40,594 bases of DNA from a virus. Taxonomy: Duplodnaviria > Caudoviricetes. Below the pieces are notes generated by a model. It was given only the letters and a program-made list of their open reading frames with translations, was not told the origin of the DNA and searched no databases. The position numbers and the translations under genes were made by a program. The stretch's first letter is position 1. Every line of letters starts with the position of its first letter. The DNA lies in the IMG/VR virus record IMGVR_UViG_3300049169_000015, positions 1 to 40,594 of that record; one strand, given 5' to 3'. This document shows, one piece after another, positions 1 to 40,594 of the stretch.

Positions 1-141
1 CTCCCCGCCCACCCGGCGAAGGTCACCGCCGTCCGCGTGCAGGACATCGACCGCTTCCCCATCGAGGACAACAGGATCCGCTCCTCGATCACCGTCGCGA
101 TCCACCGGCAGATGCTCCGCTCGGAGGTACTCCCCGCATGA
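1..141 (+). CDS. C-terminal part of putative tail terminator protein (continues from 40274)
   Basis: Frame 1 reads LPAHPAKVTAVRVQDIDRFPIEDNRIRSSITVAIHRQMLRSEVLPA*, in frame with the ORF at 40274; ATGA overlap with next gene. Confidence 0.75.
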   Translation, partial: LPAHPAKVTAVRVQDIDRFPIEDNRIRSSITVAIHRQMLRSEVLPA

Positions 142-476
142 CCATCGTCTACGTCCAACTGCCGCGCGAGCAGGTCATCCCCTACCTCGGCCCCAACTGG
201 CCGCCCGAGGCGGGCGCCACCGTCCTCCGCTGCCCCAACCCGGCCGGCGTCACCGACGGCGCGGTCGTCGTCTACACCACGCCCGGACGGCCCGGCACCA
301 CGTGGTGGCTCGTCGACTCGGTCATCCCGCCGCAGGCCGCCGGGCCCGTGGATGAGGCCCTGGCCGCACTCATCCCCGAATCGGTGCTCGAGGTTCCCGA
401 GCCAGTGCCGGTGGAGGACCCGGCGCCGCCTACCGAGCCGCAGCATCCGCAGACGGCCCCCACCGACATCGTCTGA
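138..476 (+). CDS. Hypothetical virion-module protein (112 aa, Pro-rich C-terminus)
   Basis: GGAGG RBS, ATGA coupling; lies between terminator and major tail genes. Confidence 0.7.
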   Translation: MTIVYVQLPREQVIPYLGPNWPPEAGATVLRCPNPAGVTDGAVVVYTTPGRPGTTWWLVDSVIPPQAAGPVDEALAALIPESVLEVPEPVPVEDPAPPTEPQHPQTAPTDIV

Positions 477-522
477 CCCCGCCCCGTCCGGGCCGACCCC
501 CGGCACCAGGAAGGAACCCGAG

Positions 523-1089
523 ATGCCTATCTCCCGCGTATCGAAGATCTACTCAGTGCAGGACGCGAAGATCTCGCCGCTGACTGCCGACCCGTCCGGG
601 GGCGCCGCGACCTACGGGACGCCGCTCGACGTGCCCGGTATCCAGGAGATGGCCATCACCGGTGAGGTGGAGGTCAAGACCCTGCGTGGCGACAACACGA
701 AGCTGGACACTAACTCGGCAATCTCAAACATTCAGGTGGCCGTCACCCACGCCAAGGTGTCGCTGGACGTGCTGGCCGCGATCGTCGGCGGCGCGGTCAC
801 CGACTCGGGCACCACCCCGGCGCAGGTCACCACGTGGGACCTGTCCGGCGACGACGCCAACTTGCCGCCCTTCAAGTTGGAGGGTGTCACCCCGCCCAAC
901 GGGGTCGACATCGTCGGCGGTGACCTCCACTGGATCCTCCACAAGCTGACGCTCAGCGCCTTCCCGGACGTCGGGTTCGCCAACGAGGACTACAGGACGA
1001 TCTCGTTCACGGCCGACGCGTCCCCGCTGCTGTCCAACGGCAAGTGGCTGTCCGCCGTCATCAATGAGACCGCGGCCGCCATCGCCTGA
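523..1089 (+). CDS. Major tail (tube) protein, 188 aa
   Basis: AGGAAGGA RBS; MPISRVSKIYSVQDAKI...YGTPLDVPGIQEM...LRGDN resembles siphovirus tail tube proteins; synteny before chaperone and tape measure. Confidence 0.85.
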   Translation: MPISRVSKIYSVQDAKISPLTADPSGGAATYGTPLDVPGIQEMAITGEVEVKTLRGDNTKLDTNSAISNIQVAVTHAKVSLDVLAAIVGGAVTDSGTTPAQVTTWDLSGDDANLPPFKLEGVTPPNGVDIVGGDLHWILHKLTLSAFPDVGFANEDYRTISFTADASPLLSNGKWLSAVINETAAAIA

Positions 1090-1093
1090 TCCT

Positions 1094-1125
1094 GCCGGGC
1101 GGGCCCGCCCACGCGCCCGCCCGGC
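1094..1125 (+). terminator. Stem-loop after major tail gene
   Basis: GCCGGGCGGGC / GCCCGCCCGGC 11-bp inverted repeat. Confidence 0.6.
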
Positions 1126-1175
1126 GCCCCCCTCACCCGCAGGCCGAAACCCGGCACTCACGTAGGGACACCACC

Positions 1176-1685
1176 ATGACGACCGGCCTTGACCTCCTTG
1201 CCGACGGGACCACCGTCCAGCTCTCCGACGGCACCACCATCCAGCTCCGCTACTCCTTCCGCGCCCTCGCCCTGCTGGAGGCCCGCTTCGGGTCCGTCGC
1301 CGCCGTACAGAACGCGATCGACTCCACCGGCCAGGGCGCGGCTTTCGGCCCCCTGCTCCAGATCCTCGGTGCCGGCAGTGTCGGACCGGGTGGGTTCGAG
1401 CCGCACATCCGGGAGCACGTGGACGCCAAGGGCAAGCGGACCGTGTCGGACATCGTGTTCCGCCGTCGCACAGACGGCGTCGACCTCGCGGACCTCCTCG
1501 ACCCCGGGCAGCTCACCGACTACGTGAAGGCCTTTTCGGCCGCGCTGTCGAAGGCCTTGGAGCACCGGGGAAACGGACCAGCCCCGGCGATCAGCACCTT
1601 GACGCCGGGCCTTACCCCTGGGGCGAGCTCTACTACTTCGCCGTCGGTGCCCTCCACATTCCTCCCGTCGACTTCTGGGACATGA
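1176..1685 (+). CDS. Tail assembly chaperone (G)
   Basis: Position between tail tube and tape measure; LRYSFRALALLE motif; GGGAAAC slippery site. Confidence 0.85.
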   Translation: MTTGLDLLADGTTVQLSDGTTIQLRYSFRALALLEARFGSVAAVQNAIDSTGQGAAFGPLLQILGAGSVGPGGFEPHIREHVDAKGKRTVSDIVFRRRTDGVDLADLLDPGQLTDYVKAFSAALSKALEHRGNGPAPAISTLTPGLTPGASSTTSPSVPSTFLPSTSGT

Positions 1686-1804
1686 CGCAGGCGCAGATCC
1701 TCACGCTCGCCGACCAGCACTGCGCCGCCCACTCCACGAGCGGCTCAACCCCGTCCCGTACAGATTCCGGTCCCGGCCTCATGGCCATGGCCGCATGGCA
1801 GTAG
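1176..1804 (+). CDS. Tail assembly chaperone GT produced by -1 frameshift at GGGAAAC (1568-1574)
   Basis: The -1 frame is open from the slippery site to TAG at 1802-1804 and encodes PWGELYYFAVGALHIPPVDFWDMTQAQIL, typical of the T portion. Confidence 0.85.
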
Positions 1805-1817
1805 GAGGTGACCTGCG

Positions 1818-4214
1818 GTGGCTGACGACATCAACCTGCCGAACCTCGTGTCGCACTTGCAGGTCAACCTGGCCAACACGTCCGGCCTCGTAGCCGACGC
1901 CACACGGCAGGGCTCCTCCGTCGGCGCCGCTCTCGGCTCGTCCCTGCGACGCGAACTCCGCGACACCGTCAGCAACATCCCGGACATCCCCATCACGGCG
2001 GACAGTTCGGATGTGGATCGGGACCTGGCCCGCGTCCGCGGCGAACTCGACGAACTGGCCAACAGTCGCATCGGCGTCGACATCAGCATCGACGAGGCTC
2101 TGCGCCGCATGGCCCGCCTCGAACCGCATCTCGACCGGCTCCAGCACACCCACCCGAACATCAACGTCCGGGCGTCCGTTGGCGGCGCGCTCCGCCAGCT
2201 CGCACAAATCCGGGCCGCAGCCCGCCAGGTCGACGACACCGACGTCGACATCGACGTGGACGTCGACACCGACGACGCCGACCAAAACCTGCGCCGGATC
2301 CGTGAAGGGCTCGGCCGCGTCGTCAGCATCATCCCCAAGCTCGCCGGGCTCGCGGCCCCGTTCGCCACCGCAGGGCTCGCGGCCGGTGCGCTGCTGCCGC
2401 TGGTGGCCGGCCTGGTGGCGACGCTGTCGAACATCGCGCCGGCCGCCGCGGTCGGCGTGTCCGCGCTGGCCACGCTGAAGCTCGCGACCGCCACGCTGAA
2501 GGTCGCGATGATCGGTGTCGAGGACGCGATCACTGCGGCGCTGGACCCGGAAGGCGCGGAGGCGTACGCCGAGGCGATCAAGAAACTGTCCCCGGAAGCC
2601 AGGAAGTTCACCGACAGCCTGCGGAAGATGGCTCCGGAGCTGGACAAGCTCCGCAAGCAGGTGCAGGACCGCGTGTTCGCCGGGCTCAGCTCCGAGATGG
2701 AGCGCACCGCCAAGGTCGTGGCGCCCGACTTGAAGCGCGCGTTCCTCGAAACCGGCGACACCCTCAACCGGATGGCGAAGGGAGTGGGTGCCGCGGCCCG
2801 CGACCTGGGCGAGTCGGGCACCCTCGGCCGCGCGGTGGACTCGGCCATCAAGTCGCTGGAAACTCTCGACAAGGTACCGGGCCGGATCGTCACGTCGCTC
2901 GGCACTCTCGCCGCAGCATCCGGCCCCTCCCTGGAACGGATCGCGAAGAAGGCCGACTCGGTATCCGCCCGGATCACCGACTCCCTGACCAAGTCGTTCG
3001 AGTCCGGCGAGCTGGAAAAGTCGATCGACGGCGCGATCGACATGTTCTCTCAGCTCGGGCGAATCGTCCGCAACATTTTCGGTGGCCTCGGAAACATTAT
3101 CGGCGGCGTCACCAATGAAGCGGGCTCCCTGTTCTTCATTCTCGAAGAACTCTCCGAGGCATTCGAGCGACTGACCGCATCCAAGGAATTCCAATCCATC
3201 CTTCAGCAGATCGTCCGCACAGCGAGTGAGCTGATCGACCAGGCCATGCCGCTCCTGCGCGAGGCGTTCATCCAGCTCGCCCCCGTCATCGAGGAGATCG
3301 GCCCGCCACTCCGCGACTTCATCCGGGAAGTCGGCCCCGAGCTACTCCCCGTGCTGAAGAAGCTCGGCCCGATCCTGCTCGACATCGCCAGGATTTTCAA
3401 AGAGCAGATGCCGTTCGCCATCAAGTTCACGAAGGCGGCCCTTGAAACGCTGTCTTTCGTCCTGGGCGTTGTCCACTGGCTGCTCGAAAACATCGTCATC
3501 CCCGTCGTCCGCAAAGTCTCGGAGATCCTCAACTCCAAATACGTCACCGCCATCGCCACCGCCTCACGGATGACGTCCGAGAAGATCGGCCAAATGGCCC
3601 AAAGGTTCGAACGCTTCCGATCTGCAGTGTCCGAAAACATAGGGATCGCAACCCGAAAGCTTTGGCAACTGGTGGGCTCCGTAGTCGGATTCGCGCAGCA
3701 AGTCGCCAGCTCTCTGGGCGGCGTGACCAACATGTTCCGGGGAATTCCAGAAGCCATCCGCAACGCCGTCGGCGACCTCGGCGGCCTGCTGTGGAACGCG
3801 GGCTGGCGCTTGATCGGCGGACTGCTCGCCGGAATCAGGGCCCGCATGAGCGAGCTGCGCGGCCTCCTCAACAGCATCACCAACTTGATCCCCGACTGGA
3901 AGGGCCCGGCCGACAAGGACGCCCGCCTCCTCGCCCCCGCCGGACGCCTGATCATGCAGGGCCTGATCGCCGGGATCGACTCCACCGTCGGCGACCTGCG
4001 CACCCGCCTGGGACAGATCACGCGGGAGATGCCCGGCATGCTCGGCGCGGTCAGCCTGACCGGGGCCATGGGCACGCTGCCCGGCCGCGGCATGGCTGCT
4101 GCCTCACCGGCCGGGACGACGAACAACTTCTACCTGTCCGGGTCGGACGCTTCGCCGGACGGCATCCTGCACGCTCTGTCGTGGCAGGGCCTGGTCGGAG
4201 GCACCCATGGCTAA
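1818..4214 (+). CDS. Tape measure protein (798 aa)
   Basis: Long Ala/Leu-rich helical ORF after the chaperones; C-terminal DWKGP...LLAPAGRLIMQGLIAGI motif; GGAGG RBS. Confidence 0.92.
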   Translation: MADDINLPNLVSHLQVNLANTSGLVADATRQGSSVGAALGSSLRRELRDTVSNIPDIPITADSSDVDRDLARVRGELDELANSRIGVDISIDEALRRMARLEPHLDRLQHTHPNINVRASVGGALRQLAQIRAAARQVDDTDVDIDVDVDTDDADQNLRRIREGLGRVVSIIPKLAGLAAPFATAGLAAGALLPLVAGLVATLSNIAPAAAVGVSALATLKLATATLKVAMIGVEDAITAALDPEGAEAYAEAIKKLSPEARKFTDSLRKMAPELDKLRKQVQDRVFAGLSSEMERTAKVVAPDLKRAFLETGDTLNRMAKGVGAAARDLGESGTLGRAVDSAIKSLETLDKVPGRIVTSLGTLAAASGPSLERIAKKADSVSARITDSLTKSFESGELEKSIDGAIDMFSQLGRIVRNIFGGLGNIIGGVTNEAGSLFFILEELSEAFERLTASKEFQSILQQIVRTASELIDQAMPLLREAFIQLAPVIEEIGPPLRDFIREVGPELLPVLKKLGPILLDIARIFKEQMPFAIKFTKAALETLSFVLGVVHWLLENIVIPVVRKVSEILNSKYVTAIATASRMTSEKIGQMAQRFERFRSAVSENIGIATRKLWQLVGSVVGFAQQVASSLGGVTNMFRGIPEAIRNAVGDLGGLLWNAGWRLIGGLLAGIRARMSELRGLLNSITNLIPDWKGPADKDARLLAPAGRLIMQGLIAGIDSTVGDLRTRLGQITREMPGMLGAVSLTGAMGTLPGRGMAAASPAGTTNNFYLSGSDASPDGILHALSWQGLVGGTHG

Positions 4215-5613
4215 CCAGAAGTTGGGCCGGATCGCCTGGGGGGACCTGACCTTCGGCCCCGGCTCCCGCTACCACGTCACCACCATCGTCGGCCTCGACG
4301 ACCTGCCCGACATCCGGCCCGAGGACGTCCCCCGGCCGGGACAGCACGGCGACTACACCGGCCCGGACACCACCGGCGCCCGCGTGGTCCAGCTCGGCCT
4401 GTCGCTGATCGCCGACACCCCGGACGAGCTGCGGGAGATGACGCTCGCCCTGCGGAACGCCACCCAGCCGCAGACAGTGCCGGCACCGCTGGCGTTCCTG
4501 GATCAGGGGATGTTGGTGTACGGGAAGGTGCGGCGCCGATCGATCCCCTACGACGCCGAGCATCTGTGGCGCACCGGCACCGCAGCGCTGGAGGTGTACT
4601 GCGCGGACCCGTACCTCTACGGCCTGGACGAGCAGATGGCGTCCACATCGGCGTACTCGCCTGCGGCCGGGCGCACCTACCCGCTGGCGTACTCGGGCGT
4701 GGCCCCAGCCACGAACCTCGTGCTGAACCCCAGCGCCGAGATCGATCTCACCGACACACAGACGTACGGCCCGTCGATCACCCGCACCCGCGTCACCACT
4801 CAGCGGTTCTCCGGCACGGCAGCGATCGAGCACGTGCACACCGCCGACAGCGCGGCAGGCACCACGTGGACGATCGCGACACAGGCCGCTGGCGCGGTCG
4901 TCAACGTCGGCATCTGGGTGAAGATCCCGACGGGCGTCACCGCCGGACAGATCGCTTGGCGCAACGGCACCACCACCGTCAACTCTCAGGCGCTGGGCTC
5001 GCTACCGGCCGCAGGAACCTGGGCCCGGATCACCAGCTCGTACACGGTCGCCGCCGGGCAGACCGTGGACCGCATCGGTATCGCGTTCACCTCCACCAAC
5101 GGCACCGTCTGGTGGGCAGACGCCGCGATGGCCGCCCCTGACTCGGTCCTGCCTGCCTACGGCGACGGGTCGATGACCGGCTACGGCTGGTCGTGGACCG
5201 GCACCCCGAACGCCTCCACCAGTGTCCGCACCATCACCGGCACCGACCGTACGTACGGCGACGCCGGGGAGTCCGGCCGCCTCACTGCCGTCAACGACGG
5301 AGCATCCGACGCCTACCCCGTCCTGCGCATCGACGGCCCCGTCGCCAACCCGTCCATCGAGCAGGTCACCACCGGCCAGACCCTCGTCATCGACGCCACC
5401 CTCGGCGACGGGGAGTACCTCCTCATCGACACCCGCACCCGCGCCGTCCTCTACATGGGCAGCACACCCCGCCGCTCCTGGGTTCGCGCAGGCTCCACCT
5501 GGCCCCTGCTCCAGCCCGGCTCCAACGAACTCGCATACAGGGGTGGGCCCGTATCCGGGGGCTCCGGAACCCCGTCCCTGCTCACCGTCACCTGGCGCGA
5601 CACCAGCCTGTAA
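4207..5613 (+). CDS. Distal tail protein (Dit) with inserted carbohydrate-binding-like domain
   Basis: Follows TMP; Dit-like ...YCADPYLYG... and C-terminal NDG..AYPVLRIDGP..NP...LQPGSNEL; internal NLVLNPSAE beta-rich insert. Confidence 0.8.
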   Translation: MANQKLGRIAWGDLTFGPGSRYHVTTIVGLDDLPDIRPEDVPRPGQHGDYTGPDTTGARVVQLGLSLIADTPDELREMTLALRNATQPQTVPAPLAFLDQGMLVYGKVRRRSIPYDAEHLWRTGTAALEVYCADPYLYGLDEQMASTSAYSPAAGRTYPLAYSGVAPATNLVLNPSAEIDLTDTQTYGPSITRTRVTTQRFSGTAAIEHVHTADSAAGTTWTIATQAAGAVVNVGIWVKIPTGVTAGQIAWRNGTTTVNSQALGSLPAAGTWARITSSYTVAAGQTVDRIGIAFTSTNGTVWWADAAMAAPDSVLPAYGDGSMTGYGWSWTGTPNASTSVRTITGTDRTYGDAGESGRLTAVNDGASDAYPVLRIDGPVANPSIEQVTTGQTLVIDATLGDGEYLLIDTRTRAVLYMGSTPRRSWVRAGSTWPLLQPGSNELAYRGGPVSGGSGTPSLLTVTWRDTSL

Positions 5614-5624
5614 GGAGGCCACTC

Positions 5625-6716
5625 ATGGCTGCTATCAACCCGCCGGCCTGGATGCAGGCCGGTAGCTATCCGGCACGCACGGACCGGCTCGTCATCTCCA
5701 GCCTGCTCGGGTACCCCGGCTTTCTGGTGGACGAGGCCACGCCGCTGCGTATCCGGCAGGGCGTGCGCCCCTCCTACACCAACCAGCAGTTGAAGGTGAA
5801 GGCCGCTGCCACCCCGAACATGACCGTCATCGTGTCCGCGGGCATGTGCTACATCGACAACCACGACGCCGGCGGGCAGGGCACCTACGTGTGCGTCAAC
5901 GACTCGGACGTTGTGCTCACCATCGCCCCAGCGGGCGGGGCCGGGCAGTACCGCAAGGACTGCGTCGTCGCGAGCGTGTACGACGCCGAGACCGCAGGCT
6001 CCGTCTCGGAGTGGCGGCTCGAGGTCATCCAGGGAACCTATGCGGCTTCGGCTGGTGCGGCGGCCCGGCCGTCGCTGCCGCCGAACGCGCAGATCCTGGC
6101 CGACATCGCGATCGGCCCGTCGCAGACCAGTGTGGCCGCCGCGAACATCACCGACATCAGGCAGTTCTCCACCAGCCTCGGCGGCATCCTGCCCGTCGCC
6201 TCCAACGGCGCACCCAACCGACTGCACCCGGGCCAGGTCCTGTACCTGACCGACACGGACGCGCTCGAAGTCGGCCAGCTGGCGGGCACGAAACGGCAGG
6301 TGCGGGAGCAGATCCGGCCGTCGGTGTCCGAGCAGGTGGCCATGCCCAGCTTCGGGACTGCGGGCGCTTTCGTCGACTTCACCTCCGCGCAGTGGCCGCC
6401 CGTCACCGTGACGGTCCCGCCGTCGGGGCAGGTGAAGGTCACGGTCAGTGCTGCGGTGGCCAACACGAACACCAGCAACAGCACGGCCTGGGCGACGTGG
6501 CGCGCATCCGGCGCGTCCACGATGGGCGCCTCCGAGAAGAACAGCGTGGCGACCGCCGGCAGCCGGACGTACGCCAGCCGCTCCTACGTGCTGTCCGGCA
6601 TGTCTCCGGGCGCGAGTCTCACCATCACCCCGCAGTGGAACGTGTCCTCGGCCGGCACACCGGGGTCAGTGACCCGTGTGTCTGACGGCCAGCTGATTGT
6701 GGAGCCGGTCGCATGA
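5625..6716 (+). CDS. Minor tail protein (363 aa)
   Basis: AAGGAGG RBS; actinophage minor tail motifs (LKVKAAATPNMTVIVSAG, RKDCVVA, ITDIRQF). Confidence 0.8.
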   Translation: MAAINPPAWMQAGSYPARTDRLVISSLLGYPGFLVDEATPLRIRQGVRPSYTNQQLKVKAAATPNMTVIVSAGMCYIDNHDAGGQGTYVCVNDSDVVLTIAPAGGAGQYRKDCVVASVYDAETAGSVSEWRLEVIQGTYAASAGAAARPSLPPNAQILADIAIGPSQTSVAAANITDIRQFSTSLGGILPVASNGAPNRLHPGQVLYLTDTDALEVGQLAGTKRQVREQIRPSVSEQVAMPSFGTAGAFVDFTSAQWPPVTVTVPPSGQVKVTVSAAVANTNTSNSTAWATWRASGASTMGASEKNSVATAGSRTYASRSYVLSGMSPGASLTITPQWNVSSAGTPGSVTRVSDGQLIVEPVA

Positions 6717-7918
6717 CCGAGCTGATGTTTGCCAGCGCGCTCGGCGTCCAGGAGCCGGGCGACGTGCAGCACACGTACACGTACCTGTTCTGCGACCTGA
6801 TGACGGACACGCTCCTCGCCGAACTGCCGCTCACCGACGTGTCGTACGGCACGATCCTGAACGGCATCGGCACGCTGCGGGCGCATGTGCCGTACGCGGA
6901 CGAGACCCTGCCGCTGGACCCGGAAGCCGCCACGGTCCCGGGCCGCACAGCGGTGTACGTCGACCGGGACGGCGTCATCGTCTGGGCAGGCATCCTGTGG
7001 ACCCGCACCCCCAGCCCCACGGGCAGCGGCCGGGACATTCAGTGCGCCGAGTTCCTGTCCTACTACCAGCGCCGCTACATCAAGGAGACCCTGTCCACCG
7101 ACGCGGCCAAGGTCACGGACACCGACCTCATGCCGCTCGGCCAGCGCCTGTACACCGAGCAGATGTGGCTCGTCTGGTCCCTCCTCGTCTACGCCCACAA
7201 CCAGCCGTCCGGGAACCCGGGCATCGCCACGAACCTCCTGACCGGCACGCCGACCGGGATCAGCCGGACGGCCACCTACCCGGGGCACGAGCGGCACGAA
7301 ATCTACAAGGCGATCAGCGACCTGGCGCAGGCCGAGGACGGGTTCGACTTCGGCGTCGAAGTCGGCTGGACGTCGGCAGCGAACAACCAGCCCCCGCGCC
7401 GGTACAAGAGACATCGCGTCTGGTACCCGCGCCGCGGCCGCACCGTCGCCAACTCCGGGCTCGTGTTCGCGCACGGCGGTACCGCCTCGTCGATCGTGGA
7501 CTACGACTGGCCGGAGAACGCGACCGAGCTGGCCACCGAAACCAGCGGCATCGGCGAAGGTGACGGAGACGACACGCTCCAGGCCGTCGCGCAGGCCACC
7601 GACCTCCTCAACTCGGGCTGGCCACTGCTGGAGTCCGTCACCCGCTGGGACGGGGTGACGCAGCAGGCACAGCTCCAGGCCCTCACGAACGGCGACGTCA
7701 ACGCAAAGTCGCGGGCCATGGTGCAGCCCCGGTTCACCGTGGAAGCCGACGCCGACCCCGCCTTCGGCAGCTACTCCGTCGGCGACGAGGCCCTGTTCGT
7801 CATCGAGGACTCACACCGCATGCCCGGCGGCCGCGAACAGGTCCTCCGCATCGTCACCATCGACGCCATCCCGTCACGCGGCCCCGAGCGCGTGACCCTC
7901 ACCTGCACGGCGGTGTGA
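6713..7918 (+). CDS. Minor tail / baseplate hub (Tal-like) protein
   Basis: DLMTDTLLAELP...LNGIG...VDRDGVIVWAGILW pattern of actinophage hub proteins; synteny. Confidence 0.8.
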   Translation: MTELMFASALGVQEPGDVQHTYTYLFCDLMTDTLLAELPLTDVSYGTILNGIGTLRAHVPYADETLPLDPEAATVPGRTAVYVDRDGVIVWAGILWTRTPSPTGSGRDIQCAEFLSYYQRRYIKETLSTDAAKVTDTDLMPLGQRLYTEQMWLVWSLLVYAHNQPSGNPGIATNLLTGTPTGISRTATYPGHERHEIYKAISDLAQAEDGFDFGVEVGWTSAANNQPPRRYKRHRVWYPRRGRTVANSGLVFAHGGTASSIVDYDWPENATELATETSGIGEGDGDDTLQAVAQATDLLNSGWPLLESVTRWDGVTQQAQLQALTNGDVNAKSRAMVQPRFTVEADADPAFGSYSVGDEALFVIEDSHRMPGGREQVLRIVTIDAIPSRGPERVTLTCTAV

Positions 7919-7919
7919 C

Positions 7920-8402
7920 ATGCCGGCCTACGCCTCCACCCCGAACATCTTGCAGCGCATCGCGCGTATGGAGCGGCAGCTGGAGCAGCTGCAGCGCCGG
8001 AGCCCGGCCCTGGATATGCGGGACGAGCTGGCCGTCTTCCCGACCGCGCTGTACGCGATGCCGATGATGGACGAAACCAGCTTCATCACGGTGTGGGAGA
8101 CGTTGTTCGCCCCGCGGACCGGGTCGCTGGATCTGGGGCTGGTGTTCATCGGTGACCAGGTGTCGGGCGTGAACACGGGTGGCCAGTGGCGGGTGTTGCT
8201 CGACGGCGCGGTCGTCATGTCCGGCACGGTCGCCGCCACCTTCAGCTATCAGTTCGCCGCTCAGGTCCTGCCGCTCGACGTGAACAACCCGGACGTGAAG
8301 CTCGAGATCCAGTCCCGGCGCACGTCGGGCGCCACGACCGGCGGCCGGAACGGCGGCGGCGGAACCATCTCGATCGCTCCCCGCTACGCGCGACTCATCT
8401 GA
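7920..8402 (+). CDS. Minor tail protein (160 aa)
   Basis: N-terminal coiled coil (LQRIARMERQLEQLQRR) followed by beta-rich domain; last tail gene. Confidence 0.65.
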   Translation: MPAYASTPNILQRIARMERQLEQLQRRSPALDMRDELAVFPTALYAMPMMDETSFITVWETLFAPRTGSLDLGLVFIGDQVSGVNTGGQWRVLLDGAVVMSGTVAATFSYQFAAQVLPLDVNNPDVKLEIQSRRTSGATTGGRNGGGGTISIAPRYARLI

Positions 8403-8413
8403 AAGGCACGCCC

Positions 8414-9322
8414 ATGAAACTCGTCACGCGCGCACAGCTCGGGTGGCCCGCCTCGGCCGCGCCCCGCCAGTCCACGACCCGCGGGGTGAAAGTCCACTAC
8501 GAGGGCACCCACGTCTCCACCCGGCTACTCACCGACCACAGTGCGTGCATTGCCGAGTGGAAGGCGATCCGCACCTCCCACCTCAATCACCCGACCGAGA
8601 ACTACTCGGACGTGGCGTACAACTACGCCGCTTGCCCGCACGGCTACCTCCTTGAGGGCCGCGGCATCGGCCGCCGCACCGGCGCGAACGGCAACGCCAC
8701 CCTCAACTCCCAGCACTACGCGGTCCTCGGGCTCGTCGGCTCCTCCGGGCTGACCGACCCGCCCGACCCGATGCTCCACGCGATCCGCGACGGCATCGAC
8801 CTGCTCCGCAAGAACGGCGCCGATTCAGAGATCAAGGGCCATCGGGACGGCTACGCGACCGCGTGCCCTGGTGCCCGGCTGTACGCGTGGGTGCAGAAGG
8901 GCGCCCCGCGACCGACCTCTACGTCCGAGGAGGACGACATGCCCCTGACCGATGCCGACGTACAGCGCGTCGCCAAGGCCACCGTACAGATGCTGATTGC
9001 AGGCGGCGGCGTGCTGGAGAACAGCGACCTGGACCGCATCATCGCCCGCGACGCAGTGCCCGCCGCGCGCCCGCCGCACGCGAACGCCGACTACGAGACC
9101 AACAAGCACTGGTCGCTCGGGTACGCCATCCAGACCGGAGTGGAGTCCAGCCGCCGGGCGGTCGTCCTCCTCGAGGAGATGAAGGAGAAGGGCGTCGTCG
9201 ACCCCGACGAACTCGCCGACGCACTCGGCCCTCTCCTCGCTCCGATCGTCGAGCAGGCCATCGCCACCGCGGTCGTCACCGTCGCCGTCAACGTGACCGG
9301 CGCCAACACCACCACGTCCTGA
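8414..9322 (+). CDS. Endolysin, N-acetylmuramoyl-L-alanine amidase (PGRP/Amidase_2-like)
   Basis: VKVHY, SDVAYNY, LEGRG, GHRD..ATACPG zinc-amidase motifs; GAAAGG RBS. Confidence 0.9.
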   Translation: MKLVTRAQLGWPASAAPRQSTTRGVKVHYEGTHVSTRLLTDHSACIAEWKAIRTSHLNHPTENYSDVAYNYAACPHGYLLEGRGIGRRTGANGNATLNSQHYAVLGLVGSSGLTDPPDPMLHAIRDGIDLLRKNGADSEIKGHRDGYATACPGARLYAWVQKGAPRPTSTSEEDDMPLTDADVQRVAKATVQMLIAGGGVLENSDLDRIIARDAVPAARPPHANADYETNKHWSLGYAIQTGVESSRRAVVLLEEMKEKGVVDPDELADALGPLLAPIVEQAIATAVVTVAVNVTGANTTTS

Positions 9323-9360
9323 CCCCCACCGGGGCAGGCCATCACGAGAACGGAACCCGC

Positions 9361-9603
9361 ATGAACGACATCACGAAGACCGCGCAGACGTACGCCAAGG
9401 ACCTCACCGAGCGGATCCTGTGGACCTTCCTCGCCGCCGCAGGCGCCGTCGCCCTGGCGGCCGGCCCCGCCGACATGTTCTCCGCCAGCTTCTGGGAGAC
9501 CGTCGGCGCGGCCGGGATCGCCGCCGTCGGATCCCTCGTGAAGGGCCTGTTCGCCAAGGTCATAGGCGACAAGAACTCCGCCTCCACAGCCAAGGGCGTC
9601 TAA
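9361..9603 (+). CDS. Holin (80 aa)
   Basis: DLTERILWTF followed by two TM segments (r1t-like holin pattern); directly after endolysin. Confidence 0.8.
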   Translation: MNDITKTAQTYAKDLTERILWTFLAAAGAVALAAGPADMFSASFWETVGAAGIAAVGSLVKGLFAKVIGDKNSASTAKGV

Positions 9604-9626
9604 GCACAGCACAACGGAGGAACCCT

Positions 9627-9950
9627 GTGGACGCTGCGACCTACGGCGCGCTCGGCACAATCCTCGTCGGGCTCGCAGCGGCCATAGGCGCATGGATCGG
9701 CAAGCGCGGTGAAAACCGCGCGAACCACCAGGGCGTCGTCATGACCGGCTACGGCGGCCTGGTCAACGAACTTCAAGAGGAACGCGCCGACCTGCGGGAG
9801 AAGCTGACCGCCGCCTACGCAGAACTCGCCGCAGCCCGCGCCGACAAAGCCGAGCTGCTGGGCCACATCTCCCGCCTGGAAACCGAAATCGCCAACCGTG
9901 ACCGGCAAATCGCCGAACTGACCGCCGCCCGAGGAGGGCCGACACCGTGA
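9627..9950 (+). CDS. Membrane protein, N-terminal TM plus coiled coil (lysis cassette)
   Basis: GGAGG RBS, GTG start; hydrophobic N-terminus then heptad-rich region. Confidence 0.75.
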   Translation: MDAATYGALGTILVGLAAAIGAWIGKRGENRANHQGVVMTGYGGLVNELQEERADLREKLTAAYAELAAARADKAELLGHISRLETEIANRDRQIAELTAARGGPTP

Positions 9951-10642
9951 CCCCGACCCATCGAGCAGAAGGGATACTCACCCGCCGGTGGCGGTCCCTC
10001 GCGGTGGCCGCCACCCTGGCTGTCCTGTCCGGCGCGGTCCTGTTGGTGTGGCTGCGGATCGACGCGGCTGACGAGCGCGCCGCGCAGCTGGCCAGCGAGG
10101 CGAACCGCCGGGGTACCGCGGTCAGCACGCTGGCTGGTGACGTGCGGGTGCTGCGGGCACAGATCGAGGCGCGGGGGGATACGCCGGCGGCGCCGGATCC
10201 GGCACGGGCGGTCGATGATCTGCCGCAGCGGACTGAGGTGCCGGTGCCGATCCCCGGCCCGCCGGGTCCGCCCGGTGCAACCGTGACCGGCCCGCCAGGA
10301 AAGCCGGGTAAGGCCGCTCCCACACCAACGCCGATCCCGGGGCCGGCCGGTCCGCCCGGGGCGACAGTCACCGGCCCGCCTGGAGCCGACTCCACAGTCC
10401 CTGGCCCCGCGGGTCCGCCCGGTGCGGACTCCACGGTCCCTGGTCCCCAGGGAGAGCGGGGCGAGCAGGGCCCGCCCGGTCCTGCTGGTCAATCCTGTCC
10501 TGAGGGCTACTCGTGGCAGACGCCGGAGTACGACCCGGACGCGAAGGTCTGCCGCCGCGACGGCGCGCCGCCCGCCGACGACAAGCCGGGTGGCGGGCCG
10601 CTGCCTCTCGCACTGGACCCACAGCGCAGGCAGTACCCGTAA
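9947..10642 (+). CDS. Membrane-anchored collagen-like (Gly-X-Y) protein
   Basis: TM segment, coiled coil, GPPGPPG/GPAGPPGADSTVP repeats, C-terminal Cys pair; GTGA coupling. Confidence 0.8.
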   Translation: MTPTHRAEGILTRRWRSLAVAATLAVLSGAVLLVWLRIDAADERAAQLASEANRRGTAVSTLAGDVRVLRAQIEARGDTPAAPDPARAVDDLPQRTEVPVPIPGPPGPPGATVTGPPGKPGKAAPTPTPIPGPAGPPGATVTGPPGADSTVPGPAGPPGADSTVPGPQGERGEQGPPGPAGQSCPEGYSWQTPEYDPDAKVCRRDGAPPADDKPGGGPLPLALDPQRRQYP

Positions 10643-10713
10643 CGCGCACCGTTCCCCGTCCCACGGCTCCGGCCGTACCCTGGCCCAACCAGCAGCCAGA
10701 GAAGGGGAACACC

Positions 10714-11946
10714 GTGGACCTGCCCGACAACCTCCCCATCGGCCAGCGCATCCGAGTCCTCCGTGAATCCCGCGGCATGTCCCGCGAGGTCCTCGCCGGG
10801 ATGTGCGGCCGAGGCCCCGACTGGCTCAAGAAGATCGAGTCCGGTGAACGCCCCCTCAGGTCCAACCCTCTGATCCTGCGACTGGCGGGCGCGCTCCAAC
10901 TGTCGGACGCCTCGGTCATCACCGGCTCCTCCGACGTGGCACAGCCCGTCCAGCACGGCCGCCTGCACCACCCGCAGATGCCCGCCGTCTGGGACGCCGT
11001 GATGAACCGCAGGCTCACCCTCACCCCGGCCTCCGGCCCCGTTGACGTGGCCGGCCTCCAAGGCCGCATCGACCAGACATGGACGCTGTGGCACGCCTCC
11101 GGACAGAACCGGACCGAGGTGCTGCGACTGTTGCCCCGACTGATCCTCGACGCCGAGCAGGCAGCCCGCGCCACCAGCGGCGACCAGCGGCGAGCAGCCC
11201 GCGTAGCCGTGGCCGATGTCTACCGGCTCACCGGCCAGGCCACCGCCTACATCGCCCCCGGAGAGATGGCGTGGGTCGTCGCCGACCGCGCCCTGGCAGC
11301 CGCGCAGGACGCCGACCAGCCCGCCGCCATAGCAGCCGCCGCCTGGAACATGGGCAACATTCTCCGCGAAACGTCGTACGCCGACGAGGCCTTGCGCGTC
11401 GTGACCGAGGCCGCCGACCTGATCCGCCCCCACCTCGACACCGCGCCCGACGACTGGCGCGGTATCTACGGCGCGCTCCAGTTGCACGCCGCGGTGACGG
11501 CTGCACGGGACGGCCGGCAGAGGGAAGCGTGGCGGTTCTGGGGCGCAGGCGACCAGGTGGCCAAGAGCCTGCCCGCCAGTTACGTGCATCCGTCCACGGT
11601 GTTCGGTCGGGCCAACGTCGACTTCCACGAGATCAGCGTGGCCGTTGACCTGAAGACCAGCCAACGCGCGCTGTCCGCCGCCGACGACATCGACCCGGAC
11701 GCGATGCCGTCGGTGGAGCGCCGGGCCCGCCTGTGGGTGGAGGTCGCCCGCGGCCACCTGCAGCGCGGCGACCACACGGCGGCGCTGCACGTGATGCAGA
11801 TGGCGCACGAGATCGGCGCGGAGACGGTGCGCTTCACCCCGTCTGCGCTGACCGCGGTGACGGAGCTGTGGCAGGGAGCGCCGCGAGCGCTGCGCCCGCA
11901 GGCCGCACGGCTCGCGGAGAAGGTCGGCCTGCGCGACGTGGGCTAG
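10714..11946 (+). CDS. XRE-family HTH regulator with C-terminal helical (TPR-like) domain, ~410 aa
   Basis: IGQRIRVLRESRGMSREVLAGMCGRGPDWLKKIESGER HTH; GAAGGGGA RBS before GTG 10714; Ala-rich helical repeats. Confidence 0.85.
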   Translation: MDLPDNLPIGQRIRVLRESRGMSREVLAGMCGRGPDWLKKIESGERPLRSNPLILRLAGALQLSDASVITGSSDVAQPVQHGRLHHPQMPAVWDAVMNRRLTLTPASGPVDVAGLQGRIDQTWTLWHASGQNRTEVLRLLPRLILDAEQAARATSGDQRRAARVAVADVYRLTGQATAYIAPGEMAWVVADRALAAAQDADQPAAIAAAAWNMGNILRETSYADEALRVVTEAADLIRPHLDTAPDDWRGIYGALQLHAAVTAARDGRQREAWRFWGAGDQVAKSLPASYVHPSTVFGRANVDFHEISVAVDLKTSQRALSAADDIDPDAMPSVERRARLWVEVARGHLQRGDHTAALHVMQMAHEIGAETVRFTPSALTAVTELWQGAPRALRPQAARLAEKVGLRDVG

Positions 11947-11962
11947 GGGGACATCGGGTACT

Positions 11963-12006
11963 GGGGACAACCTGTCCCCGTTACTCGCCGGTACCTCCCT
12001 TACGGT
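11963..12006 (+). promoter_or_regulatory. Operator-like inverted repeat and -10 box for the small-gene operon
   Basis: GGGGACA-ACC-TGTCCCC (11963-11979); TACGGT at 12001-12006. Confidence 0.55.
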
Positions 12007-12045
12007 GACCGTCCGTCAACGGACACTCACCCGCAGGGGGACCCC

Positions 12046-12282
12046 ATGGTCGGCTCTCACTGGCACGCCTCATTACGACCGGACAGCGAATCAACCGGCG
12101 ACAGCACAACCGGCGAGATCCGCGTACCCCTGGAGGTCTGGAGCGTTGACCAGCCGCAGGGCTCCGTGGACCTCGTCCTCTCCAGCCGCGAGGCCGAGCA
12201 GCTGTACGCGCGCCTGTCGCTGCTGCTGCATCAGTCCAGCCTGAACGGCCAGCGCCGCGCCCCCGGGGCGGTGCTGGCGTGA
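12046..12282 (+). CDS. Hypothetical protein (78 aa)
   Basis: AGGGGG RBS; first gene of a coupled operon. Confidence 0.65.
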   Translation: MVGSHWHASLRPDSESTGDSTTGEIRVPLEVWSVDQPQGSVDLVLSSREAEQLYARLSLLLHQSSLNGQRRAPGAVLA

Positions 12283-12470
12283 GCGACGAGACCCGCGGGC
12301 GCGCCTGCGCGTACTGCCCGGAGCCGGGTGCCGACGTGTGCGTTCGGCAGCACGGCTCCGCGTCGGGGCCCGGCCTATCGGTCTACGCACACCGGGCCTG
12401 CGCCGAGAAACGCCGTGTGCCCGTGCTGTACGAGCTGCTGGGCGGCATCGGGGCGGAGCACTTCGCATGA
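12279..12470 (+). CDS. Small C2HC Zn-finger-like protein
   Basis: CAYC...SGPG...AHRAC; GTGA/ATGA coupling. Confidence 0.7.
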   Translation: MSDETRGRACAYCPEPGADVCVRQHGSASGPGLSVYAHRACAEKRRVPVLYELLGGIGAEHFA

Positions 12471-12745
12471 GCCCGCGCACGATCGTCAGAGCCGCTGAGT
12501 GGCACCTCGGCGTCGACACGTCCGAGGGCGCACCGACGAAGCCGATACATGAGGCGCAGTGCACGACGTGCGGCGCCTCCTCCGGCGCGACCGAAGGCGA
12601 GCGCCTGCCGGCCGAAGTGTGGGCGCTGAAGCACACCGGCCAGCATCCGGAGCACCGCTCGTTCCGCGCCGTGCAGTTGACGTTCTGGCGTGTGACCCCG
12701 GCGCCCGGCAACCCCTACGCCGAGGTGGAGGTGTCTCGTGGCTAG
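12467..12745 (+). CDS. Small Zn-binding protein (CxxC...WALKH...H), common Streptomyces accessory family
   Basis: QCTTCG...WALKHTGQHPEHRSFR; coupled start. Confidence 0.7.
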   Translation: MSPRTIVRAAEWHLGVDTSEGAPTKPIHEAQCTTCGASSGATEGERLPAEVWALKHTGQHPEHRSFRAVQLTFWRVTPAPGNPYAEVEVSRG

Positions 12746-12947
12746 CACCCTGGCCTGCGCCCTCTGCCCCGACACGACCCCGCCGCCGGACGCCGTCATC
12801 GGCCACCGCCCAGCCGGGTCCGGCCCCGGCTGGCCGATCCTCGCGCACCTCGTCTGCGCCGCCAGGGACGGCGCCAAAGTCGTGGGCGAGTGGACCGCCG
12901 AGGACACCGAACAGCTGACCCGCGCATGGACAGGAGGCACACCGTGA
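12738..12947 (+). CDS. Small C2HC Zn-finger-like protein, paralogue of 12279
   Basis: CALC...SGPG...AHLVC; GGAGG RBS. Confidence 0.7.
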   Translation: MASTLACALCPDTTPPPDAVIGHRPAGSGPGWPILAHLVCAARDGAKVVGEWTAEDTEQLTRAWTGGTP

Positions 12948-13111
12948 CGACGACGAGCAGAACACGGATCTGCGTCCGCTGCGACCGGCCGATCATGGCG
13001 CAGGCCGTGACCGTGCCGCAGCTGTTCGCGACCAGCGGCGCCAGGCCGGACGACCACCGCCACCGCGACGGCGATCCCGAATGCCGGCCACGCACACGGA
13101 TCGACCCATGA
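12944..13111 (+). CDS. Small Cys/His protein (55 aa)
   Basis: AGGAGG RBS, GTG start; CVRCDRPI...SGARPDDHRH...C. Confidence 0.65.
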   Translation: MTTTSRTRICVRCDRPIMAQAVTVPQLFATSGARPDDHRHRDGDPECRPRTRIDP

Positions 13112-13114
13112 GCC

Positions 13115-13197
13115 CCCTGCCCGCGGCCCCGCCGATCGCCCGCGGGCAGGGACGTCCGCCCCGGCCGTCCGTTACCCCCGTGGCGGACGGCCGGGGC
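13115..13197. terminator. Two tandem stem-loops between convergent genes
   Basis: CCCTGCCCGCGG/CCGCGGGCAGGG (13115-13151) and GCCCCGGCCGTCCG/CGGACGGCCGGGGC (13158-13197). Confidence 0.7.
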
Positions 13198-13437
13198 TCA
13201 CTCGCGTACGAGATCGGCGAGCGGGACACCGATGGCGTCGGCGATGCGGATCAAGTTGTCGAGCAGTGCCGCACGGTGGCCCTGCTCGATCTCGCTCACG
13301 GTGGAGATGCGGATCCCGGCGCGGAGGGCGACGTCCTCCTGGGAGAGGTTCGCGTGGAGCCGGGCGCCACGGATCTGGTCGCCGATGGCCCTGCGTCTGG
13401 CGATGACGCGGTCGGCTGGCATCGGCTGGTGGTGCAC
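13198..13437 (-). CDS. Small XRE-family HTH regulator (79 aa)
   Basis: IGDQIRGARLHANLSQEDVALRAGIRISTVSEIEQG...LIRIADAIGVPLADL. Confidence 0.85.
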   Translation of the reverse strand: MHHQPMPADRVIARRRAIGDQIRGARLHANLSQEDVALRAGIRISTVSEIEQGHRAALLDNLIRIADAIGVPLADLVRE

Positions 13438-13471
13438 CTGCCCACGCTCGCCGGACCATGATCCTAAAGTC

Positions 13472-13524
13472 TTTACGGTGCACCGTAAAAGGGTTGATCA
13501 TGAGGGGTACGGGTACCCCTCATG
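13472..13524. promoter_or_regulatory. Palindromic operator/promoter pair upstream of the small XRE gene
   Basis: Perfect 18-bp palindrome TTTACGGTGCACCGTAAA (13472-13489); 12-bp IR CATGAGGGGTAC-GG-GTACCCCTCATG (13499-13524). Confidence 0.7.
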
Positions 13525-13536
13525 GGCCCAGCACAT

Positions 13537-13676
13537 AGAGCGCCCGCCTGATCGGGAAACTGCCGGGCGGGCAGGGGATGGCCACCAGCGTCCGTACATC
13601 CGCTGCGGTCGTGTCGTCCCCGCTCTGATTCGGTCAGAGCAAAGCCGCCCCACCCCATTACGGGGTGGGGCGGTCT
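13537..13676 (+). ncRNA. Candidate structured small RNA 1
   Basis: Consecutive hairpins 13542-13572, 13574-13621, 13622-13640 and terminator-like 13644-13674; G-U pairs form only on the + strand; no credible ORF. Confidence 0.45.
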
Positions 13677-13682
13677 AATGTG

Positions 13683-13812
13683 AAAGCCAAGACCCCCCGC
13701 CGGTTTTCGCGGCGGGGGGTCCCCTGCGTGCCCACTCTCCCCAGCGGGACAGCGCAGGACGTGGACGGCGTACATCTGGCGCGCGTGGGGAGACGCACCG
13801 GCCCCGTCCACG
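13683..13812 (-). ncRNA. Candidate structured small RNA 2 with complementary loops
   Basis: Minus-strand TTGTTC-N16-TAAAGT promoter-like site (13844-13817); three hairpins, the last followed by UUGGCUUU; loops CUCCCC and GGGGAG. Confidence 0.5.
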
Positions 13813-13979
13813 ATGCACTTTAGCTGTCCTTTGCACGCGAACAAGTCCCCCGGACGGGTGAGCCCACGTCGCATGATCGCTGGGAATGTGGACTCTTAGC
13901 GGACTCCGGGCACGGGAAGACCCCCCAGATGATCACATCTGGAGGGCCGAAACCAGGCTCTCACCTGGCACTTCTCCCC

Positions 13980-14023
13980 GGTGGGCGCGGACGGTTTCGA
14001 ACCGCCGACATCTGCTTTGTAAG
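13980..14023 (-). other. attP common core = 3' half of tRNA-Val(TAC)
   Basis: Reverse complement CTTACAAAGCAGATGTCGGCGGTTCGAAACCGTCCGCGCCCACC: anticodon loop CT-TAC-AA, T-arm GGCGG-TTCGAAA-CCGTC, acceptor strand; adjacent to the integrase 3' end. Confidence 0.9.
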
Positions 14024-14047
14024 TGCTTCCTTCCAGGTCACGCAGCG

Positions 14048-14140
14048 TTTCCGAGAGTTTCCGAGACCCTCCGAGGGACTCCCACTCCCGCGCCCTACCT
14101 CCCGCCGGGGAGGCTCCGAGAAGTGCCGAGACTTTCCGAG
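14048..14140 (+). repeat. Two triplets of 10-bp-phased CCGAG repeats (probable Xis/RDF binding array)
   Basis: CCGAG at 14051/14061/14071 and 14116/14126/14136, between core and arm sites. Confidence 0.7.
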
Positions 14141-14180
14141 CAGGGATTGTGGACTCCCTGTGGATTCCAGCCCACTCTGG

Positions 14181-15452
14181 TCACCCAACGACCCGGAGTC
14201 CACTACCGCCACCCTCCAGCGCAGCCCGCACGTTCTCCCGCGCGTTCTCACTCTCATGCGTGTACAGCCACGTCACCCGACCACCACGCTCCTGACCGAG
14301 CACCGACTGAGTGTCCTTCTCAGACACCCCAGCCTCGTGCAGACGCGTCGTCACCTTGTGCCGGTAGTCGTAGATCCGCGGCCACCACTCGGTCCGCCCC
14401 GTCTCCGGGTTCTTCACCTCGCGGGCGACGCCGGCCTGGACGATGGCCTTGTGCCACGGCCGGGCCAGGTTGTTGATGTTCAGCGCCGCGCCACGCTTCC
14501 CGCGGAACACGAGCTCCTCAATGTGCAGGTCGTACCCGTCGCCGATCCGCGAGTGCGTCGCCTTCGGCTTCCACTTCGCCTTCATGAAGCGGACCGCCTC
14601 GAGCGCCGTCGTCGTCAGTGGGACGGTACGGAACCCGGCCTTCGTCTTCGGCGCCGCCTGCCGTCGCAACCGGCCGCCGTCGTTGATGAGGATCTCCCGG
14701 ATGTGGACCACCATCTCTTCCTCGTCAACGCAGTGGAGCCGCAACCCCGCGTACTCCCCCGGCCGCATCCCGGTCTCGTGCGCGAAGTCCCGCAGGATCA
14801 CCCGGTAGTAGGCGGGCAGCGCCGCGTGGATCAGCTCGTACTGCGCCGCGGTCGGCGGCTTCAGATCGTCCGGGTGCTTCTCCGGCTTCGCCGCCGTGAT
14901 CGTCAGGTTCGCGGCTGGGTTGATCGAGATCCGCTCGCCGTCCTTCACCGCCGCATCGAGCAGGGCGACGAGGAGCTCCTTCGTACGCTTCTGCGTCTCG
15001 TAGCCCTTCACCTCCCGGGTGAGCCACTTCTGCAGCTCCATGTACTCCAGGTCGATGAGCCGGTACCCGGCCCACTTCGGCTCGATGTGCGCCGTCCAGA
15101 TGCCGCGCTTGCGGTTCCTGGTGGTGACGCGCCCCTTCTCACCCTCGACCGTCCACCACTCCGTCCACCACGCACCGAGCCGGATCTTGCCCCGCTCCGG
15201 GTCCCGGTACGTGCGGTCGCGGACCGACGCCCGGACCCTGTCCAGGAAGGCGTCCGCTTCCTTCTTCGTCGGATAGTGCTTCGCCTTCTGCTTGCCGGCC
15301 GGGTCGCGGTAGCGGGCCTGCCAGGAGCCGAGGCAGTCGCGGCGCTTCTTCCTCTCGCCGTACTCCTCGGTGGGGTACCGCTCTATGCACGGCGGGCAGC
15401 CGCACGTCTTGCTGCGGATCTGCCGCGGGTTGTTCATGGCTCTACGCGCCAT
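14181..15452 (-). CDS. int: Tyrosine integrase
   Basis: WQARYRDPAG arm-binding domain, TGMRPGE, PKTKAG, YDYRH, LGQ...VTWLYTH catalytic motifs. Confidence 0.95.
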   Translation of the reverse strand: MARRAMNNPRQIRSKTCGCPPCIERYPTEEYGERKKRRDCLGSWQARYRDPAGKQKAKHYPTKKEADAFLDRVRASVRDRTYRDPERGKIRLGAWWTEWWTVEGEKGRVTTRNRKRGIWTAHIEPKWAGYRLIDLEYMELQKWLTREVKGYETQKRTKELLVALLDAAVKDGERISINPAANLTITAAKPEKHPDDLKPPTAAQYELIHAALPAYYRVILRDFAHETGMRPGEYAGLRLHCVDEEEMVVHIREILINDGGRLRRQAAPKTKAGFRTVPLTTTALEAVRFMKAKWKPKATHSRIGDGYDLHIEELVFRGKRGAALNINNLARPWHKAIVQAGVAREVKNPETGRTEWWPRIYDYRHKVTTRLHEAGVSEKDTQSVLGQERGGRVTWLYTHESENARENVRAALEGGGSGLRVVG

Positions 15453-15693
15453 GGGTCACCGTCCTCCTCGTCTGCTGCGGGATGCTGGGGGACGCCTCGA
15501 TCGGCGCCCCGCAGAAGCAGCGTGCACCCACATAGCACTGGGGCACGGCGAGTTCCGTGAGAATGGCCCGGACGATGGCGAGCCGCTCGGTGTGGGAGAG
15601 GCAGCGCGGGACGGTTATGACCCTGCGGCCGGCGTCGTACGGCTCTTGGGCGACGCTCGACTTGACGCACGCGTACTGGACGCGGATGCACAT
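15442..15693 (-). CDS. Small Cys-containing protein coupled to int (83 aa), at the position usually held by ImmA-like anti-repressors
   Basis: GGGGGGA RBS; MCIRV...ARCFCG; overlaps the int start; no HExxH. Confidence 0.65.
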   Translation of the reverse strand: MCIRVQYACVKSSVAQEPYDAGRRVITVPRCLSHTERLAIVRAILTELAVPQCYVGARCFCGAPIEASPSIPQQTRRTVTHGA

Positions 15694-15857
15694 GCGGTTC
15701 CCCCCGTAGGGCAGGCGACGGGATGTCAGCCGCGGGGGAGCGTGGCCGTGCGGTCGACCGTACATCCGGTTAGGTGAATATGCGACCACTCTTTGCGCAC
15801 AACGTGCGCACATTTTTACGGGGAGTGAAGGAGTCCATTTAGGGTTGGACATGCGAA

Positions 15858-15882
15858 AGGGCCCGTAGGTTGTACGGGCCCT
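15858..15882 (-). terminator. Terminator downstream of the repressor
   Basis: AGGGCCCGTA/TACGGGCCCT stem followed by a short T run on the minus strand. Confidence 0.65.
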
Positions 15883-15895
15883 GGCCGGTTCTCGG

Positions 15896-16255
15896 TCAGC
15901 TGCGGTTGGATTCGTCGAGCGCGCGCGCCGTGATCTCCACCATCTCCTGCTGTTCCTTCGTCAGCCGCTCGATCACCGCCATGATGCGGTCCTTGGCCTC
16001 TGGCTGGAGTGGGCCGGGTGCCTTGCGGCCGGCGGCCTCGGAGAGGTCGTGGACGGAGAAGTCGGGGAAGGCGTCGTGCAGAGCCTGGATGGCTTCGTTC
16101 TTCGGGGTCCGCTTGCGGTGGACCCAGCTGTTGACGGTGGAGACATGGACGCCCGTTCGGCGTGCGATCTCGCTGTCGCTGACGCGGTGCGTGTCCTTGA
16201 GTCGCTTGAGGATTTGTGCGAAGTCCTCAGCGTGGGGGGTGTTGGGGGTCTCCAC
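15896..16255 (-). CDS. Immunity repressor (XRE HTH), probably leaderless
   Basis: SDSEIARRTGVHVSTVNSWVHRKRTP; divergent from cro-like gene; TTGCGA-N18-CACCCT ends 7 nt before the GTG. Confidence 0.85.
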   Translation of the reverse strand: METPNTPHAEDFAQILKRLKDTHRVSDSEIARRTGVHVSTVNSWVHRKRTPKNEAIQALHDAFPDFSVHDLSEAAGRKAPGPLQPEAKDRIMAVIERLTKEQQEMVEITARALDESNRS

Positions 16256-16276
16256 ATGCGTAAGGGTGCCCTCAGT

Positions 16277-16474
16277 CTTCTACTTTTCGCAAGTAAAAGT
16301 AGAAGCGTGGCGCAATCTAGTGCAGCGCGTAGCCTCCCCGCTACGCGCCGTTGCGCGCGGCATATGACTCCACCATAGAACGCGCGTTCGAAGAACGCCA
16401 CCGCCCCGGAATCTCTCGGAAACTCTCGGAGCTTCCCCCTTGACCAGCCTTCGACTTCGACTGTAGAACAGTCG
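16277..16474. promoter_or_regulatory. Lysis/lysogeny switch region
   Basis: IR CTTCTACTTTT-N7-AAAAGTAGAAG at the left end; TTGACC(16440)-N18-TAGAAC(16464) rightward promoter overlapped by TTCGACTTCGACTGTAGAA (16450-16468). Confidence 0.75.
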
Positions 16475-16524
16475 CAGAGCCTCACACCGAGGCCCGAACC
16501 CACCTCAACCAGCACGAGGTACCC

Positions 16525-16827
16525 ATGCCAAAGCTGCTCCGCAAGGGCGACGGCCAGCCACTCCGCGACGAGATGAAGCGGCAAGGACTGACCGGACCCG
16601 AACTCTCCGAGAAGACCAAGAAGGTCGACCCGGCGGGACGCGGAGTCAGCCCGGCCACCATCGGCCGGCTCACCGGCAAGGGACGCACCGCGCGGGACAG
16701 GTGCGAGCTGAACACCGCATGGCTCATCGCCGAAGGGCTCGACTGGCCGATCCACCGCGGGTTCAGCATGCCCACACATTCGACTGCGACTGTAGAAAGG
16801 TCAAGGGCTGATGCCGAAGAAGAGTGA
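16525..16827 (+). CDS. Cro-like HTH protein
   Basis: GLTGPELSEKT...GVSPATIGRL; first rightward gene after the switch. Confidence 0.75.
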   Translation: MPKLLRKGDGQPLRDEMKRQGLTGPELSEKTKKVDPAGRGVSPATIGRLTGKGRTARDRCELNTAWLIAEGLDWPIHRGFSMPTHSTATVERSRADAEEE

Positions 16828-17059
16828 CCGACTCGCCCCCCTCCCGGCCGGCCTGCTCCCCCTGCTGACCATGCGGGAGATCGAGACGTACTACGGCGTC
16901 TCGGACTGGCAGGTCCTTCAGTGGATCAAGCAGGGGATGCCCGTTGAGCCGTTCCGCGGCCGGCAGCGCCGATTCGACCTGGAGAAGGTCCGCGCCTGGA
17001 TGGACGCCAGCTCGGACACGGGCCGCTCCGTCAAGGTCGGCGCCGCGATCAGCGCCTGA
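16811..17059 (+). CDS. xis: Excisionase / MerR-like winged-HTH protein
   Basis: LLTMREIETYYGVSDWQVLQWIKQGMP...RRFDLEKVRAW. Confidence 0.7.
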   Translation: MPKKSDRLAPLPAGLLPLLTMREIETYYGVSDWQVLQWIKQGMPVEPFRGRQRRFDLEKVRAWMDASSDTGRSVKVGAAISA

Positions 17060-17138
17060 TCCCCACGTAAGAGGGGCCGCTCCGTCCGACCGGAACGACC
17101 CCATCGGCACACCTCAACAACACAGGAATCGAGGGACC

Positions 17139-17612
17139 GTGAGCACCATCTTCTCACCGCCGGCCACCGCGCCGACGAACTGGCCCACCGGCCACCGGCG
17201 CCCGCTGCGCGTGGCCGGCATCCGGGTCCAGCCGACCACCGTGCCGGGCGTGTTCCGCACCGCGGCCCGCATCCTCTCCGCGAACGGGCACTACCAGGGC
17301 GACTACTGCCCCGACGTGTTCGACCGCGAGATGAACCCGGCCGAGTTCCCGCACCACATGCGGCCTCTGTCGATCGTCGCGGCGCTGCGCTGTGCCGTGT
17401 CGGGTGACCCGCACCGCAACTCGCTGCTGGCGGACAACGCGATCGCGGTCCTGGCCATGCGGCTGGAGGTCGACGGGGAGGGCCCGTTCTGGACGGACAT
17501 CTTCTCGCTGGAGTTCCACATCGCGGCGTGGGGTGACGTCGAGGGTCGGACGACCGAGTCCGCTGTGGCGGTGCTGGAGGCGGCGGCTGACGCGAACGAG
17601 GTGTCGGCATGA
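17139..17612 (+). CDS. DUF6197-like protein
   Basis: AARILSANGHYQGDY...SIVAALRCA...AWGDVEGRT...VLEAAA pattern. Confidence 0.6.
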   Translation: MSTIFSPPATAPTNWPTGHRRPLRVAGIRVQPTTVPGVFRTAARILSANGHYQGDYCPDVFDREMNPAEFPHHMRPLSIVAALRCAVSGDPHRNSLLADNAIAVLAMRLEVDGEGPFWTDIFSLEFHIAAWGDVEGRTTESAVAVLEAAADANEVSA

Positions 17613-18166
17613 CGTCGACACGTGCGATCAACGCTGCGGCCGGTGTGATCCACGCGTGCATGCAGCAGGGCAAGACCCTCCCGGCGTCGCAGGCGTACGC
17701 CCTGGACTCGGCCGGGCTGCTCAACTCGCCGGAGTACGCGGCCGAGGTTGCCGCGCTGCGGGCCCGGGTCGCCGAGCTGGAGGCGGCCGCCAAGACATCG
17801 CGCACCGAGGCGATCGCCGACGTCGGCGACTGGCTGGACGAGAACGGCCAGAAGGACGCGGCCTATCTCGTCTACACCGTCGACATCCCGGCCGCCCGCG
17901 ACATGCGCACCGTCGCGATCCGCCCGGTGGACGAGGACCCGATCGCGTACTCGCTGACCGTGGAAGCCCTGCACGCCTCGTCGGGTGCGGTCATCGAGGT
18001 CCCGTCCCGCCACGGCCCGACGCCCGACGAGACGGCCGCCGCTGTCCGCCGGTCGGTCGACGCGCAGTTCCCCGTAGTGGCCGCGTTCCTCGCCGACGAG
18101 GCCCCGCACGAGACGACGCCGCGTCCCCGGCCCGTGCCGCACGACCTGCCCGAGGTGACGCCGTGA
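17609..18166 (+). CDS. Hypothetical protein
   Basis: ATGA-coupled; AYALDSAGLL and LRARVAELE coiled coil. Confidence 0.7.
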   Translation: MTSTRAINAAAGVIHACMQQGKTLPASQAYALDSAGLLNSPEYAAEVAALRARVAELEAAAKTSRTEAIADVGDWLDENGQKDAAYLVYTVDIPAARDMRTVAIRPVDEDPIAYSLTVEALHASSGAVIEVPSRHGPTPDETAAAVRRSVDAQFPVVAAFLADEAPHETTPRPRPVPHDLPEVTP

Positions 18167-18303
18167 CCTGGCTCCAGATCCTTGCCGCCGCCTGCTTCGC
18201 CTGGGGCATGTGCGCCCTCCTCGTCATCGCCGCGACCGACGAAGACGGCACCCTCCACCACCTGATCGCCCTCCTGCACCACATCGGAGACCACCGTGGC
18301 TGA
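18163..18303 (+). CDS. Small membrane protein (46 aa)
   Basis: GTGA coupling, GAGG RBS; hydrophobic N-terminus. Confidence 0.55.
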   Translation: MTWLQILAAACFAWGMCALLVIAATDEDGTLHHLIALLHHIGDHRG

Positions 18304-18640
18304 CCACATCACCGGGCCCATCCCGATCAACATCGACACCACCCCCACCGCGGTCGTCCTCGACATGGCTGCCCTCACCCGCCTCGTGGTCGGCGACGTC
18401 CTCGACGCCCTCCTCGACGAGCAGGACACCGGCGCGTGGGACCGGCTGCACGAGCTGGCCGACACGACCGCCGCGCCGACGCCAGAGGGACGTCTCCCGT
18501 ACGAGGAGCTGGTCGCCGGGCTGGCCGAGCACGCGTCGTCTCGGGTGCCGCTGTATGGGCCGCGGGCGCGGGAGTTGGCGGACCGCCTGCTGCGGGTGTC
18601 GGGGCCGCGTGCGGTGCCGCCGTCGAGGAGGTCGGCATGA
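18296..18640 (+). CDS. Hypothetical protein
   Basis: GGAG RBS; overlaps neighbours in the operon. Confidence 0.65.
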   Translation: MADHITGPIPINIDTTPTAVVLDMAALTRLVVGDVLDALLDEQDTGAWDRLHELADTTAAPTPEGRLPYEELVAGLAEHASSRVPLYGPRARELADRLLRVSGPRAVPPSRRSA

Positions 18641-19176
18641 GCGCCCTCGACGAACTGCTCGATGAATACGGGCGGGCCGACACGGCGCCGCTCGGCACCC
18701 TCGCCGAACTTCGGCAGAAGCTCGACGCCTACCGCGCCGAGGTGATCGCGGAGTACCGCGCCGCGTTCACCATGGCCGACGCCCGCGGCATCGCCCGCAA
18801 CCACCGCGCCGCCGTGCTGCGCGAGGCCGCCGACGCGATCAACGCCCTGCCGCAGGACTACGAGTGCGACCCCGGCCGGGGCGACTCCGCCGACCTGCTG
18901 CGCCGCATGGCCGACGAGGCGGCCGAGGAGCAGGCCGCTCCCGACTTCTTCCAGCCGGGCCGGACGTACGCCTACGAGGCCAGCGGCTTCACCGCCCCCG
19001 AGCTGCTGACCGTCTTCCGCGTGGCGTGCACCACCATCCACCCGGCCACCGGAGCCCCCTTCGCCTTCGGGTGGATCCGTCGCGGGGAATCGACCGGGTG
19101 GGCGGCGTACGTCGAGCCCGCCGACGACTGGCCCCACGCGTGGACCGAGATCACTGAGGGCGGCGATGCCCGATGA
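18637..19176 (+). CDS. Hypothetical mosaic protein (LREAAD and PDFFQPGRTY modules)
   Basis: GAGGAGG RBS; ATGA coupling at both ends. Confidence 0.7.
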   Translation: MSALDELLDEYGRADTAPLGTLAELRQKLDAYRAEVIAEYRAAFTMADARGIARNHRAAVLREAADAINALPQDYECDPGRGDSADLLRRMADEAAEEQAAPDFFQPGRTYAYEASGFTAPELLTVFRVACTTIHPATGAPFAFGWIRRGESTGWAAYVEPADDWPHAWTEITEGGDAR

Positions 19177-20096
19177 CGACGACACCGATGGCCGGGGCGG
19201 CCACCACCGCCCCGGCCGCCGGCCGCCGCCGCAAGGCAGCCCCGGCACCCACCGGACCCGACCGCATCCCCAAGCCCTCCCAGGGCTGGTACCGCGACAA
19301 GGTCACCGGCGACAAGCTCCGCCGCGTCACCACCATCCTGTCCCAGGGCTCCACCAAGGGCGACGTCCTCGCCCTCTGGGCCGCGAACCTCGTCGCCGAG
19401 ACCGCGTTCAACAACCTCCCCGCCCTCGTCTCCGCCTCGCTCCGCCCCGAGCGGCGCACCGAAATGTACGACTGGCTGCGCCGCGCCCCGCTCCGCAAGA
19501 AGGACGAACGCGCAGACATCGGCTCCGCCGTGCACCGCATCATCGAGGCCCACGTCCTCGGCCAGCCCATCCCGGCCGAGCTGACCGACGACGAGGAGAT
19601 GGCCCCGTACCTCGCCAACTTCCTCCGCTTCGTCGAGGAGTGGCAGGTCACCTTCGAAGCGTCAGAGATGGTCGTCGGCAACCGCACCCACGGCTACGCC
19701 GGCACCCTCGACTACCTGCTCCGCTCCCCGCTCATCGCCGCCGAGTTCAACATCCCGGCCTCCACGGTCCTGATGGGCGACACGAAGACCGGCGGCGAAC
19801 TGGACGTCAAGGGCGTCTACCCCGAGGCCGCGTTGCAGATGTCCGCCTACCGCCGCGCTGAGGTGGCGTGGCTGCGGGACGGCTCCACCGTGCCGATGCC
19901 CGCCACGCACTCCACCGGGGTCGTGCTGCACCTGCGGCCGGAGGGCTACCGGCTGATCCCCGTCGTCTGCGACGACCGTGTGTTCGCCGCCTTCCGGATC
20001 GTGCAGCAGGCCGCCGACTGGGTGTCCGGCCTGTCCAAGACCGTCGTCGAGCCCGCCCTCGTCCTTCCCACCACCGTCACAGAGAGGGCCGCTTGA
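19173..20096 (+). CDS. PD-(D/E)XK exonuclease (Cas4/RecE-like)
   Basis: RVTTIL, GSAVH, E...YAGTLD, GDTKT, LQMSAY motifs. Confidence 0.85.
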   Translation: MTTTPMAGAATTAPAAGRRRKAAPAPTGPDRIPKPSQGWYRDKVTGDKLRRVTTILSQGSTKGDVLALWAANLVAETAFNNLPALVSASLRPERRTEMYDWLRRAPLRKKDERADIGSAVHRIIEAHVLGQPIPAELTDDEEMAPYLANFLRFVEEWQVTFEASEMVVGNRTHGYAGTLDYLLRSPLIAAEFNIPASTVLMGDTKTGGELDVKGVYPEAALQMSAYRRAEVAWLRDGSTVPMPATHSTGVVLHLRPEGYRLIPVVCDDRVFAAFRIVQQAADWVSGLSKTVVEPALVLPTTVTERAA

Positions 20097-21211
20097 TGCC
20101 CATCCTCGACCTCCAGATGCGGATGCGTCAGCTCGGCGAGATCCGCCTCGGCCACGTCGTTCCCACCTCCAACGGCAAGACCCGCCCGGCCAAGCTCAAC
20201 GAGTTCCGCTTCACCAGCCCGTCCCGGCAGATCCTCACCAGCGTCGCCGACCTGTACGGCGGAGAGGTCCAGTCCTGGACCCCCGCCAACGGCGGCCCCG
20301 CCGAGTTCGAGGTGTACTCCACCACCAACCGGCTCCCGGTCCTCATCCCGCCGCGCGACGCCGTGTCCCAGTGGTACGAGCTGTACGCCGGATCGAAGTG
20401 CCAGCGCCGCTGCGACGGCGTCACTGAGCTGAAGTCCGACCGGCCCTGCATGTGCAACCCGGACGACCGTGACTGCTCCCTCACTACCCGCGTGAACGTC
20501 ATGCTCCGCGACGTCCCCGCCCTCGGCCAGTGGCTCCTCGTCTCCAAGGGCTACCACGCCGCCGTCACCCTGCCCCCAGCCGCCGAACTCCTCGCACAAG
20601 CCGGCGGGTACGTCGCCGGGTGGCTCGGCATGGAAGAGAAGACGGCCATCGTCAAGGACAAGTTGGCCCGGTTCATGGTGCCGACCCTGGATGTGGAGAT
20701 CACCCCGGCTGCGCTGATGGCCGGGCAGATCACCGGCGCCGCTCCGGCGGTGGCGTCGGGCCCGGAGCGGGTCGCCATCACCGGTGGCCGCCCGGACTAC
20801 GCCGCACTCGCCGCGGTCGCCAAGACGGCCGACGAGGTCGGGAAGCTGTGGACGCAGGCCGTTGCCGCCAAGCACATGGACAAGGCTCTCGCCGCAACGC
20901 TCACCGCCCGCGCCGAGGAGCTGAAGAAGCAGGCCGCCGAGGTGTCCGACGAGGCTGGTGAGTCCGGCTGGAAGGACGAGCCGCACCAGGACGGGCCCGA
21001 CGAGGAAGGCGCCTACGTCGCCGAGGTCGTCGAGGACGACGACATCGAGGCGATCTGGTTCCAGATCATCGCCGCCGCCGGGCCGCTCGGCCTGACCACC
21101 GACCAGGTCGAAGCACAGTTCGCCGAGCAGAACAGCGGACTGCACCCGTCGACCGCATCGGCCGCCCGGCTCCGCGAGTTCCTCACCGCGCTCAAGGCGG
21201 TGCGCTCATGA
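20096..21211 (+). CDS. Gp3/RDF-like family protein, probable recombination partner of the exonuclease
   Basis: LGEIRLG...RPAKLNEFRFTS...CQRRCDG...CxC...C; TGATG-coupled to the exonuclease; family call from recall only. Confidence 0.55.
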   Translation: MPILDLQMRMRQLGEIRLGHVVPTSNGKTRPAKLNEFRFTSPSRQILTSVADLYGGEVQSWTPANGGPAEFEVYSTTNRLPVLIPPRDAVSQWYELYAGSKCQRRCDGVTELKSDRPCMCNPDDRDCSLTTRVNVMLRDVPALGQWLLVSKGYHAAVTLPPAAELLAQAGGYVAGWLGMEEKTAIVKDKLARFMVPTLDVEITPAALMAGQITGAAPAVASGPERVAITGGRPDYAALAAVAKTADEVGKLWTQAVAAKHMDKALAATLTARAEELKKQAAEVSDEAGESGWKDEPHQDGPDEEGAYVAEVVEDDDIEAIWFQIIAAAGPLGLTTDQVEAQFAEQNSGLHPSTASAARLREFLTALKAVRS

Positions 21212-21930
21212 GCTGGCACCTCGGCCGCCTCGCCGGGTTCGACCTCGAAACCACCGGCATCGACGTCGAGACCGACCGCATCGTCACCGCCTGCGTCGTC
21301 CAGTGCGGCGGCAGCCAGCCCGTCGAGTCCGGCACATGGCTTGCCGACCCCGGCATCGACATCCCCGAAGGCGCCAGCGCGGTGCACGGCATCACCACCG
21401 AGCAGGCCCGCGCCGAAGGCAGGCCGGCCGCCGAGGTGATCGAGCAGGTGATCGCCGCACTGGCGCAGGTCGCCCGCGACGGCATCCCGATCGTCACCAT
21501 GAACGGCGCATTCGACTTCACGATCTTGGACCGCGAGGCCCGCCGCCACGACGTACCGGCCCTGTTCGACATCGCCGATCCACTCATCGCCGACGTCCGC
21601 GTCCTCGACAAGGTCGTCGACAAGTACCGGCGCGGCGGCCGGAAGCTGACCGACCTGTGCCAGCACTACGAGGTCGCCCTCGACGGCGCGCACCAGGCGG
21701 ACGCCGACGCGATCGCCGCATGCCGCGTCGCCTGGCGCATCGCCACCCGCTACGAGCGGATCGGCGGCACGCCGCTCGAGGTCCTGCACCAGCAGCAGGT
21801 CGCCTGGGCCCGCGAGCAGGCCGAAAGCCTCGCCGCCCACTTCGCCCGCACCCCCGGCAAGGAGCACCAGGCCGCTGGTGTCCGCACCGACTGGCCGTTC
21901 ATCCCCCACCAGCGAGGAGACGAGTCGTGA
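21208..21930 (+). CDS. DnaQ-like DEDDh 3'-5' exonuclease
   Basis: FDLETTG, VHGIT, NGAFD, AHQADAD. Confidence 0.92.
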   Translation: MSWHLGRLAGFDLETTGIDVETDRIVTACVVQCGGSQPVESGTWLADPGIDIPEGASAVHGITTEQARAEGRPAAEVIEQVIAALAQVARDGIPIVTMNGAFDFTILDREARRHDVPALFDIADPLIADVRVLDKVVDKYRRGGRKLTDLCQHYEVALDGAHQADADAIAACRVAWRIATRYERIGGTPLEVLHQQQVAWAREQAESLAAHFARTPGKEHQAAGVRTDWPFIPHQRGDES

Positions 21931-22454
21931 CCCAGCTCGCCACCGAAACCCCCGCGGCCGGGCTGACCCCCCGCCCGGCCGCGGCCCCGGCCGCGATCAC
22001 CATCGTTGTCCACGGCCTGCCCGCCCCGCAGGGCAGCAAGCGGCACGTCGGCCGCGGCGTCATGATCGAGTCCTCCAAGAAGGTCAAGCCCTGGCGACAG
22101 GACGTCAAGTACGCCGCCCTCGACGCCGTCGGCGACACGTGGTCTCTCCTCGACGGGCCGCTCGCCGCCTCCATGGTGTTCACCTTCGCCCGCGGCAAGG
22201 GCCACTACCGGACCGGGCGCAACGCGCACCTGCTCCGCGACTCAGCACCTTCACGACCGGCCGTCACCCCGGACCTGTCGAAGATCCTCCGCTCGACCGA
22301 AGACGCCCTGACCGGCGTGGTGTGGAAGGACGACGCCCGCGTCGTCGAGTACGTGACGCTCGGCAAGTTCTACGCGGGCACCGACGCCGCCGACGTCCTC
22401 GACGGGCCCGGCTGCGTGATCCGCGTCTGGCAGCTGGCGGCGGTGGCCCGATGA
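21927..22454 (+). CDS. rusA: RusA-like Holliday junction resolvase
   Basis: PAPQGSK...PWR...PDLSKILRSTEDALTGVVWKDDARVV. Confidence 0.9.
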   Translation: MTQLATETPAAGLTPRPAAAPAAITIVVHGLPAPQGSKRHVGRGVMIESSKKVKPWRQDVKYAALDAVGDTWSLLDGPLAASMVFTFARGKGHYRTGRNAHLLRDSAPSRPAVTPDLSKILRSTEDALTGVVWKDDARVVEYVTLGKFYAGTDAADVLDGPGCVIRVWQLAAVAR

Positions 22455-22888
22455 CGATCCGCCCCGACGTCGCCGAACTCCTCAAGGCCGGCCACCCCGA
22501 CCGAACCATCGCCCGCCACCTCCACATGGACCACAAGACGGTCAGCAAGGCACGCGCCCTCCTCGGCCTGCCGAAGGCCAAGCAAGGCCCCAAGGCCGCC
22601 GCCACCGCAGCCGATCTCTTCTGGAACCGCACACAGCCCACCGACGACGGACACCTCCTGTGGACCGGCCACGTCAGTGCGAGTGGCTGTCCCAGCCTCC
22701 GGCATGGCGGAAAGCACCACACCGCCTACCGGGTCGCGTTCGGGATCCGGTTCGGCCGCGCCCCCGAAGGCAAGGTCACCCCGACCTGCGACCGGCCGCT
22801 GTGTGTCTCGCCTCATCACGTCGAGGACCGGCTCATCCGGGAGCGGACGCAGGACACGTTCGCCGCGATCTTCGGCGGCACGGCGTGA
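22451..22888 (+). CDS. HTH plus degenerate His-Me finger (HNH-like) protein
   Basis: N-terminal HTH (DRTIARHLHMDHKTV); HLLWTG...AYRVAF...TCDRPLCVSPHH. Confidence 0.65.
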   Translation: MTIRPDVAELLKAGHPDRTIARHLHMDHKTVSKARALLGLPKAKQGPKAAATAADLFWNRTQPTDDGHLLWTGHVSASGCPSLRHGGKHHTAYRVAFGIRFGRAPEGKVTPTCDRPLCVSPHHVEDRLIRERTQDTFAAIFGGTA

Positions 22889-23115
22889 CCGGCCGCCGTC
22901 GGCGCCGCGCCCCGCCGGAACTCCCGCCGGGTGGGCTCCTCGACTGGCGTGACCAGACGCACTGGTCATGGACCGAGAAGCCCTGCCGCTACTGCGGCTT
23001 CCCCACCCACCTCCGCGACTCCAAGCGGTCCCCAGCGCACAAGGTCTGCGCCGAGGACGCCCTCGCCGCCCAGGCCCGCGAAGCGGCCGAGGCCTACCGA
23101 AAGGAAACCCTCTGA
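22885..23115 (+). CDS. Small C2HC Zn-finger protein
   Basis: PCRYCG...AHKVCAE; coupled. Confidence 0.65.
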   Translation: MTGRRRRRAPPELPPGGLLDWRDQTHWSWTEKPCRYCGFPTHLRDSKRSPAHKVCAEDALAAQAREAAEAYRKETL

Positions 23116-23552
23116 TGCCCAAGCTCCCCGCCCACCAGACCCCCGAGGTCAAGCTCGACAGCGCCGCAGGGTTCATCGAGAACAGCCTCTCCACCGAGCA
23201 GCGCCGCGGCCTCTTCGAGAAGCCCGGCACCGTCGTCGTCGCCATCGTCGAGCTGACCTCCAAGAGCTACACGGGCCACGCCGACGGCGAAGAGAAGGAC
23301 CCGCAGGTCAAGGTCCGCGTCACCGGCTGCGAGGTCGCCCGCAGCAACGAGGACGCCGCCGCCCTGCTCGAGGCCAAGCGCGCGATGTGGCGCGGCCGCC
23401 GCATGGACGGAACGTTCGACGAGATCGGCGAAGGCCCGCAGCGCCCGGACGGGGCCCTGGTGGACGTCACCGCCGACAAGCCCACCGAGGCCGAGTGGAA
23501 GGCCCACCAGCGCGCCACCGAAGAGCGCCGCCGGGCCGAGTTCGTCCGCTGA
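23115..23552 (+). CDS. Hypothetical protein (145 aa)
   Basis: AAGGA RBS, TGATG coupling. Confidence 0.7.
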   Translation: MPKLPAHQTPEVKLDSAAGFIENSLSTEQRRGLFEKPGTVVVAIVELTSKSYTGHADGEEKDPQVKVRVTGCEVARSNEDAAALLEAKRAMWRGRRMDGTFDEIGEGPQRPDGALVDVTADKPTEAEWKAHQRATEERRRAEFVR

Positions 23553-23567
23553 CCCACCCCGCATGAC

Positions 23568-23603
23568 CGTCCGGGGCGGCCGGCCCGAGCCCCGCCCCGG
23601 ACG
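23568..23603 (+). terminator. 12-bp stem-loop upstream of rep
   Basis: CGTCCGGGGCGG/CCGCCCCGGACG. Confidence 0.55.
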
Positions 23604-24430
23604 TGACACCCGCACCACCGCAGACGACGGAGACACCCTTGAGCACAGACGAGCAGGCCACCCGCGCCGCGGGGAGCGTCCCCAACGCGTACGGGAACGC
23701 CCTCGCATGGCGCTGGTCGCGAGAGATGCCCACCGCCCTGCGACGCGGCTTCCTCACCCTGCTCTACGCCGTGCGCGCCATGGCGAACGCCAACGGTGAA
23801 CTCCGCTTCCCCGACAAGCCCATCCGGATCCAGGACATCGCCAAAGCCGCGGGCGCCAGCGAGAAGGACGCACGCCGCTACATCAACGCCGCCATCGCCG
23901 CCGGAGTCATCCTCGTCAAGGGCGAGCAGCGGCGCGGGAAGCCCACCCTGTACGTCCTCATGGTCGACCCGTCACCGGACTGGGGAGCCGCCGAGTCGTC
24001 GCTGAAGAGCAGCCGCCGGCCGTCCGGGAAGAGCCCCGCACCGTGGCAGGAGCCCACCGAAAGTTCGGGGGACCGCGACCCGAACCAGTTCGGGGGACCG
24101 CGACCCGAACTTGAGGACCCGGCGCCGGAAGAAGTTCGGGCCCCCGCGACCCGTATGGGTTCGGGCCCCCGCGACCCGAATGGTTCGGGCCCCCGCGACC
24201 CGAACAACCCAGGTACTACCCATGAGTCTTCCCATGACGGGGCCGGGGTGATCTTCAAACCTCAGGTAGTGGTGGCCGCGGAAGTCCAAAAGATCGACTC
24301 CGCCCAAGAACAAGACCACCACGAGCAGCAGCCCGCCGCCTTCGTCCGCTGCGCCCGCTGCCACGAACGCATGGTCCCCCGCCCCGGCCGCACCACACAC
24401 ACGCACTGCACCGAAAGGAACGCCTCATGA
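23603..24430 (+). CDS. Replication initiator (winged-HTH, lambda O-like organisation); true start may be TTG 23639
   Basis: HTH IQDIAKAAGASEKDARRYI; internal iteron array; C-terminal CxxC..HxxC. Confidence 0.75.
   Translation: MTPAPPQTTETPLSTDEQATRAAGSVPNAYGNALAWRWSREMPTALRRGFLTLLYAVRAMANANGELRFPDKPIRIQDIAKAAGASEKDARRYINAAIAAGVILVKGEQRRGKPTLYVLMVDPSPDWGAAESSLKSSRRPSGKSPAPWQEPTESSGDRDPNQFGGPRPELEDPAPEEVRAPATRMGSGPRDPNGSGPRDPNNPGTTHESSHDGAGVIFKPQVVVAAEVQKIDSAQEQDHHEQQPAAFVRCARCHERMVPRPGRTTHTHCTERNAS
24063..24205. repeat. Five 23-bp iterons (putative ori)
   Basis: GTTCGGG-N9-CCCGWAY at 24063, 24088, 24134, 24159, 24183. Confidence 0.85.
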
Positions 24431-24735
24431 ACCGCTGCCGCATCACCGGATGCAGCCGCCTCCGGGCCCCGCAGAAGCGCATCTGCCAACTCCACCGCAG
24501 CCGCCTCTACCGCCACGGCAACCCCCACCAGCCCAACACCCCCGCCGACGAGCACGCCATCGAAGCCGCCGTCAGCACCCGCCGCACCCTCCCGGGCCTG
24601 CGCCCCGCCGAACGACGAGCCGCCGGCCTTCAGCTCACCGACCTCGGCCTCCCCGCCGCTGAGGTCGCCCGCATCTTCAGCGTCACCGAGCGCACCGTCT
24701 ACCGCTGGCGCTCACAGACCACCACCGCCGCGTGA
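24427..24735 (+). CDS. Cys/His N-terminus plus HTH DNA-binding protein
   Basis: CRITGC...CQLH; AAEVARIFSVTERTVYRWR. Confidence 0.75.
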   Translation: MNRCRITGCSRLRAPQKRICQLHRSRLYRHGNPHQPNTPADEHAIEAAVSTRRTLPGLRPAERRAAGLQLTDLGLPAAEVARIFSVTERTVYRWRSQTTTAA

Positions 24736-24824
24736 ACGGCTCCGCGACCGACGAGGAGATCCGTTCCCCTGACTGGTGCCACCGCCACTGGTGCCACCGC
24801 ACCGCCTGCCCGAGTCCCCACTGA
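24732..24824 (+). CDS. Putative 30-aa Cys/His micro-protein
   Basis: GTGA coupling; VNGSATDEEIRSPDWCHRHWCHRTACPSPH*. Confidence 0.4.
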   Translation: MNGSATDEEIRSPDWCHRHWCHRTACPSPH

Positions 24825-24866
24825 CCCGCCGACCGACCGGCACCCACCCACCGAAGGAGAAGGATC

Positions 24867-25832
24867 GTGGAGTACTACCGCGACGAGCAGGTGACGCTGC
24901 TCCTCGGCGACGCCCTGGATCAGCTGCGGGCCCTGCCGGACGGCTCGGTCGACTGCATCGTGACGAGCCCGCCGTACTACGGGCTGCGCGACTACGGCAC
25001 CGAAGGGCAGTACGGGCTCGAGGCCACGCCCGCCGAGTACGTTGAGACGATGCGGGCGCTGTTCTCGGAGGCCCGCCGGGTGCTCGCCGACGACGGCACC
25101 CTGTGGCTCAACCTCGGTGACAGCTACGCCTACCCGCCCGGCTCAGCTGGACGGCAGGGCACCGGGCAGCGGAAGGGCCGCACGTTCACCGCCGAGGGCC
25201 GTCCAGGGAAGCGCACGGTTCCGCCGAAGAATCTTCTGATGATCCCTGCCCGCGTCGCCATCGCCCTCCAGGACGACGGCTGGATACTCCGCGCCGAGAT
25301 CATCTGGGCCAAGCGGAACATCATGCCCGAGGCCGTAACGGATCGACCCACCCGGGCACACGAGCAGATCTTCCTACTGACCAAGCAGCCCCGGTACTGG
25401 TACGACGCCGACGCTATCCGTGAGGAAAGCAACGCCGCCCAGGAGGCCCACAACCAGCGGTACGCCCGCCAGTACGAGGCCCACACCGCCCGCGCCGCGA
25501 CAACTGGGCAACCCGGAAACGTCAACAGCGTCGGCATTCACTCCAGGCCCGGCAAGGGCGGCCGAAACGCCCGCACCGTGTGGACGATCTCGCAGACGCC
25601 GAACCCGCAGGCGCACTTCGCAACGTTCCCGCTGGAACTTCCCGCCCGCTGCATCAAGGCCGGCTGCAAGCCCGGCGGAACCGTGCTCGACCCGTTCTCC
25701 GGCTCCGGCACAACGGGAGCAGCAGCCCGGCAGCTCGACCGTCGGTACATCGGTATCGACCTCAACCCGGCCTACCACGACCTCGCCAAGGAGCGGTTCG
25801 CACAGGGCGTCCTGGACTTCGGCGCCGCATGA
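24867..25832 (+). CDS. Orphan beta-class N4C/N6A DNA methyltransferase
   Basis: VTSPPY catalytic motif before VLDPFSGSGTT SAM-binding motif; HFATFP. Confidence 0.92.
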   Translation: MEYYRDEQVTLLLGDALDQLRALPDGSVDCIVTSPPYYGLRDYGTEGQYGLEATPAEYVETMRALFSEARRVLADDGTLWLNLGDSYAYPPGSAGRQGTGQRKGRTFTAEGRPGKRTVPPKNLLMIPARVAIALQDDGWILRAEIIWAKRNIMPEAVTDRPTRAHEQIFLLTKQPRYWYDADAIREESNAAQEAHNQRYARQYEAHTARAATTGQPGNVNSVGIHSRPGKGGRNARTVWTISQTPNPQAHFATFPLELPARCIKAGCKPGGTVLDPFSGSGTTGAAARQLDRRYIGIDLNPAYHDLAKERFAQGVLDFGAA

Positions 25833-25955
25833 CCCGCCCCGTGAGCGTCGACGGGACGGCCGCGCTCGAACCGCGGCCGTCCCCAGCCCAAGCACACCAC
25901 ACCACCGCCGCCCGGCCAACGACCTGCCGCCAACCCTCCCGAGAGGACGGCCACC

Positions 25956-26531
25956 ATGCACGCCCTGCCCGACTTCCTCACCCACGGCCGCCCCTCCTGC
26001 ACCCCCGCCCTCGCCCACCTGTTCCAGTCCCGTATCCCCGCCGACGAGCAAGCCGCCAAGGACCTCTGCCGCACCTGCCCCCTCCGCCAGCCGTGCGCCG
26101 CCTACGCCCTCGACACCGACGAGCAGTGGGGCACCTGGGGCGGACTCACCCCAACCGACCGCGCCCGGCTCCGCCACGGCGACGGCTGGTGGATCGACGC
26201 CGAAGGCCGCATCCGGCAACCGTGCGGCAGCGATCCGGCGTACCGCACGCACCTGAAGTACCGGGAGCAGCCGTGCGAGGTGTGCCAGGCCGGGCAGGAG
26301 CAGCGCACCGAGGACCGCCGGCGGGCGATCCTGGCTGTCGAGCACGCTCTCCCGGCTGGTGGGTCGGTCCGCGGCTACGACACCCACCGGCGGCTCGGTG
26401 AGGACGCGTGCGTGCCGTGCAAGGCGGCGATGGCCCGCCAGTCCGCGGCGAAGCCTGACAGGCCGCTGGGCAAGGCACGCAGGGCGTCCCGGCCCGCTTC
26501 CTCGTCCGGGCCGATGGCGCTCGCCTCATGA
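25956..26531 (+). CDS. whiB: WhiB-family transcription factor with C-terminal extension
   Basis: C...AKDLCRTCPLRQPC...WGTWGGLTPTDR; GAGGA RBS. Confidence 0.88.
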   Translation: MHALPDFLTHGRPSCTPALAHLFQSRIPADEQAAKDLCRTCPLRQPCAAYALDTDEQWGTWGGLTPTDRARLRHGDGWWIDAEGRIRQPCGSDPAYRTHLKYREQPCEVCQAGQEQRTEDRRRAILAVEHALPAGGSVRGYDTHRRLGEDACVPCKAAMARQSAAKPDRPLGKARRASRPASSSGPMALAS

Positions 26532-26594
26532 CCGCCCTGGCCCTCCTGTTCGCGCTCCTCGGGGCGCTCGCCCTCCCACCACGAAAGGCACCCG

Positions 26595-26882
26595 ATGCTC
26601 GAGGCCCGCATCATCGACGCGATCACGCCGCTGTGCCTGTGCGCAGCGTTCCTGATCCTCGCCGTCCTGCTGCTCTCCGAGGACCGGCGCCTACGCCGCC
26701 AGGCCCGTGCCGCCGAGGAGCGGGCCAGGCCGCACAGCGCGCACGTAGGCACCGCCGCCGAGGACGCCGCCGCACTCATGGCCGACCGGCTCCGTGAAGA
26801 CGAGCAGGCGTTCCGCGACCTCCACGGCCTGCCCGCCGCCCGCCCCGTCACCCGACTCACCGTGAAGGACAGGTACCTGTGA
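26595..26882 (+). CDS. Hypothetical membrane protein
   Basis: GAAAGG RBS; single TM. Confidence 0.6.
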   Translation: MLEARIIDAITPLCLCAAFLILAVLLLSEDRRLRRQARAAEERARPHSAHVGTAAEDAAALMADRLREDEQAFRDLHGLPAARPVTRLTVKDRYL

Positions 26883-27169
26883 CCACACCCGCCATCCCCG
26901 AGTTCCTGATCAGCTACATGGAACAGCGACGCGCCGAACGCGCGGACGCGGTGAACGCCGTACTCGGTGCGCTCACCCCCAAGGAGCGACACCTGATCCA
27001 CGACGCAGCCGTCATGGGCTACGTCCGAGGCCTTATGCACGGCAAGCACACGCCGAACGACGGCGTCCCGAAGGACGGCCTGATCGTCGCCGAGGTGATT
27101 GACGCATGCCTCGCGATGCCGGACCTGTACCCCGGCATCAACGCCGTTGCCGAGGACGCGCAGCGGTGA
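26879..27169 (+). CDS. Hypothetical protein
   Basis: Coupled ORF; LTPKERHLIHDAAVMGYVRG. Confidence 0.7.
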   Translation: MTTPAIPEFLISYMEQRRAERADAVNAVLGALTPKERHLIHDAAVMGYVRGLMHGKHTPNDGVPKDGLIVAEVIDACLAMPDLYPGINAVAEDAQR

Positions 27170-27342
27170 GCGACCCGACCCCGCGCGGCCGGCGCGCCCC
27201 ACTTCCGACGCCCGTATGGGAGACCCGCCTCGTCGTCGTCGAGACCGTCATCCCCGACGACGCCGACGACGACGCGACGACGCCCCGCCCGAACCGCGCC
27301 ACCCGCCGCGCCCTCAACCGGAAGAAGACCCGCCGTGCCTGA
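27166..27342 (+). CDS. Small protein with PNRATRRA motif
   Basis: GTGA coupling, GAGGA RBS. Confidence 0.55.
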   Translation: MSDPTPRGRRAPLPTPVWETRLVVVETVIPDDADDDATTPRPNRATRRALNRKKTRRA

Positions 27343-27829
27343 CCGACTCACCCGCGCCGTCGTCGACATCGCGACGCAGCTCCGACGCATCGCCGACGCA
27401 CACACGACGCCCGTCTCCGACGAGGACGACGCCGCGACGACGACGGCCGACGGCGCCCGTCGCGTACCCGACGTCGACTACTACCGGCAGCTCTCAGCCG
27501 AGCAGGGGCAGGCCCTCGCCCGCGCGGAAGCCGCATGCGAGGAGCAGCGCCGCCGCGCCGAGCGGGCAGAGCAGCGCCGCGACCAGCTGGCCGCCACCCT
27601 CCGCGAAGTCCTCGCCCTCTTCACCCCCGCCCTATCGAACGGGAAGTACGCCTTCTACCAAGCCAGTGATCAGCCCATCGCCCCGCAGGACTACCAGCGC
27701 TGGCACGCCGCACTCCAGCCGCCGGCCAACGAGGAGCAGCCCGCTGCGGGATGCGTGCCTGGCCCGTATGACGACTGCCCCAACTGCCCCCACGACGAGA
27801 CCGACCAGCCCAGCACGAAGGAGAACTGA
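27335..27829 (+). CDS. Hypothetical coiled-coil protein
   Basis: Overlapping ORF in the operon. Confidence 0.65.
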   Translation: MPDRLTRAVVDIATQLRRIADAHTTPVSDEDDAATTTADGARRVPDVDYYRQLSAEQGQALARAEAACEEQRRRAERAEQRRDQLAATLREVLALFTPALSNGKYAFYQASDQPIAPQDYQRWHAALQPPANEEQPAAGCVPGPYDDCPNCPHDETDQPSTKEN

Positions 27830-27831
27830 CC

Positions 27832-28050
27832 ATGGGATGGGGATCCGGATACAGCATCTTCAACACCGTTGCCGACGCCCTCGTCGAAGCTGAAGCCAGC
27901 GACGAAGTGAAGGAGCGGGCACTCACGAAGGTGATCAGAGGCCTCCAAGAAGAGGACTGGGACACCGAGCTGGACAGCCTTCAGAGCTACCTCGACGACC
28001 CGGCGATCGTCCGCGCGTTCGCCAACAACGACGTTGTCTGGCCAGACTGA
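27832..28050 (+). CDS. Hypothetical protein (72 aa)
   Basis: AAGGAG RBS; MGWGSG...DWDT. Confidence 0.7.
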   Translation: MGWGSGYSIFNTVADALVEAEASDEVKERALTKVIRGLQEEDWDTELDSLQSYLDDPAIVRAFANNDVVWPD

Positions 28051-28073
28051 CCGACGCCCGCTGACGCAGGCCA

Positions 28074-28107
28074 GACGCCCCGTCGTCTGTGTAGGCGGCG
28101 GGGCGTC
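28074..28107. terminator. Stem-loop between convergent genes
   Basis: GACGCCCCGTCGTCT/AGGCGGCGGGGCGTC. Confidence 0.65.
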
Positions 28108-28114
28108 GTCGCGT

Positions 28115-28357
28115 CTACCGGCCCTTACTGATCTGCCACGCCCGCGAGCGATCCACCCCGAGCACGACCCCGATCTCCGGAAAATCCATACCGGCCTCGT
28201 TCATCGCGATCACCGACTGCTGCCGGATCTCCTTCAACAGCCGGTGCAGGTCCGGCCACTCGCGCAGCAGGTCAGTAGCCGCGCGCGCCCTGTCGGCAGC
28301 GTTCGGCAAGCCCTCGATCTTCAGCAGCGCACGGCGCACGTCCTCAGCAGCTCCCAC
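28115..28357 (-). CDS. Small HTH regulator, divergent from the spd-like operon
   Basis: GMDFPEIGVVLGVDRSRAWQI; GGAGG RBS on the minus strand. Confidence 0.8.
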   Translation of the reverse strand: MGAAEDVRRALLKIEGLPNAADRARAATDLLREWPDLHRLLKEIRQQSVIAMNEAGMDFPEIGVVLGVDRSRAWQISKGR

Positions 28358-28401
28358 AACCGCACCTCCCGAACCGGAGAGTAGGCGTGCAGAGATCTCC
28401 C

Positions 28402-28439
28402 GTGAGGAGTACCCTCCACGTGTGATGGGTACCCATCAC
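28402..28439. promoter_or_regulatory. Tandem operator: perfect 18-bp palindrome plus degenerate copy
   Basis: GTGATGGGTACCCATCAC (28422-28439) and GTGAGGAGTACCCTCCAC (28402-28419). Confidence 0.7.
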
Positions 28440-28545
28440 CGCGTCACGACGGGCCCCACAGCCCCGACGACGCCCCACAACTGAACGGCCCCCGCCGGTG
28501 CTGCGAACACCGAACGAGGGCCTGACCACAGGAGACGTGACTCCC

Positions 28546-29406
28546 ATGGCTTCCAAAGAGCCTACCCGCGGCCGCCGCATCGGCGGCCCCATCCGCGCAG
28601 CATGGTTCATCGTCCTCACGATGATGCTCGCCGCCGCCGCCTGGTCCATCAGCGGCAAGCTCACCGCCTGGGGCATGACCCCCAAACTCGCGTGGGGCCT
28701 GTCCCTCATGTTCGACCTCGCCGGACTGATCTGCGCCGAGTACGCCCGCCGCGCCATCGAACGCGGCAGCCCGGCCGGCCTGGCCCGGCTTGCGATCTTC
28801 GGGTTCGTCGTCGTCTCCGGCGCCCTCAACTTCTCCCACGGCCGGCAGATCGGCGGCCTCGTCGCCGGGTGCGGACTCGCCTCCATCTCCGGCGCCGTGG
28901 AGCTGCTGTTCGAGCTGCACCGCCGGGACGTCCGCGACGAGCAGCGCGCCGCCCGCGGCCTGATCGCCGAGCGCATGCCGCACATCCCCCTGTTGGGCTG
29001 GGTGATGTTCCCGGCCCGGTCGTGGCAGACGCTGCGCGGCGCGGTCGGTGCGCGGCTCGACGTGCTGGACCCGGTGCAGCAGCCGGTGACGACGGCCGTC
29101 GTCGAGCGCGTCACCGCCCCGGCCCCGCCCGTCACGCCGCAGGCCGTCGCTCCCGAACTGCCGCCCGCCGAGGCGCAGCCCGAGCCGATCCGGTACAGCG
29201 ACCCGCGGTGCGCCGTGATCCGCGGCCTCTACAACGACGGCACCCGGCCCACCACCGGCGACATGCGCCAGGCCCTCGCCGCCGCCGGGCTCACGGTGCC
29301 CAGCCCCTCCACACTCCGCGGCATCCTTCGCAAGGAGATCGAGGAGCAGGAGCCGCACCTCGCCGACCTGCCCGGCCGGCCGTCGCCGCTGCACCGCGCC
29401 GGGTGA
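28546..29406 (+). CDS. SpdB/DUF2637-like multi-pass membrane protein
   Basis: Four TM segments (..MFDLAGLIC..SGALNFSHG..VELLFEL), Pro-rich linker, C-terminal putative HTH. Confidence 0.65.
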   Translation: MASKEPTRGRRIGGPIRAAWFIVLTMMLAAAAWSISGKLTAWGMTPKLAWGLSLMFDLAGLICAEYARRAIERGSPAGLARLAIFGFVVVSGALNFSHGRQIGGLVAGCGLASISGAVELLFELHRRDVRDEQRAARGLIAERMPHIPLLGWVMFPARSWQTLRGAVGARLDVLDPVQQPVTTAVVERVTAPAPPVTPQAVAPELPPAEAQPEPIRYSDPRCAVIRGLYNDGTRPTTGDMRQALAAAGLTVPSPSTLRGILRKEIEEQEPHLADLPGRPSPLHRAG

Positions 29407-29411
29407 CCGCC

Positions 29412-29552
29412 ATGTGGCCCGTGTTCGTGCTCGCCATGGTCGGCGGCCTCTGCGGCCTGTCCCTCATCTCCTGGCGCGACGTGCCGCTCCACGTTGGCAC
29501 CGCCGCCCTCATCCTGACCCTCGCCGCGCTCGGCGTGGCCCTCCTCCACTGA
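29412..29552 (+). CDS. Small two-TM protein (46 aa)
   Basis: MWPVFVLAMVGGLCGLSL... Confidence 0.6.
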   Translation: MWPVFVLAMVGGLCGLSLISWRDVPLHVGTAALILTLAALGVALLH

Positions 29553-29559
29553 GGACCCC

Positions 29560-30069
29560 ATGACCATCGTCACCATCGGCGGCGTGACCGTCGGCCTCGC
29601 CCTCCTCGTCCGCTTCGCCGTCACCTGGTGGCCCGGCACCAAAGCGCTCACCTCCAACCCGCTCGGCTACGCGGGCACCCTGCTGCCGTTCCTCGCCGCC
29701 TGGGCGTACGGCGTCCTCACCGTCCTCACCGTCGGTGGCCTCATCGGCTGGATCGCCGACGGCGTCCTGTGGATCTCCAACTGGCTCGGCGACGTCGCCC
29801 TCGTCTGGGGCGTCGGCACCACGGCCGGCACCTCCGCCGGGGGAGGCACCTACCTGCCCCTCACGCAGACCGGTGGCGCGCTCGTCCTGCTGCTGACCGT
29901 CGGCATGCTCGCCGCGGCGAAGAAGTCCCGGCACGGGCGGGACCTCAAGGTCGGCGCCTGGTGCGGCATCTGCCTCGGCACGTCCGCCGGGATCGCCGGA
30001 GCAGCCGCGGTGCCACTCGCGCAGGCCGCGAACTGGACCGGGTCTGTCGTCTACGGGGTGCTGGCATGA
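29560..30069 (+). CDS. Multi-pass membrane protein (169 aa)
   Basis: GAGGA RBS; four to five hydrophobic segments. Confidence 0.75.
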   Translation: MTIVTIGGVTVGLALLVRFAVTWWPGTKALTSNPLGYAGTLLPFLAAWAYGVLTVLTVGGLIGWIADGVLWISNWLGDVALVWGVGTTAGTSAGGGTYLPLTQTGGALVLLLTVGMLAAAKKSRHGRDLKVGAWCGICLGTSAGIAGAAAVPLAQAANWTGSVVYGVLA

Positions 30070-30695
30070 CCGCCGCCGAACCGCAGGAGCAGCCGACGGA
30101 GGAGGAGCTGCCGGAGCCGAGCCGGATCGCGGGCGGTTGCGTCCTCGCCGTCGCCGCCGTCGCCGCCGGGGCCACCGCCTACGCGGTGCCGGAGGTCGGC
30201 TACTTCGTGGCCGGACTGCTCGCCACCGCGACCGTGCGTAAGGCCCGCGGCTGGACCGGCCGCCGCCGCACGGTAGCCGACGAGGAGCAGCCGGACACCG
30301 AGCCCACCGTCGACATCGCCGAGCACCTTCGCACCCTGTCGGGGGGCGGTCTGGAGAACGTCCTCCTGACCCGTCTCCAGCAGGCTGCCGAACTCCCTGA
30401 CACGAAGCAGGTGCGGGCGCTCCTTGCCGAGGCCGACATCCGCGTCCGCGGGGTGCGCACCCCCCACGGCAACGGGCCCGGCGTCCACATGGACGACATT
30501 CCGCCCGCCCCTCTCCCCCTCTTGCCGTCCTGTGGTGACGGTTGTTGCTGCACGTCAGCGGCCAACGCCAACGCTAACAACGGTCCCGAGGAGGGGCCCG
30601 GAGAGGGGTTCCGTGTAGAGCCCATCGGCCAGGCCGGGACCGTCGTGCACGACCCGGCAGAGGCGCACCGCCGTCAGCAGGTGCGCGCCCACTAG
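30066..30695 (+). CDS. Membrane protein with cytoplasmic domain (209 aa)
   Basis: ATGA coupling; TM hairpin then VRGVRTPHGNGPGVH. Confidence 0.7.
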   Translation: MTAAEPQEQPTEEELPEPSRIAGGCVLAVAAVAAGATAYAVPEVGYFVAGLLATATVRKARGWTGRRRTVADEEQPDTEPTVDIAEHLRTLSGGGLENVLLTRLQQAAELPDTKQVRALLAEADIRVRGVRTPHGNGPGVHMDDIPPAPLPLLPSCGDGCCCTSAANANANNGPEEGPGEGFRVEPIGQAGTVVHDPAEAHRRQQVRAH

Positions 30696-30698
30696 ATC

Positions 30699-30738
30699 CC
30701 GGGGCGGCCGCCATCCGCCAAGACATCGGCCGCCCCGG
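30699..30738 (+). terminator. 12-bp stem-loop
   Basis: CCGGGGCGGCCG/CGGCCGCCCCGG. Confidence 0.55.
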
Positions 30739-30770
30739 TCCCATCCCAACCAGGAGACAGGACCGCCATC

Positions 30771-30914
30771 ATGGCACTCAGGAAGACCATGCCCGCCCGT
30801 GACCCGAAGGCCGCGACCGCGGACAACCCGCACTCCCGCGAGTACCAGTCCAGCCGCGGCGGCTACACCGACACCCCGCCGAAGCCTGTGCCCGGCACCC
30901 CGAAGAACGGATGA
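30771..30914 (+). CDS. Small protein (47 aa), not in the ORF track
   Basis: AGGA RBS; MALRKTMPARDPKAATADNPHSREYQSSRGGYTDTPPKPVPGTPKNG*. Confidence 0.55.
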   Translation: MALRKTMPARDPKAATADNPHSREYQSSRGGYTDTPPKPVPGTPKNG

Positions 30915-31024
30915 TGACCATGAGCGACACCATGCAGATCGCGTTCGGACTCGCAGGCATCGTCGGCGGACTGTCCGGCATCGTCGGCGCCATCCTGGTG
31001 TGGCGCGGTAGCCGATCCGCCTGA
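30911..31024 (+). CDS. Single-TM micro-protein (37 aa), not in the ORF track
   Basis: ATGA coupling; IAFGLAGIVGGLSGIVGAILVWR. Confidence 0.55.
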   Translation: MMTMSDTMQIAFGLAGIVGGLSGIVGAILVWRGSRSA

Positions 31025-31090
31025 CCTTGCCCGCCTGTCACACCCCCGCAGTAGCCTGGATGCGTCCGCTGGCTGCGGCGCTGCTGAGAC

Positions 31091-31131
31091 CGAAGCCCCT
31101 GCCGAACGGTCCCCCGACGGCAGGGGCTTCG
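31091..31131 (+). terminator. 14-bp stem-loop terminator
   Basis: CGAAGCCCCTGCCG/CGGCAGGGGCTTCG. Confidence 0.7.
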
Positions 31132-31175
31132 CCGTACCCTGGCCCCCTCTCATCACCCGTGTCCTTGGGGGGACC

Positions 31176-31652
31176 ATGCGCACCAGAACCGTCACGGCCG
31201 CCGCCGTGCTGCTCCTCGCCCTCACCGGCTGCTCGTCGAACAGCAGCACCGACGACAAGCCGCCCACCGCCACAGCCAGCCCGTCAGCCGACCCGACCAC
31301 GCCGCCCACCAAGTCCCCGACCGCCAGCAGCAACCCCACCGGCGACCCGGAGGAAGCCGCGCTGGAGAAGGCCGTCCGCGCCTACAGCGACGCCTACTTC
31401 GCCACCGACTCCAAGAAGGCGTACGGCATGCTCTCCGCACGCTGCGCCGAGAAGATCCCCGCCGACATGTACGGCCCGGTCATCGAGTCCACCGTGAAGC
31501 AGTACGGCGTCCACCCCATCAAGACGCTGACCGTCGACCAGCTGGCCGACAACCTGGCCCGCGTGACGTACACCTACGCCGTGCCGGCGCTGGATCAGAA
31601 GTCCCAGCCGTGGGCGCGTGAGGGCGGCCAGTGGCGGTACGACGGCTGCTGA
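31176..31652 (+). CDS. Lipoprotein (NTF2-like C-terminus possible)
   Basis: Signal peptide with lipobox LTGC; Pro/Thr linker; W.REGGQWRYDGC. Confidence 0.85.
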   Translation: MRTRTVTAAAVLLLALTGCSSNSSTDDKPPTATASPSADPTTPPTKSPTASSNPTGDPEEAALEKAVRAYSDAYFATDSKKAYGMLSARCAEKIPADMYGPVIESTVKQYGVHPIKTLTVDQLADNLARVTYTYAVPALDQKSQPWAREGGQWRYDGC

Positions 31653-31670
31653 CGCCCGTCGTCGGGGGCT

Positions 31671-31733
31671 GTGACTTGCAGCCCCCAAGATCCTGGCCGC
31701 CCGAATTTTCGTACCTTCCCACCAGGGAGGTAC
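31671..31733 (+). promoter_or_regulatory. Putative late promoter 1 (terS)
   Basis: GTGACTTGCAGCCCCC-N14-CCGAAT-N5-TACCTT; same architecture at 37332. Confidence 0.65.
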
Positions 31734-31737
31734 GGCC

Positions 31738-32157
31738 ATGGCGAACCCACAGACGAACCGGACACTGGCGGCAGCGCGGGAGGACGAGGTCGTCCTCCTC
31801 TACACCCGCGACCGGCTCACCTTCCGTGAGATCGCCGAGCGCATCGGCGCCGACGTAAAGAACACGCACGCCGCGTGGAAGCGTGGCCGGGCCCGCATGC
31901 ACAAGGAAGCGTCCGAGGCGTTCGGCGAGATGGTCGGCGGGCAGCTCGCCACCTGCAAAACTTTGATCGACGGCCTGATGCCCGTCGTCCTACGCAGCGA
32001 CATGAACAGCGCGAAGGCGGCCGAGGCGATCGTCCGCGCCATGGACCACGAGGCCAAGCTCCTCGGCCTGTACGCCCCCGTCCGCGCGAGCGTCACGGTC
32101 ACCGACGAGATGACCGAGCGCGTGAAGGCCCTCGCTGCAGAGCTGGCCGAACTGTGA
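31738..32157 (+). CDS. terS: Terminase small subunit
   Basis: HTH (LTFREIAERIG), AKLLGLYAP motif; precedes TerL. Confidence 0.8.
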   Translation: MANPQTNRTLAAAREDEVVLLYTRDRLTFREIAERIGADVKNTHAAWKRGRARMHKEASEAFGEMVGGQLATCKTLIDGLMPVVLRSDMNSAKAAEAIVRAMDHEAKLLGLYAPVRASVTVTDEMTERVKALAAELAEL

Positions 32158-33497
32158 TCACGGACCTCGACGCGCGCCTGGCCGGCATGTCGCCGGCCGA
32201 GCTGGAACTCCTCGAGCAGGAGCTGCGCGCCCGCCTGTGGCAGAAGCGGTGGGACCGGTGGACGCCATACGCCTGGCAGGTCCCGCCGGACGAGATCCCG
32301 ACCATGGGCTGGTGGCTCCAGCTCGGCGGGCGTGGCACCGGGAAGACGGACGGCTGCGCCCGCTACATGGTCGAGCACGTCAACGGCCCGGCCTGCGACC
32401 CCAGGTTGCGCGGCGGGCACCGGATGGCGATCGTCGCACCGACGCAGGGCGACGCCGTCGAGGCCTGCGTCAACGGGCCCTCCGGACTGAAGGCGCACGA
32501 CCCGCGCGTCGTGCTGCGCACCACCGCCGGCGGCACGTTCGCCCGCTGGCCCACCGGGGCCGAGGCCAAGCTGTTCGGCGCCCACAGCCCGGACGACATC
32601 GAGCGCCTCCGCGCTGGTGGCAACCGGTGCCTCGTCTGGATGGAGGAGGTCGCCGCGCAGCGCCGCCTGAAGGAAGCGATCACCCACTCGGAGATGGGCC
32701 TGCGTATCGGCCCGAACCCCCACTACATCGCGAGCACCACGCCGAAGCCCCGCACCGAGGTCATGGAGCTGAAGGGCCGCGCGGACGTCATCGTGACGCA
32801 GGGCCGCACCCGCGACGCCATCCACCTTCCGCAGGACATGCGGGACTTCCTCGTCCAGAAGTACGCGGGCACCCGACTGGAGGCGCAGGAGCTGGACGGC
32901 GTGCTGCTGGAGGACATCGAGGGCGCGCTGTGGCAGCGGGAACGGCTCGACGCCACCCGCGTCGGCGCGGCCCCGCCGATGGTCCGCATCGTCGTCGCGA
33001 TCGACCCGGCGGCCAAGGGCGGCGACGAGTCCGACGAGATGGGCATCGTCGTCGCCGGCCTCGGCCAGTCGTACATCCCGGACCGGAACGGCTTTGCCCG
33101 CCGTCACGGCTACGTCCTCGACGACCTGTCGGGGCGGATGTCGCCGGAAGAGTGCATGCGCAAGGCCGCGCAGGCGTACCACGCGTGGAAGGCCGACGCC
33201 GTGATCGCCGAGGTGAACAACGGTGGCGACTGGATCGGAACGACGCTGCGGCAGATCGACGCCAAGGTCACCTATCGCACGGTCACCGCGACCCGCGGCA
33301 AGCAGACCCGCGCGGAGCCGGTGGCCGCCGTGTTCGACCAGCTGGCCGCGCACATCGTCACGAGCCTGCCCGATCTGGAGGAGCAGCTGGTGACGTGGGT
33401 GCCGGGCGACGACAGCCCCGACCGGCTCGACGCCATGGTGTGGGCCCTCACTGATCTGATGCTCGCGCCTGCGGGCAACCTGGCCGCGGTCGCGTAG
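32154..33497 (+). CDS. terL: Terminase large subunit
   Basis: Walker A GGRGTGKT, Walker B VWMEE, STTP, IDPA, SPDRLDA nuclease motifs. Confidence 0.95.
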   Translation: MITDLDARLAGMSPAELELLEQELRARLWQKRWDRWTPYAWQVPPDEIPTMGWWLQLGGRGTGKTDGCARYMVEHVNGPACDPRLRGGHRMAIVAPTQGDAVEACVNGPSGLKAHDPRVVLRTTAGGTFARWPTGAEAKLFGAHSPDDIERLRAGGNRCLVWMEEVAAQRRLKEAITHSEMGLRIGPNPHYIASTTPKPRTEVMELKGRADVIVTQGRTRDAIHLPQDMRDFLVQKYAGTRLEAQELDGVLLEDIEGALWQRERLDATRVGAAPPMVRIVVAIDPAAKGGDESDEMGIVVAGLGQSYIPDRNGFARRHGYVLDDLSGRMSPEECMRKAAQAYHAWKADAVIAEVNNGGDWIGTTLRQIDAKVTYRTVTATRGKQTRAEPVAAVFDQLAAHIVTSLPDLEEQLVTWVPGDDSPDRLDAMVWALTDLMLAPAGNLAAVA

Positions 33498-33506
33498 GAG
33501 GAAGTC

Positions 33507-35831
33507 TTGAGCAGCTACAGGAACCGGACGCTGCGCCGCGCAGCCGAGACCCGTGTGTCGAGCGTGGACATGCTGCGGGACCGGCGGCCGATCACCGTCG
33601 CTTCGATCGGCGGGCAGCAGTCCCTGACGCTCGACCTGGACGCGGAGGCCCGCGGCTACGCCAACTCGGCTGTGGCGTACCGGTGTGTGGCTGCGATCGC
33701 CGACAACGGCTCGTCGGTGCCGCTGGCCGTGCGCCAGCCGGACGGCTCGCTGATCGAGGGCCACGACGTCGCGCAGCTGTTCAACAAGCGCCCCAACCCC
33801 CTGATGAGCGCGAGGGTGTTCAAGTCCCTCGTCCTCCAGCAGGGTGAGTTGGCCGGGCAGTCGTTCGTGTGGCTGGACCGCGGGGAGACCGGCCTCGGCC
33901 CGGTGACTGAGGCGCACATCGTGTTCGACCAGGTCGACGTCATCGTCGACAAACCTTTGGCGCAGCGGCCGACGATGGCCAACCTGCTCGGGTTCATCAT
34001 CCGCCGCGCGGACGGGACACAGGTCCCTGTCCTGCCCGAAGAGATGCTGTGGCTCAGGTATCCGCATCCGTTCGACCCGCTGGGCTGCCTGGCCCCGTGG
34101 AAAGCGGCGCGGCACGCCGTCGACATGGACGCCTACGCCCGCGAGTGGCAGCGCTCCAGCTACAAGAACGGCGCCAATCCCAGCGGCGTCGTCTACCTCG
34201 GGCAGATGGACGAGCAGCAGTTCGCAGCCGCCCGCGCGGCGTGGCGCAGCAGCATGCAGGGCCCGGCGAACGCGGGCAAGAACCTGCTGGTGTCCAGCCC
34301 GCCCGGCGGCGGTACCCCCGTCTCGTACGCCCGCGTCGGCCTGACCGCCGAAGAGATGGACTACCTCGAGTCCCGCGTAGCGAACGCCGCCGAGGTCATG
34401 ATGGCGTTCGGCATCCCCCACGACTACCTGGCCGCCGGCACCACGTACGAGAACCGGACCGCGGCCAAGACGACGCTGTGGTCAGACACGATCAAACCGA
34501 AGCTGGAGATCATCGGCTCGGAGATCGACCGCGTCATGCTGCCGTCCGACGCGGAAGAGGCCGAGTTCGATCTGTCCGGTGTCGAGGCCCTGCAAGAAGC
34601 GCAGGACTCGAAGGCGAACCGGACCCGGGCACTCGTGTACTCCGACACGTACATGATCGATGAGGCTCGGGCAGTGGTCGGCCTGGACCCTCTGCCGGGC
34701 GGCATCGGACAGAACACGCTCACCCCGTACCGGGCCCAGTTCGCCCCGGTGCAGGGCCTCCCGTCCGGGACCGACGACGCCCGGTCGTGGGACGCCGACT
34801 TCTCCCGTCTCCTCCCGTCGTCGCCGGACGTCGGGCCCGTTGTCGAGCGGGCCGTCGAGGCTGCGCTCGCCCGTCTGCTGGGTGCGGCCCGGCCGCAGGT
34901 CGACGCCCCGACGACGCCCCGTCGTCTGGAGCTGACGCGCGCCGACGACACCCCCAAGTCGCCGTCGCTGACGGATATCAACGCCACGTACGACGAGCTG
35001 GAGACCGTCGGCCGGCGCGCGGTCCAGGCCCTCGCGCGGGAGCAGCGGGAGCGCGTGCTCCGCGACTTTGACCGGCTGATGAAGAAGCCCGAACGCAGCG
35101 CGGCTTGGCTCGGTGAGGTGCGCACCGAGTCGGCGGCCCTCGCCCGCGAGCAGCTGCTCACCCTCGCCCCGCCGGACATGGACGTCGTCCCCGCGGCCTG
35201 CGCCACGGACATGGACGTCGCCTCCGGCCCCGACGGCTGGGAGCAGCGCATCAAGGTCCGTGAGATCTTCGACGGCGCGTACTGGCGGCGGCAGACCGCC
35301 CGGATGTTGCGGCCGTTCGTCGAGCGGGCCTGGCGCCGCGGCGGCGCGTCCATCACCCCGTCGTTCGACCTCGACGAGCCGGACGTTGCCGGGGCCCTGG
35401 ACGCCCGTGTCGAGGAGCTGGCCGGGCAGGTGACGGCGACGACGGAGCAGGTTCTCCGCTCGCAGCTCCTGGCGGCCGGTGTTGCCGAGGGCGAGAGCGT
35501 CCCGGAGCTGCGGGCCCGGATCCAGCGGGTGTTCACCAACCTCGGCGACTACCGGGCCACGATGATCGCCCGCACCGAGACCGTCGGCGGCTACTCGGCT
35601 GCGTCGCACATGGCCGCTCTCGACGCTGGCGCGGTACGCAAGACGTGGGTGTCCACGGACGACAAGCGGACCCGGCGTACGCACCGCGCAGCGCAGGGCT
35701 CCACCGTGCCGATGAACAAGCGGTTCAAGCTGACCGAGTCCCGGTGGCCGGCGGATGCGACCGCGCCCGCCAACCAGTCCATTCAGTGCCGGTGTGCGCT
35801 GACCTTCGAGTTCGACGATGAGGAGTCCTGA
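33507..35831 (+). CDS. Portal protein fused to MuF-like minor head domain (774 aa)
   Basis: HK97-like portal (NSAVAYRCV, RPNPLMS, NGANPSG, AFGIP) plus C-terminal RATMIARTE...KTW...D.RTRRTH...IQCRC. Confidence 0.9.
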   Translation: MSSYRNRTLRRAAETRVSSVDMLRDRRPITVASIGGQQSLTLDLDAEARGYANSAVAYRCVAAIADNGSSVPLAVRQPDGSLIEGHDVAQLFNKRPNPLMSARVFKSLVLQQGELAGQSFVWLDRGETGLGPVTEAHIVFDQVDVIVDKPLAQRPTMANLLGFIIRRADGTQVPVLPEEMLWLRYPHPFDPLGCLAPWKAARHAVDMDAYAREWQRSSYKNGANPSGVVYLGQMDEQQFAAARAAWRSSMQGPANAGKNLLVSSPPGGGTPVSYARVGLTAEEMDYLESRVANAAEVMMAFGIPHDYLAAGTTYENRTAAKTTLWSDTIKPKLEIIGSEIDRVMLPSDAEEAEFDLSGVEALQEAQDSKANRTRALVYSDTYMIDEARAVVGLDPLPGGIGQNTLTPYRAQFAPVQGLPSGTDDARSWDADFSRLLPSSPDVGPVVERAVEAALARLLGAARPQVDAPTTPRRLELTRADDTPKSPSLTDINATYDELETVGRRAVQALAREQRERVLRDFDRLMKKPERSAAWLGEVRTESAALAREQLLTLAPPDMDVVPAACATDMDVASGPDGWEQRIKVREIFDGAYWRRQTARMLRPFVERAWRRGGASITPSFDLDEPDVAGALDARVEELAGQVTATTEQVLRSQLLAAGVAEGESVPELRARIQRVFTNLGDYRATMIARTETVGGYSAASHMAALDAGAVRKTWVSTDDKRTRRTHRAAQGSTVPMNKRFKLTESRWPADATAPANQSIQCRCALTFEFDDEES

Positions 35832-35833
35832 CC

Positions 35834-36184
35834 ATGGCCACTCTGCTGCGGGGCGTGGAAGTCCCCGTGATCCTCCAGCCCGCGGGGAGCGTGCAGTACC
35901 GCGGCGCGTACTGCCCGCCTGGCGTGCCGTTCTCTGAAGTCAGGCGGGGCCCGTTCGACGGCAAGACGGACTTGGCCGTCATGCCCGACCCGAACGGCGA
36001 CCTGCCGAAGCACGTCAGCTTCGGCGGCGGCCGGGTCGTCTACGAGTACGACGGCCGCGACCAGAAAGACCGCGCCGTCTACCGGTACGCGCCGCGCCTG
36101 TCCCCCGCCCACCAGGCCGTCATGGACGGCGTGGCCGAGGTGTACGCCGAACACGCACTGAAGCAGCAGGGAGGCCAGTCATGA
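35834..36184 (+). CDS. Hypothetical protein (116 aa)
   Basis: GAGGAG RBS; in the head operon. Confidence 0.7.
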   Translation: MATLLRGVEVPVILQPAGSVQYRGAYCPPGVPFSEVRRGPFDGKTDLAVMPDPNGDLPKHVSFGGGRVVYEYDGRDQKDRAVYRYAPRLSPAHQAVMDGVAEVYAEHALKQQGGQS

Positions 36185-36366
36185 TCTCTCAGTGGATTCA
36201 AGTCCCGTGCCCCGTATGCGGGGTACAGCAGCCCGCGCCCGTGAGGTTCGAGCTGGGAGACGTCGACTACACGGCCAACACCCTCCCTGTGCTGGTTAGG
36301 GCCGACATGCAGAACGTCAACGCGCACGTGGCGACGTGCAAGAGGAGGCATGGCCAGGATGGCTGA
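36181..36366 (+). CDS. Small Zn-ribbon-like protein
   Basis: CPVCG...HVATC; GGAGG RBS, ATGA coupling. Confidence 0.55.
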   Translation: MISQWIQVPCPVCGVQQPAPVRFELGDVDYTANTLPVLVRADMQNVNAHVATCKRRHGQDG

Positions 36367-37030
36367 GATCGAGTTCCGTATCTTCGACACGGCAGAGTTC
36401 CGCGTCGGTGAGGACCAGGACGGCACCTTCGAAGGCGTGGCCTGCCAGTACGGCAAGAAGGACTCGTACGGCACCACCTTCCAGCCGGGAGTCTTCAAGC
36501 GCGGCATCGACAAGGGCTCGTACGCCTACCTGTTCATGCACAGCCCGTTCGACCCGATCGGGACCTTCCGCGCCGACGAGCAGAGCAACCTCCTGCACAT
36601 CGCGGGCGCGTACGACGACACGCAGTCTGGCCGCGACAAGAGGGCCATGGCCCGGTCTGGCAGCGCTCGGGAGCTGTCCGTGGGGTTCGTGCGTACGGAC
36701 CTGCCGGACTGGAAGAAGCTTGCCGAGATGAGCGACGAGGACCGCGACGAGACGCTGAACAACATCCGCTCTGCTCGGCTGGTGGAGGTCAGCCAGATCA
36801 CGGCGCGCATGGCGGCCGTCCCCGGCAGCAAGCTGAAGACGGTGCGCTCTGCCCTCGGCGCGCTCTACACCGAGACCGGCGAGCCGACGCTAGCTGAGCG
36901 GCTGGCCGCGTACGACCGCGAGCACGGCCGGGACTCCGCGATCGCACACGAGGTGGAGCAGGAGCGGCGCATGGCCGAGCGTGCCCGCCGTGCGGCGCGG
37001 CTGCGGCTGACGACGATCGGCGGCGCGTGA
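36350..37030 (+). CDS. HK97-type prohead protease
   Basis: FEGVAC.YG..DSYG...PGVF, LFMH, ELSVGF, LVEVS. Confidence 0.9.
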   Translation: MARMAEIEFRIFDTAEFRVGEDQDGTFEGVACQYGKKDSYGTTFQPGVFKRGIDKGSYAYLFMHSPFDPIGTFRADEQSNLLHIAGAYDDTQSGRDKRAMARSGSARELSVGFVRTDLPDWKKLAEMSDEDRDETLNNIRSARLVEVSQITARMAAVPGSKLKTVRSALGALYTETGEPTLAERLAAYDREHGRDSAIAHEVEQERRMAERARRAARLRLTTIGGA

Positions 37031-37167
37031 TGGGCAGCTTCCGCAGCCGCGCGCAGTGGCGGTGGGCATTTGCCACACGCCAACCATTCGCGCGAAGGTG
37101 GGCCCGCCGCTCCCGCTCGTTCCGAGTCCTTCCTCGGCGAGCGCGCGGCGGACGGAGGCGCCGCTAA
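37030..37167 (+). CDS. Small very basic protein (45 aa), not in the ORF track
   Basis: TGATG coupling; MGSFRSRAQWRWAFATRQPFARRWARRSRSFRVLPRRARGGRRRR*. Confidence 0.6.
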   Translation: MGSFRSRAQWRWAFATRQPFARRWARRSRSFRVLPRRARGGRRRR

Positions 37168-37316
37168 TGGTTTGGGTTCTGATCGTGTTCGGGCTGCTCG
37201 TGCTCATTCCTGCGTACGCCGTGGACGGGTGGCCACGCATCTACCTTGCGGTGCTCGCATTCGTGGCGGTCACCACCGCGTCGGCACTGGCGAAGATCTT
37301 GGATCGACGCAGGTAG
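37167..37316 (+). CDS. Small two-TM protein (49 aa)
   Basis: TAATG coupling, GGAGG RBS. Confidence 0.55.
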   Translation: MVWVLIVFGLLVLIPAYAVDGWPRIYLAVLAFVAVTTASALAKILDRRR

Positions 37317-37331
37317 ACGCCCGTCCTGGCC

Positions 37332-37380
37332 GTGACTTGCAGCCCCCGACGACGCCCGTCGCCGAATCGATCTACCCTCC
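37332..37380 (+). promoter_or_regulatory. Putative late promoter 2 (capsid)
   Basis: GTGACTTGCAGCCCCC-N14-CCGAAT-N5-TACCCT. Confidence 0.65.
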
Positions 37381-37516
37381 TGCCATCCGGGCGCTCACAC
37401 CGGACGTAAAAGCCGTGAGCATGCCGGGCGCGATCCACCGGCCGTGAAAGACGGACCGCAGACCCCCAGAACTCTGGGCGGCTGCGAGCCGTCCACGGAC
37501 CGAAAGGACGCGGCAC

Positions 37517-38809
37517 ATGAGCAACTTCGCCCGCATCCGGCCCATCGGTCGCCGCCGCGACGGACGACCGATCTACCCCATCAAGGGCGGCGCACCGACC
37601 CTCACCGAGCAGCGCGACGAGGTCGCCGCCCTGCTGGCAGACGAGAACTACAAGGGCGACATCGACGAACTCCTCGCGCGCGCGGACGAGATCGCCGCGA
37701 AGATCGAGCAGGCCAACCAGCGCGACGCCCGCCGTCGGGCCCTCCAGTCCGCGCAGCTCCCCGCCGGAGACCCGCAGCCCCAGCCCGGCCAGCGCAACCA
37801 GCCGGGCATGCAGCCCGACGACCAGGGCACCCCCGACCCCGTGTCGGCGGCCGAGGCGTTCGTCCGCTCCAAGGCGCTGGAGCACTTCCGCGCCAACGGG
37901 AAGCAGGGCAAGTTCGCCGTCGAGCACCGCGCTGCCCCGGCCGGCACCGTCACCACGGGCACGCAGCCGCAGCAGAACACCCGGGTGCCGGGGATCCTGC
38001 CGCAGAACCCGGACTTCCCGCTGCTGGTGGCGAACCTGCTGGACCGGCAGACGTCGGACGGCACGACGCTGGAGTACATGCGGGACACGTCCGGCCCGCA
38101 GTCGACGTGGAACAACGCGGCGGTCGTGGCCGAGGGCGCGGACAAGCCCATGAGCGGCCCGTTCAGCTTTGACCTGATCACCACGACGCTCAAGACCGTG
38201 GCGCACTGGGTGCCCATCACGAGGCAGGCCGCGGACGATAACGGCCAGCTGATGGGCTACATCAACGGCCGGCTGACGTACGGGCTGGAGTACAAGCTCG
38301 ACCGGGAGATCCTGACCGGCAACGGCACCACTGAGATGCAGGGGATCTTGACGACCCCGGGCATCGGCACGTACCAGCCCGCGCTCGGCAACGACGACGT
38401 CAAGCTGATCACGGTCCGCAAGGCCAAGACGCAGGCCGAGCTGGCGATGTACCCGCCCACGGCCGTGGTGATGAACCCGCTGGACTGGCAGGACATCGAG
38501 CTCGACGAGGACGCCAACGGCCAGTTCCGCGTCATCGCGAACGTCACCGACCCCGGCGCGGCGACCCGCCTGTGGGGCCTGACCGTCGTCACCACCGTGG
38601 CGATGACCGCAGGCACCGCGCTCCTCGGCGGGTTCCGGACCGGGGCGACGCTGTGGGAGCGGCAGGGGATCACGATCCTCATGACCGACTCGCACGCGGA
38701 CTACTTCACGTCGAACACCCTCGTCATCTTGGCCGAGCGCCGGGCGAACGTCGCGGTCCACACCCCGCAGGCGTTCGTGCAGATCACGTTCGCCGCGGCA
38801 ACCGCCTGA
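37517..38809 (+). CDS. Major capsid protein (HK97 fold, delta-domain N-terminus)
   Basis: VAEGADKP, VAHWVPITRQAADD, ILTGNG, VVMNPLDW, LWGLTVV, AERR motifs. Confidence 0.95.
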   Translation: MSNFARIRPIGRRRDGRPIYPIKGGAPTLTEQRDEVAALLADENYKGDIDELLARADEIAAKIEQANQRDARRRALQSAQLPAGDPQPQPGQRNQPGMQPDDQGTPDPVSAAEAFVRSKALEHFRANGKQGKFAVEHRAAPAGTVTTGTQPQQNTRVPGILPQNPDFPLLVANLLDRQTSDGTTLEYMRDTSGPQSTWNNAAVVAEGADKPMSGPFSFDLITTTLKTVAHWVPITRQAADDNGQLMGYINGRLTYGLEYKLDREILTGNGTTEMQGILTTPGIGTYQPALGNDDVKLITVRKAKTQAELAMYPPTAVVMNPLDWQDIELDEDANGQFRVIANVTDPGAATRLWGLTVVTTVAMTAGTALLGGFRTGATLWERQGITILMTDSHADYFTSNTLVILAERRANVAVHTPQAFVQITFAAATA

Positions 38810-38847
38810 CCTGGCCACACCGACACGACACCGTGAGGAGGCCAGTG

Positions 38848-39144
38848 ATGGCCACACGCAGCAGCAAGAGCACCGACGAGCCGCAGGAGCAGCCCAACCC
38901 GGCCGTCGTCCGCACGCAGGAGTACGCGGCGGGCACCGGCTGGGACATCGGCCAGACCGCGCCGGAGGCCGCGTACCGGCAGCTCGGCGGCGAGGGCATG
39001 ACCACACCTGTCGGCCCGGTCGTGAACAAGCACCCGGGCGGCCACGCCCGGCTGATCGTCGCCAAGGGCGGACTCGTCACGGCTGGCGTGAAGCGCGAGC
39101 TGGACGCCGCCAAGGCCGAGCAGTCCACGAAGGACGAGGGCTGA
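38848..39144 (+). CDS. Hypothetical virion protein (98 aa)
   Basis: GAGGAGG RBS; directly after the capsid gene. Confidence 0.7.
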   Translation: MATRSSKSTDEPQEQPNPAVVRTQEYAAGTGWDIGQTAPEAAYRQLGGEGMTTPVGPVVNKHPGGHARLIVAKGGLVTAGVKRELDAAKAEQSTKDEG

Positions 39145-39147
39145 CCG

Positions 39148-39828
39148 ATGGCGTACTGCTCCGAGGAAGAAGCGAGAGCCGCGGGCTGCACCGGCGCCAG
39201 TGCCGAGGTCCTCGCGTGGATCGCTGCTGCCACGGAGCGGATCACCCGGTACACGCAGCAACTGTTCGAGCCCACTTCGCTGGTGGTGGTGGCGGACGTG
39301 GCGGCGGATGGACTGGTCATCCTTCCGCGCCGCGTCCGCACGGTCACGTCGGTGACGCCCGTCGTCTCTGATGGGTCGGCATCGTCGCTGCCGTCGTCGG
39401 CGTGGCGGGTGACGTCGTCTGACGTGCTCGGGCAGATCGACGCGGTGCACCTGCGGTGGGGCGGCTACGACGACCTGATCGCCGGGGCCGAGTCGTACAA
39501 CGGCGGGTGGCGTGGTCTGTTCGAGCGGTGGGGGCTGGAGCAGGCCCGCATCGAGGGCGAGTTCGGGTACGACACGGTGCCCCTCCTCGTGAGCAAGGCG
39601 TGCGCCCTGCTCGCCGCTCACCTCCAGGCCGACGCAGCACCGTCCGACGCCGACGCCGCGCAGACCCCCGGTCTCGACGTGGACGACGAGGGCAACAACG
39701 TCCGCATCGAACCCGACGACGAGGAGACGACGCCCGACGCCCCGTCGTCGTCCACCGGATCGACGCAGGCAGACGCCCTCCTCGTCGCCTACATCAACCG
39801 GGCCGTACCCAGCTTCGGGGGTGTGTGA
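39148..39828 (+). CDS. Head-to-tail adaptor
   Basis: MAYCS..E...ATERITRYT...FGYDTVP..V..AC..LA pattern. Confidence 0.75.
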   Translation: MAYCSEEEARAAGCTGASAEVLAWIAAATERITRYTQQLFEPTSLVVVADVAADGLVILPRRVRTVTSVTPVVSDGSASSLPSSAWRVTSSDVLGQIDAVHLRWGGYDDLIAGAESYNGGWRGLFERWGLEQARIEGEFGYDTVPLLVSKACALLAAHLQADAAPSDADAAQTPGLDVDDEGNNVRIEPDDEETTPDAPSSSTGSTQADALLVAYINRAVPSFGGV

Positions 39829-40274
39829 TGCGCTTCGGAGCATCGGCCAGCGCCCGCCTCAACACCCGCGAGTACGAACGCGGCCTACGCCGAGCCCTGG
39901 GCGGCATGTCCAACGACGTGAAGCGCGCCGTCGAGCGGACCCGCATCGACGTCCAGAACGAAGCCCGGCGCCGCGCCCCGGTCGACACCGGCCGGCTCCG
40001 GTCCAGCATCGTGTCCCGCGCCGAAGGCTCCGGCCGCCGGGTGGGCTACGTGGTGGGCACGAACGTCAACTACGCGGCGGCGGTGGAGTACGGGACCGCG
40101 CCGCACGTCATCAAGCCCCGGTTCAAGAAGGCGCTGTTCTGGCCCGGCGCCCGGCACCCGGTCGCCTTCGTGAACCACCCGGGCACGAAGGCGCAGCCGT
40201 TCATGCGCCCGGCGATCGAGATGACCGACATCTTCTTCCGGTCCAACTTGTCCAGGATCCGGGGCGGCCGCTGA
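39828..40274 (+). CDS. HK97 gp10-like neck / tail completion protein
   Basis: APVDTGRLRSSI...YAAAVEYGT...HPGTKAQPFMRPA. Confidence 0.9.
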   Translation: MRFGASASARLNTREYERGLRRALGGMSNDVKRAVERTRIDVQNEARRRAPVDTGRLRSSIVSRAEGSGRRVGYVVGTNVNYAAAVEYGTAPHVIKPRFKKALFWPGARHPVAFVNHPGTKAQPFMRPAIEMTDIFFRSNLSRIRGGR

Positions 40275-40594
40275 TGGCCGCCACCACCGCGGGCGCACTG
40301 AAGGCCCGCCTGGAATCGCTCGGCACGTCGGTGCCGTTCTTCCGCGACGGGCCACGCCCCGGGCAGGAGCCCCCGTTCGGCGTCATCACCGAGGCCCTGT
40401 CCATCGGGCTGGACACCAACGGCAACGGGGACTACGGCGACCCGACGGCCGAGATCAACATCGTCGAAACGTGCACGGTCGACATCATCCAGACCGCCCG
40501 CACCAAGGCCACCACCGTCACCGCGAAGGTGACCGAACGGTACGGCCTCGTCGAGCTGTTCGCCCACGCCCTCCACGGCCACCCCCTCCCCGCC
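40274..40594 (+). CDS. N-terminal part of putative tail terminator (continues at 1-141)
   Basis: TGATG-coupled, open to the window end and in frame with the window start; synteny. Confidence 0.75.
   Translation, partial: MAATTAGALKARLESLGTSVPFFRDGPRPGQEPPFGVITEALSIGLDTNGNGDYGDPTAEINIVETCTVDIIQTARTKATTVTAKVTERYGLVELFAHALHGHPLPA

What the first reader, a model, noticed from the sequence alone, without database searches (positions are those of the whole stretch)
13723..13812. RNA2 carries two hairpins with perfectly complementary 6-nt loops
Seen on the minus strand: GCGU[CUCCCC]ACGC (13796-13783) and CCCGCU[GGGGAG]AGUGGG (13748-13731). The two loops are exact complements, each at the apex of its own long stem. 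Established: complementary loops give intramolecular kissing or intermolecular hand-in-hand oligomers, as in phi29 pRNA. CUCC loops also act as anti-Shine-Dalgarno seeds. Inference: a self-locking or multimerising RNA whose seeds are released on binding a partner.
Basis: partly seen in the sequence, partly recalled or inferred. Interest (0 to 1): 0.7.

Follow-up and report, generated by a model that had tools for sequence, protein, structure and literature searches.

The report
Phage RNA pair with matching codes
Many Streptomyces phages carry two predicted small RNA genes facing each other, whose matching 8-letter codes change together from phage to phage, so they likely bind each other and may act as a protein-free poison-and-antidote pair.

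Summary
The two hairpins and their complementary loops (CUCCCC / GGGGAG) are real. They belong to a conserved ~130-nt predicted sRNA (RNA2, minus strand, own -10 box and terminator) beside attP of Streptomyces temperate phages.

Its stems covary. The loops hardly vary: 98% paired, no double change in 46 homologues. Complementarity fades in distant subfamilies while GGAG stays, so kissing is plausible but unproven, and nothing supports multimers.

The stronger signal lies outside the finding. An 8-nt bulge in hairpin 1 (13776-13769) is exactly complementary to a hairpin loop (13593-13600) of a second, convergent, non-overlapping plus-strand RNA (RNA1). The two change together: 17 seed types, at least 23 changes on a tree, and 13 of 13 held-out copies match. 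RNA1's promoter faces an XRE gene across an operator that covaries with the XRE helix.

No conserved ORF was found, and no Rfam family matches. All 3 RNA2 copies that lost their partner loop have a broken -10 box, against 0 of 73 paired copies. Best reading: an RNA-only toxin-antitoxin-like pair with a phage-specific address code. The pairing is strongly supported; toxicity is inferred, not shown.

The parts
14181..15452 (-). Tyrosine integrase
   Evidence: PHROG 1 integrase, E 2e-43
14140..14168 (-). Direct repeats, likely integrase arm-type sites, left of the att core
   Evidence: Repeat family D2; positions; arm-site role inferred from tyrosine-integrase attP anatomy
13980..14025 (-). attP core: 3' half of tRNA-Val(TAC)
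   Evidence: Read from the sequence; a 44-base stretch of this region matches an annotated tRNA-Val at 89%; homologous prophages show the whole tRNA here
13879..13907 (-). Second set of likely arm-type repeats
13817..13822 (-). Predicted -10 box of RNA2 (TAAAGT; TAGAGT in most homologues)
   Evidence: TA...T box present in 73 of 73 automatically paired family-A copies; hexamer tally; promoter role inferred
13684..13812 (-). RNA2, predicted ~130-nt sRNA: hairpin 1, hairpin 2, terminator T1
   Evidence: z -4.2; covarying stems; G.U 122 vs A.C 38 on this strand; minus strand folds better in 60 of 80
13787..13792 (-). Loop 1, CUCCCC (anti-SD-like; complement of loop 2 in family A)
13769..13776 (-). 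Seed: 8 nt GAUGUACG in the 3' bulge of hairpin 1; variable between phages
   Evidence: Top covarying columns with the RNA1 loop
13737..13742 (-). Loop 2, GGGGAG (SD-like GGAG, kept across subfamilies)
   Evidence: G-G-G-G-A-G columns invariant in 46 aligned copies, one of which has an extra A inserted; GGAG in the hairpin-2 region in 79 of 80 by a lenient search
13683..13721 (-). T1, predicted terminator of RNA2 (12-bp GC stem, pyrimidine tail)
   Evidence: 98.5% of cells paired
13507..13682 (+). RNA1, predicted convergent sRNA (variable 5' part, hairpins A and B, terminator C); 5' end inferred from the -10 box
   Evidence: z -6.65, 9 kcal/mol better than the minus strand; plus strand better in 64 of 80, cUUCGg apex 6 vs 0, T in tail 4.6 vs 1.8 of 9; G.U 78 vs A.C 11
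13593..13600 (+). Target loop CGUACAUC of hairpin A (13586-13605), exact complement of the RNA2 seed
13622..13640 (+). Hairpin B of RNA1
13645..13682 (+). Hairpin C with U-rich tail, predicted terminator of RNA1
   Evidence: the simple scan called it on the minus strand in this one sequence
13496..13501 (+). GATCAT, predicted -10 box of RNA1
   Evidence: GATCWT box recurs at this place in homologues; role inferred
13472..13489 (.). Palindrome between two face-to-face GATCAT boxes, likely XRE operator
   Evidence: (I15); palindrome type follows the XRE recognition helix across homologues
13458..13463 (-). GATCAT, predicted -10 box of the XRE gene
   Evidence: role inferred
13198..13422 (-). 74-aa XRE-type helix-turn-helix gene
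   Evidence: found 200-800 nt downstream in 58 of 72 loci with enough flank

Best explanation
RNA2 is a predicted effector sRNA whose variable 8-nt bulge matches a loop of a convergent second RNA gene (RNA1) in each phage, and the two likely bind so that RNA1 would neutralise RNA2, making a probable RNA-only toxin-antitoxin-like module at the prophage end. Shown by sequence and covariation: two structured elements on opposite strands, each with a -10-like box and terminator-like hairpin; a seed/loop match that changes in step; no conserved ORF; an XRE helix that covaries with the palindrome between the XRE and RNA1 promoters. Inferred: (1) RNA2 is made constitutively from a housekeeping-type promoter. 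(2) The 8-bp bulge-loop contact, which cannot extend on either side, forms in the cell (about 90%). (3) RNA2 is the effector and RNA1 the antidote (about 60%), because RNA2 keeps GGAG beyond the seed, while RNA1's constant parts are the target loop and terminator. (4) The SD-like GGAG loop acts on a host partner, most likely the 16S rRNA 3' end, and in family A is masked by kissing with CUCCCC (about 50%). (5) Unopposed RNA2 is costly or toxic, so the pair stabilises the prophage or aborts infection when XRE shuts RNA1 off (about 45%). Diverse seeds would keep the modules of co-resident phages independent.
For: Seed match: 64 of 80 identical at 8 of 8 by script, 3 more by eye where the script picked the wrong hairpin; within-family permutation mean 14.7, max 27 in 10,000. 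The two strongest covarying pairs of the joint alignment are inter-RNA seed pairs, and all five variable seed pairs form a base pair in 46 of 46. On a tree built without the seed: 17 seed types, at least 23 changes; at the five variable columns 8/8, 5/5, 3/3, 5/6 and 11/11 changes coincide. Held-out metagenome copies found with an RNA2-only pattern: 13 of 13 with full flanks match, one at 7 of 8. Three of four inner mismatches are G.U wobbles in the RNA2(-)/RNA1(+) polarity (L113, L326, L158). Strand evidence. Orphans: RNA2 without a cognate loop has a broken -10 box in 3 of 3 (L505=L573 and L593; L595 by eye), against 0 of 73 paired. RNA1 or its loop persists without RNA2 in L506 and L585. 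Architecture parallels par(pAD1): convergent RNAs across direct repeats (PMC7472228, passages). RNA toxins that depend on an SD motif exist (CreT; PMC10097628, passages).
Against: No expression, binding or toxicity data for this locus. The orphans are decayed prophage remnants; L505 has several other substitutions, so broken -10 boxes may be plain decay, and n = 3. L075 (=L425) has lost both seed and target loop yet keeps its -10 box and both loops. CreT needs a mini-ORF, whereas only 2 of 80 RNA2 copies have a start codon 3-11 nt after GGAG. The contact is only 8 bp (-9.6 kcal/mol as a free duplex), with one site instead of par's several, and the RNAs do not overlap. Mismatches against the polarity or outside wobble: L181 position 2, L109 position 1, and position 8 in several B, C and D copies. 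An antidote under a repressor is unusual for a simple addiction module. L489 first looked like RNA1 alone but is an IS-split intact pair and gives no support.
Confidence: 0.45

Rival explanations
1. RNA2 is a non-toxic trans-acting regulator (using CUCCCC or GGAG on host or phage mRNAs, as 6C RNA does with C-rich loops) and RNA1 is an XRE-controlled sponge that switches it off.
For: Same pairing and promoter evidence. C-rich loops bind mRNA targets without chaperones in high-GC Gram-positives (PMC6486639, abstract). L075 keeps an intact promoter without a partner.
Against: CUCCCC is not kept in subfamilies C and D. It does not explain broken -10 boxes in 3 of 3 orphans except as decay.
Confidence: 0.2
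2. RNA2 is the antisense regulator and RNA1 an attenuator: binding decides termination at hairpin C, giving seed-specific secondary immunity as with P4 CI RNA or P1/P7 c4.
For: Seeds diversify as specificity groups do; c4 underlies P1/P7 heteroimmunity (PMC12197685, passage); CI pairs with seqA/seqC to cause termination (PMC4825925, passage). RNA2 has the strong promoter expected of an immunity factor.
Against: No plus-strand gene follows hairpin C: only antisense to RNA2, attP and integrase, and cro is about 2.8 kb away past convergent genes. No covarying antiterminator pair among the top 45 pairs. CI and c4 targets lie in the same transcript (recalled for c4); here the copy is same-sense. 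It leaves the constant GGAG unexplained.
Confidence: 0.15
3. The RNA1-RNA2 complex is itself the active unit: RNA1 binding bends or straightens hairpin 1, breaks the loop-loop kiss and exposes GGAG, or builds a two-piece scaffold for a protein such as integrase.
For: The contact is flanked by mismatches on both sides in the window and the consensus, as in a stable docking rather than a decay duplex. The cassette stays about 160-190 nt from the att core whatever tRNA is used.
Against: Orphan RNA2 would then be harmless, yet its promoter is broken in 3 of 3 (weak). Hairpin B and the 5' part of RNA1 vary widely. No known catalytic motif and no Rfam match.
Confidence: 0.13

Closest known systems
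par(pAD1) / Fst-family type I toxin-antitoxin loci
   Same: Two RNAs from convergent promoters; complementarity arises from a DNA direct repeat read in opposite directions; SD-like sequence held by an intramolecular partner; found on mobile elements (PMC7472228, passages).
   Different: No peptide ORF; one 8-nt repeat instead of DRa plus DRb; two separate terminators and no overlap instead of one shared bidirectional terminator; a divergent XRE and operator; Actinobacteria rather than Firmicutes.
RNA-RNA toxin-antitoxin systems (SdsR/RyeA; CreTA)
   Same: Both partners would be RNAs (PMC8167048, passage); CreT toxicity depends on an SD motif (PMC10097628, passages).
   Different: SdsR and RyeA overlap (recalled). 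CreA silences creT transcription through Cas proteins and CreT has a mini-ORF. Here: a direct bulge-loop contact, no mini-ORF and no cas genes among the 51 window proteins scanned.
P4 CI RNA and P1/P7 c4 antisense RNAs
   Same: Small structured phage RNA with an exposed seed whose sequence sets phage specificity (PMC12197685, PMC4825925, passages).
   Different: CI is processed from the transcript it regulates and has two targets there; RNA2 has its own promoter, one target on the opposite strand, and no downstream gene to control. No Rfam match.
6C RNA of Actinobacteria
   Same: Hairpins with C-rich loops in high-GC Gram-positives (PMC6486639, abstract).
   Different: Only one C-rich loop, faced by a G-rich loop and lost in distant subfamilies; phage-borne with a dedicated partner RNA; no Rfam match.
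phi29 pRNA (recalled)
   Same: Two complementary loops in one RNA.
   Different: No link to packaging genes; loops do not covary; complement not kept across the family.

Membership tests
par/Fst type I TA | Convergent RNAs transcribed across a direct repeat | tested here: met
   Predicted from strand asymmetry and covariation; transcription itself not shown
par/Fst type I TA | Small hydrophobic toxin ORF behind a sequestered SD | tested here: not met
   No conserved frame on the plus strand by eye; short ORFs in 42 of 73 putative RNA1 spans, positions not compared, and family-B RNA1 starts about 10 nt before hairpin A's stem; start codon after GGAG in 2 of 80
par/Fst type I TA | Shared bidirectional terminator | tested here: not met
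   Two tandem hairpins, T1 and C, each with its own tail
RNA-RNA (type VIII-like) TA | Both partners non-coding RNAs | tested here: met
   (absence of a conserved ORF; very short peptides cannot be excluded)
RNA-RNA (type VIII-like) TA | One RNA is toxic and the other neutralises it | not testable with these tools
   Only indirect: broken -10 box in 3 of 3 orphans vs 0 of 73 paired; one counter-case, L075
CreTA | Antitoxin with CRISPR-repeat-like flanks guiding Cas; toxin with SD and mini-ORF | tested here: not met
   No CRISPR-repeat family hit at E up to 1; loop 1 resembles half of a repeat-like motif found in host genomes but the hairpin is incomplete; no mini-ORF
P4 CI / P1 c4 antisense immunity RNA | Seed complementary to targets in the same-strand transcript, upstream of a regulated gene | tested here: not met
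   The copy is same-sense on RNA2's strand; no gene downstream of RNA1; no Rfam match
P4 CI / P1 c4 antisense immunity RNA | Seed-specific superinfection immunity or premature termination | not testable with these tools
   Needs infection and 3'-end assays
   98.2% paired, 0 double changes in family A; one possible swap between A and B; absent in C and D
   Needs native gels
CsrA-sequestering RNA (GGA in a hexaloop; motif recalled) | Host encodes CsrA; multiple GGA loops | tested here: not met
   PF02599 in 0 of 5 cassette-bearing genomes, 3 of 14 controls; a single GGA loop
6C RNA | Match to the Rfam family; two C-rich loops | tested here: not met
   one C-rich loop only

The most novel reading that the evidence does not exclude
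A widespread, protein-free toxin-antitoxin family of actinophages in which a small RNA poisons translation through an SD-mimic loop, is self-masked by a kissing loop, and is disarmed by a second RNA through a freely reprogrammable 8-nt address code under XRE control.
Probability: 0.3. Interest if true: 0.88.

Novelty: new variant of a known kind. Interest (0 to 1): 0.72.

Why it matters
Regulatory RNAs of actinophages are almost uncharted. This pair, whole or in part, is in 14 of 150 Streptomyces genomes sampled and in two culturable phages, VWB and OnionKnight, so it can be tested at once.

Evolution has already run the compensatory-mutation experiment on an intermolecular RNA contact at least 23 times. 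That gives a natural library of orthogonal 8-nt bulge-loop pairs, usable as riboregulator parts in a high-GC host.

If RNA2 is toxic, it extends the very short list of RNA-only toxin-antitoxin systems with a new mode of control: direct seed docking with no overlap, no Cas and no peptide. The RNA2 gene also starts about 150 bases from the VWB att region, which is used in integration vectors, so whether such vectors carry part of it is worth checking.

Tried and rejected
Known RNA families: no Rfam hit for the element at E up to 1 in the window or in 5 homologue loci; only weak matches far below gathering scores. No tRNA gene called in the window.

Hidden peptide: none conserved. The conserved TAR before hairpin C is the reverse complement of RNA1's U-rich tail; I checked its frame by eye in a few copies and found no shared start.

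CRISPR-repeat mimic: loop 1 plus its 3' arm resembles half of a repeat-like motif found in 3 of 5 host genomes, but the other half is missing and Rfam gave no repeat hit. Left as an untested resemblance.

CsrA decoy: rejected. Second inter-RNA contact: none among the top 20 inter-RNA pairs beyond the seed; the others are clade signal with poor pairing.

L489 as an RNA1-only case: withdrawn, it is an IS-split pair.

Searches that were too loose: the genome-contig scan (7 of 120 loci were real, and the scan stopped early), the RNA1 pattern (132 of 391 genomes with many control hits), and the BLAST at E 0.01 (6 of 30 fetched loci real). Named phages gave only VWB and OnionKnight; plasmids gave no full match.

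Expression: contigs from 4 RNA runs of one sample cover the RNA2 region of family-B locus L392. In 3 runs a contig edge falls at 2546-2559, inside T1, and 2474-2545 is uncovered there. Contigs give no strand or level, GC hairpins can break assemblies, and the deepest run covers nearly everything, so this is not counted as evidence.

Literature: searches found no description of this element, and one search found nothing on the vector fragment. The library lacks most subscription papers, including the original VWB and P4 CI papers, and I read no supplements. Earlier scan notes: nothing.

Rows dropped: 2 of 48 family-A copies (L059, L075) were left out of alignments A3 and A4 because their 5' ends were mis-picked or deleted; 5 of 77 candidates lacked an anchor or flank; 3 of 81 copies lacked flanks.

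Full report
Setting. The window is a whole 40.6-kb virus record with the gene set of a temperate siphophage: tail, lysis, integrase, repressor/cro, replication, terminase, portal and capsid. Its relatives at this locus are Streptomyces phages VWB and OnionKnight and Streptomyces genomes. On the minus strand the order is integrase (15452-14181), repeats, a tRNA-Val 3' half serving as attP core (about 14025-13980), repeats, the finding, two GC hairpins and an XRE gene (13422-13198).

The observation. It is the only perfect 6-nt complement among 218 adjacent loop pairs in the window, which alone is weak. I gathered homologues through the XRE and integrase proteins and through loop-dependent and loop-independent patterns. 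This gave 80 copies in four subfamilies: 67 filtered at 92% identity plus 13 genome copies added without that filter. Models built from family A alone recover members of B, C and D on the same strands. In 46 family-A copies all stems covary: 94.5% of cells paired, 27 of 45 pairs with double changes, 0 of 500 shuffles as high, slid controls 43-52%. Relatedness inflates such shuffle tests, but the slid controls agree. A TANNNT box sits just upstream and a 13-pair hairpin closes the unit, so RNA2 is predicted to be an independent ~130-nt sRNA.

The kissing claim. The six loop-loop pairs are 98.2% formed, but loop 2 does not change in the aligned columns and loop 1 changes only C to U, so there are no double changes. 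In subfamily B loop 2 is CGGGAG and loop 1 often ends YYCG, which could be one compensatory swap, with 3-6 possible pairs. In C and D loop 1 has no real complement. GGAG is kept in 79 of 80 by a lenient search; in C it lies next to a CUCCAC that can pair with it (by eye). So GGAG is the constant, and loop 1 is one way of covering it. I put intramolecular kissing in family A at about 60% and multimers at about 5%.

The 8 nt in the 3' bulge of hairpin 1 recur, same sense, in the loop of a hairpin about 175 nt further on (13776-13769 and 13600-13593). They are identical in 64 of 80 copies by script and 67 by eye, against a permutation mean of 14.7 and maximum of 27. In the joint alignment the two highest-scoring covarying pairs of all are seed pairs, and the five variable seed pairs form a base pair in 46 of 46. 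On a tree built without the seed, 17 seed types need at least 23 changes, and changes at the five variable columns coincide 8/8, 5/5, 3/3, 5/6 and 11/11. As a held-out test, 13 of 13 metagenome copies found with an RNA2-only pattern and having full flanks carry the matching loop, one at 7 of 8. Many seeds are not palindromic, so same-sense copies could not pair; the partner must be read from the other strand.

RNA1. The downstream element behaves as a plus-strand RNA. It folds better on that strand in 64 of 80, has G.U 78 against A.C 11, has cUUCGg at the terminator apex 6 times against 0, and has the U-rich tail on that side. RNA2 shows the reverse (60 of 80; G.U 122 against A.C 38). Three of four inner seed mismatches are wobbles in this polarity; one is not. 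The two RNAs end at separate hairpins and do not overlap. Upstream of RNA1 are two facing GATCWT boxes with a palindrome between them. The palindrome type follows the XRE recognition helix across homologues in five recurring helix/palindrome classes, independently of RNA subfamily (read by eye from 62 rows). This points to XRE control of its own gene and of RNA1. The cassette keeps its place: a tRNA T-arm lies upstream in 43 of 63 loci and XRE downstream in 58 of 72, with Val, Arg, Ala, Ile or Trp tRNA targets. It occurs whole or in part in 14 of 150 Streptomyces genomes searched with both models.

No protein product. No frame is conserved in RNA1. Family-B RNA1 begins about 10 nt before hairpin A. 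Only 2 of 80 RNA2 copies have a start codon just after GGAG.

Which RNA does what. This part is inference. RNA2 keeps a motif beyond the seed, implying a partner common to all hosts or phages; RNA1's constants are the target loop and terminator. Natural deletions lean the same way. All 73 automatically paired family-A copies keep a TA...T box. Of 5 unmatched copies, one is a wobble pair, one an IS-split pair, one has lost seed and loop together with its box intact (a counter-case), and two are true orphans with the box broken. A third orphan with a broken box was seen by eye (L595). RNA1 or its loop survives alone in L506 and L585. These are few cases in decayed remnants, so decay is a fair alternative. 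I therefore favour an RNA-only toxin-antitoxin-like pair at 0.45, a non-toxic regulator with a sponge at 0.2, CI/c4-like attenuation at 0.15, a two-piece active complex at 0.13 and multimers at 0.05. That the two RNAs pair I put at about 0.9.

Comparison with known systems. It is laid out like par(pAD1), where convergent RNAs cross direct repeats (PMC7472228, passages), but it lacks the peptide and the shared terminator, so it is not a member. It would work like the RNA-RNA systems (PMC8167048, passage; PMC10097628, passages) but has no overlap, no Cas link and no mini-ORF. It shares seed-defined specificity with c4 and CI (PMC12197685, passage; PMC4825925, passage) but its target is on the opposite strand with no gene behind it. 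6C RNA (PMC6486639, abstract) shows that GC-rich loops suffice for binding in these hosts. Statements on pRNA, on the SdsR/RyeA overlap, on the CsrA loop motif and on housekeeping -10 boxes in Streptomyces are recalled. Neither RNA matches Rfam, and searches found no description in the open library, which does not cover most subscription journals.

Limits. Public RNA contigs from one sample cover a family-B copy but cannot show strand or ends. Transcription, binding, kissing and toxicity all remain to be tested.

Verdict. A real, previously undescribed pair of phage RNA genes linked by a covarying 8-nt code. New variant of a known kind, interest 0.72.

Noticed in passing
window 13458-13501 and homologues: The small XRE's recognition helix covaries with the palindrome between two facing GATCWT boxes in at least five classes, a natural helix-operator code that reassorts independently of the RNA subfamilies.
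   Followed up: partly
L574 / G141:C133:125817-127934: An insertion sequence sits in the loop of terminator T1 and separates RNA2 from RNA1 by about 1.9 kb; both keep matching seeds.
   Followed up: yes
L572:10008-10144 (G628): RNA1 alone directly after an ABC-transporter ATPase-like gene, next to a short tandem duplication, with no RNA2, XRE or tRNA found nearby.
   Followed up: partly
L596 (G023), L585 (G056), L075/L425: Internal deletions: loop 2 and T1 lost with promoter intact (L596); all of RNA2 lost with RNA1's target hairpin kept (L585); seed and target loop both lost (L075).
   Followed up: partly
window 13796-13778: Loop 1 and its 3' arm resemble one half of a CRISPR-repeat-like motif found in tandem in host genomes; the other half is absent.
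   Followed up: partly
window 13918-13948, minus strand: A conserved-position hairpin just past the att core, likely replacing the tRNA terminator after integration.
   Followed up: no
window 13114-13197: Two perfect inverted repeats (14 and 12 bp arms) between the XRE gene end and converging plus-strand genes, likely terminators.
   Followed up: no
window 13499-13524: A 12-bp perfect inverted repeat overlapping the predicted RNA1 -10 box and start; not seen in most homologues.
   Followed up: no
L004:151-302 (VWB): VWB's RNA2 starts about 150 bases from the record end that adjoins its att region, and its seed contains a GCATGC site; whether VWB-based integration vectors carry part of RNA2 could not be checked.
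   Followed up: partly
L392 and other family-B loci: Most family-B cassettes have no tRNA or integrase just upstream, so they are less tied to att than family A.
   Followed up: no
window 10513-11946, 24867-25832, 25956-26531: A large HTH-containing regulator (phrog_5823), a DNA methyltransferase and a WhiB-like protein.
   Followed up: no
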